From Candidatus Woesearchaeota archaeon (GTDB taxonomy: Archaea; Nanobdellota; Nanobdellia; Woesearchaeales; JAGVYF01): 64,000 bases of DNA. This document shows positions 1 through 64,000 of the stretch, piece by piece; positions within the stretch are counted from its first letter, which is position 1, and each line of letters begins with the position of its first letter. The DNA lies in contig JBAZLJ010000001.1 in the NCBI GenBank assembly GCA_041650315.1, forward strand, positions 280,259-344,258. Direction: 5' to 3'. The notes beneath the pieces are model-generated. The model ran no database searches and was not told where the DNA came from. It saw nothing but the letters and a program-made list of their open reading frames with translations. A program made the position numbers and the translations under genes.

Positions 1-152
1 AAGATCAATGAGTTTCTTTCTAGTGGCTTCATCTATGATTGCCTGAGCAGTTGCTGCCATACTCTAAATTGAGGCATCTCAAGTTTATATGGCTTTCTAA
101 GTGGCATATTGTGATAGATATATGCAGTATATGTATTACATACACGTAAAAA

Positions 153-394
153 GGGCGTGTCCAGAATGCTTGTTGATACAAGCCAATGTCGTACAAGAAC
201 TGCTTTGCAGTTCTGTGCACAGGAGTACTTAGTACTCCTTGTGCCTCACATCTATTTCTTTAATATAATCTGCAGAATAGATTCTGCTAATTATTTGTAG
301 ATTAAGTATGTTCAGTATAGACATTGGTTCTGTCAGAGCTGAAGCTCTGAGTATGCTCAAAGCCGTAGCTTTGACACATTCTGGACACGTCCCG
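153..394. mobile_element. MITE-like non-autonomous element, copy A (~241 bp). Terminal inverted repeats are GGGCGTGTCCAGAATG (153-168) and CATTCTGGACACGTCCC (377-393); it is flanked by TAAAAA on both sides (147-152 and 395-400). No ORF of its own.
   Basis: Ends are near-perfect reverse complements (16/17). Internal sequence is shared with 50886-51026 and 9339-9397. The six-frame ORFs 29..220(-) and 229..420(-) lie inside or across it and look spurious. Confidence 0.6.
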
Positions 395-461
395 TAAAAA
401 CAAATATTTTTAAACTGCATTTGCTAGAATAGTACTAGTTATCTTATAATAATACAAAAAG

Positions 462-1052
462 GTGAAATTCATGAAAAAAGAAATACTTCCTCCAAGCTTT
501 GGAGATGATTTGGTTTTAGGTTTGAAATATCCATGGAATCATGCCAAAAGGCAATGGAATATCCTTTGGGCATTAATCCCTATATTCGGTTGGTTCGCTT
601 TAGTCGGTTACGGCAAGAAAATCATACTTGAATTGGTTGCCGGTAGAAGAGAAGGGCTTCCTGCGTTCGGAGATTTCTGGAAGAACTTCCAGGAAGGAGT
701 CATGATATTCATATTCATGATCCCTACATTCTTGGCGATTGGATTCCTTAATGTGATTCCTATAGTAGGCAAATTGATAGCGTTTTTAGCGCATGCTTTC
801 CTTATGCCATGGTTGACAATCAATTTCATGGTCAAAGGCAAATTCGAGGCATTGTGGGAATTAGAGAAAGCATATAATGTAGTGTTCGGTAATGTGAAAG
901 AATATCTAGTGTTCCTTTTACAATCTGCGATATTCTGCACAGTGTATTGGTTTGCAAGCATGCTTTTGGTGGGCATACCTGGACTAGCGTTCGGCCATAT
1001 GTATTTCTTCACGCAGTTCTATCAAAAGCATCAGCTTAAACTGAAAAAATGA
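462..1052 (+). CDS. Hypothetical polytopic membrane protein
   Basis: 196 aa with several hydrophobic helices (e.g. ILWALIPIFGWFALVGY, VMIFIFMIPTFLAIGFL). No recognisable catalytic motif. Confidence 0.45.
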   Translation: MKFMKKEILPPSFGDDLVLGLKYPWNHAKRQWNILWALIPIFGWFALVGYGKKIILELVAGRREGLPAFGDFWKNFQEGVMIFIFMIPTFLAIGFLNVIPIVGKLIAFLAHAFLMPWLTINFMVKGKFEALWELEKAYNVVFGNVKEYLVFLLQSAIFCTVYWFASMLLVGIPGLAFGHMYFFTQFYQKHQLKLKK

Positions 1053-1306
1053 GGAAGTTAATCTCTTTTTTTCTTCTTTTTGTTTTAGTTCTTTTTTCTG
1101 GTTGCGGTGATGTTGTTGACGAGAAATCATGTTCTATTGATACAGATTGCGCATGCGGACGGCATGTTGTCTCCGGCGACTGCTTTTTCGGGAATTCTGC
1201 GTTCGTTGATGTGTCTGAGCAGTGCCCTGATTATTGTACGGGGATAGCTGCGCAATTCGCTATACAATGCGTAGATAAGAAGTGTGAACAAGTACGGATT
1301 AGATAA
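1049..1306 (+). CDS. Small Cys-rich lipoprotein-like secreted protein
   Basis: Start overlaps the upstream stop (ATGA). Signal peptide plus lipobox-like LFSGC. About 11 Cys in the mature ~65 aa. Confidence 0.35.
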   Translation: MRKLISFFLLFVLVLFSGCGDVVDEKSCSIDTDCACGRHVVSGDCFFGNSAFVDVSEQCPDYCTGIAAQFAIQCVDKKCEQVRIR

Positions 1307-1318
1307 ACATATTTTTCT

Positions 1319-2050
1319 TCAAAAGAATAATGTCATCAATACCGCGAGAATAATCATATTGCCAAAGTCTGCGATTGATGTTGTGATAGGTATCAAGAAG
1401 TTGTTAGGGTCTTCTTCATTCTGGAATAGTATTAATCCGCCTATAACTGATACTAAGAATAAAATTGTTATCAACACTCCTGTATCTATGAGCGCAATCA
1501 TCATGATCTTTATGCTGTATTCAAGGTTCATGCCATGGCCGGAATAATCCGATATCAATAATGCAAGCCCTCCGCTCATGGCTGCAGTAATCATCGATAT
1601 CAAGAACATCTGCAGGAACATTTTAACAAGGCCCTTTCTCCAAAATTCAGAATCTACTTTTTTCTGATGCAGCAATGTAGAGAATCTTGAAGAGATGACT
1701 GTTCCGTAGCTTCCGATCATGTTGTTCAAAGTTGGGAACATGATGACCAACGGCATTATCTCCATGAACAATACTTTTATTTCTTCTAATGCAAGTCCAC
1801 CAAGAGAGCTCAATAGGCAAGCAAATGCTAATATACCTATACTTTCCATGATTATGACTTTGATTATATGCGAATGAGGGCCATATTCCTTAATGTAGAA
1901 TAATGTTTTTTTAGAAATGTTATATTTGGTGTGGACTTTGTTCAGGATAGGGTGGTGCTTATGTCTTTTTATCTTAGTCACATTAAGAATATGTTTCTGG
2001 AAAAGCCTTTTCTTTTCGTAGTTCCAAAGATGATTATAGTATTCTTTCAT
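1319..2050 (-). CDS. MgtE/SLC41-type divalent cation transporter membrane domain protein (no cytosolic N-domain/CBS domains)
   Basis: C-terminal helix carries the MgtE signature EDPNNFLIPITTSIADFGN (D-P-[DN]-N...P..T...D..G). Five or more TM helices. Confidence 0.55.
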   Translation of the reverse strand: MKEYYNHLWNYEKKRLFQKHILNVTKIKRHKHHPILNKVHTKYNISKKTLFYIKEYGPHSHIIKVIIMESIGILAFACLLSSLGGLALEEIKVLFMEIMPLVIMFPTLNNMIGSYGTVISSRFSTLLHQKKVDSEFWRKGLVKMFLQMFLISMITAAMSGGLALLISDYSGHGMNLEYSIKIMMIALIDTGVLITILFLVSVIGGLILFQNEEDPNNFLIPITTSIADFGNMIILAVLMTLFF

Positions 2051-2051
2051 T

Positions 2052-2594
2052 TTATAAGATTAATAATGCGACCAATAATGATAGTATGCCCACCACATCG
2101 CCAACTGCTGTTATAAACGGCCCTATTATGTTGTTAGGGTCATGGCCTTTCTTGAAAAGATATAATATAGATACGAGCGTTAATGGAATTTCGATACCAT
2201 TCGATATGATTCCGGCTATCAATGGTATGATTATGATTGTGGGATAGTATAATCCCATCAAGTAATAATTGAATGTGAATGCTATCAATCCTAGCATAAT
2301 AGATACTAAGATTCCTAGGAGGAATGAGGCTATAATATTTCCTTTGATTATCTTGGTCTTCATTCGGTTAGGTTTTATTATATGCAGGAATAGTCCCGAA
2401 GTTATTCTTGATGAGAAAGACCCAGCTATGTTGTTGCGCATTTCCAAGAAACCTGGAATCATTATGAGCATGCCAGGGATTATAAGAAGATTATCTTCAT
2501 ATATGGCTAATATAGTGCCAGCTATAATTCCGCCTATTATGCTGAACATCTGAGTGCCTAATATTTCAGTGAAATCTTTATCAAAAAATGCCAT
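2052..2594 (-). CDS. MgtE/SLC41-type divalent cation transporter membrane domain protein (paralog of the gene immediately downstream)
   Basis: GHDPNNIIGPFITAVGDVVGI signature in the last helix. Polytopic. Only a 1-bp gap to the neighbouring MgtE-TM gene. Confidence 0.55.
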   Translation of the reverse strand: MAFFDKDFTEILGTQMFSIIGGIIAGTILAIYEDNLLIIPGMLIMIPGFLEMRNNIAGSFSSRITSGLFLHIIKPNRMKTKIIKGNIIASFLLGILVSIMLGLIAFTFNYYLMGLYYPTIIIIPLIAGIISNGIEIPLTLVSILYLFKKGHDPNNIIGPFITAVGDVVGILSLLVALLIL

Positions 2595-2749
2595 CTGTAA
2601 ATATACTGAATTCTATAATATATTAATGTTTTGAATATGCATATTGATTTTATTGATTACAAATATTTATATATTGAAACTGCCTGAATTTAGATGTATT
2701 AATAACATAATATAACATAATATATTATAATTATAGGGTGTGATAGAAT

Positions 2750-3100
2750 ATGCCAAAAACAATAATGGTTGTTGATGATGAGCCGGATATCCGCGCTACA
2801 GTAAAAACAGTTCTTGAGAAGAATGGTTTCAAAGTCATTACCGCAGTAAATGGCGATGATTGCCTTGATAAGCTGAAGAAAGAGAAACCTGATCTGATAC
2901 TTCTTGACATAATGATGCCGGGGACTCCTGTCAAAGAGATTGTGCCTAAGATTAAGGGCAAAATCGCATATCTGACTGTTGTCAGAGTGACTGAAGCGGA
3001 GAAAGAGCAACTTTTGAAAAATAAGAATATAGTAGATTTCATACAGAAGCCTTTCGATATCAAAGACTTAGTGAAAAGAGTGACTAAATTAACTTCATGA
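2750..3100 (+). CDS. Stand-alone response regulator receiver (CheY-like REC) domain protein
   Basis: MVVDDEPDIR...LILLDIMMPG...K. Conserved acidic pocket (DD), phospho-acceptor Asp in LLDIMMP, and conserved Lys. 116 aa. Confidence 0.85.
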   Translation: MPKTIMVVDDEPDIRATVKTVLEKNGFKVITAVNGDDCLDKLKKEKPDLILLDIMMPGTPVKEIVPKIKGKIAYLTVVRVTEAEKEQLLKNKNIVDFIQKPFDIKDLVKRVTKLTS

Positions 3101-3639
3101 GATTGGTTGAAATGGATATTACTAAAGAATTGAAGGACAATCAGGTTGTGCTTTTGCTAGTTGAGGGATTGGAGTACAATGATCTTTCTTTGAAAGTGGC
3201 TAAAGAACTTTTCGGCAAGAAAGTGTGCTATGTGACTCTGAACAAGACGTGCCCTTCGATTATCGAGAACTTTTCGAAAGCGAATATAAAAACTAAGGGT
3301 GTGACGTTTGTTGATGCAATTTCCAAAACTATTACCGGCAGGCCTAAGGCAGTTGACTCTTGCATGTATCTCAGTTCGCCAGGAGCATTGACTGAGTTGT
3401 CAATAGCAATCACTGAATTCATAAGGGAAGGATATGATTATATCATCTTTGATTCATTGACTAATTTGCTGATATACCAGGGCAAAGGGCCTGTCGCTAA
3501 ATTCGTCGCTAATCTGATCACTAAGATAAAAGCCAGCAAGACTCGCGCTGTGTTTTATGCACTTAAAGTCGATCAGCATCAAGAGCTTATACAGGAAGCG
3601 TCCATGTTTGTAGATAAAGTTGTGGATGCGAGCAAATAA
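3097..3639 (+). CDS. KaiC/RecA-fold (COG0467-like) protein with degenerate Walker A
   Basis: Start overlaps the REC gene stop (ATGA). The layout VVLLLVEGLEYNDL...DYIIFDSLTNLL resembles the KaiC/RadA-like core, but the GxxxxGK[ST] P-loop is replaced by EGLEYNDL. Family call is by pattern only. Confidence 0.4.
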   Translation: MRLVEMDITKELKDNQVVLLLVEGLEYNDLSLKVAKELFGKKVCYVTLNKTCPSIIENFSKANIKTKGVTFVDAISKTITGRPKAVDSCMYLSSPGALTELSIAITEFIREGYDYIIFDSLTNLLIYQGKGPVAKFVANLITKIKASKTRAVFYALKVDQHQELIQEASMFVDKVVDASK

Positions 3640-3691
3640 TCTCAATCATATCAGTATCGGGAAAGATTTTGTTTCCCATAATCAGTTTAAC

Positions 3692-5866
3692 ATGAAAGAG
3701 CAACCGAAAAAAGAGGGAGTTGATTCAAGTAGGTCTTTTTCTAGATTTTATTTCAGCAAATTGAATATTAAATTATTCATGATAGCTTTCATGTTTTTAA
3801 TTCTCGCAATATCTTCTTTTGGGATAGTCATCTATTATGTGGTCATTGATTCATTGAGTTTTCAGATACAATCTGAATTAGAATTGGCGGCCACTTTGAC
3901 TTCCAATCATGTAATAACCTATTTCGATGAAAAGACTGAGCTTATCAAGCTGATAACCAGTAGAACGCAGTTGAGGCGGGATTTGAATAATTATATTTCT
4001 GCTCCGAATCAGGATTTATACAATGAGATTGTGCTAAAACTTAAGGATTCTAAAGGGTCGATTGAGGAAATACAAAATCTTTGCTTCATCAATATGGGAG
4101 GCATTGTAGATGCCTGCAGTGATAATAGTATCACCGGAACTGATTTTTCTCAAGAAAGATTTTTTTCACAAGGCAAAATTTCAGAAGGCAGTTATTTCTT
4201 TAAAAATTCAGGCAATTGGAATATTGTGATTTCCGGTCCGATATATGAAAATAATCAGATATTGGGCGTCGTAATAGTAGTGTATGGTTTGCAAGAGCTT
4301 GGTGATATCATCACAGAAAGAGCTGGATTAGGGGAGACTGGTGAAGTATTGATTGCATTCAATGATAATAATGGGCAGACCATATATCCTTTGCCAAGGC
4401 GTTTTGAGAATGATGCGGTATCTATGAATTTTGTGGGATTACCGATGCAAGCTGCTCTAAATAAAGAATCTACTTTTTTTAAGAAAACCTATGATTACAG
4501 GGATGTGCAGGTGATTGCGGCTACTAAATATATTGACAGCGTTAAATTAGGATTGGTATCAAAAATAGATTATGCTGAAGCCATTCTGCCGGTACGTGAC
4601 AGACTTATTATTCTTTTCGTCAGAGTTAGCTTAATCTTAGTTCTGGTCTTGACATTGCTTTTCTTTTTAATATCTCTACGTATAATTAAACCTATACATG
4701 AGTTGATATCCGCTGCTGAAAGGTTGAAGAACAATGATTTCAAAGTTCATTTGAATATCAAGACTGATGATGAGCTTGAGCAGTTAGCGGGGACTTTTAA
4801 TACTACTGCAGAGATACTTGATAATCTTGAGAATGAAAGAAAACAGATTGATAAGGCGAAGACTGAGTTCTTGTCAATCACGTCGCATGAATTGCGAAGT
4901 CCGATGACGCCGATGAGGGCGCAATTGCAAATGGTGCTCGGTGATTATTTCGGGAAACTTAATGCTGAACAGAGGAATGCGCTTGAGATTGTGCTGAACA
5001 ATACTGAACGTCTTGACAAGATAATCGTCGATTTCCTTGAGATCTCGCGTATTGAGGCTGCTCGTTTGAAATTCAATTTCGTGAAAGCTGATTTAACTAA
5101 AATGATAAATCTTGTTGTTGAAGAAGTTAAATCATTTATGCCTGAGAAGAAACTTCGGATTGAGTTGGATGTCGGCAGATTGCCCATTATTGAATGCGAT
5201 CCTGACCGTGTATCACAAGTACTGCGTAATCTTTTGACAAATTCTATTAAATTCTCGCATCAGAACGGGCGTGTTTTAGTGTCTGTGAAGCACACAGATG
5301 GAATGATTCAGTTTAGCGTGAAAGATGAGGGTGTAGGCATATCCGAGAAAGATCAGAAGCATCTTTTCGAGCCGTTCTTCCAAGTCGAGAATATGTATCA
5401 GCATAAATCCGGCGGTACTGGTCTAGGGCTTGCTATCTGTAAGGGCATTGTAGAGAGTCAGAACGGGAGGATTTGGCTTGTTTCTCAAGAAGGCAAAGGA
5501 ACTGTTTTTAATTTCACTGTGCCGTTGAAACCAGTGCATGAGATTAAGGCCATAAAGATTTTGTTCTCGAACGGACAGAAGACGGATGAGCTCGTCAAAA
5601 ATTTATTTATTGAATATATCGGGCCATTAGGTGAACGTGAATTCGAGGAATTGCAGAAAAGCAAAGGGATTACTTATGAATCTGTGCATCAATATATATC
5701 GGATTTAGCCAAGAAAGGAATACTTATGAAAGAGAATTCCGAAGAATTTAAAAGCAAGATTGCTATGGTATTTGGCAGAGAAGAAAAAGAGGTTAAGAAA
5801 TTGAAAAAGAAAGAGAGATTGACTTTGCCTCAACAGGAGGTAGCTGAGTTTTTCAGCAAAAACTAA
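3692..5866 (+). CDS. Sensor histidine kinase: N-terminal TM, extracytoplasmic Cache-like sensor, second TM, HAMP, HisKA (H-box ITSHELRSP), HATPase_c (GGTGLGLAICKGIVE), plus an extra C-terminal ~115 aa module
   Basis: H-box SHELRSPMTPM. N-box LRNLLTNSIKFS. G-boxes DEGVGI and GGTGLGL. Two TM segments flank a ~270 aa periplasmic-type domain. The ORF is open from 3620 (MWMRANN...) but ATG 3692 (MKEQPKKEG) avoids overlap with the upstream gene. Confidence 0.85.
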   Translation: MKEQPKKEGVDSSRSFSRFYFSKLNIKLFMIAFMFLILAISSFGIVIYYVVIDSLSFQIQSELELAATLTSNHVITYFDEKTELIKLITSRTQLRRDLNNYISAPNQDLYNEIVLKLKDSKGSIEEIQNLCFINMGGIVDACSDNSITGTDFSQERFFSQGKISEGSYFFKNSGNWNIVISGPIYENNQILGVVIVVYGLQELGDIITERAGLGETGEVLIAFNDNNGQTIYPLPRRFENDAVSMNFVGLPMQAALNKESTFFKKTYDYRDVQVIAATKYIDSVKLGLVSKIDYAEAILPVRDRLIILFVRVSLILVLVLTLLFFLISLRIIKPIHELISAAERLKNNDFKVHLNIKTDDELEQLAGTFNTTAEILDNLENERKQIDKAKTEFLSITSHELRSPMTPMRAQLQMVLGDYFGKLNAEQRNALEIVLNNTERLDKIIVDFLEISRIEAARLKFNFVKADLTKMINLVVEEVKSFMPEKKLRIELDVGRLPIIECDPDRVSQVLRNLLTNSIKFSHQNGRVLVSVKHTDGMIQFSVKDEGVGISEKDQKHLFEPFFQVENMYQHKSGGTGLGLAICKGIVESQNGRIWLVSQEGKGTVFNFTVPLKPVHEIKAIKILFSNGQKTDELVKNLFIEYIGPLGEREFEELQKSKGITYESVHQYISDLAKKGILMKENSEEFKSKIAMVFGREEKEVKKLKKKERLTLPQQEVAEFFSKN

Positions 5867-6618
5867 TGGCAGAATTATCATTATATTTAGCTAATCTAAC
5901 AGGTATATTCTCTATAATCACAGCTATACTAGGGATACGCCTTATTCTGGCTATTCTTTCTAAGAAGAAGAGTCCTATCCAAAGAACAATTCATATCATA
6001 TTTGGATTATTAGTGATAAGTTTTATATCATGGGCTTCAGCTGAGACGATATGGGCAATTTTATCTATTATGGGAATAGATCCGGCATTCGGAATTGCCG
6101 AATACTTTTATTTATTCGGTTATTTATGCTCCGCAATAGCTTTAATCTATTTCGCTAAAATAAATCTTTCCCATTCAGCTTTTGAAGAGATTTTCTCAGT
6201 TTCTGTAATCGGTGGCTTGTTCATATTATTCGCGTTATTCTCAGTAAACTTTGTAGTCTCGGGTTATGTGGAGAAATTGCCGGCATTAGAGATGTTTCTA
6301 AGCTATTTTTATCCAATAGGTAGCGCTATTTTATTTGCGCTTTCTTCAACTGTGTATATTTTCTTTCGTAAGATAAAAATTATTGAGATACCATTGATTC
6401 TCATAGCTGCGGGATACATATTCAATTTTGTAGGGGATCTTGGATATACATATTATTCATTGAGAGAAATTTATGGCACAATAGGCATAATTTCAGATAT
6501 TTGTTTTATGATTCAATATCTTTTAGTAGCTAAGGCATTCTGCTTATTAATATCATCATTATCAAATGGAAATTGCGGATTCAATATAAAATCAAAGACT
6601 AAAAATGAAACAGAATGA
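5866..6618 (+). CDS. Hypothetical 7-TM integral membrane protein (possible sensor-associated membrane module)
   Basis: 250 aa and almost entirely hydrophobic helices. Start overlaps the kinase stop; its own stop overlaps the next gene's start. Confidence 0.4.
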   Translation: MAELSLYLANLTGIFSIITAILGIRLILAILSKKKSPIQRTIHIIFGLLVISFISWASAETIWAILSIMGIDPAFGIAEYFYLFGYLCSAIALIYFAKINLSHSAFEEIFSVSVIGGLFILFALFSVNFVVSGYVEKLPALEMFLSYFYPIGSAILFALSSTVYIFFRKIKIIEIPLILIAAGYIFNFVGDLGYTYYSLREIYGTIGIISDICFMIQYLLVAKAFCLLISSLSNGNCGFNIKSKTKNETE

Positions 6619-8899
6619 ACAAATAATCGGCGGATTGATTGGGATTGTTTTTGTCGCAGCTATCTTAGTTATGATTGGATGGATATTCGGAGTAGATACT
6701 CTAAAAAGCATTGTTCCCGGTTTCGTGACAATGAAGTTCTCCACAGCAGTCGCGTTCTTAATAGTGGGATTAATATTGCTGGGAATGTCAAATTTATTAG
6801 ATATATCTTATTTGTATAAAGGCGTATTTTTCTTTTCAACACTATTATTGATATTCATGGGATATATGCTGGTAACTTCTCTATTGGGTTTAACTAGCGG
6901 CATCGAAAATCTAGTTGTGGAAGAAGCAGCAGGTGCATTGAAAACCAGCAAGCCCGGCATGCCTTCGGCAGCGACCATGCTTAATTTCGTTCTTATCGCA
7001 GTCGCTGGACTGATTTCATTATCTTCATATAAACAGAAGGGATTCAGAATAATTTCTGTGATTGTCGGATTATTGGGTGTAAGCAGTGTGCTAGGATATA
7101 TCTCAAACAGCCCTTCATTGTATTTCTATATCGAAGGGATTAGCTCTGCGATGGCGCTTCATACGGCTTTCTTATTCGTGTTCATAGGGATTGCCATATA
7201 TCTTCTTTCAGGACTAGTTTCTGAGAAAAATAATATACAGATAGGCACTGAGATTTTCTTAGGGTTCTTTTCAATTGTAGTATTGATGGTATTCATGATA
7301 GGATTGAGCTCTCAGATCAATACTCAGAGGCTTGAGAATACTCAGATGATAAGGGATGTCGAAGCTCCTTTGGAACTGATGGTTGAACAAGTCAGGGGGT
7401 ATGATGCCATACTCACTAGTGCTGCACACGAATCTTTATTGCATGCACAAAAAGGCGAATTCAATTATGCTAGGCAGCATAAAGTCAAATATGATGAAAC
7501 CAGCGCTAAATTGGATACCCTTCTTAAGTTCAATGCCCCAAAGCTGCTTGCAAAAAGTTTTAGACCGCAGATTGATAAGGATAAAGTAATCGAGATATTG
7601 AATGAACTGGATATTGTGAATATTGAATTGGTTGATTTAGAGATGCGTGCATTTGAAGCTATCGAGAATAAGGACACCGAATCGGCATATTCATTGATTG
7701 TTTCTGAACAATACTCTGAATCTAAGGAAAGGCTTGTTAATTTATACAATGAATGGGTAGCAATTGAAATAAGAACGACTTCTGAGCTTAGAGCTAAGAT
7801 TATAGATGAATCCAATCAGTTAGATTCGCTTAATTTTTATTTTTCAATAATTGTAGTGATATTCGCATTGATATTCTCGATATTCATGACATTGTCTTTA
7901 ACCAGGCCTATCAAAAGATTGGAAAATGAAGTGATTGAGATATCTAAAGGAAAACTGGATCTGCAACTTAGTAAAAGCAATCTTGAAGAAGTGCAAAATT
8001 TATCTGATTCATTGAGCAGGATATTGGCTACCATGAAGCTTGCTGTACTTAGGACCGGACTAACTAAAGCTGAACTTGGTTTTGAGGAAATTGTGAAGGC
8101 GAAGGAAGAAATTGAAAAAAAATATAAGATATTGTTTGACGTTTCTCAGGATGCGATTATGACTATTGCGCCGCCTAAATGGAATTTCACTTCTGGAAAT
8201 CCTGCGACTTTGAAAATGTTTAACATCAATAGTGAGAAGCAGTTGGCATTATTGAATCCAGCAGAATTATCTCCTGAAAGGCAACCTGATGGCCAGCTTT
8301 CATCAGCAAAAGCTAAAAAGATGATTGATATTGCCGTGAAAAAAGGTTCTAATTTCTTTGAATGGACGCATAAGAGATACAAAGGCGAGAATTTCGCAGC
8401 CAATGTTTTGTTGAGCAAAGTCAATGAGGACGGGGAAACCTATCTCCAAGCTACTGTGAGAGATTTATCTAATACAATAATCGGAGAACAGAAATTTAAA
8501 ATACTCATAGAGAGTATGGATGATGCAGTTTATTTGCACGGATTTGAACCTGACGGAAAGCCTACTAATTTCATCGATGTCAATTCTGCGGCATGCAAGA
8601 GGATGGGTTATACTCGCGCAGAATTCCTTAAGATGAGTCCTATGAAATTGGATTCGCCTAAAGGTGCAAAGAACATACCTAAAATAATGAAAATTTTGTT
8701 ATCCACTGGCAAAGCATTGTTTGAAGGAGAGCATATCACTAAGAAAGGTAAGACAATACCTGTCGAGATAAATAGCAGTATCTTGAATATCGCAGGGAAG
8801 AAGTATGTGCTTTCTATCGCGAGAGACATCTCTGGGCGTAAATCCGGCGGATATATCAAGCTGAATACTAACGGAAGAACTGAAAAGTATATGATGTGA
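6605..8899 (+). CDS. Membrane-bound PAS sensor protein: ~7 TM N-terminal domain, HAMP-like linker, two PAS domains, no kinase/MCP/GGDEF output
   Basis: TM region extends to ~aa 235. A second TM lies at ~aa 400, followed by RPIKRLENEVIEISKGKLDLQ (HAMP-like). PAS-like blocks are KYKILFDVSQDAIMTIAP... and KFKILIESMDDAVYLHGFEPDG...KRMGYTRAEFLKM. No H-box or ATPase motifs. Confidence 0.6.
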   Translation: MKQNEQIIGGLIGIVFVAAILVMIGWIFGVDTLKSIVPGFVTMKFSTAVAFLIVGLILLGMSNLLDISYLYKGVFFFSTLLLIFMGYMLVTSLLGLTSGIENLVVEEAAGALKTSKPGMPSAATMLNFVLIAVAGLISLSSYKQKGFRIISVIVGLLGVSSVLGYISNSPSLYFYIEGISSAMALHTAFLFVFIGIAIYLLSGLVSEKNNIQIGTEIFLGFFSIVVLMVFMIGLSSQINTQRLENTQMIRDVEAPLELMVEQVRGYDAILTSAAHESLLHAQKGEFNYARQHKVKYDETSAKLDTLLKFNAPKLLAKSFRPQIDKDKVIEILNELDIVNIELVDLEMRAFEAIENKDTESAYSLIVSEQYSESKERLVNLYNEWVAIEIRTTSELRAKIIDESNQLDSLNFYFSIIVVIFALIFSIFMTLSLTRPIKRLENEVIEISKGKLDLQLSKSNLEEVQNLSDSLSRILATMKLAVLRTGLTKAELGFEEIVKAKEEIEKKYKILFDVSQDAIMTIAPPKWNFTSGNPATLKMFNINSEKQLALLNPAELSPERQPDGQLSSAKAKKMIDIAVKKGSNFFEWTHKRYKGENFAANVLLSKVNEDGETYLQATVRDLSNTIIGEQKFKILIESMDDAVYLHGFEPDGKPTNFIDVNSAACKRMGYTRAEFLKMSPMKLDSPKGAKNIPKIMKILLSTGKALFEGEHITKKGKTIPVEINSSILNIAGKKYVLSIARDISGRKSGGYIKLNTNGRTEKYMM

Positions 8900-8903
8900 T
8901 AAT

Positions 8904-9305
8904 ATGAAGAAGATAATATGGACTACTAAACTCGCAATCGGAATTGATGAAATAGATAATCAGCATAAGCAATTCATCAAGATATTGAACACTTGCTGTA
9001 CTCCCAAAAACATAGATTCACAGAAATTGAAAGAAATCTTTTCCGAATTGATTGAATTCGTAAGGGTTCATTTTTCTACAGAAGAAAAATATTTCGAGAA
9101 ATGGGAATATCCCTATGCTCAAGAGCATATGATTGAGCATGAAAAACTGATAATAAATACGTTGAAATACCAGATGAAGTTTGAGAAGATTGGGGGTAAA
9201 GTTGTCCCTGAACTTTTGAAATTCTTGGAAGATTGGTTTGAGAATCATTTGAAGAAGCATGATTTCAAATACAGGGATTATTTTATAGAGAAAGGTTTCA
9301 TTTAG
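8904..9305 (+). CDS. Hemerythrin-like (HHE cation-binding domain) protein
   Basis: W.....GI..ID.QH...F, then H(x3)E ... HF..EE..F ... H..EH ... H...D. This is the hemerythrin His/Glu/Asp ligand pattern. 133 aa, 4 bp after the PAS gene. Confidence 0.8.
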   Translation: MKKIIWTTKLAIGIDEIDNQHKQFIKILNTCCTPKNIDSQKLKEIFSELIEFVRVHFSTEEKYFEKWEYPYAQEHMIEHEKLIINTLKYQMKFEKIGGKVVPELLKFLEDWFENHLKKHDFKYRDYFIEKGFI

Positions 9306-9338
9306 TTCTGATGGGCTCTGTAGAAAATCTCGTTATCA

Positions 9339-9397
9339 CACAAGAACTGCTATGCAGTTCTGTGCACAGAAGCACTTTGTGCTTCTTGTGCTCGCCA
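9339..9397. repeat. Partial copy of the MITE internal module: two adjacent palindromic hairpins (GAACTGC-WW-GCAGTTC, then GAAGCAC-TTT-GTGCTTC)
   Basis: Matches 193-248 of the element at 153-394. The first palindrome is identical. The second has complementary changes on both arms (GGAGTACT/AGTACTCC becomes GAAGCAC/GTGCTTC). No TIRs here. Confidence 0.55.
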
Positions 9398-9605
9398 CCA
9401 ACAGCAATTTGACCTTGCTAGGTCAATTCTCAAATAATGTTTGAGAAAATGTTGCTATTTCAAAAGTGAGGGTGCTATATCGTCATAGACTTCTATAACG
9501 CACTTGATGTTAGAATTGAGAACATTTTGAGAAGGTTGGTGGACTTTTCTACAAAGCCATTCTGATACAAAGTCTTATAAATAATCTATATTCTCTAGTA
9601 GCTAT

Positions 9606-10829
9606 ATGGCAACTAAATCAAAATCTCATAAATGTGAATTGTTAGCGCCAGCTGGAAATCGCGAAATGCTTGTTGCGGCTATTGATGCAGGATGCGATTC
9701 AGTATATTTCGGCGTGAAGTCGTTCAATATGAGAGTGAATGCCGGCAATTTCTCGGTTTCTGAACTTCCTGATGTTGTTAAATATTGTCATGCGCATAAA
9801 GTAAAAGCTTACTTGACTCTGAATTCTATCATATACGATAATGAGCTTGCTGAGCTTGATACTGTTTTGAAAGCTGCGAAATCTGCTAAGATTGATGCAA
9901 TCATATGTTGGGACATGTCTGTGCTCAGATTGGCGCAGAAATACAAATTGGATGTTCATCTTTCTACGCAGGCTTCTGTCAGTAATTTTGAAGCTGTTGA
10001 ATATTATGCGAAGTTGGGGGTTAAACGTATTATCTTGGCTAGGGAGCTATCGCTTTCACAGATTAAGTCTATAACTGACCAGATTATTAAACGTAAACTT
10101 AACGTTTCAATCGAGACTTTTGTTCACGGCGCGATGTGCGTTGCGGTTTCTGGACGTTGCTTTACATCGCAGTTTTTATTCAAGCGTTCTGCTAATCGCG
10201 GGGACTGCCTTCAACCATGCAGGCGCGCGTATAAAGTCACGGATATGGAGACTGGCGGAGAAGTAAAACTTGACAATAATTATGTCATGTCTGCTAAGGA
10301 TCTATGTGCGCTGCCATTCATTGATAAATTGAAGGATGCGGGGATATCTGCGTTTAAGATCGAGGGCAGATGCAGAAGTCCTGAATATGTGAAGGTTGTT
10401 ATTTCTGCGTATAGGAAAGCGATTGATAATGCGCTGAGTGAAGTTCAGAAGAAGGAATTGATTGCTAAGCTGAAGAGTGTATATAATCGGAAGTTTTCAT
10501 CTGGTTTCTATCTTGGTCTTCCTACAAATGATGATTTCACTGATATTTATGGAAGCGCTGCTACTTACGTTAAGGAGTATATCGGCTATGTATGCAATTT
10601 CTACAGCAAAATAAATGTGGCAGAAGTTAATATAGAATCTAACGGACTTAAGGTTGGCGATCATCTGATGATAATCGGGCCTACAACCGGTGTAAAAGAG
10701 CAGAAGCTGTCATCCATTGAGATAAACCATCACAAGATAAAATCTGCGAAAAAAGGCAGGCATATCGCTGTTAAACTGAATTTCTTAGCGAGAATCAATG
10801 ACAAAGTATTTGTGATAAGAAAAGCGTAG
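9606..10829 (+). CDS. Peptidase U32 family protein (collagenase-like; the family includes the RNA hydroxylation enzymes RlhA/TrhP)
   Basis: N-terminal ELLAPAGN...AI.AGADAVY signature and a Cys-rich central region (CVAVSGRCF...GDCLQPCRR). 407 aa. Confidence 0.75.
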   Translation: MATKSKSHKCELLAPAGNREMLVAAIDAGCDSVYFGVKSFNMRVNAGNFSVSELPDVVKYCHAHKVKAYLTLNSIIYDNELAELDTVLKAAKSAKIDAIICWDMSVLRLAQKYKLDVHLSTQASVSNFEAVEYYAKLGVKRIILARELSLSQIKSITDQIIKRKLNVSIETFVHGAMCVAVSGRCFTSQFLFKRSANRGDCLQPCRRAYKVTDMETGGEVKLDNNYVMSAKDLCALPFIDKLKDAGISAFKIEGRCRSPEYVKVVISAYRKAIDNALSEVQKKELIAKLKSVYNRKFSSGFYLGLPTNDDFTDIYGSAATYVKEYIGYVCNFYSKINVAEVNIESNGLKVGDHLMIIGPTTGVKEQKLSSIEINHHKIKSAKKGRHIAVKLNFLARINDKVFVIRKA

Positions 10830-10831
10830 AA

Positions 10832-11584
10832 CTAATAATAGGATTTAGCTTTATTCTTGACAAGCTTAACTGCTTTCTTCTTAATTGGTTTGATTTTTTT
10901 TGTTGATACTTTTGCTTTTTCTGCAACTTTCGCAATCTTAGCGACTTTCTTAGCTTTGACTTTCGCGATTATTTTTTTAACTATATTCTTCTTCACGCTT
11001 TTTTTGCTTGCGTTGACTTTCATCTTGCCTGCTTCTTTATGGATGTGAAGCTTTTTCTTTTCAGGCATCAATGGCGCAACTTCGATCTTTAAGAAGTCTT
11101 CAGCTTCTTTGATTTTGTGCTGGATCTTGATTATGTCTTGAGAATTGTCCTGCTGTTGGATAAGCGAACCGCATTCAGGGCATTTGAATTCAAAATTCAT
11201 AGCTTGCTCGAAATCCAGCCTGATACAGCCTTCAGGGCATGCGAAGAATATTGCAGAATTCTCACGTTCAAGCCTTTCTCTGAGTTTGGTGAGTCTTTCT
11301 TTCTGCAGTTTGATTGTAAGATATTTTATTTGATTAGGATTGAATGTCCAGTAATAGATGTACCAACCTTTCACTCTGTCTTTCTTTCTTATGAAATGGA
11401 CCAGATCTTGGTCAAGAAGGCGGTAGAGCATATTCCTTGTAATATTGATCTGCTCTTTCAGAATCTCAGCTATCTTAAACTCGGAAATGTTCTTCTTGTC
11501 CTTTATCGCTAGGATCAACGGAACAGTATCTTCACCGGCTACTGTGCTTATTACTTCTTCAATTAATTTGTTTGTTATCTTCAT
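10832..11584 (-). CDS. tfe: Transcription factor E alpha (TFE, TFIIE-alpha homolog) with a ~75-aa Lys/Ala-rich C-terminal extension
   Basis: Winged helix plus GWYIYYW motif, then FFACPEGCIRLDFEQAMNFEFKCPECGS zinc ribbon. The tail KKAVKLVKNKAK / AKVKAKKVAKIAKVAEKAKV is not part of canonical TFE. Confidence 0.85.
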   Translation of the reverse strand: MKITNKLIEEVISTVAGEDTVPLILAIKDKKNISEFKIAEILKEQINITRNMLYRLLDQDLVHFIRKKDRVKGWYIYYWTFNPNQIKYLTIKLQKERLTKLRERLERENSAIFFACPEGCIRLDFEQAMNFEFKCPECGSLIQQQDNSQDIIKIQHKIKEAEDFLKIEVAPLMPEKKKLHIHKEAGKMKVNASKKSVKKNIVKKIIAKVKAKKVAKIAKVAEKAKVSTKKIKPIKKKAVKLVKNKAKSYY

Positions 11585-11789
11585 TTTGCAAGCTGTTCAG
11601 TTTCATCAATAGCTCTTGATACTCTTTCTTCAAACCTTCGTAGTATTTCACTTTGCCAGCATTCAATTGGTTCTTACTGAAGTCCCAATCTAATGTAGCT
11701 AAACGAGGTTTGACTTCCGCAATCTTTGCTTTTATTGTATCTAGTTCTGGGTTCATGTTTAGACCTTCCCCTATAAGCCGATCTTTCAT
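11559..11789 (-). CDS. Hypothetical small protein (possibly starting at the internal Met, 11756)
   Basis: 76 aa ORF overlapping the TFE 5' end by 26 nt. Charged and helical. No motif recognised. Confidence 0.25.
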   Translation of the reverse strand: MKDRLIGEGLNMNPELDTIKAKIAEVKPRLATLDWDFSKNQLNAGKVKYYEGLKKEYQELLMKLNSLQNEDNKQIN

Positions 11790-11982
11790 GCCTCTTTTAA
11801 TTAGAATAGACTATTGGGGACTCTTAATGTAATTCTGGCGATATCGGTTTATAAACATTTCGTTACTATATCTCTAATTACCTATATTATATACTATATT
11901 ACAATAAGGTTTATAAAGAAAACCACTACTTTGAGGTAGTAATATCGATTTAGCGATATATATCATAATCAAATAACCATAT

Positions 11983-13677
11983 ATGGAGGAATCACAAATG
12001 AAAGCGCTTAAAAACTTTTTAGTAATGGCTTTGGCCATGCTAGTGCTTGTAGTTAGTGCAAGTGCAGCGACTTCTTTGACCTTGACTGCTACACCTAGTG
12101 CAGTAACAGTTAACGAAGGTACAGAAGTAAGTATTAGTTTAACCGCAGCAAGCGGAAGTGGAGTATATGCTTACCAAATCACAGGTACAGATATCCCTGG
12201 AGTATCTAATGGAGCAATGACAAGTAATGTATTCACTTGGATCCCAGAATACCTAGAATCAGGAGTATATTTCATTAAATTCAAAGCAACTGAAGGCCCA
12301 AATGACAGCCCAGAATTGAATGTCGCAGTCACAGTCAACGATTATCAACCATTGACTATGGATGCAGATGTCTTAATCGGTGGTCCATCACAGCAAAGGA
12401 GCAATCCACATGCTGAAGATGACAGCAGAAAGACAGTATATGCTGAAAAAGTGTTCAAGATACACAACGACGGCGATTTAGACGTAGTTGTAAGCTTGGC
12501 AACCACAGCAGCATCAGAATATGATGTTACTTTGACACCAGCAACAGGTACAGCAGCAGCGGCTACAGTACCAGCTAACAGCGATCTTACTGTTACAGCA
12601 AAAGGCTTTGTCCCAAAAGACTTGCCATCATTCTTCCCAACAAGAGCTGACTATAATGATAGAAGGAATCTATTGGGCGAATTGAACGTTGCTACAACCA
12701 CATCAGGCATATCAGCATTCAAGACAAACTTGTACATGGAAGCTGAAAACCTATTGATTGCTAAGAAATTGTATGTTTCAGTTGATGGCGATGAGAACAA
12801 GGTATCAGACCTAGAAGAAATCGAAGATGTCAAACCTGACAGCGATGTAGAATTAAGAGTAATCGCTGAAAACAAATATGACAGCAACGACAATGAAGAT
12901 CTAGAGATGAACGATATCGTATTCAATGTCAGAGTAGATGACAGCGACCTAGATGTCGATGAAGACCTTGATTTCGAAGACCTCGGCGCAGAAGAAACAT
13001 CTGAAGATACTATTTCATTCCAGATGGACAGAACCGAAGTGACTGAATCAAATTACTACATGTACGCAGTATTGTCCGGCGAGGACGAGAACGGCGCAGT
13101 AATGGGTGAAAAATACACCATAGAACTTATGGTTGAAAGAAAAAGCCATGAAATCTTGGTAACAGATATCAGCATTTCACCTAGTGAACTAACATGCAAA
13201 GAAACAGCTACATTGAGATTCGATCTTGCTAATATCGGCAAGAAGAATGAAGATGAAGTGTCATTCAAAGTGGACAGCCCAGCATTGGGATTATCCAAAA
13301 TTGAATACGACATAGAGCTGGATACAAGCGATGATGTAACTAGATCAATACAAATTCCTTTGAAGAATGTTAAACCTGGCGATTATGACATCCAGATAAC
13401 TTCTTATTACAATAGGGACGATGTATCTAACGAAGAAATAGCAACATTGCACGTATCAGCATGCGCAACAACTGCACCAGTCGTGACACCAGTAGTAACT
13501 CCAGTAGTTACACCAGTCACAGGCAATACAGCAGTGCAACCACCAGTTACAATAATCCCAGAATTGGAAAGCTTCAATGATTTCCAGAACAGTACAATAT
13601 ATACTGTGCTATTGGGCGGACTTGTGCTAGTGTTGGCTATCGCATTAATAGTGTTGTTAGTCAAATTTGTCTTCTAG
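11983..13677 (+). CDS. Cell-surface protein: signal peptide, beta-rich domains, acidic region, Thr/Pro/Val linker and C-terminal TM anchor
   Basis: N-terminal hydrophobic LVMALAMLVLVVSASA. VVTPVVTPVVTPVT repeat. C-terminal LLGGLVLVLAIALIVLLV followed by stop. About 564 aa. Confidence 0.55.
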   Translation: MEESQMKALKNFLVMALAMLVLVVSASAATSLTLTATPSAVTVNEGTEVSISLTAASGSGVYAYQITGTDIPGVSNGAMTSNVFTWIPEYLESGVYFIKFKATEGPNDSPELNVAVTVNDYQPLTMDADVLIGGPSQQRSNPHAEDDSRKTVYAEKVFKIHNDGDLDVVVSLATTAASEYDVTLTPATGTAAAATVPANSDLTVTAKGFVPKDLPSFFPTRADYNDRRNLLGELNVATTTSGISAFKTNLYMEAENLLIAKKLYVSVDGDENKVSDLEEIEDVKPDSDVELRVIAENKYDSNDNEDLEMNDIVFNVRVDDSDLDVDEDLDFEDLGAEETSEDTISFQMDRTEVTESNYYMYAVLSGEDENGAVMGEKYTIELMVERKSHEILVTDISISPSELTCKETATLRFDLANIGKKNEDEVSFKVDSPALGLSKIEYDIELDTSDDVTRSIQIPLKNVKPGDYDIQITSYYNRDDVSNEEIATLHVSACATTAPVVTPVVTPVVTPVTGNTAVQPPVTIIPELESFNDFQNSTIYTVLLGGLVLVLAIALIVLLVKFVF

Positions 13678-13683
13678 AGACAA

Positions 13684-13720
13684 ATTTCTTTTTTTCTTTT
13701 TTATTATTCTCTTTTTCTTA
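13684..13720 (+). terminator. Oligo-T tract typical of archaeal intrinsic termination downstream of the surface-protein gene
   Basis: TTTCTTTTTTTCTTTTTTATTATTCTCTTTTTCTT immediately after the stop codon. Confidence 0.35.
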
Positions 13721-13729
13721 TAATTTAAT

Positions 13730-13850
13730 ATTTGCCATCAGTTCGCAAGCGTTTAGAATTAGTTGTAATTGGCCTTCCCTCGGATAGGGGACAACCTCCC
13801 TTGCCATTAATGCGTATTAAGCAGTATTTTGCTCACTAAGGATGGCAAAT
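13730..13850 (+). repeat. ~120-bp 'GCCATC element' copy 1: termini ATTTGCCATC / GATGGCAAAT, conserved core GGCCTTCCCTCGGATAGGGGACAACCTCCCTTGCC, conserved GCTCAC near the 3' end
   Basis: Shares ordered blocks with 32455-32585, 35388-35508 and (core only) 61553-61668. Ends 31 bp before the AMMECR1-like gene start. Confidence 0.55.
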
Positions 13851-13881
13851 ATTTATTAAGTAATTAGACGTAAGTTTCTCT

Positions 13882-14436
13882 ATGTTCAATGATAAAGACG
13901 GAAAAGAATTGCTTAAGTTGGCTCGTGCAGTGATAGAAGCTGAACTTAAGAAAGAAGTGTATATTGTTTCTGATTCAGTTAAGAGCAAGTATAAGCAGGC
14001 GCAGGGTTTGTTTGTGACTATGCGCAAGAATGGTATGGATAGAGGCACTTTCGGTTATCCAGAGACATTATTTCCTCTTTGGAAGTCTGTTGTCCAGGTC
14101 GCTAAGGCTGCTGCTTTCAATGACAACAGGTTCCCTCCAATTGGTTTGGTTGAACTGAAGGACGTGAAGATAGAAATTACAATACTTTCTACATTGGAAT
14201 TGGTTTCTGAACCTATCTCTAAATATTCCGAGCAGATTGACCTAGAGAATCACGGGTTGATGCTGATATCTGCGCAAAGCAAATCATTGCTGTTGCCATC
14301 ATTGCTTCGGAAATACGCGCATACGCATGAAGAAGCTTTGGATCTTTTGTGTCAAGGCGCAGGATTGCCTAAGCATGCTTGGTCGGATTCAGCGAATAAA
14401 ATCTACAAGTTCGAAGTAGTTACTTTTATAGAATAA
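13882..14436 (+). CDS. AMMECR1-domain-like protein
   Basis: LKLARAVIEAEL...GLFVTMRKNGMDRGTFGY resembles the AMMECR1 core (hFVT...LRGCIG). The canonical Cys is absent, so the call is tentative. Confidence 0.4.
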   Translation: MFNDKDGKELLKLARAVIEAELKKEVYIVSDSVKSKYKQAQGLFVTMRKNGMDRGTFGYPETLFPLWKSVVQVAKAAAFNDNRFPPIGLVELKDVKIEITILSTLELVSEPISKYSEQIDLENHGLMLISAQSKSLLLPSLLRKYAHTHEEALDLLCQGAGLPKHAWSDSANKIYKFEVVTFIE

Positions 14437-14445
14437 AATTAAAAC

Positions 14446-14706
14446 TTAGAATAATTTTTTAAATTTGTCAAGCTCTTTCTGGAGCTCTTTTGCAGCATCT
14501 GCAATTACTTTCTTAGGTTCTTTTGATTTGGTCTCAAGTATGAATACAGGACTGCCGATAAGAGGATGGTCTATCTTATAGCTCGCTAGCTTTACATCTT
14601 CGTTGTCAGTCAATTGCTGTTTTAGAGCATTGCAGAAAGTGTGATCTTCTCCTTTGACTTCGAAAATCATCCTGGTTTTTGATTCTTCAATTACTTTGAA
14701 TTCCAT
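14446..14706 (-). CDS. rpoL: DNA-directed RNA polymerase subunit L (Rpo11)
   Basis: MEFKVIEESKTRMIFEVKGEDHTFCNALKQQL...VKLASYKIDHPL is the typical Rpo11 signature (GEDHT, HPL). 86 aa. Confidence 0.85.
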   Translation of the reverse strand: MEFKVIEESKTRMIFEVKGEDHTFCNALKQQLTDNEDVKLASYKIDHPLIGSPVFILETKSKEPKKVIADAAKELQKELDKFKKLF

Positions 14707-14761
14707 GGTTGTTATGGATTTGACTGGTATTTATAAAGCTTTCTGAGGGTTTTGCCTAATT

Positions 14762-15475
14762 CTATATGCTTTTCCTTCTTAATACGAAACAGGCAACTTT
14801 CACGTCTTTGATTCGTTTAGTATGGAATTCCATGCTTCTTTTGATTAGGAAGTGAAATCCTATTGTATCTACAAGTCCGAAACCGCGGTCATTGGCAAGC
14901 TTCTGCACGAAGTTCTGGCTTTCAATCTTATGCAGCGAGTAGATATTGTCGCTTATTTCCATAGCTTTTTCTAAGAATTCTTTGTCGGCATGCTCTTTCT
15001 GCACGCCAAAAGGAGGATTCTGGATGATTGTGTCAACTTTAGTTCTGAATTCAGAAATTGGCTTGTTTATGTAGGTAATTGGGAGTTTTATTCCATATTC
15101 TTTCTCTATGGTTTTTTGATTCTCTTTCGCTATTTTTATCGCATTCTCGTCAATCTCTACCATATAGACTTTCTTTGCGCCGAGTAGCGCCGCCCCTATT
15201 CCGAGTATGCCTGTGCCTGCGCCTAGATCAGCTATTGTCTTGAGATTGCCGTCCATATAGCATTTCCATAGCATGACTGCAGCTATCTCTGACCAAGTAG
15301 GATATTGCTCCAGGTCTGCTCTAGGATTCTCGAATACCTTGAGCTTTGACAGGATTATAGCGAGTTTGATCTTGTTGAGCATCATATGCGTTTGATTATC
15401 TCTCTTCCTTTTAATTTTTGCTGAATAATGGCTATTCTCATCTTTCGCTATAAAATTCATGATTGTTGCAGACAT
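14762..15475 (-). CDS. Class I SAM-dependent methyltransferase with NPPF motif (HemK/METTL5-like N6-adenine/glutamine MTase family)
   Basis: DLGAGTGILGI (motif I), EIDENA, IIQNPPFG (motif IV). The first ~30 aa may be an over-extension; an internal Met is at MMLNKIK. Confidence 0.7.
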   Translation of the reverse strand: MSATIMNFIAKDENSHYSAKIKRKRDNQTHMMLNKIKLAIILSKLKVFENPRADLEQYPTWSEIAAVMLWKCYMDGNLKTIADLGAGTGILGIGAALLGAKKVYMVEIDENAIKIAKENQKTIEKEYGIKLPITYINKPISEFRTKVDTIIQNPPFGVQKEHADKEFLEKAMEISDNIYSLHKIESQNFVQKLANDRGFGLVDTIGFHFLIKRSMEFHTKRIKDVKVACFVLRRKSI

Positions 15476-15640
15476 CGCTTAATCCACCGAAAGCTATATA
15501 AGTATGTAAGTGTATGTATAAATATGTAATAGTATGAAACAGTCAAAAAGCCAGACTATTACAAATACGCCAAATTGCTGACATTGCCGGGATGCCAAAA
15601 ACCCGGCGGTTAGCTTTTCATTCCTAATTCACGTGAGACC

Positions 15641-15817
15641 ATGACCAAAGAAAGGATCACTATAACAATCGACAAAGAGTTGTTGAAATGGCTCGATAAG
15701 AAGGTCGATGAAAGGGTTTTCGCTAATCGCAGTCATGGCCTTGAATTCTTATTGCAGCAGAAGATAAACAGCGAAAGCAGCATTGTCAGCAGAGGTGGCA
15801 TCGATGGACTTCTATAA
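15641..15817 (+). CDS. Ribbon-helix-helix (CopG/NikR-like) small DNA-binding protein; not in the supplied ORF track (58 aa)
   Basis: ATG at 15641, TAA at 15815-15817. MTKERITITIDKELLKWLDKKVDE...SHGLEFLL fits a beta-strand/helix/helix RHH layout. Its 3' end overlaps the Ca-ATPase start. Confidence 0.5.
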   Translation: MTKERITITIDKELLKWLDKKVDERVFANRSHGLEFLLQQKINSESSIVSRGGIDGLL

Positions 15818-18482
15818 AGAAGAGATCGGACCATTGTACAAGAAATTCAATTCATCTTCACTAGGCCTAACTACAAAACGCGCGAATATATCTCTAGCGC
15901 ATCATGGTAAAAACGAATTAACCCAAAAAAAGAAAATAAACCCCCTTGTAATTTTTTTAAGCCAGTTCAAATCGTTCATAATCTATATTCTATTGCTGGC
16001 TTTGTTTATTTCTTTGGCATTGGGTTATATCAATGAAGATCCGCAGGATAAATATGACAGCTATGTGGATGCTTTTGTTATTTTTGTGATTCTATTCCTT
16101 AATGCATTGCTTGGTTTCATACAAGAGTATCGAGCTGAAAAATCCATTGAAGCTTTGAAGAAGTTGGCTGGATTGAAAGCGACAGTTATACGTGACGGCA
16201 AAACCCAGGATATTGACGCTTCACTTCTTGTGCCAGGCGATGTGATTATATTAGAAACCGGTGATAAGGTGCCGGCAGATGCTCGTATGATTGAAGCGAT
16301 TAATCTCGAGACGCAGGAAGCTCCACTTACGGGAGAATCAATGCCTGTGGCAAAGATCAGTAATGTGATAGATAAGACAGTTGGTGTCGCTGAACGAAAG
16401 AACATGGTTTATTCTGGTACGATTATAACTCGCGGACGCGGAAAAGCGCTTGTCTGCGCGACCGGTATGCATACAGAATTGGGCAAGATTGCCCGGCTTA
16501 TCCAAGAGCAGGATTCTATGATAACTCCTTTGCAGCAGAAGCTTGAGCAGCTTGGTAAGATGGTCGGATATATTGTGCTAGGCATAGTTTTCATAGTATT
16601 CTTATCGGGTATATTTAGAGGCGTTGCGATTAATGATATGTTCATGGCGGCAGTCGCGTTAGCCGTAGCGGCAGTTCCTGAAGGATTGCCCGCAGTTGTC
16701 ACTATCTCTCTGGCATTGGGTGTGCAACGGATGATAAAGAAGAATGCTTTGATAAGGAATCTTCCCTCTGTGGAGACTTTAGGTTCTACCACTGTGATAT
16801 GTTCTGATAAGACTGGGACTCTCACAAAGAATGAGATGACTGTGAAGGAAGTATATGTGAACAATGAGATTGTTGAAGTCTCTGGCTCAGGTTATTCCCT
16901 TGACGGCAGATTCTCGAAGGATCCGAAGCATTTTGAGATGCTTTTGAAATGCGGGGCGTTATGTAATGATGCTCTGCTTGACGGCACTGTAATCGGTGAT
17001 CCAACTGAAGGCGCATTGATAGTCAGCGCTGGCAAAGCAGGATTACGAAAAGAAGATCTTTCTAAAAAATATCCTCGTGTGAATGAGATACCTTTCGATT
17101 CTGAGCGCAAGATGATGAGCACGATACATTCTGACGGCGAGAAAAAAATAATGTTCACAAAAGGTGCGCCTGAGAATGTTTTGAAGTGCTGCAATTCAGT
17201 TTTGGTGAACGGCAGGATAGAGAAACTTGATGATTCAATCATTCAAAGTATTCTGCGGAACAATATAATTCTCGCGAATAAGGCTTTGCGTGTCCTTGGT
17301 TTCGCTTATCGTGAATCGGCAGGTGATATTTCTAAGGAAGAAGGTCTTGTATTCTTAGGATTGCAGGCGATGATGGATCCGCCGCGCGAAGAGGCTAAGC
17401 AGGCAGTTGAGAAATGCAAAAGCGCAGGCATACGCGTAGTGATGATTACCGGAGATCATAAGGATACTGCTGTTGCTATAGCCAATGAATTGGGTATTAT
17501 CGGCAAGGCGATGACGGGCGATGAACTTGAGAAGATTACCAATCTTGAGAAAATTGTCGATGAGATTGGCGTCTATGCTCGCGTTAATCCTGAACACAAA
17601 TTAAAAATTGTTCAAGCTTTGCAGGCTCGCGGTCATGTGGTTGCTATGACCGGAGACGGCGTGAATGACGCGCCTGCTTTGAAAAAAGCTGATATAGGAA
17701 TTGCTATGGGAATAACCGGCACTGATGTGGCGCGTGAAGCGTCGCAGATGGTGCTGACTGATGATAATTTCGCTTCTATCGTGAACGCTGTCGAAGAAGG
17801 CAGAGGGATATATGACAATATCAAGAAATTCGTATTCTATCTGGTCTCTTCAAATCTAGGGGAAGTGTTGGCTGTGTTCATGGCTATATTGATTGGGGCT
17901 TATAGTGCTGATGGGGTCCTTATAGTTCCTCTTATTGCTATCCAAATATTATGGATAAATCTGTTGACTGATGGACTTCCTGCTCTTGCGCTTGGCGTGG
18001 ATAAAGCAGATACCGATATAATGACCCGCAAGCCTAGACCCAAAGGCGAAAATATCATTAATAGCTATAACATGGCAGTAATGTCTGGAGTGGCTGTCAT
18101 CATGATGGTCGTCACTCTTATGATGTTTTTCAATTATGATCCTGCAGTCAACACTCGTTATGCGCAGACTATCGCTTTCACGTCTCTTGTCATGCTGCAG
18201 ATGTTCAATGTGTTCAATGCCACATCCGAATATCAATCTTTCTTCAAGAAGGGATTGTTCGAAAATCCTTATCTTATACTTGCGATAGCAATGTCATTGA
18301 TACTGCAAGCGGTTATCATGTATACTCCATTCTTCGCATCGATATTCAAGGTGGTGCCATTGGCTCTTGCGGATTGGGGCCTGATTGCATTGATGTCCTC
18401 ATCTGTGCTTTTGTTCGGAGAAACCATAAAGTTAATTAAAAGAAGAATCTATGATAATGGAGAACTAAAATGGCTGAACTGA
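15783..18482 (+). CDS. P-type ATPase, type IIA Ca2+-transporting (SERCA/PMR1-like)
   Basis: TGES, PEGLPAV, DKTGTLT phosphorylation site, [22 protein letters not shown]. The track start 15783 is TTG; the first ATG is at 15804 (MDFYKEE). Confidence 0.9.
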
Positions 18483-19510
18483 AAGAGGCGGAATTGGGAT
18501 TGAGCTGGTACATAATGGGCAGCGCTCTATTCATGCTGCTTGTTCTGGAGTTCACTTTCGGCGCATTTACAGGGATGACTCAGCTTTTCAAATTGTTTGT
18601 TATCGCTGCCATTACTCTTTTTGTTATCATTCAATCTGCTAATTACGCTGTTGGAGCTATATCGAGCTATGCCAAGACGACTGGCATATCTGATTATCTT
18701 ATCGGTTTCTTGGTAGTATCAATTGGAACGACTTTCCCAGACATAAGCACATCAATATTCGCATCTATCGCTAATCAGGGTTCGCTTGTATTGGGTGAAG
18801 TTTTAGGGGCTAGTATTTTTAGCCTGACATTTGTTTTAGGGTTCATGGCGATAATCGGTGGCAAGGTCAAGATCGATAAATCAATCCAAAAGACTCTGGC
18901 CTTGATACTGACTCTTAGCATGTTCGCGATTATGCTGGGCATTGACGGAATCTATTCGCGCGTAGATGGTTTTGTTCTCTTGACTATTTTCTTGATATAT
19001 GTTTTTATAATGGTGTGGAAAGAAGGTCAGACTGGCAAACTCAAGAAAAGTGTACCTTTCAAATTCTTGTGGACTGATATTGTTGTTTTCGGTGGAGCTT
19101 TATCTGCACTGCTTCTTAGCGCGAGATGGCTTGTGATCACTTCGAGTCAGATTGCCGAGATATTGGAAGTGCCTAGCTTTTTCATAGGGCTTGTTCTGGT
19201 CGCTATCGGGAATACTGTTCCTGAGTTTCTTGTCAGCATAAAAGCTTTGCTTGAAGGTGCAATGGATATAAGCATAGGCAATCTTGTCGGCAGTATAATC
19301 CTTAATTTCTATCTCGTATTAGGTATAGCTGCTGCGGTCGCTCCTATTTATGTTGAGTATTATAGTTTTATGATAAGCGCTTGGCTTTTATTATTCCTTT
19401 TGGCTACTGTGCTTGTGTTCAGCAGCAGGAAAGCCATTAACAGATGGCAAGGATTCTTTTACCTGTTAGCATATGTTATTTTCGTATACGCTCAAATCAA
19501 GGTGATGTAG
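18470..19510 (+). CDS. Na+/Ca2+ exchanger (CaCA family, YrbG-like)
   Basis: Two alpha-repeats, GTTFPDISTSIFAS and GNTVPEFLVSI. About 10 TM. Start overlaps the ATPase stop. Confidence 0.85.
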   Translation: MAELKEAELGLSWYIMGSALFMLLVLEFTFGAFTGMTQLFKLFVIAAITLFVIIQSANYAVGAISSYAKTTGISDYLIGFLVVSIGTTFPDISTSIFASIANQGSLVLGEVLGASIFSLTFVLGFMAIIGGKVKIDKSIQKTLALILTLSMFAIMLGIDGIYSRVDGFVLLTIFLIYVFIMVWKEGQTGKLKKSVPFKFLWTDIVVFGGALSALLLSARWLVITSSQIAEILEVPSFFIGLVLVAIGNTVPEFLVSIKALLEGAMDISIGNLVGSIILNFYLVLGIAAAVAPIYVEYYSFMISAWLLLFLLATVLVFSSRKAINRWQGFFYLLAYVIFVYAQIKVM

Positions 19511-21274
19511 ATGTATAAACCAGAAAGATGGGATTTGAAGGATATATTAAACTCACGCGATAAGGCATTTTCTTTGCTTAAAGTCATTGAGAAGAAAGTC
19601 CGCATTATTGAATCGCACAAATCAAAATTGAAGCCCAATATCTCATCTGAGCTATTCTTGGAAATATTCCGCGAGCTTGAAGAAATAAGCGATATTTCTG
19701 CTCATATAGGGCAATATAGCGGGTTGTGGCTGTCGGCTGATACGAAATCGCAGGAAGCCAAGTCTTTCGGCGCGAAGGTCGATGATATTCTAGTTCCTCT
19801 ATCCAATCGATTGCTGTTCTTTTCCCTATGGTGGAAAGATTTGGATGAGAAGAATGCTCAACGTTTAATCTCTTGTTCTGGCGAATACAGATATTATCTT
19901 GAGAAGGCGCGTAAGTTCAAGCCCTATACATTGTCTGAGCCTGAAGAGAAAGTGATCAATATCAAGGATTCTACCGGCGCTGGTTCTTTGATACAATTGT
20001 ATGAATTGTTGAAGACTTCGTTCAAGTATACTTTGGTTGTGGATGGCAAGCGCAAGATTTTGGGTGAGTCTGAAGTCGTGCAGTATGTGCGCAATAAATC
20101 TCCATCTATGAGAAAGGCGGCCTATGACATATTATTATCAAAATATAAAGAAATATCCGATGAATTCGGTTTCGTGTACCAGACAATGGTCCGCGATCTG
20201 AAGAATGAAAGTATTGATCTGCGCGGGTATAAATCACCTATATCCACACGTAACTTATCGAATGATCTTCCTGATGAGGTTATTGATACTCTGCTCCATG
20301 TATGCCAGAAGAATTACGGGCTTTTCCAGAGGTATTTCAAGCTGAAGGCTAAACTGTTGGGTATGAAGAAGATGTCACGTTATCATATCTATGCGCCTGT
20401 CGGTTCAATTGATAAGAAAATACCTTACGATCAAGCGGTTAATATGGTGTTCACTGCATACAATGATTTCTCGCCTGAGATGTGCTCGCTTATCAAAAAT
20501 GTTTTTTTAAAGAATCATATCGATTCAGAGATACGTCCTAATAAATTGTCTGGGGCGTTCTGCGCTAGTGTGACTCCCTCTGTTGTGCCTTATGTATTGA
20601 TGAATTATACCGGTCAATTACGGGATGTTTCCACTTTGGCTCATGAGCTAGGGCATTCTGTGCATACGATGCTGGCTTCCAAGCATTCTGTGTTCACTTA
20701 TCACTCTTGTTTGCCTCTGGCTGAGACTGCTTCTGTTTTCGGAGAGCAGTTGTTGAATGATTATCTTTTAGAGGAAGAGACTGACACTAAGATACGGATT
20801 AATTTACTTGCGCAGGAAATTGAGGATATGTACGCTACTATTATTCGTCAGTGTAATTTCGTTCTGTTTGAGAAAGAAGCGCATGCGGCTGTTGTTCGCG
20901 GTGAGACAACTGAACAGCTTTCGGATAGGTGGATGAAAGGATTGAAAGCGCAGTTTGGAAGCGCTGTTGAAGTGCCTGATCTCTTCAGATATGAATGGTT
21001 GTATATTCCGCATATTTTCGCCACGCCATTCTATTGCTATGCATATGCATTTGGAAATCTACTTGTATTGGCGCTGTATAACATGTATCTTCGTGAGGGG
21101 AAGTCATTCGTTCCTAAGTATTTGCGGATGCTGTCTTACGGCGGGTCGAAAGCGCCTGTTGCGATTTTACGGGAATTGGGCATAGATCCTGCGTCTGAGA
21201 AGTTCTGGCAGCAAGGATTTGACTTGATCGAGAAGAAGATTGATGAGTTTGAGGGACTGGTGAAGAGGGCATGA
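19511..21274 (+). CDS. pepF: Oligoendopeptidase F (M3B family zinc metallopeptidase)
   Basis: HELGHSVH zincin motif with a downstream Glu ligand. Length and architecture are typical of PepF. Start abuts the exchanger stop. Confidence 0.8.
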   Translation: MYKPERWDLKDILNSRDKAFSLLKVIEKKVRIIESHKSKLKPNISSELFLEIFRELEEISDISAHIGQYSGLWLSADTKSQEAKSFGAKVDDILVPLSNRLLFFSLWWKDLDEKNAQRLISCSGEYRYYLEKARKFKPYTLSEPEEKVINIKDSTGAGSLIQLYELLKTSFKYTLVVDGKRKILGESEVVQYVRNKSPSMRKAAYDILLSKYKEISDEFGFVYQTMVRDLKNESIDLRGYKSPISTRNLSNDLPDEVIDTLLHVCQKNYGLFQRYFKLKAKLLGMKKMSRYHIYAPVGSIDKKIPYDQAVNMVFTAYNDFSPEMCSLIKNVFLKNHIDSEIRPNKLSGAFCASVTPSVVPYVLMNYTGQLRDVSTLAHELGHSVHTMLASKHSVFTYHSCLPLAETASVFGEQLLNDYLLEEETDTKIRINLLAQEIEDMYATIIRQCNFVLFEKEAHAAVVRGETTEQLSDRWMKGLKAQFGSAVEVPDLFRYEWLYIPHIFATPFYCYAYAFGNLLVLALYNMYLREGKSFVPKYLRMLSYGGSKAPVAILRELGIDPASEKFWQQGFDLIEKKIDEFEGLVKRA

Positions 21275-24120
21275 ATAAGTGGTGGTTGGTTATAATCTAT
21301 CTAGTTATATTCTTAGCATTATTTCTAATCGATGTATCTGCTATTTCGAGAACTAGATTTGATTATGTCGGAACAAATAAGTTCACATACCTCCAAGGCA
21401 GTAATATTACTTTAAATGATTATCCTTCTAAATTAGGTTTGCTTTATCATTTTGATAATCAAAGTGAATATGGGGAAAATGATACTTTCATATATGATTT
21501 TTCAGGTCATGGACGAAATGGTATTATTCAAGGAGCATCTATAAATACAACTCAAGCAAAATATAATTATAGCGTGACTCTTAATTCTGGCGGTGTTCTA
21601 AAAAACGTAACTTTGAATTATACTATACCCGATGGTACTTCCTTCACAATAAATTTTTGGGCGTATAGAGTTGCTTGGGATTCACATAGTTGGTTTTTAG
21701 GCATAGGTGAAGCTGGAACGGAAGATGATTTTATAGGATTAAGCAGTACTGGGACATTTAGATTCGATGGATCTACCAATACTTGCCCTACTTCATATAT
21801 ACTTCCTGCCAATCAATGGACTATGATAACGGTTTCTTGCCAGGATAGCGTTTCAGGAAATCTAGCTCGGTTCTATATCAATGGTACTTTAATTGGAACT
21901 GATACTACTGGTGTTTGTAATGGATATGCGATTACTAGTTTAGGTTATGCTTTTACTGGGACTTATATGTTAATTGGCAATGTTGATGAATTAGCGGTTT
22001 GGGAGACTGTTTTAGATGATTCTGATATTTCGTTATTATATACAAATACATATCCTATATTCCATACGGCGGGGAATTATTCTCAAATATTTCAGAGCTA
22101 TAATAATAGTTTAAATGTAAGTACTGATACTACAGTTAGATGGAGATCATATTTACAAGGCAATTCTTCAATAAATATCTATGCGTGTGTGGGGAACAAT
22201 TATGTGAATTGCAGATTGCAAACAAATGGTGCCTATCTTAATCTATCTCAAAATGGTTCACAGGTCCAAATTCTGGCTGAATTAATTGCGGATCCAGAAA
22301 ATTCTAGTAATCGACCATACCTAGAGATGTTGGAACCACCAAAACTTTCTTTTTATGTAGATAATCAATCCTCTTTGTGTACTGATTCAAATACAATTAT
22401 CTCAGCTATGAATAGGAGTCATTCTTTTTGCACTATTGAAGCGGCAGCTGAATTAGTGGAATCCGATTCTGAGATGATAGTTCGATATGGACAATATTGT
22501 GATGGGATTGCGATAACTAATTCAGGGACTGAATTATATCCTATATTGATTAATGGAGAAACTAGTGTTAATAAACCCATTTTAAATGGGTCATGCGCTG
22601 ACGAATCTAATGGAATAGAACTTCTAGGTGAAGATTATATTAATTATTCTAATTTTGAGATTGTGAATTTCAGTAATGATGCTTTAAATATTCATGGTGA
22701 TAGTATTAATGTGAATTTCCAAGCAATTTATGGGCATGATAACGGCTATAGCCATACTTCAGCGGCAGGAGATTGCATTAGTTTTCATGATACTGCCCAT
22801 GGGGCTATTTCTCGGGATTTGAATTGCAGCAATAATTATAAATCAACAATCGTTGATATACAAAGTTCAATTTCTTATTATTATAATATCTATGGGAAAA
22901 ATAATCGTCTTTATGGCGCTTATTTTTATGGTGCCGCTGAAGGGTCAACTAATGATGTCGCTTATCATGAAATCAACAATATGGTAATAGATGATTCTCC
23001 GGGTTGTTTTTGGAGTGAAGTTGAATCATCAGGTTATGATATTACTTGCAATAATATAACTGGAAAAGGGATATATTTAGCATATAGAAATAATTTGATA
23101 AATAGGTTTAAGGTTAATACTTCAGGCGGTCTTTCAATTAAGATATTGGGCGCGACAATATATAATATAAGTTTAATTGATGGATCTTTCAATGAAAATA
23201 TTACGGTTATCAACTCTACAAATGTCATTTTGACAAATGTTACCTATAATTTAGATAATGAAAGTGTTGATATGAATTCTAAACTAATTCGGAAATGGTA
23301 TTTAACCCTAGGTTCAACTCAGGAAGGAATAACTATCACAGCTAAAAATTCATCAGGGAATTTAATATATTCAAATGTTACTTCTTCTGGAAATTTGATT
23401 TTTTCTGAAGAGGCGTTTATTGGATATATTAATACCGGGGGAAATATTACAAATGAAACTTTGACAATCACAGCTTCTCGAACGGGGTATAATGCCCAAA
23501 ATCAATCAATCATATTAACTAATAATACTAAACTAATTTTTACTTTGACGGGGATTATCTCTCAAATCGACGATTCCTCCTCCGGTGGCGGAAATTATGC
23601 GACGACTGGTGGCGGTTATTCCACGTTCAAACTGACTTCTGGGCAGTTTAAAGAAGGCTATCAGAAAAAGATGTATAAGGATTGGAGAATGAAATTCGAG
23701 GTATTGGGCGAAGGGCATGAGCTGAAAGTGGATAATGTCTTTGATGAATATGCGACTATCACAATCTCAAGCGAGCCTCAGACATTCAATCTGGGTATCA
23801 ATGAGACTAAAAAGCTAGATATGAATAATGACAGCTATTATGATCTATTGGTTTCTCTCAATGATATCGGAGGAATTATTGATAATCACTGGGCGAATAT
23901 ATCGATATCATCCACTCTTGAGAAAATTCCAGTCCGCAAGGAAATAGTCAATGAGAGTATCAATGAATCAATTGAACAAAAATCTGCTATAAGTGAATCT
24001 TCTTTTGCAGAAGAGAATTCTAACATAGGTATTTTCTCTATATTGGGATTGTTGATTATTTTAGTTCTTTTCTTGGCGATACTGAGATTCAGACCTAAAT
24101 CCAGAAGCAAGAAGAAATAG
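21271..24120 (+). CDS. Large cell-surface glycoprotein candidate: signal peptide, LamG/ConA-like jelly-roll, right-handed beta-helix repeats, C-terminal TM anchor plus basic tail
   Basis: FTINFWAY...FDGS...LARFYINGTL...IGNVDELAVWETVL is a LamG pattern. NxIxG/NIHGD repeats. The tail is ...ILVLFLAILRFRPKSRSKKK. More than 40 N-x-S/T sequons. Confidence 0.6.
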   Translation: MNKWWLVIIYLVIFLALFLIDVSAISRTRFDYVGTNKFTYLQGSNITLNDYPSKLGLLYHFDNQSEYGENDTFIYDFSGHGRNGIIQGASINTTQAKYNYSVTLNSGGVLKNVTLNYTIPDGTSFTINFWAYRVAWDSHSWFLGIGEAGTEDDFIGLSSTGTFRFDGSTNTCPTSYILPANQWTMITVSCQDSVSGNLARFYINGTLIGTDTTGVCNGYAITSLGYAFTGTYMLIGNVDELAVWETVLDDSDISLLYTNTYPIFHTAGNYSQIFQSYNNSLNVSTDTTVRWRSYLQGNSSINIYACVGNNYVNCRLQTNGAYLNLSQNGSQVQILAELIADPENSSNRPYLEMLEPPKLSFYVDNQSSLCTDSNTIISAMNRSHSFCTIEAAAELVESDSEMIVRYGQYCDGIAITNSGTELYPILINGETSVNKPILNGSCADESNGIELLGEDYINYSNFEIVNFSNDALNIHGDSINVNFQAIYGHDNGYSHTSAAGDCISFHDTAHGAISRDLNCSNNYKSTIVDIQSSISYYYNIYGKNNRLYGAYFYGAAEGSTNDVAYHEINNMVIDDSPGCFWSEVESSGYDITCNNITGKGIYLAYRNNLINRFKVNTSGGLSIKILGATIYNISLIDGSFNENITVINSTNVILTNVTYNLDNESVDMNSKLIRKWYLTLGSTQEGITITAKNSSGNLIYSNVTSSGNLIFSEEAFIGYINTGGNITNETLTITASRTGYNAQNQSIILTNNTKLIFTLTGIISQIDDSSSGGGNYATTGGGYSTFKLTSGQFKEGYQKKMYKDWRMKFEVLGEGHELKVDNVFDEYATITISSEPQTFNLGINETKKLDMNNDSYYDLLVSLNDIGGIIDNHWANISISSTLEKIPVRKEIVNESINESIEQKSAISESSFAEENSNIGIFSILGLLIILVLFLAILRFRPKSRSKKK

Positions 24121-24159
24121 CATCAATCTTTATAAATCGCCAGTCACTTTGGGATATAT

Positions 24160-25830
24160 ATGTCACAGACTCAGTATTTCGCGGAGATTATCAAGACGCT
24201 GAAAGCTAGCAAGATTGCTAAGATTGATATGACCAATCTGAAGAATAATCTCGCTAAAAAGTTTTCTATTAAAGTGATTCCGACTGATACTGAAGTGCTA
24301 ATGAATGCCGCTGTTTCGGATATTCATAAATTAGGAATATTGCAGAACAAACCTACACGTACGATGTCCGGCGTTTCTGTGATTGCTGTGATGTCGAAGC
24401 CATACAAATGCCCGCACGGCGCGTGCATAATGTGCCCATCAAATGTCTCTAAAGGCGTTCCACAGTCATACACCGGCAAAGAACCTGCTACTATGAGGGC
24501 AATAAGGAATTGCTTCGATCCGTATCTTCAAGTGTTCAATAGATTGGAGCAGTATGTAGTCACGGGCCATAATTTCGACAAGGTCGAATTGATCATCATG
24601 GGCGGCACTTTCCCGAGCTTCAATTACGCTTATCAGAAGAATTTCGTGATGCTTGCTTTGAAAGCGTTAAATGATTTTTCTAAGATGTTCATCAAGAAAA
24701 AAGGCACTATTGATTATGTGAAATTCAAGAAGTTCTTCGAGCTGCCAGGTCCAGTCGGCGATGAAGAACGCACATCATCTGTTCATAAAAAATTGTTGAA
24801 GCTGAAAGGCAAATCAACTTTGATCGCAGAACAACTGCGCAACGAAAAAGCTTTCGTCAAGTGCATAGGAATGACTGTCGAGACGCGCGCGGATTACGGC
24901 AAATTGAAGCACGACAATCGTCTGCTCGAGCTTGGCGTTACTAGAGTTGAATTGGGGATTCAGTCAGTCTATGATTCTGTGCTGAAAACAATCCACCGTG
25001 GACATACAGTCACCGATAATATAGAATCGATTAGAACATTACGTGATCTTGGTTTCAAACTGAATTTCCATTACATGCCTGGACTTCCGGGCGTCAATCG
25101 CAAAAAGGATTTCGAAGGCATGCTTGAGCTATTCAGGAACTCTGATTACGTTCCAGACATGCTGAAGATATATCCCTGCATGGTAATGCCTGAGACTGAA
25201 TTGTACAAATTGTGGAAAGCCGGCAAGTTCAAGCCGATTACAACTTCGGAAGCGGCTGAGATGATTGCTAAATTCAAGGCGTTTGTGCCTGAGTATTGCA
25301 GGATTATGAGAGTTCAACGTGATATTCCTACTTATGTGACTTCGGCTGGCGTTGACAAGACCAATCTGCGTCAGTACGTGTCAGAGTTCATGTTAAAGAA
25401 CAATATCACCTGCCGTTGCATAAGATGCAGGCAGCCGAAAGAGGGAGTTCATTATCCTAAGTACGACATCCATGTGCGTGAGTATGATGCTGCGCATGGG
25501 AAAGAATATTTTATATCAGCGGAAGCTGGCGATTGCTTGCTAGGGTTTTGCAGGCTCAGGTTGCCGTCACAATCACTTCGTAAAGAGATAACTTCGGATT
25601 CTGCGCTTATCCGTGAGCTTCATGTGTATGGCGAAGCTGTTCCTGTGGGTGAAGTTGGCGTTGTGCAGCATAATGGCATTGGTTCGCGTCTTATGAAAGA
25701 AGCCGAAGGCATCGCTAAATCCTACGGCAAGAACAAAATCGTAGTCATTTCAGGTATAGGTGTGCGTGGGTATTACATCAAGAAATTGGGTTATAAGAAA
25801 GATGGCGTCTATGTGAGTAAGAAGATATAA
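24160..25830 (+). CDS. elp3: Elp3-family protein (radical SAM + GNAT; tRNA wobble-uridine modification)
   Basis: N-terminal radical-SAM Cys cluster (CPHGACIMCP), a central Elp3-specific region, and a C-terminal GNAT motif (GIGSRLMKEAEGIAKSYG). Confidence 0.85.
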   Translation: MSQTQYFAEIIKTLKASKIAKIDMTNLKNNLAKKFSIKVIPTDTEVLMNAAVSDIHKLGILQNKPTRTMSGVSVIAVMSKPYKCPHGACIMCPSNVSKGVPQSYTGKEPATMRAIRNCFDPYLQVFNRLEQYVVTGHNFDKVELIIMGGTFPSFNYAYQKNFVMLALKALNDFSKMFIKKKGTIDYVKFKKFFELPGPVGDEERTSSVHKKLLKLKGKSTLIAEQLRNEKAFVKCIGMTVETRADYGKLKHDNRLLELGVTRVELGIQSVYDSVLKTIHRGHTVTDNIESIRTLRDLGFKLNFHYMPGLPGVNRKKDFEGMLELFRNSDYVPDMLKIYPCMVMPETELYKLWKAGKFKPITTSEAAEMIAKFKAFVPEYCRIMRVQRDIPTYVTSAGVDKTNLRQYVSEFMLKNNITCRCIRCRQPKEGVHYPKYDIHVREYDAAHGKEYFISAEAGDCLLGFCRLRLPSQSLRKEITSDSALIRELHVYGEAVPVGEVGVVQHNGIGSRLMKEAEGIAKSYGKNKIVVISGIGVRGYYIKKLGYKKDGVYVSKKI

Positions 25831-25904
25831 TTCTCTTTGTCAAACTAAACCTTTATATATATGCACTACTTTTCGTATATATACAAATATTCGTGTGATT
25901 AAAT

Positions 25905-26063
25905 ATGGCAACATTCACAGTGTCAATACCTGAAGATCTAAAGAAACAGATAGATATGCACCCAGAGATAAATTGGGCGGAATACCTTAAGCAAAGATTT
26001 GAATTACGCCTTAATGAGCTTCATAGATTCGAACAGATGAAAGCTTCAGGGGGACTGAAATGA
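25905..26063 (+). CDS. Small ribbon-helix-helix protein (52 aa; not in the supplied ORF track)
   Basis: MATFTVSIPEDLKKQIDMH... has the classic RHH N-terminal strand. The stop overlaps the next start (ATGA). Confidence 0.45.
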   Translation: MATFTVSIPEDLKKQIDMHPEINWAEYLKQRFELRLNELHRFEQMKASGGLK

Positions 26064-26347
26064 CTTCTTTGACATTATCTCTTTCTGAAGAAATGAAAAA
26101 TCAGTTGAAAGCCTATTCTTGGGTAAATTGGAGCGAGATTGCTAGGGAAGAAGCTTTGAAGAAGTTGATATTCGAGAATTATCTCAAAGCGGGAACAATC
26201 ACTGATGAAGAATGGGAATTCTGCGAAAAAATGGATTGGCATCCTACTGATGAACTTCCGTTGAAAAAAGAGTTTGCTGACAAGTTGAAATCCGTCAGAA
26301 AAGAAAAATCTATTAAAGTCAAGTCAGTTTCCAACATATTCAAATGA
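26060..26347 (+). CDS. Putative antitoxin (RHH-like N-terminus) of a RelE/ParE toxin-antitoxin pair
   Basis: MTSLTLSLSEEMKNQLK... Its 3' end overlaps the toxin start (ATGA at 26344). Confidence 0.5.
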   Translation: MTSLTLSLSEEMKNQLKAYSWVNWSEIAREEALKKLIFENYLKAGTITDEEWEFCEKMDWHPTDELPLKKEFADKLKSVRKEKSIKVKSVSNIFK

Positions 26348-26613
26348 ATTATGCATTGGAAATAAAACCTTCTTGCCAGGATCAAATTCGTAAATTGTGC
26401 AGGAAGAATGCTTCTTTTGAACTAATCTTGAAGAAAAAGATTGAAGAGATATTATCTGATCCATATCATTTCAAGCCGTTGAGGTATGGTCTTGCTGGAG
26501 AAAGAAGGGTGCATATCATGAAAAGTTTTGTTCTTAAATATGAAATTGATGAGTCTAGAAAGATAGTCACTTTGCTGTTCTTCGGACATCATGATGATGC
26601 TTATCAGAGATAA
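26344..26613 (+). CDS. RelE/ParE-family type II toxin
   Basis: KPLRYGLAGERRVHIMKSFVLKYEIDESRKIVTLLFFGHHDDAY matches the RelE/ParE consensus (L.G.L.G.R..HI...YRiiY.id....i.iL.igHR.d.Y). Confidence 0.7.
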   Translation: MNYALEIKPSCQDQIRKLCRKNASFELILKKKIEEILSDPYHFKPLRYGLAGERRVHIMKSFVLKYEIDESRKIVTLLFFGHHDDAYQR

Positions 26614-26690
26614 GGGAGACTAAAGGGCATTTCTGCAAGAAGGTTTGTTTTCAGAATATTTATATATGGATTGTGCCTTGAGAAGTATAG

Positions 26691-27410
26691 GTGATATTCA
26701 TGAATAAAAAACTAAATTGTATCTTCTTAATCTCAGTTATGGTCATTCTTTTCTCAAGTCTTGTTTCAGCAGATGTTGTTGAAGGCATTCAAGTCTGTCA
26801 AGATCCGAATACAGGCAAGCAGATGAGCGGCGATGCGTGCAAGGGTATTTGTTTATCCGGTTCTAAGTTCGTATATTGCAATGCACCTGCTACAACTACT
26901 GAACCAGTGACTGCACCAACACAAACTGTTCCTACTACAACTGAGCAGATAATCGAACAGTTAGAGATTGAGACTGCTACAGCTAAAGGACAGAGGTATT
27001 TCGAAGAGTATATCACTTTGAAAAATAAATATTCTGAGCTTATAGGTGAGTTATCTGCAAAAGAATTCGAAGAGAAAATGGCTCAGCTCGCTAAGGATAG
27101 CGAATGTTATAATTGCAATACCGGTTGCACTGGTGATTGCGCAGATGAGTTCCAGGCGTGCCTTGATGCGTGTAATGCAGAAAGTGAACTCGCGATGAAA
27201 GAGATTGAAGCAAAATATGCACCTATGAAAGCTGAGCTTGAATCATTACAAAAATCTGAATTAGGTAAATTGCTAACGACTGTGAAAGACTCAAGTGCTT
27301 CTAAAGGCATTCTTTCTGGAATAGGCAGATGGTTCAGGAATCTTTTTGGTCAGATATTCTTCAAGACGAAGACTTCTGATGCTGGTCGAGTGATGACTCC
27401 GGTGTATTGA
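26691..27410 (+). CDS. Secreted Cys-rich hypothetical protein
   Basis: Signal peptide MNKKLNCIFLISVMVILFSSLVSA. Thr/Pro linker. Cys cluster CYNCNTGCTGDCADEFQACLDACN. Confidence 0.4.
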   Translation: MIFMNKKLNCIFLISVMVILFSSLVSADVVEGIQVCQDPNTGKQMSGDACKGICLSGSKFVYCNAPATTTEPVTAPTQTVPTTTEQIIEQLEIETATAKGQRYFEEYITLKNKYSELIGELSAKEFEEKMAQLAKDSECYNCNTGCTGDCADEFQACLDACNAESELAMKEIEAKYAPMKAELESLQKSELGKLLTTVKDSSASKGILSGIGRWFRNLFGQIFFKTKTSDAGRVMTPVY

Positions 27411-27441
27411 GAATAAATAAAATAATAAAAATAAAAAGGAA

Positions 27442-29271
27442 TCAGAATCTGAATCTTTTCTTGAGCTGGACGTTCATGTCAGGACGATCTTCTTGGCTGA
27501 TTCCAAGCTCTTCATGCTTGTAGAGGTCGACTTCTAGTCCGCCGATACCTGCAGGCATAGTGATTCCGTAATTCTCGGATTTCCTGTCATTGCCATGAAT
27601 CTGCTTGCCATATTCTGCGAACAATCTGACGCCGCCGATATTCAATCTGATGAAGTCAGTTTTTGTAAGTTCGTCAACAGATTGTCCAGCTTCAACATTG
27701 ACTTTTCCTCTGCCAATTACGACTGAATATTCTTTGCCTTCAAGTTTGCTTGCATATTTCAGCATGATGCCTCTCATAGCTTCATTCAATTTGTGCCTTG
27801 CTTCAACCAGGTCATGTTCTCTGCCTGCGAAGTGGCTGTATCTCAATCTGTCGAGCTCTTTGACATGCTCTAGAAATTGAGCTGCATCGTTCTTGCCGAG
27901 TTTCAGATATATCTCTTGCTCGTTATTTGAATTGACTGATGCAGTGACTAGTTTTGAATTGAAATATACGCCTAAATTGCCTTCAGAATCTTTCATTCCG
28001 ATAAATGGGGTGTATTTGCCAAAAGTTTTCCCTGCGAAAAGATTCAATTGCATATCGCGTGATGTCCTGTCAGTGGCTGTTGTTGTGATTTTACCATCAT
28101 TCTCCACTTCAAGAGTTCCTTTTGTCTCTGTATATACATCAGCGAGATCTACGAAATAGAATGCTTTCTTTCCTTTCCTGTCTACGAACATGTGCGTCAG
28201 TGTACTGTTGCTGATTTCTTCTAGGTCACTGCCTTTGTTTATGTTATGGAATCCATCCAATGATGCGTTGAATCCTAGTTGGAAATCTTCATGCCCTACT
28301 TCTAGATTGGTCTTGTTCATACCGATACCTGCATAGAGGTTCGGTTTGAGTTTCAATGTCATCTGATTAGCGTCAGTATCCTCAAGTGTATAATCCAATA
28401 GATATTCATATCCTGCATATGCTCTGATATCATGGCCTGTCCATTCAGCAGTCCTATTCTCGAAGTCGAATACTATTTTGCCAAGGTCCCATGATGCGCC
28501 AATATCTGCTTTGCCTTTGCCGGTGCCATTCGCTCTCAATATTTTAGCTTGCTCGAATTTGAATTCTGGCGCTTCCATGACTGAATATAATGAAAATTTG
28601 CCTTCAGCAGTTACTTCTCTTTCAAATTTCATGCCCCTAGAAGTTGGTGTGCTGTAACGTTCGAATTGGTTGAATATATTCGGGATTTTTTTAATTCCGC
28701 CCAATGTCTCTGATTCGATATCGAATATATCTTTGAATCTATCTTCTATTCCAGATTGCTTTAGTGCGTCTTGGAACTGCCTGAGCTCTTGAGACAGTTG
28801 CTGTCCTGCGGTTCTAGCTGCTTCGATATCTTTTGATTCTAATGCAGAAAGCAGTTGATTGAATGAGAATTCTGCATTTCTCACCATTGCCGCTTCTGGG
28901 CCGTGCATGAAATTGTCCAGATTGGACTGAAGTTTATGCAGGTCATTCTGCAGATATTTATCAAAATCAAGATTATTTAGATTTTTATATCCAGGGATAA
29001 GCAGATCGAATAGTTTATCTGAATCGCCAATTGTTTGGATGACATCTACAAGGCTTAGATCTTTGTCCATAGTACCATTTATGTTGAAATTAAAATTGGT
29101 TCTGTTCCTGACTGCGCCAGTCTGTTTAGTCTGTAAAGCTTTCACTGAAGGGTCAGTCTGGAGGTATTCAGCGGATTCTGTAGGCCTAGTTGTCACTGTT
29201 TGCGCTTGAGAATTCACAGGCATCATGCTCATCAGGCCTGCTACAATCATTGATAATGTTGGGCGTTTCAT
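27442..29271 (-). CDS. Large secreted hypothetical protein (signal peptide, beta-rich)
   Basis: MKRPTLSMIVAGLMSMMPVNSQA signal. 609 aa. Ends ...KKRFRF (aromatic terminal residue). Confidence 0.4.
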   Translation of the reverse strand: MKRPTLSMIVAGLMSMMPVNSQAQTVTTRPTESAEYLQTDPSVKALQTKQTGAVRNRTNFNFNINGTMDKDLSLVDVIQTIGDSDKLFDLLIPGYKNLNNLDFDKYLQNDLHKLQSNLDNFMHGPEAAMVRNAEFSFNQLLSALESKDIEAARTAGQQLSQELRQFQDALKQSGIEDRFKDIFDIESETLGGIKKIPNIFNQFERYSTPTSRGMKFEREVTAEGKFSLYSVMEAPEFKFEQAKILRANGTGKGKADIGASWDLGKIVFDFENRTAEWTGHDIRAYAGYEYLLDYTLEDTDANQMTLKLKPNLYAGIGMNKTNLEVGHEDFQLGFNASLDGFHNINKGSDLEEISNSTLTHMFVDRKGKKAFYFVDLADVYTETKGTLEVENDGKITTTATDRTSRDMQLNLFAGKTFGKYTPFIGMKDSEGNLGVYFNSKLVTASVNSNNEQEIYLKLGKNDAAQFLEHVKELDRLRYSHFAGREHDLVEARHKLNEAMRGIMLKYASKLEGKEYSVVIGRGKVNVEAGQSVDELTKTDFIRLNIGGVRLFAEYGKQIHGNDRKSENYGITMPAGIGGLEVDLYKHEELGISQEDRPDMNVQLKKRFRF

Positions 29272-29322
29272 GTTGGAATTGGGATAAAATCCTTGTTTAT
29301 AAGCGTATATGGCGGAAAATGA

Positions 29323-30510
29323 TTGTTTTGGAGAATTCGTTCATATTCTTACAGGTGGCTTTATAAACGATTTAAATACCCTCAATATGAAATGAATGCC
29401 ATTGAACATACAAAGTTCTACTCTAGGAAGATGGGATGCCTTAGCAAAGGATGCACTCTTTGCGTGCAGGGCAAGAAGCTAGTCTTGTTTGTGACTGGTG
29501 TCTGCGCCAAAAATTGCTATTATTGCCCTTTATCTACTGAGAAGAAGAATGTGGATAAGGTATGGGCCAATGAATGGCTTATTGAGAAAGATGAAGATCT
29601 CATAACTGAAGCAAAGTCAATGGATGCGCGCGGAGCTGGAATAACTGGCGGAGATCCTTTTTTGCGTTTAGATCGCACCTGCAATTATATTCGTATGCTG
29701 AAAAAAGAGTTCGGTTCACATTTTCATATACATCTTTACGCTCCTCTTTGCAATGTTTCTGTTGAATCTTTCAAAATGCTTTTTGAAGCAGGTCTAGACG
29801 AGATAAGATTCCATCCAGATTTCGATAATACAAAAGATTGGAAACTTATTGAAGAAGCTTTGAAATTCAGATGGGATGTGGGTGTAGAGATTCCAGTAGT
29901 CCCTGATAAAAGTCCGCAGATAAAAAAGTTGATTGATTTCTTGGACGGCAAGATAAAATTCCTGAACCTGAACGAATTGGAGATATCGGAAACAAATGCT
30001 GCCAAGCTTGGCGAGCGTAATTTTGCAGTCAAAGATGAAGTGTCCTATGCGATAGGCGGTTCTGAGGAATTGGCTTTGAAACTTATGGATTATTGCCAGA
30101 ATAAATCATTTGATGTACATTACTGCACTTCTCAGCTTAAAGATAAAGTGCAGTTAGCTAATCGTGTGAAACGCACTTCTAAGCAGATTGCGCGTCCTTT
30201 TGATGTGATTACACAATCGGGCATGCTTGTGCGCGGAGCTGTGTTTTTAGAGGATCTTAAGCCTGATGTAGGCTATCGTAAGAAGATTGCTGCTTCGGAT
30301 AAGAAGGCAGTTATGGCGCGGCTTTTTGAATTGAAGGAAAAGATTAAAAAAGAGTTCAAGATTCGTGAAGATCAGATAGAAATAGACCCTTTGAAGCTGA
30401 GGCTTATCACTTCACCGCGTATAGTCAAACTATTCAAAGGCTATTGCAGAGCTATTATAGAGGAGTACCCAACACATGATCAAATGGAAGTCGAACTCAG
30501 GTTCCTATAA
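29323..30510 (+). CDS. Radical SAM protein (activase-like; possibly the AmmeMemoRadiSam type)
   Basis: CAKNCYYCP is a CxxxCxxC cluster, preceded by an extra Cys pair (CLSKGCTLC). The true start is probably an internal ATG (29392 MNAIEH... or 29431). Confidence 0.6.
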   Translation: MFWRIRSYSYRWLYKRFKYPQYEMNAIEHTKFYSRKMGCLSKGCTLCVQGKKLVLFVTGVCAKNCYYCPLSTEKKNVDKVWANEWLIEKDEDLITEAKSMDARGAGITGGDPFLRLDRTCNYIRMLKKEFGSHFHIHLYAPLCNVSVESFKMLFEAGLDEIRFHPDFDNTKDWKLIEEALKFRWDVGVEIPVVPDKSPQIKKLIDFLDGKIKFLNLNELEISETNAAKLGERNFAVKDEVSYAIGGSEELALKLMDYCQNKSFDVHYCTSQLKDKVQLANRVKRTSKQIARPFDVITQSGMLVRGAVFLEDLKPDVGYRKKIAASDKKAVMARLFELKEKIKKEFKIREDQIEIDPLKLRLITSPRIVKLFKGYCRAIIEEYPTHDQMEVELRFL

Positions 30511-31147
30511 ATTATTGAAAGCGTTGCTGATAATCGGTTTGCCTTTCTTATTGCTATTCGCAAGTTTCTCGTATTGGATGTTCAATGAGAATTATTTCGA
30601 ATCTCAGTTTGAGGAAAATGACGTTTATGTGCAATTCGGTTTTGATGAGTATCTCGTATTGAATGAGAATTCTAAACTTTTGAGCTATCTTAAGTTCGGA
30701 GATGGTCTGATTGATTCAGCATTCTATACTCCTGATGAGAAAGCGCATCTTGATGATGTGCGTGTATTAATACAGACTTTCTTGTATTTTGGGATTGCAT
30801 TTAGCGTATTATGGTTTATTGGCTTAGTAATATGCAGGAAGCATATAACTTCAATATTCTATAAAGGCGGATTGCTGTCATTGCTCGTGTTCGTGATATT
30901 GGCAGTCTTGCTGGTGTTTTTCAGTTCTGCATTTATCAAGTTCCATGAAATATTCTTTGAACCTGGCACATGGACATTCGATCCAGCAGTTAGCAATCTC
31001 AAGGCAATGTTCCCAGACGAGTTCTTCTATAATATCACTGAGAAAATATTCGTTAGTTTCGGATTCCTTGCTTTAGTAAGCGTTTCGTCTAAGGTACTAT
31101 TATATTTAACTTATAGACATCTTGGTCGCCGTATAGCTCGCCATTAG
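30476..31147 (+). CDS. Hypothetical integral membrane protein
   Basis: Four predicted TM helices. No motif recognised. Confidence 0.4.
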   Translation: MIKWKSNSGSYKLLKALLIIGLPFLLLFASFSYWMFNENYFESQFEENDVYVQFGFDEYLVLNENSKLLSYLKFGDGLIDSAFYTPDEKAHLDDVRVLIQTFLYFGIAFSVLWFIGLVICRKHITSIFYKGGLLSLLVFVILAVLLVFFSSAFIKFHEIFFEPGTWTFDPAVSNLKAMFPDEFFYNITEKIFVSFGFLALVSVSSKVLLYLTYRHLGRRIARH

Positions 31148-31604
31148 CTTTAACTTCTATATCCAGAACATAGTTTCCTGATAATGCATCTTTAGGTACT
31201 TCTACTCCGATGCCAACTACTCTTACATCTCCAGTATCTAATGCAGTGATAGACCTTTTGTCGGGTTTGAAATATAAGTCTGTATCTTGACCTAGCGGAC
31301 GTATTTTGCTTTTAATTTCGATTTCGAAGTTTGTAGTGTCACTTTTCGAGTTCATCACTCTTAATCCGAATATCTTGAATGAGCCTCTAGCAATTGTATC
31401 TCTCGTAGTGCTTAAGCAAACTTGCTGAGCTCCGCAAGTCAATCCAGCCACTCTATTGTCCAGATCGTCAAAACTTTTCTTTTCCAGTTCAGAAATACCG
31501 CTGAATATGTTGTATAGGAATGTAACCGAGTAACCGAATACTGCTAATGCTAGTATCAAAAGAACAAAAAAATTAATCGATAGCTCCATTGCGTTCTTAT
31601 TCAT
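31089..31604 (-). CDS. Archaeal type IV pilin-like protein (class III signal peptide candidate), start trimmed to internal Met
   Basis: MNKNAMELSINFFVLLILALAVFGY is a short polar N-terminus followed by one hydrophobic helix, then a beta-rich domain. The track ORF extends to 31751 but overlaps another ORF in a different frame. Confidence 0.4.
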   Translation of the reverse strand: MNKNAMELSINFFVLLILALAVFGYSVTFLYNIFSGISELEKKSFDDLDNRVAGLTCGAQQVCLSTTRDTIARGSFKIFGLRVMNSKSDTTNFEIEIKSKIRPLGQDTDLYFKPDKRSITALDTGDVRVVGIGVEVPKDALSGNYVLDIEVKANGELYGDQDVYKLNIIVP

Positions 31605-31816
31605 CGTCCTACGTGGTATTCTTTCACCAATGATATGATGAATAGTATTAGTATAACTATCGATATCACGAAATAGAAGATACCTTCTGAAATCAGGTTT
31701 TGTGACAATATCTTGTAAAGCCCTAATGCAAGCAAGCCGAAACCTAGCCATAGGACTTTGTCAAGCACCAGTAGCAATATCTGGAACTCCTGATCCATTG
31801 AAAGGTATTTTTTCAT
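31601..31816 (-). CDS. Small hydrophobic membrane protein (2 TM)
   Basis: 71 aa with two long hydrophobic stretches. Its existence is uncertain. Confidence 0.25.
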   Translation of the reverse strand: MKKYLSMDQEFQILLLVLDKVLWLGFGLLALGLYKILSQNLISEGIFYFVISIVILILFIISLVKEYHVGR

Positions 31817-31825
31817 TGTGCGTCT

Positions 31826-32359
31826 TTAGACTGTTACTGTTATGTAGAAGTCTACTTCTGGCAGGTTTGTGGAACCGTCAGCTTCTATAGATAATCTGCA
31901 AGCATATCTTCCTTCAGCTAATCCTTCTACACCGATTGTTGCTTCAAATCCTACACTATCACTAGGCAATAATTCAGTCTTGCTGAGTGTGATGAGTTTA
32001 GGCAATTCAGTAACGTCTTCTCCATCTATAGTCGATATACATTTCGAGATAGTTGGTTTGACTTCTCTGAGCGAGATGCTTGCTTTGTTGTAGAATCCGA
32101 TTTTCGCAGTTGTCTGCGAGTTTCTTTTGATCTCTATGTCTGATGAGATTGTCAATGGTTCGACTGCTGTAGGCTGTTTTTCTAAATCAGTAGTCTCAAT
32201 CAATTTCTCGAGTCTTCCGAATGAATCGCCTACTATGCCTCTGATGAATGTCAGGCCTAGACCCAAAAGGGTAATGGCGAGAACTATAATGACTATGGTA
32301 TTAACTGATAGGCTGATATCAGCCTTTTTTTGTCTTGGACCTTGGAATATTGTATACAT
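31826..32359 (-). CDS. Archaeal type IV pilin-like protein
   Basis: QKKADISLSVNTIVIIVLAITLLGLGLTF is a prepilin-like N-terminus, followed by a beta-rich globular domain. Paralogous in architecture to 31089-31604. Confidence 0.45.
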   Translation of the reverse strand: MYTIFQGPRQKKADISLSVNTIVIIVLAITLLGLGLTFIRGIVGDSFGRLEKLIETTDLEKQPTAVEPLTISSDIEIKRNSQTTAKIGFYNKASISLREVKPTISKCISTIDGEDVTELPKLITLSKTELLPSDSVGFEATIGVEGLAEGRYACRLSIEADGSTNLPEVDFYITVTV

Positions 32360-32454
32360 GATATAATCACCTCAATTATATATAGGATATATACAGATTA
32401 TAATGTTTATAAATGTTTTGATGACTTCGAATTTGATGTTATTTTGCTTAGGTT

Positions 32455-32585
32455 TTGCTATCAGTTCTGCCATCGGTTCGCGTGCGCTTCTTGTTCGTGA
32501 TAACTGGCATTCTCCTGTAAGGAGCCCAACACCTCTTGCCGTTGGTTACATGTAGCACGATAGCGCTCACAGCCAGATGGCATAA
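32455..32585 (+). repeat. 'GCCATC element' copy 2 (tandem GCTATCAGTTC / GCCATCGGTTC 5' motif, core GGCATTCTCCTGTAAGGAGCCCAACACCTCTTGCC, 3' GCTCAC...GATGGCA)
   Basis: Block order and spacing match copies 1 and 3. The hairpin arms co-vary (CTCC/GGAG here, CCCT/AGGG in copy 1). Ends 75 bp before rpl10e. Confidence 0.55.
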
Positions 32586-32660
32586 TAACTGGAATATCAT
32601 TATTTAAGGCGTATAATAAACCAAAAGCTTTAAAAAGAGCTTAAATCTCCAGTATGCTCT

Positions 32661-33206
32661 ATGGGATTAAGAAGAGCTCATGCATACAGGAGAATCGAAA
32701 GAGCGTACACTCGTATTTCTAAGTATAGAGAAGAATCTTTCGTAAGATCCAGGCCACATATGGTCATTGCTAAGTTTGATACAGGCAATACTGCTAAGCA
32801 ATTCCAGGATTACAAATACAATCTATTCTTGATTTCAAGATGCAATCATCAGATTAGGCATAATGCTTTAGAATCAGCTAGGACTGTCGGCAACAGGATA
32901 TTAGAGCTTGAAGTCGGCAAAACATCATTCCACTTGAAAATTGTAAAATATCCTCATCATATTCTTAGGGAAAACGTCATGGCTACAGGAGCAGGCGCAG
33001 ACAGGGTTTCACAGGGTATGAGCGCGTCCTTTGGTAAATCTGTCAGTTCTGCAGCACAAGTAAGAGCTGGCGATATCGTAATCAAGGTTGGTGTTGACAC
33101 TTTGGCTCATGCAGCAGTTGCTAAAAGAGCTTTGAAGAAAACATCATGCAAATTGCCTTTGACTTATGTAATTACGATGCAAGAAAACGTGCTTAAAGCT
33201 AAATAA
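32661..33206 (+). CDS. rpl10e: 50S ribosomal protein L10e (uL16)
   Basis: RAYTRISKYREESFVRSRPHMVIAKFDTGN matches the L10e N-terminal signature (AYTR..Y......I..FD.GN). 181 aa. Confidence 0.85.
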   Translation: MGLRRAHAYRRIERAYTRISKYREESFVRSRPHMVIAKFDTGNTAKQFQDYKYNLFLISRCNHQIRHNALESARTVGNRILELEVGKTSFHLKIVKYPHHILRENVMATGAGADRVSQGMSASFGKSVSSAAQVRAGDIVIKVGVDTLAHAAVAKRALKKTSCKLPLTYVITMQENVLKAK

Positions 33207-33237
33207 ACTTTTTTTCTTAATATAATAAATATTTGAT

Positions 33238-34251
33238 TTAACTTAATGTAAGTCTGATTCCCCAATTCTGCCACTTTTTGTCTTTCATCAGCCAGAATCC
33301 TATCCTTTGCAATATGCTACCTAATCGAGTGCTTAATAGCCATACTACTATCTCTTGATATCTTTTCTTCCTCAATATGTCTGGTATGAATTTTGGAGCG
33401 TAATTCTTGTCTAGAATAATATTTGCTATATCTTCTCCTGAAGCCATTGCTGAATATATGCCTTCACCTGTTAATCCATAGGCTAATCCTGCAGCTTCAC
33501 CTATAAGATATTTATTTCCAAATTTGTAACCCTGGTAATCATAGAGTATTGGCATGGATTCTAATTTTGACTCTTCATAATGTATACCTATCCTTTTGCA
33601 CCAATCATTGAACCTTTTTTTTACTTTGATCATATCATCAGATTTAGGGTGGAATCCGCAACCAATTGACGCATAACCTTTATGCGGGAATACCCAAGTA
33701 TACCCTGCTTTGGTTATCTTTGAATTGTAATGCAATTCCAAATTCTTGAACTCACCTTTTATCAAATATTGCATGCATAGATGCATCTTGTCATTACTTA
33801 GTTTAAGATATCTTCTGACTATAGAACCTACGCCGTCTGCGCCGACCAGATGATTGAAATATATCTTCTTTCCATTGACAATCACATTGTCTTTATTGAC
33901 TTCTGTGACTCTTGATGACATAATAATCTTGGCGCCATTCTTCTTAACTTTGGACATCTGCCATTTTCCCAGCTTTTCTCTGCTGAGAGTAGCTACGATT
34001 ATTTTATTTTCTTTTATCTCGATATATCTGCTTTTATGATAGAATCTGAATCTATCGAATTCTTTTTCAAAAAGAGAATTGGGGATGCCATAGCGTATGG
34101 CTTTTAGTGTGACGCCTGCTGCGCAGATTTTCTTTCCGATTGTTTTATTCTTCTCTAGAACCAGAACTGATCTTTTGCTCTTCGCAAGAACTTCTGCGCA
34201 TCTTAATCCGCCCGGACCTGCACCGACAATCACAACGTCATACTTTTCCAT
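33238..34251 (-). CDS. FAD-dependent oxidoreductase, geranylgeranyl reductase family
   Basis: MEKYDVVIVGAGPGGLRCAEVLA is a Rossmann GxGxxG. The GGR-like region includes ...KICAAGVT. 337 aa. Confidence 0.7.
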   Translation of the reverse strand: MEKYDVVIVGAGPGGLRCAEVLAKSKRSVLVLEKNKTIGKKICAAGVTLKAIRYGIPNSLFEKEFDRFRFYHKSRYIEIKENKIIVATLSREKLGKWQMSKVKKNGAKIIMSSRVTEVNKDNVIVNGKKIYFNHLVGADGVGSIVRRYLKLSNDKMHLCMQYLIKGEFKNLELHYNSKITKAGYTWVFPHKGYASIGCGFHPKSDDMIKVKKRFNDWCKRIGIHYEESKLESMPILYDYQGYKFGNKYLIGEAAGLAYGLTGEGIYSAMASGEDIANIILDKNYAPKFIPDILRKKRYQEIVVWLLSTRLGSILQRIGFWLMKDKKWQNWGIRLTLS

Positions 34252-34326
34252 ATATCGAGTGGGATTGAAAATGATATATAAAACTTCTTGCGAATCAGTG
34301 ATAATTTATCTGTTAGAACTAGAGTT

Positions 34327-35331
34327 TTATTCAGCTTCTTCGAATTCTTCTTTAGGGACTTCAGCTTTCTTGAACTTAGGCATTGTGTGATGTATCCTTC
34401 CTTTGAGAGTTGTTATGTCTGTGATTACATCTTTATCTTTTTTGAAATCGTTTGTCACTTCTTTTGGCAAGATGTCTGTCTTGCTCAAGTATACAATGAT
34501 CGGTTTATTCAATGTCCTGAGATTCCTCAGCAATTCGAACTGGTCGCTCAATGGATATGGTTCGGTCAGGTCGAAAATATAGATAAGTACATGCGCGCAG
34601 TATTTTGCGGCCAAGTATGCCTGCATCTCGATATAATTCATTTTTTCGAATCTGTTCAAAGTTCCAGGAGTGTCCAAGAACTGCATTTTCTCTCCATTGA
34701 TATCAGTATAGCCTAGATTCAGGCTTTTTGTAGTGAATGAATAATTAGCGATCTCTGGTTTCGATCCAGTGAGTTTAGATAATAAAGTGCTTTTTCCTAT
34801 ATTCGGGAATCCGCAGATTGCGACAGTAGGCATTTCCTTTACAACTGGATAATTCTTGATGACACGTCTTGCTTCCATAAGATATGTGAAAACATGTTTT
34901 GTCTGTCTGAATAATGAAGAGATCCTGCCGTAATATTCTCTCCTGATTTGCATCATCCTTTCGGCATTGTCGTTCCTGTTGAGCAGTTTTATGTAATTGG
35001 AAGTCATCTCATCAGCTTTCCTGATGATCCAGCCCAATGCGCCTAACGCTTTTTTCAATGCGCCGACGTCCAATGTGCATTTCATAAGTTCGAAATAGAA
35101 CGGATTTAATGCGTCAATCCTAGGGAATGATTTGATTATGTTAGTCATTGAATCGGCAACACTTCTATTGACTGTGCCCATCTTAGTCAATTCAACTTTT
35201 CTGATGACTTCTGCCTTAGGCATTTTGTGATGCTTTGATTTGACAGAACCGCCTTTCTTAGTCGCAGCGGCGAATGCCAAATCTATATAGAAGTCTGCTT
35301 TCTCTACTGTGATTATGTGTTGGAATGACAT
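34327..35331 (-). CDS. Nog1/Obg-like GTPase
   Basis: G1 GFPNIGKST. G2 TT. G3 DTPG. An N-terminal NOG1-like helical domain precedes the G domain. Confidence 0.75.
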   Translation of the reverse strand: MSFQHIITVEKADFYIDLAFAAATKKGGSVKSKHHKMPKAEVIRKVELTKMGTVNRSVADSMTNIIKSFPRIDALNPFYFELMKCTLDVGALKKALGALGWIIRKADEMTSNYIKLLNRNDNAERMMQIRREYYGRISSLFRQTKHVFTYLMEARRVIKNYPVVKEMPTVAICGFPNIGKSTLLSKLTGSKPEIANYSFTTKSLNLGYTDINGEKMQFLDTPGTLNRFEKMNYIEMQAYLAAKYCAHVLIYIFDLTEPYPLSDQFELLRNLRTLNKPIIVYLSKTDILPKEVTNDFKKDKDVITDITTLKGRIHHTMPKFKKAEVPKEEFEEAE

Positions 35332-35387
35332 ATATTCTATAGACTATAAGAGGGCTATATAAGGCTTACGTTGTCCGGTTAAGGTAA

Positions 35388-35508
35388 TTTTGCCATCAGT
35401 TCGCATCTACTTCAGATAGATGATAGCTGGCCTTTCCTTGTAAAGGAGCCAACATCCTTTGCCGCTGATGCACATTGAAAATAATTATGCTCACAATTGA
35501 TGGCAATA
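35388..35508 (+). repeat. 'GCCATC element' copy 3 (TTTTGCCATCAGTTCGC ... GGCCTTTCCTTGTAAAGGAGCCAACATCCTTTGCC ... GCTCAC AAT TGATGGCAA)
   Basis: Same ordered blocks as copies 1 and 2. Ends 58 bp upstream of the MinD/ParA gene. Confidence 0.55.
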
Positions 35509-35566
35509 TCTTCATCTAAATCTTAACCAAAAGCTTTATTAATACAAAAATTCAATTATTTACTAG

Positions 35567-36403
35567 ATGGCTAAAGGAAAATCTATAGGAGTGATAGCTA
35601 TAAAAGGCGGTGTTGGAAAGACTACTACTGTAGTAAGTCTAGGCGCGATTCTAGCGAATGATTACAAACAGAAAGTGCTTCTTATCGACGCGAATCTATC
35701 GGCGCCTAATCTAGGTATGCATTTGGGAATCGGTAAACCTAAAGGCACTCTCAAAGATGTTCTTTTAGATAAGATATCGATTAAAGATGCTTTATTCAAG
35801 CACGAGCTTGGTTTTGATGTATTGCCTTCTGTGTTCACTTCAAATGCTGAAAGGTTCAGTGTATACAAACTTAAAGAGAAGTTGGACGCGATTCGTAGTA
35901 AATATGATTATGTCTTGATTGATTCTTCACCTAATCTCAATAATGAGATGCTTTTGTCGATGGCTGCGTCCGATGAATTGGTTGTTGTTACTACCCCTGA
36001 CAATCCTACTTTAATGTGCACAATTGAAGCGGTCGAAGCGGCTAAAAAACAGAATACGCCTATCAAAGGTCTTATCATCAATAAAAGACGTGGAAAATCA
36101 TTTGAAGTTTCCCAGGAGACTATTGAGAATCTGGCTAAAGTTCCTATATTAGGCGTATTGCCTGATGATATTAATATATTGAAAGCACTATCTGAAGGAA
36201 CGCCGGTATCTAATTATTCAAGAAGGGCTAAAATATCTAATCTTTATCGTGGTATAGCCGAGAATGTGATGGGCAGCGATTTTCAGAAACCGCTTACCAT
36301 AAGCAGACGTTTTAAGAATTTCTTTGGCCAGTTCGTTAGCGTTGAAGCTGAAGATTCTGCTGAACCTAAACCGGTTGCTGCGGATAAACCAATCTTACCA
36401 TAA
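35567..36403 (+). CDS. MinD/ParA-family P-loop ATPase
   Basis: Deviant Walker A KGGVGKTT. Walker B DSSPN/LIDS region. 278 aa with a C-terminal extension. Confidence 0.8.
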   Translation: MAKGKSIGVIAIKGGVGKTTTVVSLGAILANDYKQKVLLIDANLSAPNLGMHLGIGKPKGTLKDVLLDKISIKDALFKHELGFDVLPSVFTSNAERFSVYKLKEKLDAIRSKYDYVLIDSSPNLNNEMLLSMAASDELVVVTTPDNPTLMCTIEAVEAAKKQNTPIKGLIINKRRGKSFEVSQETIENLAKVPILGVLPDDINILKALSEGTPVSNYSRRAKISNLYRGIAENVMGSDFQKPLTISRRFKNFFGQFVSVEAEDSAEPKPVAADKPILP

Positions 36404-36420
36404 TTATCTTATATCTAAAC

Positions 36421-36840
36421 ATGGCATTATTCAAGAAAAATAAAACTGCGCCAGTTATCCAGTCTCAGATACAGCAACTTAGTTTGAAACCTCAGGATCA
36501 ACTGAAATTGCTGCAGAAAAGGGTTGATGTTCTTCAGTCTTCGAATATACAGTTGAGCACGCATATAGGCGAGACTGAACTTAATGCGGAAGGCGAAATC
36601 ACAAGGATACAGATGTTGATGAATAAAATACAGGGCGAAATGGATGAAATCAACCGCAGGATTGATCATATTTCCGGCAATATGGGTTCTTTGATATTCC
36701 AGTTGAATCTCACTGCGAAAGCTGAAGAGCTTGACAGGTTCAAATCAGATATGGATAGAATGCAGCCGTTCAATTTCATGACTCTGAATCAGTTCGAGAA
36801 GTTAGTGAAAGAGATTGTTGACGAGAAGTTCGGCGAATAA
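36421..36840 (+). CDS. Coiled-coil protein (candidate partner of the MinD/ParA ATPase)
   Basis: 139 aa with heptad-like amphipathic repeats throughout. Lies 18 bp downstream of the ATPase gene. Confidence 0.4.
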   Translation: MALFKKNKTAPVIQSQIQQLSLKPQDQLKLLQKRVDVLQSSNIQLSTHIGETELNAEGEITRIQMLMNKIQGEMDEINRRIDHISGNMGSLIFQLNLTAKAEELDRFKSDMDRMQPFNFMTLNQFEKLVKEIVDEKFGE

Positions 36841-36903
36841 ATAGCTTCAATCAAGATTAAAGCTATGATAGTGATTATATATAAGAACAATATTTAATAG
36901 AAT

Positions 36904-37404
36904 ATGAATAAAAAATTAGTTTATGGATTGATAATATCTTTAATTGTAATTACCTTAGGTTATTATATTTCTCTTTATTCGTTGTTGTTATTTGGAATAC
37001 CTTCTCCTATTGATCCATTCGGAGCTCCTCCTGGAGTCTCTAATCCTAATTGCGGAGAGAGTAGATATGAATATGACGCCACAATTAATTCAAAAGAAGA
37101 TTTTATCAATTTTCTGAAACAAAATGAATTATCAGAACCTTTCAAAGGTAATGTGTACATATATTCTGATTTAATTAGCGATTTTAAGCTAAATTATGGA
37201 AATCTTACTGAATTTAATTCGGCTTTAAGATCCGGTAATTTGAAAAATAATTGGGATAAGGTATTGAATGATGTTAAAATAAGTAATGTCGGTTCTAGAG
37301 TTGTTTATGAAACAAGTTATACTTTTTTTTCTCTAGAATGTTCAGGTCATTTGAAAATGACTGAAGATGGTCATGTTTCTATGGTAGGTTGTTGCGGAGC
37401 ATAA
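36904..37404 (+). CDS. Membrane-anchored hypothetical protein
   Basis: N-terminal TM LVYGLIISLIVITLGYYISLYSLLLF followed by a soluble domain. Ends ...VGCCGA. Confidence 0.4.
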   Translation: MNKKLVYGLIISLIVITLGYYISLYSLLLFGIPSPIDPFGAPPGVSNPNCGESRYEYDATINSKEDFINFLKQNELSEPFKGNVYIYSDLISDFKLNYGNLTEFNSALRSGNLKNNWDKVLNDVKISNVGSRVVYETSYTFFSLECSGHLKMTEDGHVSMVGCCGA

Positions 37405-37417
37405 ATTAAGTTATTTT

Positions 37418-38773
37418 CTAAAACCCAGGTATTCTGCCTTTCATCTTGCCCATGAATTTCTTCATGTTGCGTTCAGATGCGTTTGGTCCGAATGATTTCA
37501 TCATCTTCTTGGTCTGCTTGTATTGTTTGAGAAGTTCTCTCACTTCGGATTCTGGCACGCCTGAGCCTTGCGCAATCCTTGTGATTCTTGTCGATGTAAT
37601 TATATCAGGATCTTCCAATTCTTCTTTTGTGCATGATTGCATTACGAATTTCCATTTCTTGAGTTTTTCTTCCTGGACTTTTAATGCTTCCTTCGGAAGT
37701 TTTATCTGGCCCATTCCCGGAATCATTTCCATGATTTTGTCGATAGAACCCATCTTGCTCATGGCTTCCATCTGGCTGTATAAGTCTAATAGATTGAATT
37801 CGCCTTTCATAAGCTTCTTGCTCAGGTCCTGAGCATCTTCTTCGCTTATCGCTTCCTTCGCTTTCTCTAATAGTGATTGAAGATCACCCATGCCTAGAAG
37901 ACGGCTGACGAAACGTTTTGGATCGAACAGTTCCAGGCTGTCGATTTTCTCTCCGACGCCTATGAATTTGACTGGCGCGCCTGTGGTTGCGCAAGCTGAT
38001 AATGCTCCGCCGCCTTTAGCTGTGCCATCTAATTTTGTGATTATAACGCCTGTGACGTTGCATGTTGAATGGAATGTCTCTGCTTGTTTCTGCGCGGCCT
38101 GTCCGACATCTGCCGCTATTACCAATAGCCTTTCATCTGGTTTGATGTATGTGTTCAATGCGTTCAGTTCTTTGACTAGCTCTTCATTCAGCGCATCTCT
38201 TCCCGCAGTGTCGATTATTACCAGATTGTATTCTGATAATTGCTTTTCGAATTCTTTGTAGATATCTAATGGATTCTTTTGTTTAGGATTGCCGAAGACT
38301 GGCACGTTAATCTGTTCACCTAATTGCTCCAATTGTTTGAATGCAGCAGGTCTCCAAGTATCTGTGCTCATTAATGCGACTTTGTATCCGCGTTTCTGAT
38401 AGAATTTAGCGAGTTTAGCTGCGGTTGTGGTTTTTCCGTTGCCGAATAAACCAACAAGCATGATCTTGAAAGGTTTTTTGTTTTCGATTTTTGGTTCAGA
38501 AAGTTCTTTGCCCATGAAATTTGTTAATTCTTCATACAGAACGTTGATGAGATGCTCTTTCTTTGATAATCCTTTAGGAGTATCTTCTTTAAGGACTCTG
38601 TCTTTAATCTTGTTAGTTAGCTCGAACACTAATTTGACGTTAACGTCGCTTTTCAGAAGCGCTTTTTGGAGGTCTTTCACCAGTTCATTCACTAGCTTTT
38701 CATCTACGAAAATCGAGCCTGCAATCTTGCTTAAAGTGGCTTTCAATGATTCTCCTAATGAGTCTAGTACCAT
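37418..38773 (-). CDS. srp54: Signal recognition particle 54 kDa protein (SRP54/Ffh)
   Basis: N domain, then G domain with GLFGNGKTTTAAKLA, DTAGR, TKLDG. C-terminal Met-rich M domain. Confidence 0.9.
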   Translation of the reverse strand: MVLDSLGESLKATLSKIAGSIFVDEKLVNELVKDLQKALLKSDVNVKLVFELTNKIKDRVLKEDTPKGLSKKEHLINVLYEELTNFMGKELSEPKIENKKPFKIMLVGLFGNGKTTTAAKLAKFYQKRGYKVALMSTDTWRPAAFKQLEQLGEQINVPVFGNPKQKNPLDIYKEFEKQLSEYNLVIIDTAGRDALNEELVKELNALNTYIKPDERLLVIAADVGQAAQKQAETFHSTCNVTGVIITKLDGTAKGGGALSACATTGAPVKFIGVGEKIDSLELFDPKRFVSRLLGMGDLQSLLEKAKEAISEEDAQDLSKKLMKGEFNLLDLYSQMEAMSKMGSIDKIMEMIPGMGQIKLPKEALKVQEEKLKKWKFVMQSCTKEELEDPDIITSTRITRIAQGSGVPESEVRELLKQYKQTKKMMKSFGPNASERNMKKFMGKMKGRIPGF

Positions 38774-39072
38774 AGGGATAGTGGACTGAAACCGGATTTA
38801 TAAATATAACTATGATAAGAATGAAAATAACTCCTTTTTTTGCTTATTTACTTCTTGGATTCCAGAAAATTAGGAAATGCAAGAAATTCAGGAACAATAG
38901 GTATAACCAAGGGTTATCTTTCCCAAGGAATCCTAGAAAGCCCAAAAATCCTAACAAACCCATCCAATTGAATTTTTTAGCCATATCAGTAATACTAGTT
39001 GTTTTCGTATATATATCTTTAGTTCCATTATAATCAAAAGAAAAAAGGAGAAAAAGAAAAGTAAAAAGCGGT

Positions 39073-40758
39073 CTATGGTGTACCGCAACCGCCGGCTGGA
39101 GCTTCAGATGTGCTCAATGTGCTTGTGCATCCGCTTAGACCGGGATTAGCTTCGCAATAGGTTTGCTTGATGGTGTTAGCATCGAAACCGCCGAATTGTT
39201 TCTGATTGTTAGCTATCCATGTAGGACTGCCGCCAATATTCAATTCTTGCGCAATCTTGATGTCTTCGCTCAGCAATGCTTTGCCTTCATCGCCTTTAGA
39301 GCAAGTTTCTACTTTTGTGGAATCTATGCTAGCTGCTAATGCGCAGTCTTTCCAATCTAAGTCTTTCACGCCATTAGTAGATCTGCAATAGATGAAATTA
39401 AGCCATTTTTCTTGTGATGCGTATTTATTAACGCATAATTGGACAATATCTTCATCAACTTCGTATTGGCCGTGTAAGCTTTGGAATTCTCCATTCTGTT
39501 CATTAGCTATGTAATGGACACTGTATTTGACGTCTTCTTTGAAGTTTGTGACTACTTCTTTCAATGCTTTAACTGCTTCTTTTCCGTAAGGGCAGTCGCT
39601 CATCACGAACAATTGAAGGTCTTTCTTGATTTCTTCTCTGCATTCGAATGCGTCATTGCACTCAGTGTCTGCGCAGTCAATAAGTTCGTTATTGTTGTCA
39701 TCCACTTCGTTGTCGCAGATTTCTTTAGTTGGATCGAAGCTTGCTCCAATCATCAAATTAAGATATTTGCCTGATGGGACGAAATATCTTTCGATGTTCA
39801 CATAATTAGCATCTGTCTTGACTTCTTCAGTGAAAAGGATAGCTGGCAATGCTGTCAATTGTAGTTCATTGTATAACGCTTTACCTTCTTCGGTTGAATA
39901 ATCAAGGTTTGTAACTGCGAGTTTTGGGAATAGTTGATTTTTCAATGATTGAATGATTGGCGCTGAATCACATTCTTTGCATCTTGCGTCATTCAATACT
40001 GTGATCTTCACTTCTTTGATCTCAGGCAATTCTGCGCATGCTGGGGCTTTGTTGCCTGTTGCTTCGCAGATTGCTCTTATTAGATCATTTGGTGCTCTTC
40101 CACCAGCATATTGCACGCCGTTCAAATAGATTGTAGGGCTGCCTTGGACATTGAGAGATTGAGCTTTCTGGAATGATGCTGCGAGCAATGCTTTGCCTTC
40201 TTCGCCTTGGTAGCAAGTTTCCAATGTTTTTGAATCAATGCCTATTTCATCAGCGCATGTTGTCAATGATGAGACTAAATCACTTGGATTGTTTTTGTTT
40301 TGGCATGCTATAAAATCGAAATATACTGCTGGATAATGGTTTTTTGCACAAGCTTGTATCAAATCGCCTATGACTTCTGGTTCTCCATGAAGGCTGTTGA
40401 AATTCGTTCCATCAGTCTGGCCAATGAATTCTATGTTCATATTGACATAGCCTTTCATCTTGTCAACAACTTCTTTGAATGAGTTTTCTGCCTGCACCCC
40501 ATAAGGACATTGGCTCATGACATAAAGGTCGATATTAGCTTTATCACTTACTGTTGCGAATCCGGTTATTCCGTCTAAAAGATTAGGATAATTAGAATTG
40601 ACTACATATCCGATTGCGAAAACAACTGCTACGATTACTAGAAGTTTCTTATAATCGAAATTGCTTGCTTTTTGTTCAACCTTTGCTTCGACATTGATGA
40701 AAGCAGGTTTCACTTCCGGTTTTGCCGGTTCTGGATTTGCTTGTTGTTCCATTTCCAT
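39073..40758 (-). CDS. Membrane-anchored protein with two tandem GILT-like (thiol-reductase-like) domains carrying non-canonical active-site motifs
   Basis: N-terminal TM LLVIVAVVFAIGYVV. Each ~220-aa repeat has CPYG (where GILT has CxxC) and [FI]xSLHG[EQ]xEV (where GILT has CQHGxxEC), plus the GILT-like hY[IV]a/GQ..G block. About 25 Cys in total. Confidence 0.45.
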   Translation of the reverse strand: MEMEQQANPEPAKPEVKPAFINVEAKVEQKASNFDYKKLLVIVAVVFAIGYVVNSNYPNLLDGITGFATVSDKANIDLYVMSQCPYGVQAENSFKEVVDKMKGYVNMNIEFIGQTDGTNFNSLHGEPEVIGDLIQACAKNHYPAVYFDFIACQNKNNPSDLVSSLTTCADEIGIDSKTLETCYQGEEGKALLAASFQKAQSLNVQGSPTIYLNGVQYAGGRAPNDLIRAICEATGNKAPACAELPEIKEVKITVLNDARCKECDSAPIIQSLKNQLFPKLAVTNLDYSTEEGKALYNELQLTALPAILFTEEVKTDANYVNIERYFVPSGKYLNLMIGASFDPTKEICDNEVDDNNNELIDCADTECNDAFECREEIKKDLQLFVMSDCPYGKEAVKALKEVVTNFKEDVKYSVHYIANEQNGEFQSLHGQYEVDEDIVQLCVNKYASQEKWLNFIYCRSTNGVKDLDWKDCALAASIDSTKVETCSKGDEGKALLSEDIKIAQELNIGGSPTWIANNQKQFGGFDANTIKQTYCEANPGLSGCTSTLSTSEAPAGGCGTP

Positions 40759-40868
40759 ATATTTTCACCTTCATATGATTATGATTGTTTTTATTTGAGA
40801 ACGCTGTTAATAAATATATTGGTTTTTTATGATATATAAAGAAAAAGTAAATAAAAAAAAGAAAAAGC

Positions 40869-41060
40869 TTAGATTTGTGTGTCTAAGTCTTGTTCCAATG
40901 CGTCTAGGTCAGATGTATCTACGCTTGTTTGGTCAATGGAATCGATATCCGATATGTCGGAACTTAAGTCCATTGAAGCATCTGTTGTTGTTTCTTTAGC
41001 GCAACCATACATTGTCGCTACTAATAACAACGCTAATATCAAAATTGCTGCTTTTTTCAT
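40869..41060 (-). CDS. Small secreted acidic lipoprotein-like peptide
   Basis: Signal peptide with ...VATMYGCAKE, then a D/S-rich 35 aa. Confidence 0.3.
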   Translation of the reverse strand: MKKAAILILALLLVATMYGCAKETTTDASMDLSSDISDIDSIDQTSVDTSDLDALEQDLDTQI

Positions 41061-41071
41061 TCATCTCACCT

Positions 41072-42427
41072 TTATGCAGTTCCTTCAACAGCTGCTTCTG
41101 CTGCATCTGTATTGGATTCTGCAAGCTCTTCAACGCCTTCATTGGATACTACGCTTTTTATAATTTGCTGTAGTATCTTCTGCGCATCTGCTAATGCTTG
41201 CTTAGCCAATTTCATGTGCTGTTCAGCTGCTTTGACGTATTCGTCAATAGCTTTCTTATCGGTGTCTGCCAGTTTAGCTTCGACTTTTTTATCCAATTCT
41301 GTCTGAGCTGCTTGGAATTCTGTCTTTGCAGTATCTAGCTTTACTTTGAATTGGTCTACCAATGGTTGGATAGTTGTTGTGTCTTTGCCGTTCTCTGTCA
41401 TCCTTTCCATGATCCTGTTCAATTTCACTTCAAGATATTTGGATTTGATGATTACTCCGCCCATTCTTGAGTTGACTAATCTTGCATTGACTGATTTGAT
41501 TACCAATTTAGCATCAGCAATAGCGCCTTTCATCTCTTTCATCGCCGCATTCACTTCTTCTTTGGTAGAATTTTCGTTAAGAGCTGCAATCTTTGCCTTG
41601 ACATCATTGATGTCTTCTATCTCTTGATCGAGCCAGCCTTTATAGACAATAGTGTTCTCTTCAGTTATATACTCTGAAGATTCTACATTAGCAAGCACTT
41701 TCTCAAGCATTTTGATAGTCTGGTCTGCTGCGTTGTTTGTCATGTCTCTTGCTTTAATTTTCAGTTCTTTATCCTTTTCTTCACAATCATCTGCTTCTTT
41801 GCAAACTTTTCTTTCTGCTAACTTAGCTGCTAAATCTGCTTTCAATGTCAGATGTTTTGCTTTAGCTTCGTCTACTCTAGCTTTTGCGTTAAGATAATTT
41901 AGGTTAGATTTCTCTTTCTTCTCTTTGATTAATTCTCTTACTTTGAACTCTTTGTCTTTATCGAATCCTTGGAATCCAGATTCGTCTTTCATTTCATTGA
42001 ATCTTTCGATTGCTTTGTTTTTAAGTTCAACGAGTTTCTGCAATCTTGTGAGATCCTTCTCTTGAAGTTTCTGCACTAGCTCAGTTCTTTTCTGCAGTTT
42101 CTCTTCACATTTAGTAGAATCGTTGCTTGTTTCTTTGCAAAGTTCTATTGCTTTATTCAATTGCTCTTGCTGAAATAACCTGAATTCTTCAGCTTTCAAG
42201 CTTTCAATTTCCCTTTCTCCAGCCATGACAGCTTTCCTTATAGAATTGATAGTATTTCCTTCGGAATCAGCCATCATCTTTGGTTCGTCTATTTCGTTTT
42301 CTTCGTCATCTTGTGTGCTATATTTACCATTTTTACCATTTTCTGCGAATGCTGTTGGTATTATGCTTATCATAAACATGCATAAAACCAATATCGCGAA
42401 TGTTTTTTTCATTTTCGTAACCTCCAT
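41072..42427 (-). CDS. Secreted long coiled-coil protein (K/E-rich)
   Basis: Signal peptide MKKTFAILVLCMFMISIIPTAFA. About 400 aa of heptad-rich, charged sequence with a few Cys. Confidence 0.4.
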   Translation of the reverse strand: MEVTKMKKTFAILVLCMFMISIIPTAFAENGKNGKYSTQDDEENEIDEPKMMADSEGNTINSIRKAVMAGEREIESLKAEEFRLFQQEQLNKAIELCKETSNDSTKCEEKLQKRTELVQKLQEKDLTRLQKLVELKNKAIERFNEMKDESGFQGFDKDKEFKVRELIKEKKEKSNLNYLNAKARVDEAKAKHLTLKADLAAKLAERKVCKEADDCEEKDKELKIKARDMTNNAADQTIKMLEKVLANVESSEYITEENTIVYKGWLDQEIEDINDVKAKIAALNENSTKEEVNAAMKEMKGAIADAKLVIKSVNARLVNSRMGGVIIKSKYLEVKLNRIMERMTENGKDTTTIQPLVDQFKVKLDTAKTEFQAAQTELDKKVEAKLADTDKKAIDEYVKAAEQHMKLAKQALADAQKILQQIIKSVVSNEGVEELAESNTDAAEAAVEGTA

Positions 42428-42569
42428 CGTTTGTTTTTGAATGTGATCTGCAGATATGATTTACGAATTTTGTTTATATAGATACTTTCAGATTAGTTTT
42501 GTTTGAAGCTTTATACGGGCGTTTAACACCTTAGGAAAGTTCATATGGTCAGTTTAATCTTTAAATCGG

Positions 42570-43337
42570 TTGAATCAGGCTTGTTTTGTTTTTTCATTGC
42601 AAAGCTTTTTATATCAATATTATTTAGATAAGGACATGAATAGATTATTTTTGTATCTGGCAATGTTCTTTGTTTTGACTTCATTAGTTTCGGCAGCAAC
42701 TGTTCATGGCTCAGTCTATGACCTTTCTCTTGAGAAAGTCAGCGATGTTAGGATGTCGGTTAATTCTGCTCCTGCGCAGACTTTGATATCTAAGGATGGG
42801 GCTTATTCATTTGAATTGCCATCAGGCGAATATATTTTGAAGGCGGAATATTATGAAAATAGAATTTTAATATCTACTGCTGAAGAGTCTGTGAAAATTG
42901 GTTCTGACGGGAATTATGTGATTGATTTAGTCTTATTTCCAGTGCTTGAGGAAGAAATCGATGATGTTGAAGTCCCTGATGAATTGAATGGTGATTCATA
43001 TTGGTATTATTATGCGCCGTTAATTATTTTTGTGCTGGTTTTGATTTATTTACGTTATCGCAAATTGCAGATTAGAAAATTGAAGATCATGAAACTTGAA
43101 GAGGCAAGGCATGTCGCGCATATCAAACCTTCTGTTGCCGTTGATCCTGAGCTTGAGAAGCTGTTGGATTTCATCAAATCGAATGAAGGACGAGTGACGC
43201 AGAAAGATGTGCGCAAAGCTTATCCTTCTTTGTCTGAAGCTAAAATCTCTCTTATGGTCGCTGAATTGGAGCATAAAGGGATAGTCAATAAAATAAAAAA
43301 GGGAAGAGGTAATCTCATATGGTTAAGAAAACATTAA
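42570..43337 (+). CDS. Membrane-anchored winged-helix transcription regulator: signal/anchor, extracytoplasmic beta-sandwich (CarboxypepD_reg-like) domain, TM, cytoplasmic wHTH
   Basis: Probable start is the internal MNRLFLYLAMFFVLTSLVSA. GSVYDLSLEKVSDVRMSVNS... is beta-rich. TM YYYAPLIIFVLVLIYL is followed by a basic stretch. The C-terminus LLDFIKSNEGRVTQKDVRKAYPSLSEAKISLMVAELEHKGIV is MarR/TrmB-like wHTH. Confidence 0.5.
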   Translation: MNQACFVFSLQSFLYQYYLDKDMNRLFLYLAMFFVLTSLVSAATVHGSVYDLSLEKVSDVRMSVNSAPAQTLISKDGAYSFELPSGEYILKAEYYENRILISTAEESVKIGSDGNYVIDLVLFPVLEEEIDDVEVPDELNGDSYWYYYAPLIIFVLVLIYLRYRKLQIRKLKIMKLEEARHVAHIKPSVAVDPELEKLLDFIKSNEGRVTQKDVRKAYPSLSEAKISLMVAELEHKGIVNKIKKGRGNLIWLRKH

Positions 43338-44104
43338 AACTTTTATTGTCTAAACTGAATCAGTCTAGATTTGTCCACAAATTAAAGCATTTCAAGTATT
43401 GGAGATTGGTATTCGCTGCATTTGCTATATTCATTTTATTCGGAGGATATTTCGGTTATTCATATCTTAAACAGAAGCAATTCACAGATGATTATAATGC
43501 GATGAATTCCAAGTATAAAGAAGCACTTTATGCAACAGGCAGCGCGCCAAAGACTTCGCTTGCTAAAGTTTCTGCGTATAATGATGCTTTCACTATATTC
43601 TTCAATAAGTATAGAGATAATCCGCCTAAGGATTTCGCTAAAGATATGTCTTTCTCCGGCGATATGGAAGCGATTGCTTTGCTTTCAGAGAATGCGTTGT
43701 TCTACACACAGGAATCAGAATATTCTCTAGCGCATGCTGAGCTTGAAAGCATACGTCAGGTCTGGCAGTTGCTTTTCAAAAGGAATGATGTGGGGATGAT
43801 GTCTTATTATATGACTGATTTCCATGATGCGATGGAATCCGTTATCTCTCTTGCTGATATAAAAGATGCAGCCGGCGTTTCTGAATTGTGCCCTTCACTT
43901 ACTGAGAAATGGGCTGCCATTAAGAACATGGAAGTGTCTTTCTCTGTCGATAAACTGATTGATTTCAAGAATCAGGTCTCTGCTGAGGAAATAAACGTGA
44001 GGAATCTTTGCTCTGCTGCAGAAAGTAAAAATATAGAAAAGCTGCCTTATCTGGCAGCAAAGATGAAATCAGGTTTCATCAGCGCATACTTAAGGTATGG
44101 CTGA
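43319..44104 (+). CDS. Membrane-anchored hypothetical protein (N-terminal TM, helical soluble domain)
   Basis: TM WRLVFAAFAIFILFGGYFGY. Overlaps the upstream regulator gene by 19 nt. Confidence 0.4.
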   Translation: MVKKTLKLLLSKLNQSRFVHKLKHFKYWRLVFAAFAIFILFGGYFGYSYLKQKQFTDDYNAMNSKYKEALYATGSAPKTSLAKVSAYNDAFTIFFNKYRDNPPKDFAKDMSFSGDMEAIALLSENALFYTQESEYSLAHAELESIRQVWQLLFKRNDVGMMSYYMTDFHDAMESVISLADIKDAAGVSELCPSLTEKWAAIKNMEVSFSVDKLIDFKNQVSAEEINVRNLCSAAESKNIEKLPYLAAKMKSGFISAYLRYG

Positions 44105-44109
44105 TTATT

Positions 44110-46044
44110 TTATTTTTTAATTTCAGGTTTCGGCTGCTCAGGCAGTTTCTTTGATTTAATCTCTTTGAGCAGGCGTTCTATCAAATCATCAGCTTTGACA
44201 TCATTGCTGACCAATCCTTCCCTGGTCCTTACCGCGACTGTGTGAGATGCTTCTTCTTTCTCTCCGACAACTAGGATATAGTTTATCTGCTTAAGTTGAG
44301 CGTCTCTCACTTTTTTAGGTATGGATTCTGCTCTGGTGTCGAGTTCGACTCTTAATCCATAATCGCTCATTTTCTCCATTAGTTTCTCAGCATAGCCGTT
44401 GAATTTGTCGGATACTGTCAAAATAGAGATTTGGATTGGGCTCAACCATAGCGGGAATCTTCCGGCAAAGTGTTCTGTCAATATGCCTAAGAATCTCTCT
44501 ATACTGCCGTAAACAACGCGATGAAGCATGACTGGCCTGTGCTTTTTGCCATCTTGGCCTTCGTAAGTCAAGTCAAACCTTTCTGGCATCTGGAAATCAA
44601 GCTGGCATGTCGCGCACTGCCATGTCCTTCCCAATGAATCCTTGATATGGAAATCGATCTTCGGACCATAGAATGCGCCGTCTCCTGGATTTATCTTGAA
44701 CGGCATTTTCAGTTCATTCAGCGATTTCTCAAGAGTTTTTTCTGCAAGTTCCCATAGTTTAGGGTCGCCCATAGCTTTGTCAGGTTTTGTAGAAAGCTCA
44801 ACATGATATTCGAATCCGAATATATCTTTATAGAAATGATCTATAAGTTTCACAACTCCTTTTATTTCATTTTCAAGTTGGTCTTCTGTAACATACAGAT
44901 GAGCATCATCTTGATGGAAGCATCTTACCCTGAATAATCCGGATAATACGCCTGATAGCTCATGTCTGTGCACTAATCCGACTTCAGCCGCTCTCAAAGG
45001 CAATTCTTTATAGCTGTGTATCCTTGATTTATATGTAATCATTCCGCCAGGACAGTTCATAGGTTTAACTGCATAATCTGCTTGATCTATCTTAGTGAAA
45101 TACATGTTTTCTTTGTAATGGTCCCAATGACCTGACTGTAGCCATAATGCTTTGTTAAGTATGATTGGCGTTTTGATTTCTACGTATCCGGCTTTCTTGT
45201 GTTCAGCTCTCCAGAAATCTAGAAGTTCGTTCCATATTACCATGCCTTTAGCGTGTATGAACGGCATTCCTGGCGCTTCGTCATGGAAGCTGAAAAGATC
45301 CATATCACGTCCGATTTTTCTGTGATCTCTTTTAGACGCTTCTTCAAGTAAAGTCAGGTAACCATTCAAATCTTTCTTGTCAGGGAAACTTATTCCGTAT
45401 ACTCTCTGGAGCATCTTGTTCTTATTATCGCCTCTCCAGTATGCACCGGCTATTTTTGTGAGTTTCACTGCTTTGATCTGGCCGGTGTGCTGCACGTGCG
45501 GACCTCTACAGAAATCGATGTAATTGCCGTGCTGGTAGATTGTCAATGTGTCTTCTTTCAGTTCGTTGATCATTTCAATCTTGTATTGATTGTCCTTGAA
45601 AAGCAGCAGAGCTTCTTTCTTGCTGACTTCTCTTCTTTCGAACTTGAGATCCTGCTTGATTATCTCCTGCATCTTTTTCTCAATTTTTTCCAAGTCTTCT
45701 GGCTTGAATGGTTCGTGATCGAAATCGTAATAGAATCCTTCAGCCACCGCTGGGCCGATTGTTGGCTTTGCATAGGGGAATAATTGGACTACTGCATCAG
45801 CCATGATGTGCGCTGTCGAATGCCTGAACACTTCAACGCCTTCAGGGTCTTTGAATGTTATGATTTTTATCTTCGCATTGTGATTTATCGGTCTGCTAAG
45901 GTCCCATAGATTTTCATCTACTTTGATGGCTACTGCATTTCTCGCTAATCCTTCAGCGATACCTTTAGCTATCTCTAGACCTGTAATTCCTTTTTTGAAA
46001 TCTTTAGAACTCCCATCAGGGAAAATTATGTTTACGCTATCCAT
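44110..46044 (-). CDS. thrS: Threonyl-tRNA synthetase (with TGS and bacterial/eukaryal-type N2 editing domain)
   Basis: TGS N-terminus. HSTAHIMA editing-site His. Class II motifs (FRVRCFHQDDAH, GGMITYKSR). An anticodon-binding C-terminus. 644 aa. Confidence 0.9.
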   Translation of the reverse strand: MDSVNIIFPDGSSKDFKKGITGLEIAKGIAEGLARNAVAIKVDENLWDLSRPINHNAKIKIITFKDPEGVEVFRHSTAHIMADAVVQLFPYAKPTIGPAVAEGFYYDFDHEPFKPEDLEKIEKKMQEIIKQDLKFERREVSKKEALLLFKDNQYKIEMINELKEDTLTIYQHGNYIDFCRGPHVQHTGQIKAVKLTKIAGAYWRGDNKNKMLQRVYGISFPDKKDLNGYLTLLEEASKRDHRKIGRDMDLFSFHDEAPGMPFIHAKGMVIWNELLDFWRAEHKKAGYVEIKTPIILNKALWLQSGHWDHYKENMYFTKIDQADYAVKPMNCPGGMITYKSRIHSYKELPLRAAEVGLVHRHELSGVLSGLFRVRCFHQDDAHLYVTEDQLENEIKGVVKLIDHFYKDIFGFEYHVELSTKPDKAMGDPKLWELAEKTLEKSLNELKMPFKINPGDGAFYGPKIDFHIKDSLGRTWQCATCQLDFQMPERFDLTYEGQDGKKHRPVMLHRVVYGSIERFLGILTEHFAGRFPLWLSPIQISILTVSDKFNGYAEKLMEKMSDYGLRVELDTRAESIPKKVRDAQLKQINYILVVGEKEEASHTVAVRTREGLVSNDVKADDLIERLLKEIKSKKLPEQPKPEIKK

Positions 46045-46140
46045 TTTTTACACCTTCATACTGCGATATACAAAATCGCGAGCATGGGCTGTTGTATAGA
46101 TATCTCTTATAAAAATGTTACTATAATTGATATATAGAAT

Positions 46141-47238
46141 TTACTTGGCGCCGATGAATTTGAGTATCTCGTTTTCAAGATAATCGAAGACGCTTTCTTT
46201 CTTTTTCATTGGAGTTGGTCTGGTAAATTCCAATTCAGGCACTTGCGGGACTGGTTCAGGCAGGTCTATCCTCATATCATCTGGTTCCTGCGTTATGTCC
46301 GGCAGTTCTAATGTATTAGGAATATGATGCTTCTGTTCCATTGGTCTTGGCGCTTCCATCATAGGGAATGATTCCGGAAGTTCTCCGATTGTTTCGAATT
46401 TGATTGGTTCTATGTTCATGTTCTTCCTGCTTTCATATTTCAGAGCCATCTCATTGAATTTGTTCTTCAATGCTGTGATCTTTTCGATTAATGGTTTAAG
46501 CCTTCTTTGGCTGTGCTTGCTCTGCATCTTTATGAGTTTCATCTCGAACATCTTTATGGTCTTGTCGAGCTCTTTCATCTTATCTTTGTGTGCTTCCATT
46601 TTCTCATTCTCTTCAGCTACTTTTATCGCGATCAATTGATTAAGCTTGTCCTGCATCTGGGCAAGCGAGTTCTGCATAGTATCGACCCTTTTGTCTTTAG
46701 CCATGATTGGCTCTATTTTTTTAACTACTTCTAATGTAGGTCTGATTATCTCTTTCTTGATTATGACTGGGCTTCTGTGCTTGAGCTCTTTGAGTTCATC
46801 TGCTAATGCCTCTATTTTATCTTCTTGCTCTTCGTTGATGGATTCTTGTTCCTCTTCCCATTCTTCATCTTCTTTCACTTTACTTTCGATGTTGTTAACT
46901 TCTGAGAACAGGTCGTAGATACGTTTTTCATCTTTGCTGAGCTCTTTTTTAGTCTCATCAATTTTATTATCAGTCTCTTTTACTCTCGTATTAAGCAGAT
47001 TAAGAGCTTCTTTCTCTTTAGTCTCTACGATTATCTTAGGCATCATCGGTTGGAAATCGTCCTTGAATTTCCTGATTGTATCGCCTATATCAGAATGCTG
47101 TTTCGGTCCAGGCATATCGGTCATATGCGGTCTTTCTGTTTTTTTTATCTCAGGCATTTTCGGTTGTAAGTCTTCCTGTTTCAATCTCTTGAAATGTAGA
47201 AGTAATCTCCTGACTTTCCGAGGATGCAGTTCAGCCAT
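46141..47238 (-). CDS. Coiled-coil protein, paralog A (C-terminal motif EAPRPME...KKKESVFDYL)
   Basis: 365 aa. K/E-rich heptads. Pro/Met-rich termini. Shares the C-terminal motif with the adjacent gene. Confidence 0.4.
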   Translation of the reverse strand: MAELHPRKVRRLLLHFKRLKQEDLQPKMPEIKKTERPHMTDMPGPKQHSDIGDTIRKFKDDFQPMMPKIIVETKEKEALNLLNTRVKETDNKIDETKKELSKDEKRIYDLFSEVNNIESKVKEDEEWEEEQESINEEQEDKIEALADELKELKHRSPVIIKKEIIRPTLEVVKKIEPIMAKDKRVDTMQNSLAQMQDKLNQLIAIKVAEENEKMEAHKDKMKELDKTIKMFEMKLIKMQSKHSQRRLKPLIEKITALKNKFNEMALKYESRKNMNIEPIKFETIGELPESFPMMEAPRPMEQKHHIPNTLELPDITQEPDDMRIDLPEPVPQVPELEFTRPTPMKKKESVFDYLENEILKFIGAK

Positions 47239-47240
47239 TT

Positions 47241-47786
47241 TTATTTGAATAATTCAGAGAAGCTTTTCTTCTTTTTCTCAGGTAATCTTGGCGGAGGCGG
47301 CATTGGCGCTCCTGTCAATGGTTTTGATTCCATTGGTCTTGGTGCTGAGAAACTTGGCGGTGGCATAGGCGAAAAACTCTGTTTCGGCATATCAAAGCTC
47401 ATCTGCGGCTTTGATGAGGCGCCCATATTGCCTACCATTCTTTTGATGTATGGAATGTCACTATTCAGCATGTTCGCTACTGCGATTATGCCTTTTGCGA
47501 TCTTTTCATTTTGCTCTACTACCTGATCAAGTTTGTCTTGAATAGGTTTTAATTCTTTTATGAATAATTCTTCTTCTCTTTCTTCAAGTTTCATCTCTTC
47601 AGTTGCTTCTTCGAATGTCTGTGTGAAATCTTGGAGCGTTGTCGCTAACTTCTCCATAGTGTCCATGACATTCTCTGGACTTGCTTTCTTCTTAGAAACA
47701 GCTGTTTTTGTGAGTTTTAACGCTTCGATCTCTCTTTTCAGAGCATCAAGCTTCTCGAAAGGTAATGCTTCTTCATCTTTAGCCAT
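47241..47786 (-). CDS. Coiled-coil protein, paralog B (C-terminal motif SAPRPME...KKKKSFSELF)
   Basis: 181 aa. Helical N-terminal two thirds, then a Pro-rich tail PMPPPSFSAPRPMESKP...PMPPPPRLPEKKKKSFSELFK. Lies 2 bp from paralog A. Confidence 0.4.
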   Translation of the reverse strand: MAKDEEALPFEKLDALKREIEALKLTKTAVSKKKASPENVMDTMEKLATTLQDFTQTFEEATEEMKLEEREEELFIKELKPIQDKLDQVVEQNEKIAKGIIAVANMLNSDIPYIKRMVGNMGASSKPQMSFDMPKQSFSPMPPPSFSAPRPMESKPLTGAPMPPPPRLPEKKKKSFSELFK

Positions 47787-47903
47787 GATATCACCGCTTT
47801 TTTTGATTATTATAAATATAAATTATCCTAATACTATATGGAATTAGCGATTTTAGTATTTATATATGTTTTGGTGGGTTTATATAGAACGAGTATTGAA
47901 ATC

Positions 47904-48365
47904 TTATAATTCTTTAGAATAGACTATTGTCTTGCCCTGAGACTTAAATTTATTATGTTTCATGATTTTCTGCATATTCTTGTTCCAGTCATATACAAGT
48001 CCGAATATCCTTTTGATATGCCTTTCTCTAGATTCCTGTTCAACTGCTTTCATTAGCAAGCTGCCGATGCCTTGACCTCTACATTTGGGAGATACCACTA
48101 TTTTTGACCAATACGTGTATTTCATAATCTCTTCAAATTCAGCTACTGTCGCTCCGCAGATTTTCTTTTCTATTTCTGCAATAATTATTCTTAATGTGTT
48201 CGATCTTAGGCAGTTTAGGAAATACTTTTTATCATGCTTTTGATTAGAATAATCTATTATCTCATGGACATTGGAATATAACCTGACTAATTGCGGGATA
48301 TCCTTGGTTTGCGCTTTCCTTATGATGATATCTGGATTTTGTTTCAATATCTCTTTTGAGAGCAT
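47904..48365 (-). CDS. GNAT-family N-acetyltransferase
   Basis: RGQGIGSLLMKAVEQ is the motif A Q/RxxGxG/A. 153 aa. Confidence 0.75.
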   Translation of the reverse strand: MLSKEILKQNPDIIIRKAQTKDIPQLVRLYSNVHEIIDYSNQKHDKKYFLNCLRSNTLRIIIAEIEKKICGATVAEFEEIMKYTYWSKIVVSPKCRGQGIGSLLMKAVEQESRERHIKRIFGLVYDWNKNMQKIMKHNKFKSQGKTIVYSKEL

Positions 48366-48418
48366 TGCAATCTTATAAATATGTGGGTTAAAAGAATAAG
48401 AAAAAATGTAGAATTAAT

Positions 48419-50062
48419 CTACATCATGCCTTCAGGAGGCATTCCGCCCATGCCGCCCATTCCGCCAGGCGGTGCTTGATTCTTTGAGCTTGAACCTGCG
48501 ATGACATCGTCAATCCTTAGAATCATGATTGCGACTTCTGCTGCGCTTTGGACTGCTTGAGTTTTAATCTGCAATGGTTCGATTACGCCGTTTGCCCATG
48601 CGTCTACGACTTTGCCTGCGAATACGTCAACGCCTGCCCATTTCTGGCCTTTGTCATGCGCTGCTTTCATTTCTGTAAGCATGTCAATAGGGTCAAGACC
48701 TGCGTTCTCTGCTAGAGTTCTAGGCACTATTTCGATTGCTTCTGCGAATGCGTTAACTGCCAGCTGTTCTCTGCCGCACAATGAATCTGCGAAAGCTCTC
48801 AATCTTTTGCTTAGCTCGATTTCGATAGCTCCTGCGCCTGCGACTACTTTACCTGTCCTGATTGCTGAAGCTAGTACGCCTAACGAATCGTCAAGCGCTC
48901 TTTTTACTTCATCAACGACATGGTCTGTGCCGCCTCTCACTAGAATTGTGACTGCTTTAGGGTTTGAGCATTGCTCAATAAATGTCATCATCTCATCGCC
49001 GACTTTTTTCTCTTCTACAAGTCCTGCGAAGCCTAGCTCTTTTTCTGAAAGGTCGTCTAGGTTTGTTACCATTTGCGCGCCTGTTGCTCTTGCAAGTTTT
49101 TCTATGTCAGATTTCTTTACTCTCCTAGCAGCATAGATTCCTTTTTTCGCAAGGAAATGTTGAGCGATGTCATCAATGCCTTTTTGGCAGATGACTACGT
49201 TTGCGCCTGACTTTGCGATTTTCTCGACCATATTTCTGATTATTTTTTCTTCTTGGTCCAAGAAAGCCTGCATTTGGTTAGGATCAGTTATTTGGATTTT
49301 TGCGTCAGTCTCTGTGCTTTTCACTTCGATAGCTGAATCGATCAATGCGATTTTCGCATTTTTAACTACTGTCGGCATAGCTGGATGGACTCTTTCTTTG
49401 TCCAGAATTATACCTTCAATCAATTCAGAATCTTCTACGCTTGAGCCGACTTTTTTGTCGACTTTGATATCGTCAAGGCTGATAGTTTTCTTACCGTCTT
49501 TCTCAACTGTGACTTTCAAAACTGCTTCTACTGCGATTTTCGCTAGTTTGTCTTTTGCGATTTCTGCGCCTTTGCTTGACATTGCAGTCATAGCTAGTTT
49601 AGTAAGAGTCACTTTGTCGTTTGTGTTGACTGGTTCAGCCATTTCATGCAATAATGATAATGCCTTTTCTGAAGCTATTTTGTAGCCTTTTGATAGAACT
49701 GTTGGATGGATGTTTTGGTCCAATAAGAATTCAGCTTTTTTCAATAGTTCGCCAGCAAGGACTGCTGCTGTTGTAGTGCCGTCACCGACTTCGCTCTCTT
49801 GCGTTTTTGCGACTTCTACTAGCATCTTTGCTGCAGGATGCTCGATCTGCATCTCTTGAAGAATTGTAACGCCGTCGTTTGTTATAATCACATCGCCTAG
49901 GCTATCGACAATCATCTTGTCCATTCCTTTTGGACCTAGAGTTGTCCTGACTGCTTCCGCGACCATTCTTGCGGCCATTATGTTATTCCTTTGAGCGCTC
50001 TTTCCGGATGTTCTTTGAGTGCCTTCAGGCAGTATGAAGATAGGTTGCATTTGGTTATTCAT
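48419..50062 (-). CDS. ths: Thermosome subunit (group II chaperonin)
   Basis: [24 protein letters not shown]-terminal GGMGGMGGM tail. 547 aa. Confidence 0.95.
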
Positions 50063-50179
50063 TTTGACATCACCTTGTGTGTTTAGTTATTATTTTGTAT
50101 TGTTATAGAACTATCACCTGATAGATGGTTTTTCTGGCGAGTTGTATTTAAAGGTTATGGTAGGAAAGGCCAAATTTTA

Positions 50180-50827
50180 TTAGAGGAGATGGATATTTGC
50201 TTCTCTATGGATAATCTCTACCATTTCAGTCAGATTTCTGGCTTCATAATCCGGTCTTATCTGCGTCTTCTGTCTCCAATTCATGAAAATAGTTCTGGCA
50301 CCCATAGCTTTGCCTGTAGCTATATCATCAGGCGCATCTCCTATGAACCATTTCTCTTGTCCCGGTTGATATCTTCCATTAATCATTTTTAATCCTCTGT
50401 ATGGATCCGGTTTGTTCGGGTCGCGGAGATTGTTACAAGAAATATCTGTGAAATGCTTTGCTAGATCAAATGTATCTATCTCAGCTTTGGCTTGATCTTC
50501 AGGAGTGTTAGTGAAAAGATAGAGATTCGCAATTTTTTCTAATGCACTTAAAGCTTCGTGTGTGTCAGGAAATAATCTTATCTTTCCTTCTTTGATGGCT
50601 TGGCTTCTTTCTTTTAATCCATTGTGCTTGTTATATTCATGCCAGAATCTTTGCGGATCAATCGGGAAGTTCATCAAATAATTTCTACCTTTCATGAAAT
50701 CTTCTTTAGTAACATCTATGCCAAATCTTTTGTAATTCTCTATACCTGATGGGATGTAGTATCCTTCCCAGATATCCACTAAAGTGTCATCAAGATCGAA
50801 AAATATGTAGAGGTCTTTCATGGGCAA
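50180..50827 (-). CDS. HAD-superfamily hydrolase
   Basis: Motif I FFDLDDTLVD. Later motifs (FTNT; GDAPDDI). Confidence 0.7.
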   Translation of the reverse strand: MPMKDLYIFFDLDDTLVDIWEGYYIPSGIENYKRFGIDVTKEDFMKGRNYLMNFPIDPQRFWHEYNKHNGLKERSQAIKEGKIRLFPDTHEALSALEKIANLYLFTNTPEDQAKAEIDTFDLAKHFTDISCNNLRDPNKPDPYRGLKMINGRYQPGQEKWFIGDAPDDIATGKAMGARTIFMNWRQKTQIRPDYEARNLTEMVEIIHREANIHLL

Positions 50828-50885
50828 AGAGATTTACTTGGTTTTTATAAAGCTAACTTCGGATTTTTCATTAAATTCTCTATCG

Positions 50886-51026
50886 GGCGCGTCCAGAATT
50901 CTCGTTTCACTCGATCAATGCCATCTCACATCTACTTCTTTTCATCTATCTTCAGAATGGATTCTGCTAATTATCTGTACATGTAGTATGTTCAGTATAG
51001 GCATTGGTACCATTCTGGACATACTC
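50886..51026. mobile_element. MITE-like element copy B (shorter and degenerate): TIRs GGGCGCGTCCAGAATT / CATTCTGGACATACTC
   Basis: The interior aligns with 241-340 of copy A (CACATCTACTTCTTT...GATTCTGCTAATTATCTGTA...GTATGTTCAGTATAGGCATTGGT). It lacks the double-hairpin module. Confidence 0.55.
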
Positions 51027-51170
51027 TTCTCTACCCAAACCTTTATAAATAACCTGTTGAAGCTATATGTTTAACAATATAACTCAATTCTTAGGTGAAA
51101 TCACTGCCAAGAGAGCTCTATATTGTGTATTCACATTTATTTTGTATATTATAGGGGAAAATAAGGAGAA

Positions 51171-53780
51171 ATGACTGAAATCATAACTTTCAAGGAAAAG
51201 CCGAACACTTCTGCTGAGATTGAGAAAGTGCTGAATCCGTTAGTTAAAAAATGGTTCTTCTCGAAATTCAAGGAATTCTCGCTTCCTCAGCTGCATGGCG
51301 TTCTTGAGATACATTCACGTAACAATGTTTTAGTATCTGCTCCTACTGGCGCGACTAAAACACTTACTGGTTTTCTTTCTGTACTGAATAGCCTTATTGA
51401 TTGCGATGAAAAAGGCATTCTGCAGGACAAAGTATATTGCATCTATATTTCGCCTTTGAAGGCTTTATCTAATGATATTGAAAAGAACTTGCTTGAGCCA
51501 CTTGCTGAAATGTCTAAGCTTGCGGGCAAGGAATTGCCTATCCGTGTCGCGACACGTACAGGAGACACAACTGCTTCCGAACGTACCAAGATGATGAAGC
51601 ATACTCCGCATATTCTGATTACTACGCCAGAGTCACTTGCTATTTTGCTTTCTAGTCCGAATTTCAGGGACAAATTGAATAATGTGGATTGGTGCATCAT
51701 CGATGAGGTTCACGCACTTGCAGAGAATAAAAGAGGCGTGCATCTTGCGCTTTCTATGGAAAGATTGCAGAAGCTGAGTCCTGGTATGTGCAGGGTTGGA
51801 CTTAGCGCGACAGTCTCGCCGCTTGATGAAGTCGCAAAGTTTCTTGTTGGCGTGAAACGTCCTTGCAAGATAATCGATGTACAATTCATCAAAGAACTGG
51901 ATTTGCAGGTATTGAGTCCTGTGCCAGATTTAATTAATATCAATTATGAGACTTTGAACAAAAAAACTTACGAGCTTATCGATAAACTTATTCAGGAGCA
52001 TAAGACGACACTTGTCTTTACCAATACCAGAGCCGGCACTGAAAGAGTTGTCCATCATCTGAAAACTAATTTCCCTAAGAAATATTGCGAGATCGAAGAA
52101 GGTGATCCTACTAAGATGTCGAGCTTAATTGGTGCGCATCATGGTTCATTATCTAAAGAGCATAGATTGAATATTGAGAATAGTCTGCGTGACGGAAAGT
52201 TGAAAGCAGTTGTCTGCTCGACTTCACTTGAACTCGGCATTGATATCGGTTATATCGATTTAGTTATTCTATTAGGTTCGCCTAAATCTGTGGCGCGCGG
52301 ATTGCAGCGTGTCGGTAGAAGTGGGCACCAATTGCATTCTGTGACAAAAGGCAGAATCATTGTCATGGACCGCGACGATCTTGTCGAATGCTCTGTGCTA
52401 TTGAAAAATGCTATTGAGAAGAAAATTGACAGAATACATATACCAACCAATTGCCTTGACGTACTCGCGCAACAAGTTTTCGGCATATCCCTTGACGGCG
52501 TTGTCGAGGTGCGTGATGTGTATAAGATGGTCAAGCAATCTTATTGCTACGAGAATCTTTCAATGGATGAGTTCATTGAAGTCGTTGAATATCTGGCGGG
52601 TAAGTTTATCTCTTTGGAGGATAGGCACGTTTATGCCAAGATATGGTACGAAGACGGAAAGATGGGCAAGCGCGGAAAGCTCGCTAAAGTCTTGTACATG
52701 ACAAACGTCGGTACAATCCCAGATTCATCAGGTATGATTGTCAAAGTAGGCACTTCTGTCATTGGAACAATCGATGAAAGTTTCCTTGAGAGATTGAAGC
52801 CGGGAGATATTTTTGTTTTAGGCGGAGATACTTATCAGTACAAGCATTCGAAAGGGATGGTCGTTCAGGTAGTCGCCGCTGTGGGCAAGAAACCGACTGT
52901 GCCTTCATGGTCTTCAGAGATGCTACCATTGTCTTTTGATCTTGCAGTTGATATCGAGAGGTTCAGATGGCTAATGCAAGATAAATTCAACAGCAAGCTG
53001 AAGAAGTTCGAGATAATCAAGTTCATCAATGAATATCTGTATGTTGATGATATTGCGGCTGAAGCAATCTATAATTATATGAGAGACCAATATGAATTCA
53101 TAGGCATACCTAATTTGCGTTGGATATTCGTAGAGCATTATAATGAAGGCGATAAAAGATTCAGTCTGTTCCATTCTTTATTCGGAAGGCGTGTGAATGA
53201 CGTTTTAGCTCGCGCTGTCGCTTTTGCAATTTCGCGCACACAGCATCGTGATGTCGAGATTGGCGTGACTGATAACGGATTTTATGTTGCTTCTGACAAG
53301 CCGATAAATGCTTTGAAAGCGTTTGAGATGCTGAAAGCGAAAGATTTGCGTAAGATAATGGATCTTGCTATCGATAATACTGAAGTTTTACGTCGTCGTT
53401 TCAGGCACTGCGCAGGACGTTCGCTGATGATATTGCGCAATTATATGGGGCATAAGAAGATGGTTGGTAGACAACAGGTTAGTTCAATGATATTATTGGC
53501 GGCTGTCAAACGTATATCCGAGAATTTCTCAATCCTGAAAGAAGCTAGACGTGAAGTCCTTGAAGATCAGATGGATGTCGCGAATGCTGGCGTTGTCCTG
53601 CAGATGATTGAGGATAAGAAATTGAAGATTACCGAGCATACCACTAAGATTCCGTCTCCTTTTGCGTTTAACTTAGTATTGCATGGCTATTCAGACTTGT
53701 ATAAGATAGATGACAAGCTCGAGTTCTTGCGTAAGATGCACGGACTTGTTCAGGCGAAGATTGGATTGAATAAGTTTTAA
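51171..53780 (+). CDS. lhr: Lhr-like ATP-dependent helicase (DEAD/DEAH superfamily 2, Lhr-core)
   Basis: Motif I APTGATKT. Motif II DEVH. SAT-like LSAT. Motif VI QRVGRSGH. Long C-terminal winged-helix/domain 4 region. 869 aa. Confidence 0.85.
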   Translation: MTEIITFKEKPNTSAEIEKVLNPLVKKWFFSKFKEFSLPQLHGVLEIHSRNNVLVSAPTGATKTLTGFLSVLNSLIDCDEKGILQDKVYCIYISPLKALSNDIEKNLLEPLAEMSKLAGKELPIRVATRTGDTTASERTKMMKHTPHILITTPESLAILLSSPNFRDKLNNVDWCIIDEVHALAENKRGVHLALSMERLQKLSPGMCRVGLSATVSPLDEVAKFLVGVKRPCKIIDVQFIKELDLQVLSPVPDLININYETLNKKTYELIDKLIQEHKTTLVFTNTRAGTERVVHHLKTNFPKKYCEIEEGDPTKMSSLIGAHHGSLSKEHRLNIENSLRDGKLKAVVCSTSLELGIDIGYIDLVILLGSPKSVARGLQRVGRSGHQLHSVTKGRIIVMDRDDLVECSVLLKNAIEKKIDRIHIPTNCLDVLAQQVFGISLDGVVEVRDVYKMVKQSYCYENLSMDEFIEVVEYLAGKFISLEDRHVYAKIWYEDGKMGKRGKLAKVLYMTNVGTIPDSSGMIVKVGTSVIGTIDESFLERLKPGDIFVLGGDTYQYKHSKGMVVQVVAAVGKKPTVPSWSSEMLPLSFDLAVDIERFRWLMQDKFNSKLKKFEIIKFINEYLYVDDIAAEAIYNYMRDQYEFIGIPNLRWIFVEHYNEGDKRFSLFHSLFGRRVNDVLARAVAFAISRTQHRDVEIGVTDNGFYVASDKPINALKAFEMLKAKDLRKIMDLAIDNTEVLRRRFRHCAGRSLMILRNYMGHKKMVGRQQVSSMILLAAVKRISENFSILKEARREVLEDQMDVANAGVVLQMIEDKKLKITEHTTKIPSPFAFNLVLHGYSDLYKIDDKLEFLRKMHGLVQAKIGLNKF

Positions 53781-53806
53781 ATAGTTCTTACTTATATTCT
53801 TTTTTA

Positions 53807-54511
53807 ATGAAAAAAACAGTGATGGGATTAGCTTTAGCAGCAGTGCTTTCTTTAGGTTATGGTGATTCTTCTTCTGCTAAGGATAAAACCATTGATAAGC
53901 CAGTACCGATAGAATGCGTTCGTGGGAATGATAAAGTTTATTTCAAGTCTCAGGAAGAAGGTGAGAAAGATCTAGCGGCTCAAGTCTTATCTTCTAAAGT
54001 GGAAGATTCTTGGTTTTATTGGAATGGGGTATGGGCAGATGTTGGCACCAATGAACTTCCTAAAGAGGTATCAGTAAATCCTGATTTAGAGGATTTGATG
54101 AATAATAAGTTCAAAGGAATAAAGGCAGGCGATGTTATTTATGATTATCATATACATCCTTTTTCAGGGTTTACAAAAGAAGGTAAGAAAAAAATTCCTT
54201 TGATGTCTTTAGCGGATTTATTACTGCATTCTACGATGAGGAAAAAGTTGGAGCCTTATGGCGTTATCTTGAAGTCTAGAATAGTCGATGAATTCGGCGT
54301 CACTGAATATTCGCTTCATGATGAATTGTACAGCAGGATGCATACTGGTGATAAAACCGGAATCAAGGATATCCTCAGTGAAAATATTCTATTAAAAGTT
54401 CTTTCCGGATTCAGCACAGGCATAGATTTGCGTGACGCGTATTACTACGGATTGATTATGAAAGGCGTGAAGATAGACATACGTTCTTTCAAAGGACAGA
54501 AGTTCTATTGA
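53807..54511 (+). CDS. Secreted hypothetical protein
   Basis: Signal peptide MKKTVMGLALAAVLSLGYG. No motif recognised. Confidence 0.35.
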   Translation: MKKTVMGLALAAVLSLGYGDSSSAKDKTIDKPVPIECVRGNDKVYFKSQEEGEKDLAAQVLSSKVEDSWFYWNGVWADVGTNELPKEVSVNPDLEDLMNNKFKGIKAGDVIYDYHIHPFSGFTKEGKKKIPLMSLADLLLHSTMRKKLEPYGVILKSRIVDEFGVTEYSLHDELYSRMHTGDKTGIKDILSENILLKVLSGFSTGIDLRDAYYYGLIMKGVKIDIRSFKGQKFY

Positions 54512-54556
54512 ATGTTCTGAGCAAAGTATATAAATCTTGGAATTAGTATTTATTCT

Positions 54557-55393
54557 ATGATTGAACCATTCTTGGCGATAGTTGGAGGCGCTTCTGCTGT
54601 GTTGTTTAGCCGTCAAGTGCTTTCTACTTACAAGCTCGGTTTCAAAGAGTATCTGTCTCTTGCGTTCTGGATGAACTGCCTTATCATGCTCCCTTTCCTG
54701 TACTGGATGAATAATTTCTCTCTCGTGATGCTTTTTAAGATGCCTGTGCTGTATATGGCTGGATTGATATTGACGGCGTGCATCTACAATTTCTTTTATT
54801 TCAAAGGATTCGCGCATGAACGCCTTAGTGAAGTTCAATCATTGATGCTACTTATCCCTCTGTTCGCTACGGGTTTCGCTTATGCTTTTTACCCGGTTGA
54901 AAGACATATTGTGCCTGTAGTGATGGCTATTGTTGCTACGCTTTTCTTGGTATGGGCGCATGTGTCGCATGGACATGTGAAATTCACCAAAAATTCTATT
55001 TATGTGCTTATTGCAGTCATCTTTTTTGGTCTTGAATATGTGTTCATGAAGAAACTGCTTGAAGTGTATAATCCGTTCACTCTTTATTTTGTTCGTTGTT
55101 TCATAATTGGAGTTATTTTCTTTTTCATGTGGGGCGTAAGGTATTCTTCAGTGAAGCCGAAGGCCTGGAAGTATTTGGTTGCGGCACAAGTAAGTTATGT
55201 AATTCAGTTCATTGCCGTATTTTGGAGCGTTGAGAAGAATGGGATTGTGCTGACTAATGTTGTATTGAATCTAATTCCTGTGCTGGTGTTCACGTATTCG
55301 TATTTCCATTACAGAGATCATCCCGGCTGGAAGAAGATGCTTGCTGGTTTTGTCATATTGATTTGCATTGTTATAGCTCAGCTTTATAGGTAG
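54557..55393 (+). CDS. Polytopic membrane protein, possibly DMT/EamA-like transporter
   Basis: About 10 TM helices, two halves of similar topology. Confidence 0.35.
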   Translation: MIEPFLAIVGGASAVLFSRQVLSTYKLGFKEYLSLAFWMNCLIMLPFLYWMNNFSLVMLFKMPVLYMAGLILTACIYNFFYFKGFAHERLSEVQSLMLLIPLFATGFAYAFYPVERHIVPVVMAIVATLFLVWAHVSHGHVKFTKNSIYVLIAVIFFGLEYVFMKKLLEVYNPFTLYFVRCFIIGVIFFFMWGVRYSSVKPKAWKYLVAAQVSYVIQFIAVFWSVEKNGIVLTNVVLNLIPVLVFTYSYFHYRDHPGWKKMLAGFVILICIVIAQLYR

Positions 55394-55413
55394 ATTTTTA
55401 TAGTTTTTTTCAT

Positions 55414-56136
55414 TTGTTGTTTTCTATGGAATTGATTAAAGGAATCAAGGTTGTTGATCTGGCGCTTGTTATCGGTAAGACTTTAGTTCTAGGGGACGTG
55501 CATATCGGATACGAAGAAGCGCTGAATAAGCAGGGCGTTCTTATCCCTAGATTCCAGTACGCTGATATCGTCAATCGGATTGAATCAATCCTTGGTTCTG
55601 GCACATTCGATACCATTGTGATAAACGGCGATCTGAAGCATGAGTTCGGAGTGATAAGCAGGACTGAATGGAAGCAGACTCTTGACATCCTGCAATTGCT
55701 TGAGACTCACTGCAAGAAAATAGTTTTAGTGCGCGGGAATCATGATAAAATATTGGAGCCGATTGCTAGGGTGAAGAATCTAACTATTGTGGATGAGTAT
55801 GTTGTTTCCGGCGTTTATATTTGTCATGGGCATAAGATTCCAACCACTTCTGCATTCAAGAAAGCTAAGGTTGTCGTTATAGGTCATGAGCATCCTGCAG
55901 TGAATCTGGACAGCGGAGTGCGTGTTGAGAAGTATAAATGCTATCTTTTGGGAACTTATCGCGCGAAGAAATTAATTGTCATGCCGTCCTTTAATCTAGT
56001 CGGCGAAGGGACTGATGTGTTGAAGGATAGATTGCTTTCGCCTTTCTTGAAGGATATAAATTCTTTTAAAGTGTATGTGGTTGGAGATAAGATATACGAT
56101 TTCGGTAAAGTCTCTAAGCTTCGTACAAAATGGTAG
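55414..56136 (+). CDS. Metallophosphoesterase (calcineurin-like)
   Basis: GDVH, GDLKHEFG, GNHD, ICHGH, GHEHP. This is the canonical MPE motif series. Confidence 0.75.
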   Translation: MLFSMELIKGIKVVDLALVIGKTLVLGDVHIGYEEALNKQGVLIPRFQYADIVNRIESILGSGTFDTIVINGDLKHEFGVISRTEWKQTLDILQLLETHCKKIVLVRGNHDKILEPIARVKNLTIVDEYVVSGVYICHGHKIPTTSAFKKAKVVVIGHEHPAVNLDSGVRVEKYKCYLLGTYRAKKLIVMPSFNLVGEGTDVLKDRLLSPFLKDINSFKVYVVGDKIYDFGKVSKLRTKW

Positions 56137-56594
56137 ACCATTCTAAGATCAGGCGGATAATAAATCGGCATGATTATTCAGGCAAGATTGTTCTTGATCT
56201 AGGCTGCGGTCCTGGATTTGGGCTTGAGGCGCTCGTCAAGCATTCTCCTAAGCAGATAATCGCTCTTGATATGTTGGATTCTGTATTGCTGAAAGCTCGG
56301 TTGCGTGTTTCTGCGGATTATGTGCGCGGAACTTTCGAAGAGATTCCTTTGCGTAATGATTCTGTTCATATAGCACTTTCTACCTACGCTAACTTTCTTG
56401 ACGGAGATGTTAGATTGCGATGCTCTGAAGTCTATCGCGTGTTGCGTCCCGGCGGAGAATTGACTATTTTATGCACTAAGCCCTATCATTTCAATCTCGA
56501 TAATGATTGGATCTATTCTTTGTATTCTGAGAAGTTCAGTTATGTGCATATGACTGACCAGAAGCATCTTGTGACATTAATCGCTAAAAAATAA
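56130..56594 (+). CDS. Class I SAM-dependent methyltransferase
   Basis: VLDLGCGPGFG (motif I), LRPGGEL (post II). Confidence 0.7.
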   Translation: MVDHSKIRRIINRHDYSGKIVLDLGCGPGFGLEALVKHSPKQIIALDMLDSVLLKARLRVSADYVRGTFEEIPLRNDSVHIALSTYANFLDGDVRLRCSEVYRVLRPGGELTILCTKPYHFNLDNDWIYSLYSEKFSYVHMTDQKHLVTLIAKK

Positions 56595-56597
56595 ATC

Positions 56598-57464
56598 TTG
56601 TTTTTTTCAGCAAACTTTATAAACGGAGTTTTTTCCTTTAGATTCATGCAAAAACTCAGCGTCAGAGATTTTGATTTGGGCTTGACATTAGAGTCTGGCC
56701 AGTTCTTCAGATACAAGAAGTTCGCAGGAATGTATTACGTTAATTCGGCGGACAAAGTATTTGTCGTAGGGCAGAACGAAGGTAAATTGATTTATGACGG
56801 CGTTGATAAAAAATTCATTTCCAATTTCTTCGGTCTCAATGATGATTATTCTGGAATAGTTAAAGCAATATCTAAAGATTCTGTAATGAAGAAGCTTACT
56901 GCTAAGTATCCTGGACTTCGTTTGATACGTCAGGATCCATGGGAGTGCATGATGTCATACGTCTGTTCGTCCGCTTCTAATATTCCAAAGATTCAGAAGA
57001 ACGTCAATCTTCTTTCACAATCATTCGGTTCACCTGTGCGCGTCGCTGGTTATGCGTCGCATTCATTCCCAGAAGTGGGCGATATTGACCATTTGCCGAC
57101 TATTAAGGAATGCAAGACTGGCTTTAGGGCTAACTATATTTATGAATTGAATAAAATGATAACTCCTACTCAAGTCGCACATCTGCAGAACATGGATTAC
57201 GGCGAGGCTGTTAATGTATTGACGCAATTGCCGGGCATCGGTCCGAAAGTCGCAGATTGCATCGCATTATTCTCACTCGGTCATACAAACGCATTCCCTG
57301 TGGACACGCATATCCGTCAAGTGATGAGACATTGTTATCCTCAGCTGAAGAATGTGGCTGATTCTGAAATTAAATCTTTTGCGCAAGATCATTTCGATCC
57401 TTACGCGGGCTATGCTGAATTGTTCTTGTTTGAGTATGGGCGGAAAGAGCTTAATAAGAACTGA
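56598..57464 (+). CDS. ogg: N-glycosylase/DNA lyase, Ogg-type HhH-GPD (8-oxoguanine DNA glycosylase)
   Basis: LPGIGPKVADCIALFSLGH..FPVDTH has the HhH, catalytic Lys and Asp. 288 aa. Confidence 0.75.
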   Translation: MFFSANFINGVFSFRFMQKLSVRDFDLGLTLESGQFFRYKKFAGMYYVNSADKVFVVGQNEGKLIYDGVDKKFISNFFGLNDDYSGIVKAISKDSVMKKLTAKYPGLRLIRQDPWECMMSYVCSSASNIPKIQKNVNLLSQSFGSPVRVAGYASHSFPEVGDIDHLPTIKECKTGFRANYIYELNKMITPTQVAHLQNMDYGEAVNVLTQLPGIGPKVADCIALFSLGHTNAFPVDTHIRQVMRHCYPQLKNVADSEIKSFAQDHFDPYAGYAELFLFEYGRKELNKN

Positions 57465-57466
57465 TT

Positions 57467-57676
57467 CTATTCATTCTTATCATTAATTACAAATACGACT
57501 ACATTCTTCCCGATATATCTTTTTAGGAAAGGTATTACTGCGCCATTTCCACTTTTCTTGACTGATAATGATTCTCCTTTAGCATCAGTTGTGAACATTC
57601 CTAGTGCATGGTCTATCCTAATCTTGCTGCTCATCAAAACATCTAGATTGTATCCTTGAGTTATTTTTTCTTTCAT
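57467..57676 (-). CDS. Small AbrB/MazE-like (swapped-hairpin) domain protein
   Basis: LSVKKSGNGAVIPFLKRYIGKNVVVFVIND resembles the SpoVT/AbrB core. Low certainty. Confidence 0.3.
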   Translation of the reverse strand: MKEKITQGYNLDVLMSSKIRIDHALGMFTTDAKGESLSVKKSGNGAVIPFLKRYIGKNVVVFVINDKNE

Positions 57677-57695
57677 TTTAACCTCCTTTTATGAT

Positions 57696-57989
57696 TTATC
57701 TCATCTTAAAGTCGACATCGTATTCCACTTCATACAATATTTCTTTCTGAACAAGCTTGATCTTCAACTCATCCATGCAGTCGAATAAGTCTTTGAATAC
57801 TAAATTCAGGACCATAATCACTGCTTCAATAGATTCCTCAACTTGTCCTTCATAATAGCCTGTCTTTTTGGAAAGAGTGAAACCCTTCCAGTATTTCTTA
57901 AGTACATCGACAATCTTTTGCTTGTATTCGTCATCTATAACTTTAGTCTTATTGTCTGCGCCTATGTAGAGTCTTATCTTTATCCCCAT
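57696..57989 (-). CDS. Hypothetical protein
   Basis: 97 aa. No motif recognised. Confidence 0.3.
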   Translation of the reverse strand: MGIKIRLYIGADNKTKVIDDEYKQKIVDVLKKYWKGFTLSKKTGYYEGQVEESIEAVIMVLNLVFKDLFDCMDELKIKLVQKEILYEVEYDVDFKMR

Positions 57990-58090
57990 TAAATCACCCC
58001 TTAGTGTTAATGGGAATTTTTACTTATTTATATGTATATACATAGTCTAGACATTAGAATATATAAAGATTATGTTTTGAATGAATATTA

Positions 58091-58714
58091 TTAGAATTCA
58101 ATACCACGTCGTGCATACACACCGTCGTTATATGGGTGCTTCTCTTCGTTCATTACTGTGACTAAATCGGCTGCATCTTTGAGCTGTTGTGGGGCGTTTC
58201 TGCCGGTGAGTATTAGTTCGGTGTTCTCGGGCTTGGTTTGGATTAGTTCAAGCACGTCGTCCAAGGGGATTAATCCTTTTGCTACGCAGTTGTTGATTTC
58301 GTCGAGGAATATAAGATTGTAATCGCCGGATTTGATGATTTCTTTCGCTTTAGAAAACGCGGTTCTGACGAACTCTTTTTCTTCAACGTCTGATGTGAAA
58401 CAGGATCTGCAATCACCGCAGTCTTCTTCAGTACGCACATGGAATCTGTGGAGATACGGCTCATTGAATTCCTTGAGTTTGATCTGCACTTTCTCTTTCA
58501 GGCAAGGCTTTCCGTGCTGTTCTATGTGTATCAAGTCGTTCATGTAGTTCTGGATAGCTACGAACTCGCCAGTGTAATGTCCGCCTTTCAAGAACTGGAT
58601 TATCTTCACTTTCAGGTTCTGGCCCGCTGCTCTAAGCGCCATGCCGAAAGCTGTTGTAGACTTGCCTTTACCATTGCCTGTGTAAATGTGGACCAGACCT
58701 AGATTCTTTGGCAT
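58091..58714 (-). CDS. cobA: Cob(I)yrinic acid a,c-diamide / cob(I)alamin adenosyltransferase (CobA/BtuR/CobO family) with a Cys-rich insert
   Basis: IYTGNGKGKSTTAFGMALRAAG...IIQFLKG...GE...FLDE...ILTGR matches BtuR block by block. Insert C...CGDCRSC lies between blocks. Confidence 0.8.
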   Translation of the reverse strand: MPKNLGLVHIYTGNGKGKSTTAFGMALRAAGQNLKVKIIQFLKGGHYTGEFVAIQNYMNDLIHIEQHGKPCLKEKVQIKLKEFNEPYLHRFHVRTEEDCGDCRSCFTSDVEEKEFVRTAFSKAKEIIKSGDYNLIFLDEINNCVAKGLIPLDDVLELIQTKPENTELILTGRNAPQQLKDAADLVTVMNEEKHPYNDGVYARRGIEF

Positions 58715-58721
58715 TATCTCC

Positions 58722-60860
58722 TCATGCTATCGAACATTTCGAATATCCGCAGCTTGGACATGTCGAACATCCTTCTGAAAAGTACAATTTGGATTTGCAA
58801 TTCGGACAGAGATCGTCTTTCTTCTGGAGTTTTGTCGTGTCCAGATTGATCACTTGCTCAGATCTGCTTCTGTCACGATAAATAGTTACTCCTTTGCAAC
58901 CGAGCTTGTATGCCATTAGATAAGTGTTCTCGACATCTTTAGTAGTAGCATCGGATCTGAAATTGACTGTCTTCGATACTGCATTGTCAGTATATTTCTG
59001 GAATGCGGCCTGTATCTTGATGTGCCATTCTGGGTCTATATCATGCGCAACGACAAACACTTTTTTCACATCATCTGGTACTTCAGGCATATGATGCACT
59101 GTGCCTGACAAAGCAATCTTCTCCATCAAGTCTGTAGAATAGAATCCTTTATGCTTAGCAGCTCTTTCAAAATATTTGTTGACATAGACCAATTTCTGAG
59201 TATCCATGACATGTTTCGCGAAAGATAATGCGAATAAAGGTTCGATGCCATTTGAAGCATCTGCGATCATGCCGATTGTGCCTGTTGGAGCGATTGTTGT
59301 TCGTGTCGCGTTCCTCATCTTACTGCTTTTGTAGACGCTTCTTGCGATGTTCGGGAACGAGCCTCTTTTCTCAGCAAGTTCGATAGATGCTTTATCAGCT
59401 TCTTCTTTAATGAATTTCATTACTTTTTCGGCAGTTTTCATGCCTTCTTCTGAATTGTATGGGATATTGAGCTCAAGCAGCATATCTGCGAAACCCATTA
59501 TGCCAAGGCCAATCTTCCTGTTGCCTTTTGTCATCTGCTCTATTTGCGGCAATGGATATTTGTTCATATCAATTACATTGTCCAGGAAATGCACGCCTAG
59601 ATGCACATATCTTTTCAGATTGTCGAAATCAATCTCGTCATTATGCACAAACTTAGCCAGATTTATGGACCCTAGATTGCATGATTCGAATGGAAGCAAT
59701 GGCTGTTCTCCGCAAGGGTTTGTGCTTTCAATCTCTCCGATTTCCGGAGTAGGATTGTCTCTGTTCATCCTGTCGATGAATACAATACCTGGTTCTCCAT
59801 TCTTCCAGGCGTTAGTTACAATCAGGTTGAATACATCTTTGGCTCTTAATCTTTCTACCACGTCTTTCGTCTTAGGATTGATGAGATCGTATTCTTTGTC
59901 TTGGATTACTGCCTGCATGAACACTTCAGTCAATGCAACTGAGATATTGAAATTGTTCAACGCGCCTTCTTTCTCTTTGCAGTTAATGAATTCAAGAATG
60001 TCTGGATGATCCACGCGAAGTATACCCATGTTAGCGCCACGCCTTTTGCCGCCTTGTTTTATTACTTCAGTGGCGATGTTATATACTTTCATGAATGATA
60101 TCGGGCCGGATGATACTCCATGCGTTGATTTAACCATATCGTTTTTTGGTCTGAGTCTTGTGAATGAGAATCCTGTGCCGCCGCCGGATTTGTGGATCAT
60201 GGCTGCGTATTTCACGCCGTCAAATATTTCTGAAATAGAATCGCCGACAGGAAGCACGAAGCATGCTGATAATTGCTGCAGTTCGTTGCCGGCATTCATC
60301 AGAGTAGGACTATTAGGCAAGAATTTCAAAGTGGACATCGCTTCATAGAATTCGTGGGCAGTCTTGCTCAGGTCTGCATCTTTGTTGTACAATTTATCAG
60401 CCTGCGCGATATTGTTCGCGACTCTCTCGAACATTAATCTTGGCGATTCGATAATCTTGCCATCTTCATCTTTTCTCAAATATCTTTCTACAAGCACTTT
60501 AAGGCTATTATATGATATATGCAATTCGTCTTCCATACCTAGGAGCTTGACTTTCGCTTCACGTTCTTCTTTTCTTTTTTGTCTATAAAGGATATATGCT
60601 TTCGCAGTCTTAGCATGGCCTTCTTCCATAAGCACTTTTTCCACTATATCTTGTATCTCTTCAACTTTTGGGATAGTATGGCCGTCAAATTTCTTTTCTA
60701 TCAGATCTGCAACGATTTCAGCCAATTGGTCTGCTCTTTTTCTGTCTTTTCCGCCGACAGATAATGCGGCTTTGAAAATAGCGTCCGCAATCTTTTGTTT
60801 ATTGAATTCAACTATAGAACCATTGCGTTTCTGGATTTTTTTAAGCGTGATGTTCGTCAT
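58722..60860 (-). CDS. nrdJ: Adenosylcobalamin-dependent (class II) ribonucleotide reductase with N-terminal ATP-cone and C-terminal Zn-ribbon
   Basis: ATP-cone KRNGSIVEFNKQKIADAI. Catalytic-core Cys/Asn/Glu blocks (SACFV, NPCGEQPL). C-terminal CPNCKSKL...CSTCPSCG. 712 aa. Confidence 0.85.
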   Translation of the reverse strand: MTNITLKKIQKRNGSIVEFNKQKIADAIFKAALSVGGKDRKRADQLAEIVADLIEKKFDGHTIPKVEEIQDIVEKVLMEEGHAKTAKAYILYRQKRKEEREAKVKLLGMEDELHISYNSLKVLVERYLRKDEDGKIIESPRLMFERVANNIAQADKLYNKDADLSKTAHEFYEAMSTLKFLPNSPTLMNAGNELQQLSACFVLPVGDSISEIFDGVKYAAMIHKSGGGTGFSFTRLRPKNDMVKSTHGVSSGPISFMKVYNIATEVIKQGGKRRGANMGILRVDHPDILEFINCKEKEGALNNFNISVALTEVFMQAVIQDKEYDLINPKTKDVVERLRAKDVFNLIVTNAWKNGEPGIVFIDRMNRDNPTPEIGEIESTNPCGEQPLLPFESCNLGSINLAKFVHNDEIDFDNLKRYVHLGVHFLDNVIDMNKYPLPQIEQMTKGNRKIGLGIMGFADMLLELNIPYNSEEGMKTAEKVMKFIKEEADKASIELAEKRGSFPNIARSVYKSSKMRNATRTTIAPTGTIGMIADASNGIEPLFALSFAKHVMDTQKLVYVNKYFERAAKHKGFYSTDLMEKIALSGTVHHMPEVPDDVKKVFVVAHDIDPEWHIKIQAAFQKYTDNAVSKTVNFRSDATTKDVENTYLMAYKLGCKGVTIYRDRSRSEQVINLDTTKLQKKDDLCPNCKSKLYFSEGCSTCPSCGYSKCSIA

Positions 60861-60963
60861 TTATATCAACCCCCCAAAATTAGATATCTGATTGGAATTT
60901 CTTTTATTTATTAACCTTTTGAATTTCACTGAATAATGACAATAAATATAGAAAGAGAAATAT

Positions 60964-61170
60964 CTATTCTTTGATGATGTCGATGCAGTTAACTGGGCAG
61001 ACTTCTTTAGCTTCCTGATTCTTGCCGATATTGTCTAGCACGAGTTTTTTTGGTTTCGCTTTATACATTCCGCCTTCTTCTGCAAGCTCCCAATTCTCTG
61101 GACACTGGACTGTGCATGCTCCGCAACCAATGCACTCATCTTTTTTGAAAATGATTTTGTATTTAGTCAT
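60964..61170 (-). CDS. 4Fe-4S ferredoxin
   Basis: CIGCGACTVQCP ... C...CPVNC gives two cluster-binding Cys groups. 68 aa. Confidence 0.75.
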   Translation of the reverse strand: MTKYKIIFKKDECIGCGACTVQCPENWELAEEGGMYKAKPKKLVLDNIGKNQEAKEVCPVNCIDIIKE

Positions 61171-61490
61171 TCTTCTTCCTCATCTTCGCTGTCTTCAGAG
61201 TCTGAATCCTCATCGTATTCTTTTTTATCGGATTCATGCTCAATAAGTTCGTTTATCTCGTCAACCATCTCTTTGATCTCTTCGCCGTTCATACCATGAC
61301 CCATACAGCCTTGCTCTATTGTCTCTGTGTATGCGACATGGCAACCAATGCAGTGTAGTCCGTACTTGAGCATGACCATTGCTGCGCCGGGATGCTTTTC
61401 CAGCACTGCGCCGAAAGTCATTTCTTTTGTTACTGGCTTAGGTTTTTCTGGTTCTTTTGCAGATGGTTTCTTGTTCATAGGGTATAGCAA
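61167..61490 (-). CDS. DUF1858-like (hybrid-cluster-protein-associated redox disulfide) protein with an acidic tail
   Basis: MTFGAVLEKHPGAAMVMLKYGLHCIGCHVAYTETIEQG fits the DUF1858 pattern with CxxC. C-terminal DEDSDSEDSEDEEEE. Confidence 0.5.
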   Translation of the reverse strand: MLYPMNKKPSAKEPEKPKPVTKEMTFGAVLEKHPGAAMVMLKYGLHCIGCHVAYTETIEQGCMGHGMNGEEIKEMVDEINELIEHESDKKEYDEDSDSEDSEDEEEE

Positions 61491-61552
61491 GCTTACGTTT
61501 ATTTTTAAAGTTTATTGTTTTGCAGAGATTATTAAGTCTGGAAATGAATATA

Positions 61553-61668
61553 AAGTCTGCAAATGATAAATTTTCTACTTTCCAAGGCAATGACAGACAT
61601 TTCCCGTAGGGACAACCCCATTGTCTGTTCACTTCTTTAGTTATAAAATTTATAGTTGTTGCAGACTT
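61553..61668 (+). repeat. Diverged relative of the 'GCCATC element': termini AAGTCTGCAA / TTGCAGACTT, shared core TTCCCGTAGGGACAACCCCATTG
   Basis: The core matches TTCCCTCGGATAGGGGACAACCTCCCTTG of copy 1. Terminal inverted repeats differ. Ends 69 bp before the GT2 gene. Confidence 0.4.
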
Positions 61669-61737
61669 TTGATAATTATTTAGTATATAGAATATAATCT
61701 AGAAATCTTATTAAATGGATGTAGAAGCAGAAGTCAT

Positions 61738-62991
61738 ATGGATATGATAATGGCATTTTCGGTTATTCCTTTCTCAGTGTTATTTCTGTTCCTTTTGTTC
61801 GGTGCCATCACTGTTGTGATTTCCGCGTACAAGAAAGAAGAGTATCCTGATATCGAGCCGGAAGTGTCTGTCGTGATTCCCGCATATAATGAAGAGAAGA
61901 ATATACAGATGACTTTAGATTCTATCTTCAATCTTGATTATCCGCAGGAGAAGATCGAGCTTATCGTTGTTGATGATGGTTCGACTGACAAGACCGGCAT
62001 GATACTGCGTTCTTATGCGAAGCATCACAAGAATATGCAAGTTATCAAAGGCAAGCATGAAGGCAAGTCTGAATCATTGAATCTCGGTATAAATAAAGCG
62101 AAGAATGAAATTGTCATGACTCTTGATGCTGATACAATCATACGTAAGGATTCAATGCGCAAGATAATAAAGCCGTTCTCAAGAGATAATGTTGGTTCTA
62201 CAAACGGGACTTGCACAATCAAAAATCCAGGCACAATACTCAGCGTGTTCCAGAGGGTTGAATATCACAGCAATAATCTGATGCGTAAAGGTTTCTCTTC
62301 AGTTTTCAGCAACGGCATCTGGTTCTTCGGAGCTATGGCTTGCTATCGTAAAAGCATACTTGAGCGTATAGGATATTTCAAGAAAGATACGCAGGCTGAA
62401 GATTTCGATACTGCGCTTGAGATGTATTCACTCGGGTATAATACGATAAATGTGCCTGATGCTTATGGCAAGACGGTAGTGCCTGAAACTTTCAAAGAAT
62501 TGGCGAATCAAAGAAAAAGATGGTGGATTGGCGTGATACAAGCATTGAGCAAGCACAAGCACCTATTTCATTGGAAAGCAAATCCTTCTATATTATTCCT
62601 TTTCATAAATCATTACTGGTGGTCATTTTATGCAATCATTTCTTTGCCGTTGATTGCTTATCAAGTCTATTATTGGCTGCCATATAATACGGGCAGTTTC
62701 TATTCGGTATTCATGTACTTATTCAGATGGTTCTCAATGGTGGGTCCTGTCTATGTGATCTATATGATTCCGCAATGGGGAATTTCAGCGTTCAGTATAT
62801 TCGGAGTGATATCTGGATTGATATCTTCCGGATTAATGGTATACGCGATATATTTCTTCGGGGATAGATTGAGGATTAGGAATTTGTTCGCGATATTCTT
62901 CTATTTTCCATACACGATAATTTTAAATACTATCATAATCATAAGTGTCCTAAGAATTATGAAGGTAAATAAAAGGTATTTTATAGATTAG
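61738..62991 (+). CDS. Family 2 glycosyltransferase, processive synthase type (QxxRW), with C-terminal TM helices
   Basis: VVIPAYNEE, VVDDGSTD, TLDADT, QRKRWWIG. Two or three N-terminal and four or more C-terminal TM helices. Confidence 0.75.
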   Translation: MDMIMAFSVIPFSVLFLFLLFGAITVVISAYKKEEYPDIEPEVSVVIPAYNEEKNIQMTLDSIFNLDYPQEKIELIVVDDGSTDKTGMILRSYAKHHKNMQVIKGKHEGKSESLNLGINKAKNEIVMTLDADTIIRKDSMRKIIKPFSRDNVGSTNGTCTIKNPGTILSVFQRVEYHSNNLMRKGFSSVFSNGIWFFGAMACYRKSILERIGYFKKDTQAEDFDTALEMYSLGYNTINVPDAYGKTVVPETFKELANQRKRWWIGVIQALSKHKHLFHWKANPSILFLFINHYWWSFYAIISLPLIAYQVYYWLPYNTGSFYSVFMYLFRWFSMVGPVYVIYMIPQWGISAFSIFGVISGLISSGLMVYAIYFFGDRLRIRNLFAIFFYFPYTIILNTIIIISVLRIMKVNKRYFID

Positions 62992-63009
62992 ATTGAGGTT
63001 TCATACACT

Positions 63010-64000
63010 ATGTCATTTTTAGATCCTATATTACAGATAATCGCAGCTAACCGCTGGTTCTTTGATCCGGTATATGCTTTTGCTGAACCTGTTTTTGCGA
63101 TTATCCTATACTTAGCTGTATTCCTGACGATTATTTATTTTTTTATGACTTTAGTTTCTATTTTTTTTAAGAAAGATAATGATGAATTGCCTTTTGATAT
63201 GAAACTTGCTCCTTTTGTGACTATTCAGATTCCAACTCGTAATGAGTTGATTGCTTTGCGTTGCGCAGAATGTTGCTTAGCTTTCGATTATCCTAAGGAT
63301 AAATACGAGATATTGATTGGAGATGATTCAAATCAGCCGGATGTTTCTTACCAATTGCAGGAATTTGCTAACTCTCATCAGGGAGTTAAAGTGTTCAAGC
63401 GAGAACAAAATGTTGGATTCAAGCCAGGCAATCTCAATAATCTGCTTCAACATACGAAAGGCGAGATAATTGTGATATTCGATTCGGATTATACGCCTGA
63501 ACCTGATTTTTTGAAAAGATTGATTGCGCCTTTTGTGAACGATCCAAAAGTATCCACTGTCCAAGCGAGATGGAATTTCAATAATTTCAGCCAGAATCTA
63601 GTTACAATCATGGCTTCAACCATCATTTATGTCTTTCATCATGTGAATCTTACTTTCCTTCATGCGTTTGATACGAGTTCTTTATGCGGTTCGGCTGAGG
63701 CTGTGAAGAAAAAAGATCTTGTCGAGCTAGGCGGATGGAAATCTGGATGCTTGACTGAGGATGTTGAATATTCTTTGCGTCTGCATAAAGCGAACAAGAA
63801 GATGGTGTATTTGCCAAATCTTGAATGTTATAGCGAAGTGCCTTATATCGCGAAAGATCTCTATAAGCAGCAGATGAGATGGGCCTACGGAGTTGTAGGC
63901 GCTTATATCTTTCATATACCTGGGATTTTATTCAACAAAGGCATTTCTTTTAAGCGTAAATTGCTGAGCATGTGCGCAGGTTTCGGTTACCTCTTTCCTA
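63010..64000 (+). CDS. Second family 2 processive glycosyltransferase (partial; runs off the window end). Not in the ORF track because no stop is reached.
   Basis: ATG at 63010 (MSFLDPILQ...). IQIPTRNE, DDSNQPD, DSDY, TEDVEYSLRLH, QQMRWAYG. Confidence 0.65.
   Translation, partial: MSFLDPILQIIAANRWFFDPVYAFAEPVFAIILYLAVFLTIIYFFMTLVSIFFKKDNDELPFDMKLAPFVTIQIPTRNELIALRCAECCLAFDYPKDKYEILIGDDSNQPDVSYQLQEFANSHQGVKVFKREQNVGFKPGNLNNLLQHTKGEIIVIFDSDYTPEPDFLKRLIAPFVNDPKVSTVQARWNFNNFSQNLVTIMASTIIYVFHHVNLTFLHAFDTSSLCGSAEAVKKKDLVELGGWKSGCLTEDVEYSLRLHKANKKMVYLPNLECYSEVPYIAKDLYKQQMRWAYGVVGAYIFHIPGILFNKGISFKRKLLSMCAGFGYLFP

Follow-up and report, generated by a model that had tools for sequence, protein, structure and literature searches.

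The stretch of Woesearchaeota DNA analyzed here (64,000 nt; hereafter, the window) harbors four copies of a hairpin-forming element, c1 to c4, and two MITEs that lack the core of this element (Table 1). All four copies are in + orientation and lie upstream from a + strand gene; these include an AMMECR1-like gene (c1), rpl10e (c2) and minD/parA (c3). Elements c2, c3 and c4 are each located between divergent genes. The genes adjoining the elements are housekeeping genes with no functional relationship to one another.

Direct reading of the sequence located all four copies where the initial annotation had placed them. This annotation, made from the sequence of the window, described the copies as a single family with an ordered block structure, and both pattern and profile searches bear it out. 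The 3′ block (GCTCAC-N3-6-GATGGCA) gives three matches in the window versus none in 100 shuffles. The 5′ block (TTGCCATCRGTTCGC) is found exact at positions 13732 (c1) and 35390 (c3) and with one mismatch at 32467 (c2). A covariance model (R1) was trained on relatives from other genomes (see below) and on c1-c3, c4 being left out of the training set. When run over the whole 64 kb with the filters off, R1 detected only c1-c3 (64-67 bits) and c4 above noise, the latter being recovered at 48 bits (E about 1e-10) even though it had not contributed to the model. Some details of the original description needed adjusting. Element c2 proper starts at 32467/32468, and c1 extends to 13727-13853. Furthermore, the terminal blocks thought to be common to the four copies are shared by c1-c3, whereas c4 has a different outer stem (AAGTCTGCAA/TTGCAGACTT) and is devoid of the GTTCGC/GCTCAC motif. 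Nonetheless, c4 is the copy that best matches the apex of the family (apex profile E = 2.6e-4). No fifth copy was found in the 8.7 kb past one end of the window and the 6.9 kb past the other; thus, the source genome carries four diverged copies within the approximately 80 kb covered.

Table 1. Position and makeup of the elements, their parts and the neighboring promoters in the window (numbered from its first nucleotide).
Feature	Position	Strand	Description
Core-less MITE, second copy	153..395	+	Terminal repeats GGGCGTGTCCAGAATG/CATTCTGGACACGTCCC; duplication GTAAAAA
Core-less MITE, 245 bp	9314..9558	+	Ends GGCTCTGTAGAAAATCTCG ... CTTTTCTACAAAGCC; duplication TTCTGAT(G/A)
c1, core only	13727..13853	+	R1 score 64.5 bits; 13-bp perfect inverted repeat at ends
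c1 outer stem	13727-13739, 13841-13853	+	AATATTTGCCATC pairs with GATGGCAAATATT
c1 J motif	13741-13746, 13831-13836	+	GTTCGC, GCTCAC
c1 apex	13767-13808		P3 AAT-T-GGC/GCCATT; pyrimidine tract CTTCCCTC; loop GGATA; purine tract GGGGA; CAAC; pyrimidine tract CTCCCTT
TATA-like box, AMMECR1-like gene	13852..13859	+	TTTATTAA, directly after c1; ATG 13882
Partial duplicate of 5′ block	32453..32467	+	TTTTGCTATCAGTTC; abuts c2; 3 mismatches at 32455
c2, core only	32468..32583	+	R1 score 63.5 bits
c2 outer stem and J motif			TGCCATC/GATGGCA; GTTCGC/GCTCAC
c2 apex			GGC-ATTCTCCT-GTA-AGGAG-CCCAACA-CCTCTT-GCC
BRE/TATA, rpl10e	32628..32637	+	AAAAGCTTTAAAAAG region; begins 45 nt past c2; ATG 32661
c3, core only	35387..35509	+	R1 score 66.7 bits
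c3 outer stem			ATTTTGCCATC/GATGGCAATAT, one mismatch
c3 apex			GGC-CTTTCCTT-GTA-AAGGAG-CCAACA-TCCTTT-GCC
TATA box, minD/parA	35534..35541	+	TTTATTAA, preceded by AAAAGC; begins 25 nt past c3; ATG 35567
c4, diverged member	61553..61668	+	R1 score 48 bits; fold z = -5.28
c4 apex, family type A			ACAGACA-TTTCCC-GTA-GGGA-CAAC-CCCAT-TGTCTGT

Each of the window copies can be folded into a long hairpin whose base is formed by the terminal inverted repeat. In c2 (fold energy -44.8 kcal/mol; z = -3.97), the variable arms pair nearly without a break and give the structure a rod shape. The partial 5′ block that abuts c2 seems to be left over from a second or tandem copy; in a relative from another genome (L107), elements are likewise arranged in tandem.

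Promoters in the vicinity of the elements were read from the archaeal BRE/TATA consensus and from the spacing characteristic of leaderless mRNAs. According to this reading, a TATA-like box lies 22-26 nt before the ATG, beyond the element, at each of the four copies. Element c1 has the upstream gene's terminator hairpin and T-run on one side and, on the other, a TATA box located 23 nt ahead of the following ATG. Element c3 falls between two divergent promoters, with the TATA box of an NOG1-like gene at about 35357-35366 on one side and that of minD on the other. The motif AACCAAAAGCTTTA at the rpl10e promoter is also found downstream of c3. Because each downstream gene appears to have a TATA box of its own beyond the element, the window copies are predicted to lie upstream of promoters and not within 5′ leaders. 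No element is found upstream of minD in the nearest relatives (L134-L137; 60-65% MinD identity) and no copy scores significantly in about 83 kb of sequence from these organisms.

Relatives of the window elements were sought with a pattern made of the two terminal blocks at the observed spacing. Scanning one genome per species yielded 34 loci, four of which, from GC-rich bacteria (L007, L010, L012, L026), were set aside, leaving 30. Scanning metagenomes yielded 98 loci, or about 95 after removal of three similar hits (L047, L053, L059). All of the discarded loci were judged to be chance matches due to composition. A scan of viral contigs produced no match. Overall, the pattern scans identified about 125 relatives. 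The plausible ones that carry a title come from Woesearchaeota or Nanoarchaeota, plus some MAGs binned as "Methanosarcinales" that are probably mislabelled.

In most of these relatives, the approximately 105-nt core is housed in an element of 161-167 bp that ends in inverted repeats of 14-19 bp (GGCTCTGTCCTAAAT, AGGTTGGTGCGAAAT, GGCTGCGTTCAAAAT, GGCGTTATTGAAAAGT and others). The 5′ arm of the full element includes an extra segment (AAATCTCGC...GCTTCGGGTT). The outer repeats have at most one mismatch in most of the about 125 elements, and the variable end positions, which differ among subfamilies, change together at both ends. Exact direct repeats of 8-10 bp flank 48 elements (8, 9 and 10 bp in 12, 25 and 11 cases, respectively; mode 9), against a chance expectation of about 0.001-0.01 such duplications per element. 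A single MAG, JACRKL01, contains at least 14 near-identical copies belonging to two subfamilies, many of them at contig ends. The terminal inverted repeats, the duplications with a mode of 9 bp and the burst of near-identical copies within one genome identify the family as a MITE. No empty sites were found among the loci examined. Since most members of the collection were retrieved by requiring intact blocks, the invariance of the blocks is in part built in.

The window copies align to the core only (positions 31-145 of the 164-position full-length profile). The alignment of c1 is confined to positions 32-143, indicating that this copy is without transposon arms. No terminal inverted repeats extend beyond the 7-13 bp outer stem of the core in the window copies, the arms of the full-length profile do not align, and no target-site duplications are detectable around c1-c3. 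Hence, it is through homology of the core that the window copies are assigned to the MITE family. In c1-c3, the 28 nt of the terminal blocks are intact, the variable arms have no similarity to one another and the transposon arms are gone. Intact blocks beside saturated arms would not be expected of neutral relics. Either the core can move on its own without arms, or selection acts on it at these sites, perhaps for some host function.

The structure of the core was analyzed by aligning 111 distinct members, some of which had been found without the pattern, to the R1 model. In this alignment, 95% of the cells are paired and all of the 26 modelled pairs change on both sides. The covariation score, 0.414, compares to 0.110 in shuffles (0 of 500 reach the observed value) and to 0.10 or less when partners are slid. 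Thus, covariation strongly supports the pairing, and the co-varying central hairpin postulated at the outset stands: the arms read CCCU/GGGG, CUCCU/AGGAG and UCCUU/AAGGA in the window, and CUCC/GGAG, CUCCC/GGGAG and UUCC/GGAA are found in relatives. The outer stem of the core (P1) is GGUUGCCAUC/GAUGGCAACC. Diverged members replace it with other complementary pairs, such as GGGUUAGGUC/GACCUAACCC or, in c4, AAGUCUGCAA/UUGCAGACUU. Then follows the conserved motif GU-UC-GC/GC-UC-AC, which forms a 2x2 pyrimidine loop (two pyrimidine-pyrimidine mismatches) and an A-rich 3′ bulge; in one variant a U-A pair is changed to C-G. Variable arms separate this motif from a further stem, P3, which shows four or five pair types at each position. 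At the apex, a GNRA-like loop is preceded by a pyrimidine tract and followed by a purine tract and then by another pyrimidine tract. In type A, to which the four window copies belong, it reads GACAUUCCCC-GUAA-GGGAC-N-UCCCCCUUGUC. In type B, it is a 17-nt loop (UUCCCAUUGCAAUUUCC), invariant over at least six different P3 stems.

Cores fold below shuffles (mean z about -4). In 47 of 72 cores (P=0.003), folding is more favorable for the + strand than for the - strand, and the GNRA-like loop (GUAA, GUGA or GCAA) is found on the + strand only. Stems, on the other hand, show no strand asymmetry, G-U pairs being about as frequent as A-C. Because G-U is no commoner than A-C, the data are compatible with folding as RNA, as single-stranded DNA or as a cruciform. 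The initial annotation had also proposed that the purine-rich tract could switch to pairing with the 3′ pyrimidine tract. This pairing is possible, but its occurrence is not separable from tract composition (P=0.13). In the informative variants, the two pyrimidine tracts are mirror images of each other and not direct repeats. Mirror-image tracts are what a triple helix needs, while an alternative hairpin needs direct repeats. In permutation tests, however, neither the triple-helix nor the alternative-hairpin register at the apex was significant (P=0.07 and P=0.13, respectively).

Searching Rfam 15 produced no hit at gathering score in the window, and only chance-level matches, at E up to 10, on c1 and on two relatives (L005, L080). 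The window contains no tRNA or tmRNA. Inspection by eye for H/ACA, C/D-box or K-turn features revealed no ACA box past the lower stem, no conserved C/D boxes and no tandem G-A pairs. A guide RNA was also considered and dropped, as the variable arms match their own flanks or duplications no better than those of other elements. The core of approximately 105 nt is a new structured nucleic-acid motif, absent from Rfam.

The collection of relatives allowed the genomic context of the elements to be examined on a larger scale. Of 113 unique insertions, all but two lie between genes. Where a gene faces the element with its start codon, at least about 41-43 nt separate the two and 43-48 nt is the most common distance, whichever side of the element the gene is on. 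Moving outward from the element, one meets the 9-bp duplication, then about 6 nt of A-rich BRE followed by a TATA box, with the ATG about 25 nt further on, an order of signals that reads as the promoter of a leaderless mRNA. Of 79 insertions, 59 have a TATA-like octamer starting at an offset of 12-18 on one side or both (5′ side only, 22; 3′ side only, 32; P=0.22). Where the neighboring genes are in tandem (18 insertions), the TATA offset stays within 13-17 nt (interquartile range 15-15) and the distance to the upstream stop codon goes from -11 to 77. Since an element placed at random in the spacer would not always be flush with the promoter, we favor a promoter-anchored choice of the target. 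Strong selection in these very compact genomes is another possible source of the fixed TATA spacing.

These data bear on most of what had been proposed for the window copies. Placement is indeed far from random, the elements sitting between genes and beside promoters. In contrast, the family as a whole keeps no constant orientation toward the downstream gene: elements are oriented as the neighboring gene in 50 cases and opposite to it in 40, and show no significant preference for the TATA side. In light of this ratio, the co-orientation of the four window copies is within chance, a small-sample effect. A cis-regulatory element or leader had been thought more plausible than a MITE; the relatives, with their terminal repeats, 9-bp duplications and bursts of near-identical copies, argue for the MITE.

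The two core-less MITEs in the window shed light on the origin of the placement. The one at 9314..9558 has the end type that bears the core in other genomes, with a different interior; a TATA-like box starts about 16 nt past its 3′ end, ahead of the next ATG (9606). The MITE at 153..395 shares a 52-nt internal segment with it (88% identity) and has a TATA-like box about 13 nt past the 3′ end. As elements without the core show the same geometry, it is to the ends and the transposase, rather than to the core, that placement must be ascribed.

On the whole, we think it likely that the window elements are copies of the conserved hairpin center of a Woesearchaeota MITE family. The full element, about 163 bp, would comprise the approximately 105-nt center and two arms ending in 14-19 bp inverted repeats of the IS5/IS903 type. 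A DDE transposase acting in trans would move it by a cut-and-paste mechanism that leaves 9-bp duplications. We infer the IS5/IS903 affiliation from the ends and the length of the duplication, since about 0.9 Mb of loci yielded neither a transposase nor an inverted pair of ends 0.7-2.5 kb apart. Repeated ORF clusters, considered as a possible source of transposase, were found to be housekeeping genes by Pfam. Insertion would be anchored on the promoter, so that the duplicated 9 bp fall immediately before the BRE and about 15 nt separate the edge of the element from the start of the TATA box; the element could face either way. The hairpin structure is kept by selection and would serve as a cis-acting module of the element rather than as a regulator of the adjacent gene. 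The window copies, on this model, would be centers without arms or duplications that occupy the niche between the terminator or promoter of the previous gene and the BRE/TATA of the next. A further consideration counts against the MITE reading: transposition is not known to need a conserved, structured interior of 105 nt.

A more specific version of the model, which we regard as speculative and rather unlikely, posits that the archaeal pre-initiation complex directs integration to the very edge of the BRE/TATA, on its upstream side. One MITE lineage would carry a structured RNA module, possibly with a pyrimidine-purine-pyrimidine triple helix at the apex, which the host kept after decay of the arms. 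The window copies would then represent RNA genes or elements that have been domesticated next to promoters, in a genome of approximately 1 Mb.

The conserved interior could also be explained if the MITE carried a structured small RNA exapted by the host, the arm-less window copies being domesticated sRNA genes. The C-rich tracts (UCCC, CCUCC) and the conserved loops would then bind a protein or G-rich RNA targets, and the arms would be a mere vehicle. Such an RNA would account for strong covariation accompanied by sequence-conserved unpaired positions, most evident in the type-B loop; for the better folding of the + strand and the confinement to it of the GNRA-like loop; and for the persistence of the blocks in window copies whose arms and variable regions are lost or saturated. 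A TATA-like box is found about 30 nt upstream of the start of both c1 and c3. However, the box upstream of c3 is the divergent gene's own and, family-wide, the nearest TATA occurs on either side (22 versus 32), so no consistent promoter reads the + strand. The lack of G-U excess over A-C in the stems, of an Rfam match and of complementarity between the variable arms and their own flanks also weighs against the sRNA, and on balance we doubt that it is the explanation. The strand symmetry of the pairing would instead suit an element acting as DNA near the BRE, either a cruciform or a palindrome bound by a dimeric or architectural protein, that insulates or tunes the promoter, or blocks transcription both ways between closely packed genes, and that spread by transposition. 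The rigid place of the elements at the upstream edge of the BRE/TATA in either orientation, the palindromic centers of the apices (ATTGCAAT) and the T-runs after the hairpin on both strands are in line with such a role. Against it, the core-less MITEs share the placement, covariation of P3 and P1 points to intrastrand pairing and not to duplex recognition, archaeal termination is known to need only oligo-T, and the binding protein is hypothetical. A function exerted at the DNA level thus seems improbable to us.

The reading originally put forward for the window, a cis-regulatory 5′ leader akin to a riboswitch or thermosensor and controlling the downstream + strand gene through alternative pairings, is largely refuted and now appears highly improbable. 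It was prompted by the co-oriented position of the four copies upstream of + strand genes and by the ability of the purine tract in c1-c3 to pair with either pyrimidine tract. As seen above, the alternative pairing is not significant and the family faces both ways. Moreover, a BRE/TATA appears to lie between element and ATG at leaderless spacing, in the window as in relatives, with the start codon about 25 nt further on. Functionally unrelated neighbors, absence from orthologous minD loci and the target-site duplications of relatives are equally at odds with a leader. A MITE with a conserved hairpin center remains our preferred reading.

Comparison with known transposons places the full-length elements closest to IS903 and IS5. 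The IS903 end, as read from an annotated Klebsiella plasmid, is GGCTTTGTTGAATAAATC; the element end GGCTTTGTCCGAAAACTC is identical to it at 13 of 18 positions, including the first 8 bases. Ends of the subtype AGGTTGGTGCGAAAT appear similar to that of IS5 (GGAAGGTGCGAATAAG). More generally, the terminal repeats begin with GGC/GG, span 14-19 bp and have an A-rich distal half, as in IS903/IS5. IS903 generates 9-bp target-site duplications, which is also the mode in the present family. Unlike IS903 and IS5, the family resides in DPANN archaea, with no cognate transposase gene in the loci examined, and we know of no IS903 derivative with a conserved structured interior.

In size (100-170 bp), copy number, intergenic location and formation of long hairpins near genes, the elements are reminiscent of the Correia (CREE) elements of Neisseria and of the ERIC, RUP, BOX and REP sequences, which can alter neighboring transcription or RNA processing (see PMC10969869). 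Correia elements, however, have other ends and a TA duplication, and no fixed spacing to core promoters has been reported for them or the other bacterial repeats. Furthermore, the family differs from the bacterial hairpin MITEs in that the interior is more conserved than the ends. REP/REPIN sequences and PATEs, which derive from IS200/IS605, are likewise hairpins whose structure is conserved over sequence, and may be relevant to the arm-less cores that have no duplications. They make no target-site duplications and depend on Y1 (HUH) transposases, whereas the full-length relatives of the window elements have 9-bp duplications and DDE-type ends. A palindrome of the REP/REPIN or IS200/IS605 type was discounted for the family on account of the duplications and terminal repeats of these relatives, the arm-less copies being uninformative in this respect. 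Integron attC sites were also considered. Their consensus consists of R''/R' core sites RYYYAAC/GTTRRRY, located downstream of cassette ORFs. The blocks of the elements (GCCATC.GTTCGC/GCTCAC..GATGGC) and their housekeeping neighbors led us to reject this possibility.

Among archaea, the SM1-SM4 elements of Sulfolobus and the MITEs of Halobacterium and Haloquadratum are comparable in being non-autonomous IS derivatives that have terminal repeats and duplications and are mobilized in trans. The archaeal MITEs listed in a 2024 review come only from Sulfolobus, haloarchaea and a few others, and the insertion preference is described there simply as "intergenic" (PMC10969869). In contrast, DPANN MITEs figure in the literature that we searched only as counts, such as the 105 MITEs per Mb of one Woesearchaea genome (PMC11602168). 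This literature contains no description of the family, of its conserved core or of the TATA spacing. We thus consider as new a MITE with an interior better conserved than the ends and with insertions at the upstream edge of archaeal core promoters. The closest analogies for the placement come from Ty3, which targets Pol III start sites, from TRE5-A of Dictyostelium, which integrates about 48 bp upstream of tRNA genes, and from Tf1, P elements and mPing. All insert at a fixed short distance from a factor-bound promoter in either orientation, which allows them to inhabit compact genomes while leaving genes intact. All of these, whether retroelements or eukaryotic DNA transposons, are tethered by factors that have been identified, and the parallel is one of analogy, not of family membership. 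In the present case, the spacing suggests that tethering could be to TBP/TFB, with selection as the alternative.

The tiny, tightly packed genomes of DPANN archaea are ones in which mobile DNA and non-coding RNA are little known. The family described here illustrates a route by which a transposon may persist in such genomes, namely by using the spacer between the end of one gene and the BRE/TATA of the next with a precision of 13-17 nt. Should the spacing reflect targeting, it would represent, to our knowledge, the first case of transposition anchored on the promoter complex in archaea, and the insertions would provide a natural probe of TBP and TFB positions in uncultivated organisms. The core that persists without arms in the window is a candidate for domestication. 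On a practical note, the family accounts for contig breaks in Woesearchaeota MAGs and marks putative leaderless promoters.

The elements of this family appear to grow in modules. Longer variants found at five loci from other genomes or metagenomes span 187-201 bp and either carry the GGTTCGC...CTCACAAAATTGA motif twice, in nested layers, or possess an extra 5′-arm hairpin of about 35 nt ending in AATTCACGG. The elements at L029 and L034 resemble window copy c4, sharing with it a type-A apex (pyrimidine tract, GNRA-like loop, purine tract, second pyrimidine tract) on an altered stem; the apex is therefore the module most widely shared in the family.

Coordinates of core-less MITEs and variant elements
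Feature	Locus	Positions	Remarks
Core-less MITE	window	9314-9558	~245 bp; IS5/IS903-like ends; own target-site duplication
Core-less MITE, second copy	window	153-395	~245 bp; IS5/IS903-like ends; own target-site duplication
Longer variant	L011	5039-5227	
Longer variant	L016	4242-4428	
Longer variant	L014	5520-5711	
Longer variant	L006	3711-3911	
Longer variant	L037		
Usual ends, type-A apex	L029	3136-3298	different P1 (outer stem); GTTCGC/GCTCAC motif absent
Usual ends, type-A apex	L034	4933-5096	different P1; GTTCGC/GCTCAC motif absent

In the apex of window copies c1-c3 and of the elements at L017, L034 and L051, the 5′ pyrimidine tract mirrors the 3′ one (e.g., UUCUCC and CCUCUU). A pyrimidine-purine-pyrimidine triple helix matches such mirror symmetry more closely than an alternative hairpin does, but not to a statistically significant degree. 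Two half-copies (L094:86-141 and L048:2641-2698) stop exactly at the centre (CCCATTG|) of the palindrome of the type-B apex, the form with an invariant 17-nt loop, suggesting that the tip of the hairpin was where the element broke or underwent a deletion.

The downstream flanks of c2 and c3 have AACCAAAAGCTTTA in common (window 32619-32632 and 35526-35539); judging by its sequence, this motif is the likely BRE/TATA of rpl10e after c2 and of minD after c3. The start codons of both genes lie about 25 nt beyond this box, suggesting that mRNAs are leaderless throughout this genome. Both core-less MITEs lack the GCCATC core and are 88% identical to each other over an internal segment of 52 nt; the TATA-like box of the next gene lies 13-17 nt downstream of each.

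Other sequences adjoin the window copies. Just upstream of c1 lies the probable terminator of ORF 11983-13677: directly behind the stop codon come a perfect hairpin (13664-13700; AAATTTGTCT-TCTAG-AGACAAATTT) and then a long T-run. The hairpin also drew a chance-level Rfam match (SBWMV1_UPD-PKh, E = 0.11). Copy c2 is abutted by a partial duplicate of its 5′ block (32453-32467, TTTTGCTATCAGTTC), similar to the tandem start of a second copy at L107:186-213. Beside c4, AAGTCTGNAAATGA is present twice as a direct repeat (61535-61566), the second copy forming the 5′ arm of the c4 outer stem. Finally, in a related Woesearchaeota contig (L135/L136:3590-5638), the gene for a Lon-like protease contains a match to an intein-splicing domain and is split into two ORFs, an observation with no connection to the hairpin elements.

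Follow-up and report, generated by a model that had tools for sequence, protein, structure and literature searches.

An open reading frame on the reverse strand of a Candidatus Woesearchaeota archaeon contig raises the question of what a protein may do that carries two GILT-like thiol reductase domains, neither of which has a CxxC motif. The whole stretch of DNA that was analysed, 64,000 nt in length, is termed here the window. A public protein model (P0001), deposited as "MAG: DsbA family protein [Ca. Woesearchaeota archaeon]", has the same sequence as the translated 561 aa over 100% of the length. This name over-states what is known of the protein because the defining CxxC is absent from its DsbA-like domains. 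The analysis below shows that the protein is of the GILT/DsbA kind, as a monothiol variant that is so far uncharacterised. It is not the first of its kind, as the family to which it belongs is large.

Domain architecture of the 561 aa protein

The open reading frame encodes a type-II membrane protein (Table 1). The order of its parts is a TM anchor, GILT-like domain A, a PDO-like thioredoxin (Trx) domain, a Cys4 linker, GILT-like domain B and a tail with a Cys. The identity and the architecture of this three-domain GILT-like protein are regarded as practically certain. The AF2 model has a pLDDT of 89.1, with high confidence for all three domains of the Trx superfamily in one extracytoplasmic chain. 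The translated sequence contains 21 Cys, and not the approximately 25 given in an initial annotation made from the sequence alone. The central domain with C260-KE-C263, the Cys4 linker and the tail C558 were missing from that annotation.

Table 1. Positions in the window of the open reading frame and of its features
Feature	Nucleotide positions	Strand	Basis or remark
Whole gene, 561 aa + stop	39073..40758	-	ATG-to-stop ORF; identical public protein
Charged low-complexity N-terminal tail, aa 1-37	40648..40758	-	Low pLDDT
Single TM signal-anchor, aa 38-57	40588..40647	-	Hydrophobic segment, KK on N-terminal side
GILT-like domain A, aa 72-245, DsbA-type Trx fold + helical insert	40024..40545	-	Profile, fold
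Domain A active-site position, C84-P-Y-G87	40498..40509	-	Nucleophilic Cys retained, resolving Cys replaced by Gly
Domain A S122-LHGEPEV-129, counterpart of GILT signature CQHGxxEC	40372..40395	-	Sequence alignments
Domain A cis-Pro loop, S207-P208-T209, invariant	40132..40140	-	Alignment
Central Trx-fold domain, aa 247-342	39733..40020	-	Profile + fold; no Pfam family on its own
Intact Cys pair C260-K-E-C263, canonical Trx active-site position	39970..39981	-	Alignment
Central domain cis-Pro loop, L304-P305-A306	39841..39849	-	Alignment
Acidic Cys4 linker, aa 343-374, EICDNxxDDxxNxxxDCxDxxCxxxxxCR	39637..39732	-	Alignment
GILT-like domain B, aa 377-545	39124..39630	-	Pfam GILT profile
Domain B active-site position, C389-P-Y-G392	39583..39594	-	Sequence alignment
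Domain B S427-LHGQYEV-434, GILT-signature counterpart	39457..39480	-	Sequence alignment
Domain B cis-Pro loop, S511-P512-T513	39220..39228	-	Alignment
Flexible S/T/G/A/P-rich tail, aa 546-561, conserved C558	39076..39123	-	Low pLDDT, alignments

The N-terminal tail is predicted to be cytoplasmic by the positive-inside rule, with the KK just before the TM segment. Bacterial homologs display lipoprotein signal peptides (lipoboxes) in place of the TM signal-anchor. The signal-anchor here and the signal peptides there both place the three-domain protein outside of the cytoplasm, which is the predicted location that had been assigned to it at the outset. A promoter/terminator scan, whose coverage does not extend to archaeal promoters, gave nothing over shuffled expectation.

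The family comprises at least 857 clusters at 50% identity (E ≤ 1e-30) and is found in DPANN and Altiarchaeota archaea, CPR bacteria and Myxococcota. The G-M-G architecture is present in 255 of 268 retrieved members. Thus the tandem archaeal version, at first considered unusual, has the standard architecture of this family.

The Cys4 linker has four invariant residues, C348, C362, C367 and C373, and displays a weak match to NF033662 (E = 0.15). It is possibly a disulfide knot that might bind Ca.

The GILT-like domains and their active-site positions

The Pfam GILT profile PF03227 matches the protein with an E-value of 6.7e-23 and 81.5 bits (model coverage 1-106/107). A search with this profile had been set beforehand as a check on the initial annotation; domain A alone scores 45.3 bits and domain B alone 43.3 bits, both above the curated gathering cutoff of 22.4 bits. 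The two domains are 40% identical to each other (E = 5e-37). When the domain profile is compared with the PDB, mouse GILT (6nwx) is the best match (E = 3.8e-8), and six Cys are aligned between the two. The fold comparison proposed along with the profile search gives the same result, i.e. 6nwx_A is the top Foldseek match in the PDB (E = 2.1e-8, target-normalised TM 0.80, rmsd 2.7 Å over 190 columns). The outer domains A and B are thereby shown to be bona fide GILT-family (DsbA-type) domains, and the reading of the locus as duplicated GILT-like domains on a membrane anchor (aa 38-57) holds.

Foldseek matches that follow 6nwx are to S. aureus DsbA, ScsC and BdbD, with E-values of 1e-6 to 1e-4. 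The DSBA HMM (PF01323) also matches the protein (E = 5.5e-15), as does Thioredoxin_4 (PF13462). PF00085 (Thioredoxin), the profile of PDI a-type catalytic domains with CGHC-type sites, gave no match at E ≤ 10.

CxxC is the activity motif of GILT, and CQHGX2ECX2NX4C is a family signature that is not described as catalytic (PMC8631631). The activity motif is absent here. Both DsbA-like domains display CPYG, without a redox-active CxxC, and the first Cys is retained. The signature is also incomplete, with SLHGEPEVIGDLIQAC and SLHGQYEVDEDIVQLC in its place; the H, G, E and last C are conserved in these sequences, whereas the Asn and the other two Cys are replaced. In domain A the conserved residues are H124, G125 and E128. 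The CPYG and SLHGEPEV/SLHGQYEV motifs are therefore present as first reported, and the site is mechanistically different as had been suggested. The statement that both catalytic Cys pairs are replaced holds only in part: the second CxxC Cys and the first two signature Cys are lost, the first CxxC Cys is kept, and those two signature Cys had been taken for a catalytic pair, which the cited description does not support.

The Gly codons of the two CPYG motifs are GGG and GGA, not TGA, and the open reading frame is uninterrupted. Selenocysteine read-through at position 4 of the motif is thus excluded.

Six Cys outside of the active site in each domain align with GILT Cys by hmmsearch, hhalign and MAFFT and are predicted to form three structural pairs. 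These are Cys 137, 152, 168, 182, 231 and 241 in domain A, which align to the structural Cys of GILT, and Cys 442, 458, 472, 486, 535 and 544 in domain B, which by the same alignments are predicted structural residues.

Across 537 GILT-like domains of the family, the nucleophilic Cys is retained in 521, the signature His in 496 and the Glu in 526. Position 4 of the motif is mostly Gly (420 domains) or Ala (69), with Cys in 20 and Ser in 10. The SPT cis-Pro loop is invariant in alignments of 36 and of 26 sequences, and the nucleophilic Cys is exposed at the N-terminus of helix alpha-1. Because the Cys, cis-Pro, His and Glu are near-invariant, the GILT-like sites look functional and not dead.

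This conservation, together with the intact Cys pair of the central domain, makes the redox-inactive protein of the initial annotation unlikely. In such a chaperone or receptor the Trx folds would be binding scaffolds only and all Cys would be structural or oligomerising, and the tail Cys would link two chains by a disulfide, as has been suggested for the precursor of human GILT. Models for such scaffolds are the b/b' domains of PDI and, in plants, the GILT-like domain at the center of the vacuolar sorting receptors. However, near-invariance of these four residues would not be expected in a domain without catalytic function. Members that have lost the nucleophilic Cys are rare, and those such as P0208, whose domain B has lost the His as well, look like degeneration against a functional background. 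Pure dimerisation also leaves unexplained why the tail Cys is anticorrelated with CxxC, as described below.

Three polar residues are near-invariant in each domain, the Cys, His and Glu. These might instead bind Cu(I) or Zn, as in the DsbA-like copper-tolerance proteins of the ScsC type, or the lone Cys might carry a sulfenate or persulfide and act as a peroxidase or a sulfur carrier. The best fold matches include Caulobacter ScsC (7rgv), and the small residue at position 4 (G/A) could make room for a ligand. But the His and Glu are conserved also in eukaryotic GILT, which is a reductase, and the gene context, as scanned among window neighbors and over 84 homolog loci, shows no link to metal transport or sulfur metabolism. 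Metal handling or chemistry of this type is considered highly improbable.

The similarity to GILT extends to the DsbA-type Trx fold with a helical insert, the position of the nucleophilic Cys, the H-G-x-x-E core, the cis-Pro, six structural Cys and, in human GILT, a short S/T-rich C-terminal tail ending in Cys. The differences are nonetheless considerable. Position 4 is Gly here and Cys or Ser in GILT, and the Cys of the CQHGxxEC signature are replaced by Ser and Val. There are two GILT domains per chain, which flank the extra Trx domain and the Cys4 linker, and there is no sign of propeptide processing. GILT is soluble in the acidic lysosome, whereas the proteins of this family are membrane- or lipid-anchored on the prokaryotic surface.

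The second-best PDB relative of the domain profile (E = 8e-7) is the TRX domain at the center of the vacuolar sorting receptors of plants (PF25011; 8r4y, 9b1r). This is likewise a GILT-like fold inside a multidomain membrane protein, on the non-cytosolic side. Unlike the domains described here, it is flanked by PA and EGF domains and serves in the sorting of cargo, and the VSR_TRX score of the present protein, 21 bits, is under the Pfam threshold of 27.

The central domain and the gene neighborhood

The central domain is modelled with a pLDDT of 95.7. Its best match is the Pyrococcus PDO (1a8l/1j08), with a profile E-value of 2e-6 and a fold E-value of 5e-4. The domain aligns on the N-terminal unit of PDO with 29% identity over 68 columns, C260/C263 is aligned on the CQYC of PDO, and the cis-Pro is aligned also. 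The TIGR02187 (PDO) score is 26.3 bits against a cutoff of 185, and a single PDO-like unit only is present. Other differences from PDO are the variable Cys spacing, a C-terminal third that diverges from Trx, and an extracytoplasmic location where PDO is cytoplasmic. The Cys pair is found in 264 of 269 family domains and the cis-Pro in 267 of 269. The two Cys are separated by two residues in 78% and by other spacings, up to Cx6C, in 22%. In one member, P0264, a CPWC Trx domain is found in place of domain B.

The central domain bears on a further explanation, which agrees with the public annotation, i.e. that the protein is a canonical DsbA-type oxidase that introduces disulfides into secreted proteins. 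C260/C263 would supply the disulfide and be reoxidised by VKOR, DsbB or oxygen, and the GILT-like domains would be substrate-binding wings. The DSBA and Thioredoxin_4 matches, the extracytoplasmic location, and a central domain that has both the Cys pair and the cis-Pro conserved at the canonical positions are in keeping with this, and a VKOR-type Trx-like protein (3kp9, E = 4.7e-14) is encoded directly downstream in 3 of the 84 homolog loci. However the DsbA-like domains are without the CxxC that defines DsbA, the helical insert is missing from the central domain and the spacing of its Cys varies. The near-invariant lone Cys of both outer domains is left unexplained.

The gene neighborhood also does not favor an oxidase. 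A Pfam scan of the window neighbors and candidate membrane open reading frames, within 64 kb of a genome of approximately 1 Mb, found no VKOR, DsbB or CcdA, and none of these is conserved next to the homologs at the 84 loci. A tblastn search of the window with the VKOR-type Trx neighbor gave no match. A DsbA-type oxidase is regarded as quite unlikely.

In fold class, the Thr/Ser-cisPro-Thr type loop and extracytoplasmic location the protein is similar to DsbA, BdbD and ScsC, and its anchoring by membrane or lipoprotein is as in Gram-positive DsbA-like proteins. It differs from them in the tandem multidomain chain, the predicted GILT-type structural disulfides, the lack of CxxC in its DsbA-like domains and the lack of a conserved DsbB/VKOR partner.

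Clustering of all open reading frames at the 84 loci shows no neighbor family in more than five of them, and no shared operon or synteny was seen at the three homolog loci inspected. SRP54, which lies downstream in the window, is judged coincidental. The many Cys-rich secreted proteins said to be encoded nearby are not apparent: a census of open reading frames in the window shows approximately two to three that look secreted and have elevated Cys, and none is adjacent.

The C-terminal tail cysteine and a proposed mechanism

C558 is three residues from the C-terminus. In the family, 210 of 213 tails that contain a Cys have it 0-3 residues from the end. The tail has a low pLDDT and is therefore undocked in the AF2 model. 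A tail Cys is present in 211 of 237 members with a monothiol domain B and in 0 of 7 with CxxC in that domain (Fisher p = 4.6e-7, in a test that ignores kinship and rests on 7+5 CxxC cases). It is found in 1 of 5 members with CxxC in domain A. The tail Cys thus tracks the monothiol domain B and is absent with CxxC in that domain, which suggests a remote resolving cysteine. C558 is proposed, from this sequence pattern, as a candidate resolving or dimerisation Cys.

The members with CxxC are scattered over at least four to five lineages. A single-clade artefact behind the correlation is partly excluded by this, with kinship uncorrected; several of the nearest relatives of the CxxC members are likewise without the tail Cys. 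Human GILT has both CxxC and a tail Cys, and therefore the tail Cys need not replace a resolving Cys.

The best explanation of these properties is a membrane-tethered extracytoplasmic thiol-disulfide exchange protein of three Trx-superfamily domains, although we consider the case for it to be evenly balanced. Monothiol exchange with a remote resolving Cys is put forward more tentatively, as a possibility that falls a little short of even. The redox context is in keeping with thiol-disulfide exchange, in the CPWC Trx domain of P0264 and in the VKOR-type neighbor at 3 loci. The CPxG cysteine of each GILT-like domain would attack a substrate disulfide, and the mixed disulfide so formed, for which a vicinal resolving Cys is missing, would be resolved by a substrate thiol or by a remote Cys of the same protein. 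Resolution by a substrate thiol would give net isomerisation or shuffling, as in CxxS proteins of the PDI/ERp44 type. The chief remote candidate is the tail C558, which might swing into domain B, and the central C260/C263 pair could serve as a second relay. On balance the protein would act on secreted and surface proteins, as a PDI-like isomerase/reductase or in quality control, in DPANN and Altiarchaeota archaea, CPR bacteria and Myxococcota. The family probably shuffles or reduces disulfides of secreted proteins by a non-standard mechanism. A putative isomerase/chaperone role is a reasonable hypothesis.

Several further observations go against the mechanism. Position 4 is Gly or Ala, whereas Ser or Thr is usual in monothiol Trx-fold enzymes, and the variable spacing of the central Cys pair is atypical of a catalytic CxxC. 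The search of the window and of the 84 loci also gave no conserved DsbB, VKOR or CcdA partner.

There are precedents for a site with a single Cys. Insect GILTs are natural CXXS proteins, which is a precedent for a monothiol GILT, and ERp44 and Eug1p have been named as single-Cys active-site precedents (PMC10775533). The PDI family (ERp44, Eug1p, AGR2) offers a functional analogy, i.e. a multidomain Trx-fold chain outside the cytoplasm in which the single-Cys sites of CxxS members form mixed disulfides. The likeness is one of analogy within the Trx superfamily. In contrast to PDI, the domains here are of the DsbA/GILT type and not PDI a/b, their order is monothiol, dithiol, monothiol, and position 4 is Gly/Ala.

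To our knowledge, the extracytoplasmic disulfide chemistry of DPANN, CPR and Myxococcota, the lineages in which the family is concentrated, is poorly characterised. So far GILT has been regarded as eukaryotic; a survey of 2008 knew of no prokaryotic homologs (PMC2398784), and a literature search gave nothing relevant on prokaryotic GILT or on a CPYG/CPFG motif. A large and well-conserved prokaryotic GILT clade is now apparent, marked by a near-invariant CPxG variant, a largely fixed set of three domains and a tail Cys that is conserved. If a remote resolving Cys operates in these proteins, this would be a new way for Trx-fold enzymes to complete thiol-disulfide exchange, and could account for the C-terminal Cys that the precursors of eukaryotic GILT carry. 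A more far-reaching and doubtful proposal is that the prokaryotic form is a widespread undescribed catalyst of oxidative folding or quality control with a split site, made up of CPxG and the C-terminal arm, and that it is the source both of eukaryotic GILT, with its C-terminal propeptide Cys, and of the central domain of plant VSRs.

A shorter M-G architecture also occurs in the family. The number of Cys in these members is typically even, at 14 (2+4+6+1+1), and 8 of 8 loci have the tail Cys, in keeping with a remote resolving Cys.

Layout of the 39073–40758 open reading frame

The locus is a single open reading frame, and the public sequence P0001, annotated as [quoted passage not shown], is the same over its full length. 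The translated sequence has one hydrophobic segment, and its two repeats, A and B, display 40% identity to each other (BLASTP E = 5e-37). The CPYG and SLHGEPEV/SLHGQYEV motifs of the initial annotation are found once in each repeat, and the codons for the motif glycines are true Gly codons. The count of about 25 Cys is to be corrected to 21, each of which is invariant or almost so across 36 diverse homologs. The AlphaFold2 model of the whole protein has a pLDDT of 89.1.

Features of the open reading frame, of the window and of homolog loci
Feature	Location	Strand	Length	Description
Tandem GILT-like protein	39073–40758	-	561 codons	
Hydrophobic segment	aa 38–57			Lys-Lys just before
Repeat A	aa ~72–245			CPYG at aa 84–87; SLHGxxEV at aa 122–129
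Central domain	aa 247–342			thioredoxin-fold
Acidic Cys4 linker	after central domain			EICDNxxDDxxNxxxDCxDxxCxxxxxCR; four Cys invariant
Repeat B	aa ~377–545			CPYG at aa 389–392; SLHGxxEV at aa 427–434
C-terminal tail	after repeat B		16 residues	S/T/G/A/P-rich, low pLDDT; C558 three residues from C-terminus
Secreted candidate	26700–27410	+	236 aa	signal-like N-terminus, 11 Cys (4.7%), no Pfam family
Anchored ORF	36904–37404	+	166 aa	TM-anchored, 4 Cys, end ...VGCCGA, no Pfam family; between hypothetical gene and SRP54
Acidic ORF	40869–41060	-	63 aa	upstream; lipobox-like N-terminus (...VATMYGC), highly acidic S/T/D-rich body
Lys/Glu-rich ORF	41072–42427	-	451 aa	upstream; secreted-looking
Trx-like neighbour	L010 4278–4670; L013 6840–7232; L073 7701–8069		~125 aa	TM-anchored; YG[TA]WWCxHC
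STT3-PPIase protein	L001 2387–5662	-	1,091 aa	divergent neighbour of homolog P0017

The central domain, the Cys4 linker and the tail with C558 were not part of the initial annotation. A profile of the central domain hits the Pyrococcus protein disulfide oxidoreductase (PDO; 1j08/1a8l) in its N-terminal unit with an E-value of 2e-6; C260-K-E-C263 aligns on the CQYC of PDO and P305 on the cis-Pro. Modelled alone (pLDDT 95.7), the domain has PDO as its top fold, followed by classical thioredoxins; no Pfam family matched it. The Cys pair is present in 264 of 269 family domains and the cis-Pro in 267, but the spacing of the pair is xx in only 78% of domains and ranges from xxx to x6 in the remainder. 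With such variable spacing the pair may be redox-active or else a structural staple.

The outer domains and GILT

HMM match, fold and cysteine framework all place the outer domains in the GILT family, and four independent tests agree on this. The Pfam GILT model (PF03227) matches the whole protein with an E-value of 6.7e-23. In the profile search proposed earlier it also recognizes each repeat taken alone, with nearly the full length of the model covered (45.3 and 43.3 bits, gathering score 22.4). The repeat profile A2, searched against the PDB, has mouse GILT 6nwx as its top match (E = 3.8e-8), then plant vacuolar sorting receptor 1 through its GILT-like central domain (E = 8e-7), with DsbA and BdbD after these. 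The structural comparison that had been suggested gives the same result: for the whole-protein model, Foldseek places 6nwx first in the PDB (E = 2e-8, target-normalised TM 0.80, rmsd 2.7 Å), and S. aureus DsbA, ScsC and BdbD rank below it. Finally, the profile retrieves P0241 at 6e-80, a protein of eukaryote type whose four GILT domains display canonical CPxC and CQHGEKEC.

The repeats were aligned at residue level with mouse and human GILT (human sequence NP_006323.2, verified by exact look-up). C84 and C389 coincide with the first Cys of the GILT CxxC, and G87 and G392 with the second. The H-G-x-x-E of the signature is kept, however its two Cys are replaced by Ser and Val. The cis-Pro and the other six Cys per repeat fall on their counterparts, Pro and Cys, in GILT. 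In the GILT literature the CXXC "activity motif" and the CQHGX2ECX2NX4C "signature sequence" are separate things (PMC8631631); thus the earlier statement that both catalytic Cys pairs are replaced is overstated. Of the catalytic residues only the resolving Cys is replaced, and the pair lost from the signature was probably structural. In some homologs, among them rows 8 and 11 of alignment A2, domain A carries 11 inserted residues with an additional Cys pair (...C-LDGL-C-SMHG...) just ahead of the HG motif, near the first Cys of the GILT CQHG and one residue out of register.

The outer domains lack two features of textbook GILT, the CXXC and the full signature. The defining CxxC of DsbA is likewise missing, so the public name is a superfamily label only. 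Natural monothiol forms of GILT are known in insects, but these are CXXS where the present sites are CPYG. A 2008 study described GILT as having no known prokaryotic homologs (PMC2398784), and the literature searched contained neither the CPxG/A variant nor the domain architecture nor the tail-Cys co-variation described below. The identity of the protein is solid and its family large and uncharacterised; its function we infer.

The monothiol site and the tail cysteine

Of 537 GILT-like domains, 521 have the first Cys of the site. At the fourth position 420 have Gly, 69 Ala, 20 Cys and 10 Ser; 496 keep the signature His and 526 the Glu. C84 sits directly before helix 85–100 of the model, i.e. 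at the N-terminus of helix alpha-1, and the cis-Pro loop precedes the next strand. These two elements and the conserved His/Glu set the geometry of a thioredoxin-fold active site; all of them are kept and strongly constrained by purifying selection, whereas a vicinal resolving Cys is systematically missing. P0208, like other rare Cys-less members, has lost both Cys and His. The initial annotation considered the domains possibly redox-inactive; retention of Cys, cis-Pro and His/Glu argues against a dead domain.

The lone Cys could form mixed disulfides with substrates, to be resolved either by a substrate thiol, giving isomerisation as is established for CxxS proteins of the PDI family (PMC10775533 cites ERp44 and Eug1p), or by a remote Cys. 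The nearest functional analogy is a multidomain, PDI-like isomerase whose sites are of the CxxS type.

The best candidate for a remote resolving Cys is that of the tail. In 210 of 213 Cys-containing tails it is found 0–3 residues before the C-terminus, and tails extend a median of 17 residues (minimum 14) past the last structural Cys. It is present in 211 of 237 proteins with a monothiol repeat B and in none of seven that regained CxxC there (Fisher p = 4.6e-7, with kinship ignored and few CxxC cases); with CxxC in repeat A it is present in one of five (a small sample, kinship again ignored). At least four or five lineages contribute CxxC cases. The shorter form, M-G, with one GILT-like domain, typically has an even count of 14 Cys (2+4+6+1+1) and a tail Cys in 8/8, whereas the 21 Cys of the full form leave the repeat-A Cys unpaired.

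Human GILT (P0269) has CxxC together with the same tail layout, and so the tail Cys may be an ancestral feature with another role. Phan et al. (2002) reportedly found it to link the GILT precursor into disulfide-bonded dimers. The human protein ends with the last structural Cys pair, an S/T-rich tail and a Cys near the C-terminus; sequence comparison thus suggests a feature that is family-wide from prokaryotes through eukaryotes. A more far-reaching view, that these proteins form a prokaryotic GILT clade working with a split active site and that eukaryotic GILT descends from it, appears rather unlikely.

Family distribution and gene neighbourhood

The initial annotation regarded a tandem archaeal form as unusual, however the layout GILT-like A, central domain, GILT-like B is widespread, being found in 255 of 268 retrieved members. 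A word-indexed search gave 1,137 matches among 8,000 candidates scored, with >120 full-length relatives at 42%–60% identity. HMMER, run exhaustively with a single-domain profile against 1.84 billion cluster representatives, gave 6,973 matches at E ≤ 1e-3, 3,045 at 1e-10 and 857 at 1e-30. Among the best 150, nearly every protein is matched over two separate stretches. When each GTDB species was scanned through a single genome, carriers were Woesearchaeota and Nanoarchaeia, Altiarchaeota, many Myxococcota and CPR phyla (Kuenen-, Peri- and Gracilibacteria), with a few Spirochaetales, Acidobacteriota and Binatia; every carrier is a MAG. Archaeal members display an N-terminal signal anchor and bacterial members lipoprotein signal peptides, thus the protein faces outside, as had been proposed.

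The M-G form consists of the central domain, Cys4 linker, a single CPxG GILT-like domain and tail, and may represent the ancestral unit, with repeat A a later addition. Its match regions are at L060, L062, L063, L065, L066, L075, L076 and L080, in Altiarchaeota, Woesearchaeota and some bacteria. P0264 has a conventional CPWC thioredoxin domain where repeat B would be. In Myxococcota the module is found fused to a Ser/Thr kinase or RCC1 repeats. P0160 has an N-terminal kinase and TM segment ahead of it, and P0155 and P0220 have N-terminal RCC1-like repeats and two central domains.

SRP54 lies downstream of the gene. There is no conserved neighbour; three distant homolog loci have unrelated flanks, and ORF clustering over 84 loci shows no neighbour family in more than five. 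The only recurrent redox neighbour is a small anchored protein encoded immediately downstream of the GILT-like gene at three loci; its homolog is the Trx-like part of 3kp9, the VKOR-Trx fusion of Synechococcus (E = 4.7e-14). In a minority of genomes it may act as a redox partner. The window lacks it, and no VKOR, DsbB or CcdA turned up among those window ORFs that were scanned.

The many Cys-rich secreted proteins said to be encoded nearby are reduced by an ORF census to two or three secreted-looking, Cys-elevated ORFs, none adjoining the target, which at 3.7% Cys is itself among the most Cys-rich. The sole clearly Cys-rich secreted candidate (236 aa) is ~12 kb away. The two ORFs directly upstream match no Pfam family and are not kept beside homologs; the longer, judging by composition, is probably coiled-coil. 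At L001, STT3 oligosaccharyltransferase and PPIase (rotamase) domains are found in one protein; it is unusual for these two activities, both of which serve the maturation of secretory proteins, to be fused.

Follow-up and report, generated by a model that had tools for sequence, protein, structure and literature searches.

The window analysed here is a 64-kb stretch of Candidatus Woesearchaeota MAG DNA. On its forward strand two overlapping genes, gene 1 and gene 2, encode membrane-anchored proteins. Upstream of gene 1 and on the opposite strand we found a gene for a secreted coiled-coil protein, cc451, followed by a small acidic lipoprotein-like gene, and a phased sequence element is located between the divergent promoters. 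Gene 1 belongs to a large uncharacterised family that comprises more than 1000 protein clusters and has relatives in 415 species genomes. The number of homologs at E<=1e-3 is 1033, and because they have the same length and architecture gene 1 is not a chance ORF.

Start site, domain layout and topology of gene 1

In the mechanical ORF list gene 1 extends from a TTG codon at 42570 to 43337, with the stop codon at 43335-43337. Its real start is almost certainly the ATG at 42636. Translation from this codon yields a protein of 233 aa that is 100% identical to the public protein P0001 (233 aa), and all 21 aligned gene 1 homologs start at this methionine. In addition, a conserved core promoter consisting of BRE and TATA box (cAAAGCTTTTTATAT, 42600..42614, forward strand) precedes the ATG by 21-26 nt; in about 50 related loci its equivalent CAAAATATTTTTATA is found with this spacing to the ATG. 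The TTG at 42570 therefore lies upstream of the promoter, and we discarded it on the basis of P0001, the homolog alignment and the promoter position. The corrected gene spans 42636..43337 on the forward strand. The 5' extension (42570..42635, forward strand) holds the promoter of gene 1 itself and is probably untranslated, and the gene 1 mRNA would therefore be leaderless or nearly so, as the promoter ends 21 nt before the ATG.

The product is a type-I single-pass membrane protein. A signal peptide (residues 1-20, 42636-42695) with a cleavage site between VSA and A is followed by a transthyretin-like beta-sandwich (residues 21-100, about 42696-42944), an acidic linker of about 20 aa (42945-42995) and a transmembrane helix (about residues 121-141, around 42996-43058). 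A K/R-rich juxtamembrane helix (43053-43100) provides a stop-transfer stretch, and a winged helix of the DUF7343 type (residues 169-233, about 43140-43334) forms the C-terminus. The AF2 model has a mean pLDDT of 83, with values above 92 for the beta-sandwich and of about 50 for residues 114-119; the juxtamembrane linker at residues 162-166 is disordered.

A search of the gene 1 sequence against the PDB gave no match. Using Foldseek with the AF2 model, the beta-sandwich matched 6hif_Y in the PDB (E=1.6e-5, TMt 0.78), and further matches of the ectodomain were the transthyretin-like domains of the carboxypeptidases D, N and M, and 5aq0_A. The model contains the seven-stranded prealbumin-like sandwich fold, and the ectodomain has no cysteines. 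The first-pass annotation had expected a beta domain of about 110 aa and had suggested a CarboxypepD_reg profile as a check. The fold was confirmed as transthyretin/CarboxypepD_reg-like, the folded part being smaller (about 80 aa plus the 20-aa acidic linker), and the window protein itself scored below the cutoff for CarboxypepD_reg (PF13620; E=5.6e-4, 20.7 bits, cutoff 32.3). Both PF13620 and PF24034 (DUF7343) are precomputed on many gene 1 homologs. The architecture of gene 1 is already covered by Pfam domains, and gene 1 is a bona fide member of the DUF7343 proteins, among which combined PF13620 and PF24034 architectures occur.

The orientation in the membrane was derived from the charge distribution. 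Throughout the family (120 of 120 members) K+R is more frequent in the 20 residues that follow the transmembrane helix than in the 20 that precede it (mean 6.8 after and 1.1 before), and the preceding stretch is acidic. From this asymmetry it follows that the N-terminus of gene 1 is outside and the C-terminus inside. Sequence, fold prediction and charge statistics demonstrate the type-I arrangement, with the sandwich outside and the DUF7343 domain at the inner face of the membrane. The order proposed from the first reading of the DNA, from the signal peptide and an outer beta domain through the transmembrane and KR-rich segments to an internal winged helix, is in agreement with Pfam, AF2, Foldseek and the charge statistics, and the winged helix is not predicted to be extracellular.

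This layout could also suit a transcription factor that is kept latent by sequestration at the membrane. Regulated proteolysis, first at site 1 within the acidic linker and then inside the membrane, would free the winged helix in the manner of RsgI/RseA-type or Notch-like signalling, and the protein would not act on DNA while tethered. The type-I topology, the exposed acidic linker of about 20 residues with its pLDDT of about 50 at positions 114-119 and the disordered linker at 162-166 would fit such a protein. However, the transmembrane helix is poorly conserved in sequence and lacks a conserved helix-breaking motif, and the neighbourhood of gene 1 contains no conserved protease gene; we consider release by proteolysis improbable. 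Archaea are not known to have sigma factors, and gene 1 has no anti-sigma Pfam match, so that the earlier comparison with anti-sigma proteins had to be abandoned. Neither regulated proteolysis nor the anti-sigma reading received positive support.

The winged helix matched the Pfam domain DUF7343 (PF24034) well above the cutoff (E=4.9e-13, 49.2 bits, cutoff 27.6, residues 174-230), and the domain was detected in all 14 family members that were scanned. In the AF2 model (pLDDT about 88) helices at 171-182, 189-195 and 201-213 and strands at 186-188, 217-222 and 225-230 show the winged-helix topology H1-b1-H2-H3-b2-b3. Below threshold, the domain resembles MarR (13/14 members, best E=6.6e-5), TrmB (12/14, best E=4.5e-5) and HTH_24 (13/14); HTH homologs do exist, and the former description of the domain as MarR/TrmB-like is supported at this sub-threshold level. 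The protein has no MarR-type dimerisation helices. The isolated winged helix matched 39 Pfam families in all, and its profile gave only weak matches to DNA-binding proteins of the PDB (best E=0.15). The invariant residues belong to helix 2, to the recognition helix (S200, E201, A202, K203 and S205) and to the basic wing (K219, K221, K222, R224 and N226).

Instead of being a gene-specific transcription factor, the winged helix might serve as a structural tether or protein-interaction module, for example by attaching the nucleoid, or some partner in the cytoplasm, to a complex of the envelope that includes the secreted coiled-coil protein. The domain shows additional sub-threshold matches to winged helices that do not belong to transcription factors (Cdc6_C and MCM_WH_arc), its near invariance would fit a conserved protein partner equally, and the ectodomain resembles domains found in surface-layer anchoring proteins such as SlaB (8qox_B). 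Moreover, the family is very widespread in Woesearchaeota, as seen from the 415 species genomes, and no second copy of gene 1 is present within the 64 kb of the window. On the other hand, the best profile similarities are to the DNA-binding domains MarR, TrmB and HTH_24, the wing is basic, the recognition helix follows the usual pattern S-x-x-x-I-S-x-x-L-x-x-L-E-x-x-G, and a sequence-specific conserved element, described below, travels with gene 1. A purely structural role is therefore unlikely in our judgement.

The downstream gene 2

Gene 2 (43319..44104, forward strand) encodes a protein of 261 aa. Its ATG at 43319 lies before the stop codon of gene 1, which results in the overlap of 19 nt noted previously, and an SD-like GAGGT is located 8 nt before this ATG. 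The protein has a K/R-rich N-terminus inside, a transmembrane helix at about residues 30-50 and an N-in/C-out topology. The extracytoplasmic domain is all-helical and consists of two four-helix bundles (AF2 pLDDT 93). Variants in which the domain is part of a lipoprotein or is fused to YgaP-like_TM indicate that it is outside the cell.

Searches of Pfam and NCBIfam with gene 2 gave no match, a word-index homolog search returned only gene 2 itself, and Foldseek against the PDB found nothing at E<=1e-3; weak local matches were cyt cb562 variants (TMt 0.65-0.71, E>=0.08). HMMER detected 131 distant homologs, six of them at E<1e-30. In the alignment of the closest homologs (A5) two Cys and the motif FHD.ME are conserved. 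With regard to Met/His haem ligands as in a cytochrome b562-like four-helix bundle, H169 shows at least 90% conservation, and in the closer set (A5) H139 is almost invariant.

The first-pass annotation had regarded gene 2 as a possible modulator of gene 1. ToxS, the co-transcribed operon partner of ToxR, is likewise a single-pass protein with an extracytoplasmic domain (PMC7496328), and gene 1 and gene 2 might accordingly form an obligate ToxR/ToxS-like sensor/regulator pair in which gene 2 modulates the ectodomain. Overlap and SD-like motif imply co-translation, the folded domains of both proteins are outside, and the closest relative (L081) has kept gene 2 with the same 19-nt overlap at 40% protein identity. 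At another locus (L085) a gene-2 homolog directly follows a different membrane-anchored DUF7343 protein with two transmembrane helices, which is one independent association of gene 2 with DUF7343.

The distribution of gene 2 argues against such a pair. Scanning 4 kb on either side of gene 1 with an HMM of the gene-2 family revealed no homolog in 79 of 79 other genome loci. Among the four closest relatives the pair is retained only in L081; in the other three (L082, L084 and L117) gene 2 is missing and gene 1 abuts thrS. Gene 1 therefore works without gene 2 in nearly all genomes. Conversely, most gene-2 homologs have no DUF7343 neighbour and are often YgaP-like_TM fusions, with PadR or ArsR regulators, thioredoxins and MacB-type ABC transporters in the vicinity. 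We rejected gene 2 as a conserved partner on the basis of the HMM scan and the contexts in the closest relatives, and an obligate pair is quite improbable. Unlike ToxS beside ToxR, gene 2 is not conserved beside gene 1 but is a lineage-specific accessory outside the core system. Here it represents an extracytoplasmic helical protein, anchored in the membrane and translationally coupled to gene 1, and a ToxS-like contribution as co-sensor or stabiliser may be imagined at best.

The divergent operon and the phased RCTTTA element

The product of cc451 (41072..42427, reverse strand) is a secreted coiled-coil protein that carries a signal peptide and an acidic tail. Translation probably begins at the second ATG, at 42412; a GGAGGT motif precedes this codon. 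In about 62 of 79 loci a cc451 homolog is located directly upstream of gene 1 on the opposite strand. An N-terminal signal peptide was predicted for 63 of 64 homologs and a C-terminal anchor for none of the 64; searches of Pfam and the PDB with cc451 gave no match. The coiled-coil composition may have inflated these homology calls, although they agree in position, strand and signal peptide. Downstream of cc451 lies the small acidic lipoprotein-like gene (40869..41060, reverse strand, 63 aa). Homologs occur at the same position in 19 loci, and genes for 62-66 aa were called there in L081, L082, L084 and L117. The two genes are probably part of the same operon.

A BRE and TATA box (GAAAGTATCTATATAAACAA, 42470..42489, reverse strand) is the probable core promoter of cc451; it aligns with a block, TTTATAAAnAAACTTT, that is invariant in 32 loci. 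Judged by gene order across the loci, the conserved partners of gene 1 are the divergent cc451 and the small lipoprotein-like gene. The divergent gene and the conserved cis-element had both been overlooked in the first reading of this DNA, and the partner and the phased element are absent from any annotation that we found.

The element itself is a candidate operator or upstream activating sequence of about 60 nt (42506..42566, forward strand) in non-coding DNA between the divergent promoters. It is composed of (A/G)CTTTA units with a phase of 10 bp. The copy in the window is degenerate: it contains a single perfect AAGCTTTA (42506-42513) and lacks the strict two-unit pattern. A sequence model, R1, was built from 33 loci with the window left out. 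In the 64-kb window its sole match was this intergenic region (15.2 bits, rough E about 1e-3), and in about 24 held-out loci it matched upstream of gene 1; off-target matches at E<1e-3 were not observed.

Simpler patterns were counted as well. The two-unit pattern occurs 36 times within gene 1/cc451 intergenic regions, compared with a single occurrence in some 400 kb of other sequence, and in 38 of 75 upstream windows of gene 1 compared with 2 of 348 control upstream windows. The palindrome TAAAG-N10-CTTTA was present in 20 of 55 intergenic regions, and the shuffled sequences gave 0.13. About a quarter of the loci have no clear element. In the loci in which cc451 is separated from gene 1 (L007, L023, L029 and L050) the element is found at both promoters. 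Other assignments of the region were tried and rejected. AAGCTTTA is not a general promoter motif of the genome, as 6 sites were counted in the window with 5.1 expected. Rfam returned only a meaningless sub-threshold match, which excluded a known RNA, and a sigma-70 promoter scan performed no better than on shuffled sequences and is uninformative for an archaeon.

The element consists of alternating A- and T-tracts in helical phase, as is typical of curved DNA, and is located directly upstream of the BRE/TATA of cc451. It could thus be unrelated to the gene 1 product, either as intrinsically curved DNA or as the site of another, possibly global factor driving strong expression of cc451, and the targets of gene 1 would be elsewhere. 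The conservation pattern makes this reading rather unlikely. Beyond the A/T tracts, each unit has a conserved central G/A-C dinucleotide; where cc451 and gene 1 are separated, a copy is retained some 120-165 nt upstream of gene 1 (5 of 5 cases); and in the roughly 760 kb searched no other promoter was found to carry the element. From adjacency and co-conservation we infer that gene 1 binds DNA and that the RCTTTA element is its target.

Proposed regulation and relation to known systems

We propose, at about even confidence, that gene 1 is a membrane-tethered one-component regulator of itself and of an envelope gene, with a logic similar to that of ToxR. Once the signal peptide is cleaved, the transthyretin-like beta-sandwich is on the outside, and the transmembrane helix and the basic linker keep the winged helix at the inner membrane face. 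The winged helix would bind, probably in a dimeric or higher oligomeric form, to the 10-bp-phased RCTTTA array between the gene 1 promoter and the promoter of the divergent operon of cc451 and the small lipoprotein-like gene. The beta-sandwich would sense a cue from the envelope or from outside the cytoplasm, and the envelope operon as well as the regulator itself would be adjusted in their expression accordingly. The location of the array just upstream of the cc451 BRE/TATA is a position typical of archaeal activators. The repeats recognised by the archaeal activator EarA are 6-bp TACATA-type motifs. EarA is a winged-helix protein that binds to four short repeats located directly in front of the BRE of a surface-structure gene (PMC5512572). 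The geometry of our element relative to the cc451 promoter is the same, whereas EarA is soluble and unrelated to gene 1 in sequence.

With ToxR/ToxS of Vibrio cholerae, and with CadC and TcpP/TcpH, gene 1 shares the single membrane pass that connects an extracytoplasmic sensor with a cytoplasmic winged helix. ToxR acts on DNA from within the membrane, and the direct repeats that it recognises are spaced by one helical turn (TNAAA-N5-TNAAT; PMC7496328). In gene 1, however, the orientation is reversed: the N-terminus with a cleavable signal peptide is outside and the winged helix is C-terminal. The winged helix of ToxR is of the OmpR/PhoB type (Trans_reg_C) and that of gene 1 of the DUF7343/MarR/TrmB type; Trans_reg_C (PF00486) did not match gene 1 at E<=1 and was not among the 25 most frequent of the 39 families matched by the isolated winged helix. 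The host of gene 1 is, moreover, an archaeon with a TBP/TFB promoter, and the ectodomain is transthyretin-like and free of cysteines. The likeness to ToxR, drawn as an analogy, is therefore one of logic and not of family membership; as a description of the logic, the ToxR-type signalling suggested from the sequence was fair.

Among archaeal proteins, ArnR and ArnR1 of Sulfolobus acidocaldarius bind cis boxes in the promoter of a cell-surface structure (PMC6396743), and gene 1, with its putative DNA binding, would join them in the class of membrane-bound one-component transcription factors. ArnR consists of an N-terminal HTH, a HAMP-like region, a cytoplasmic sensor domain and two C-terminal transmembrane helices, without a folded extracytoplasmic domain (PMC6396743). 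The order in gene 1 is the opposite, with an extracellular beta-sandwich, one transmembrane helix and a C-terminal winged helix, and comparison of gene 1 with ArnR revealed neither a HAMP match nor a detectable sequence relation. The first-pass statement that such signalling is barely described in archaea is roughly right, in that ArnR and ArnR1 are the sole characterised membrane-bound archaeal transcription factors that we found (PMC6396743), although Pfam domains already capture the architecture. The literature searched contained no experiments or papers on DUF7343 and nothing relevant on COG2512 or on transmembrane regulators of Woesearchaeota.

In a wider and more tentative version of this proposal, gene 1 would be part of a core feedback circuit from envelope to genome in Woesearchaeota and in related DPANN archaea. 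The ectodomain would keep track of the secreted coiled-coil protein, of its state or its occupancy, possibly where cells touch each other or a host, and the winged helix would assemble cooperatively on the RCTTTA array and co-regulate this protein and itself. If this circuit is true, it would provide the first defined operator and regulon for a DUF7343 protein and, in archaea, the first transmembrane regulator of ToxR style whose sensor domain is extracellular.

The genomes of DPANN archaea are tiny and encode few transcription factors, and although the cell surface is essential to their way of life, how they sense the outside is almost undescribed. The analysis links three pieces, a very widespread and strongly conserved transmembrane winged-helix protein, a candidate DNA target and a candidate regulated gene for a secreted coiled-coil protein. 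What Pfam lists under PF24034 as a domain of unknown function becomes a directly testable hypothesis, and if the proposal is true, ToxR-type transmembrane signalling would be extended to archaea, with another winged-helix family and the opposite orientation in the membrane.

Membrane topology and family of the winged-helix protein

The gene for the membrane-anchored winged-helix protein (gene 1, plus strand) had been listed as an open reading frame from 42570 to 43337 with a TTG start. Sequence comparison argues for ATG 42636 and not TTG 42570 as the true start, which gives a protein of 233 aa (42636-43337), because several observations agree: P0001, the public protein identical to gene 1 (annotated as hypothetical protein WC471_01655, Candidatus Woesearchaeota archaeon, and located on a 1.0-Mb contig), has 233 aa, the methionine at 42636 is the first residue in all aligned homologs, and a BRE/TATA box at 42600-42614, kept in sequence and position in about 50 related loci, is located 21-26 nt upstream of this ATG. 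A leaderless mRNA is probable with this spacing, and the promoter lies downstream of TTG 42570.

The protein starts with a Sec-type signal peptide (residues 1-20) ending in VSA↓A (family consensus VNA↓AT, A20 invariant). Residues 21-100 are predicted to fold into a beta-sandwich (pLDDT >92), for which Foldseek returned transthyretin-like/carboxypeptidase-regulatory domains (6hif_Y, E=1.6e-5; carboxypeptidases D, N and M; 5aq0_A) and also SlaB (8qox_B). This domain is joined through an acidic linker to a TM helix (about residues 121-141), after which comes a K/R-rich helix, and residues 169-233 form a predicted winged helix with the order H-b-H-H-b-b (pLDDT about 88). In the HMM check that had been proposed, DUF7343 matched the winged helix above threshold and MarR, TrmB and HTH_24 matched more weakly in 12-13 of 14 family members; Pfam CarboxypepD_reg stayed below threshold in gene 1 itself (20.7 bits vs 32.3), and the domain is carried by many homologs.

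Averaged over 120 family members, the 20-residue stretch preceding the TM helix contains 1.1 K+R and 5.8 D+E, and the 20-residue stretch following it 6.8 K+R. This K+R asymmetry was the same in 120/120 members and therefore places the N terminus outside and the C terminus, with the winged helix, inside the cell. The first-pass annotation had read the protein as a signal or anchor, an outside beta domain, a TM helix, a KR-rich stop-transfer and an inside winged helix, and the fold model, the charge statistics and the domain matches bear this out. Gene 1 thus encodes a type-I membrane protein whose beta-sandwich faces outside and whose transcription factor-type winged helix lies inside. According to the family alignment the ectodomain and the winged helix are strongly conserved and the TM helix and linkers are not, as would be expected of a tether; the winged helix is near-invariant, and this extends to its recognition helix and its basic wing KIKKGRGN.

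Gene 1 is a member of the uncharacterised Pfam family DUF7343, on which we found no literature. At E<=1e-3 we obtained 1033 homologs with the same length and architecture; relatives are present in 415 species-representative genomes labelled nearly all as Woesearchaeota, Nanoarchaeota or Nanoarchaeia, taxon labels that are unreliable for many of the MAG records. The full signal peptide/beta-sandwich/TM/DUF7343 architecture was also observed at locus L068 (3941-4660, GC 0.51), in a record labelled Candidatus Methanoperedenaceae GB37. The conserved neighbour and the repeat element described below are absent there, and the record reflects either a wider spread of the family or an assembly that is chimeric or wrongly binned. 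No paralog of gene 1 was found in the 64-kb window.

A divergent secreted-protein operon and a phased repeat element

Immediately upstream of gene 1 and on the opposite strand lies cc451 (41072-42427, minus strand), which encodes a secreted coiled-coil protein. A cc451 homolog occupies this position and strand in about 62 of 79 gene 1 loci, with the reservation that these homology calls may be partly composition-driven. The family has a length of about 450-470 aa and acidic tails, a signal peptide in 63/64 homologs and a C-terminal anchor in none; cc451 has no Pfam or PDB match. It is followed by a small acidic lipoprotein-like gene (40869-41060, minus strand, 63 aa), and a gene of this type and size also lies 3' of the cc451 homolog in many loci. 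Both products are possibly components of the surface or envelope. Across Woesearchaeota the conserved partner of gene 1 is this divergent secreted-protein operon.

The core promoters of the two genes are separated by a conserved non-coding element (42506-42566). The probable minus-strand BRE/TATA of cc451, TTTATAAAnAAACTTT, is adjoined by (A/G)CTTTA units at 10-bp spacing with the array consensus TTTTAAAGCTTTACAAAGCTTTATTTgGgCTTaTTTTgCTTTAaAAAG, and the element spans about 60-75 nt in total (other copies for example at L014 3344-3416 and L020 3779-3851). The pattern TAAAG-N10-CTTTA was found in 20 of 55 intergenic sequences compared with 0.13 in shuffles, and the two-unit pattern gave 36 matches within gene 1/cc451 intergenic regions vs 1 in about 400 kb outside. 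The element is present in 38/75 gene 1 upstream windows and in 2/348 control upstream windows. AAGCTTTA was also considered as a general motif of the genome and rejected (6 observed in the window vs 5.1 expected).

R1, a sequence-only model of the element built from 33 loci with the window excluded, matched the 64-kb window exactly once, at 42506-42566, where the copy is weak. It detected the element upstream of gene 1 in about 24 further held-out loci and gave no off-target match at E<1e-3 in about 760 kb, the E-values being rough. In L007, L023, L029 and L050, where another gene is inserted between the cc451 homolog and gene 1, two copies of the element are present, one per promoter; no other observation points as strongly to a dependence of both genes on the element. 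The element is conserved, locus-specific, helically phased and common to both promoters.

The overlapping downstream gene

The first-pass annotation had also suggested the downstream gene 2 (43319-44104, plus strand) as a modulator of gene 1. The 19-nt overlap was confirmed from the coordinates and the sequence, and an SD-like GAGGT lies 8 nt 5' of the gene 2 ATG, within the invariant G-R-G codons of gene 1. In the gene 2 protein a K/R-rich N terminus precedes one TM helix and an all-helical domain predicted as two four-helix bundles (pLDDT 93), without a significant PDB match (best local similarity: cytochrome b562 variants). A full HMMER scan gave 131 relatives, including a lipoprotein with two domain copies and forms of about 300 aa fused to a YgaP-like TM domain. 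These forms, together with two Cys invariant in the alignment of the closest homologs (A5), place the helical domain outside the cell.

Conservation of the gene pair is poor. The gene 2 family HMM had no match within 4 kb on either side of gene 1 at 79 other loci, and among the four closest gene 1 relatives (51-55% identity) only L081 has gene 2, with the same 19-nt overlap; in L082, L084 and L117 the convergent thrS directly follows gene 1. This distribution suggests that gene 2 was inserted in one sub-lineage. The modulator proposal therefore mostly fails, and it retains a possible, non-general role through L085, the one of 32 metagenome loci with gene 2 relatives in which a DUF7343 membrane protein lies immediately upstream. 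On this low-GC contig (525-1987) a SHOCT-like membrane protein of 73 aa (assigned by eye) is followed by a 143-aa DUF7343 protein (E=9.4e-12), which is distinct from gene 1 and consists of two TM helices and the wHTH, and by the gene 2 homolog. L085 is a second, independent pairing of the gene 2 family with a membrane-anchored DUF7343 protein.

Other contexts of the gene 2 family include PadR or ArsR regulators, thioredoxins and MacB-type ABC transporters. At L100 (2267-5828), L107 (29-3672) and L118 (440-5837), YgaP-like TM fusions or free-standing members neighbour small wHTH regulators (PadR, ArsR/HTH_5), genes for thioredoxin/glutaredoxin, and ABC transporters of the MacB/FtsX type that have an HlyD-like adaptor. 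For L100 and L107, PadR, thioredoxin/glutaredoxin and HlyD were assigned by reading translations; in L118 the labels come from precomputed Pfam matches. Thioredoxin-fold genes lie close to gene 2 relatives in L100 and L118, and the window encodes a membrane-anchored protein of 561 aa (39073-40758, minus strand; syntenic in L081, L084 and L117) that has two thioredoxin-fold modules of the GILT/DsbA-like kind. These observations hint at a redox theme outside the cytoplasm. Elsewhere in Woesearchaeota the commonest gene 3' of gene 1 encodes a 139-aa PCC/DUF296-domain protein (16 loci, often with a 4-nt overlap; for example L003 4699-5118, PF03479, E=4.5e-31, and the same in 15 other loci); none is encoded in the 64-kb window. 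Downstream of thrS lie two genes for coiled-coil/low-complexity proteins without Pfam family (46141-47238 and 47241-47786, minus strand), syntenic with genes for 368 and 182 aa in L081.

Relation to known regulators and proposed function

The likeness to ToxR that had been proposed for gene 1 holds for the transmembrane one-component regulator logic and not for the family, since gene 1 has another wHTH family, the opposite orientation and no conserved ToxS-like partner; it would be ToxR-type in its working. In the characterised archaeal membrane-bound transcription factors ArnR/ArnR1 the HTH is N-terminal, HAMP and sensor domains are present and two TM helices lie at the C terminus, an architecture that differs from gene 1 (PMC6396743). 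The window also contains a classical two-component cluster in a DPANN genome (2750-9305, plus strand). Its members are a 116-aa response-regulator receiver, a DUF7504-like protein, a 748-aa histidine kinase of dCache-HAMP-HisKA-HATPase architecture, a 764-aa membrane protein with a PAS domain and a 133-aa hemerythrin-domain protein.

Membrane-bound ToxR recognises phased direct repeats (PMC7496328), and the cc451 array, located immediately 5' of its BRE/TATA, resembles archaeal activator sites such as the four repeats of EarA (PMC5512572). Domain databases already show the architecture of gene 1; neither the conserved target gene nor the operator-like element appeared in the annotations and papers found. 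As to function, we infer that the winged helix of gene 1 would bind the (A/G)CTTTA array. Binding is probably cooperative and by an oligomer, given that all units face the same side of the DNA helix and every AAAGCTTT core is a palindrome. Through it, both the gene 1 and the cc451 promoter would be controlled according to a cue that the ectodomain senses.
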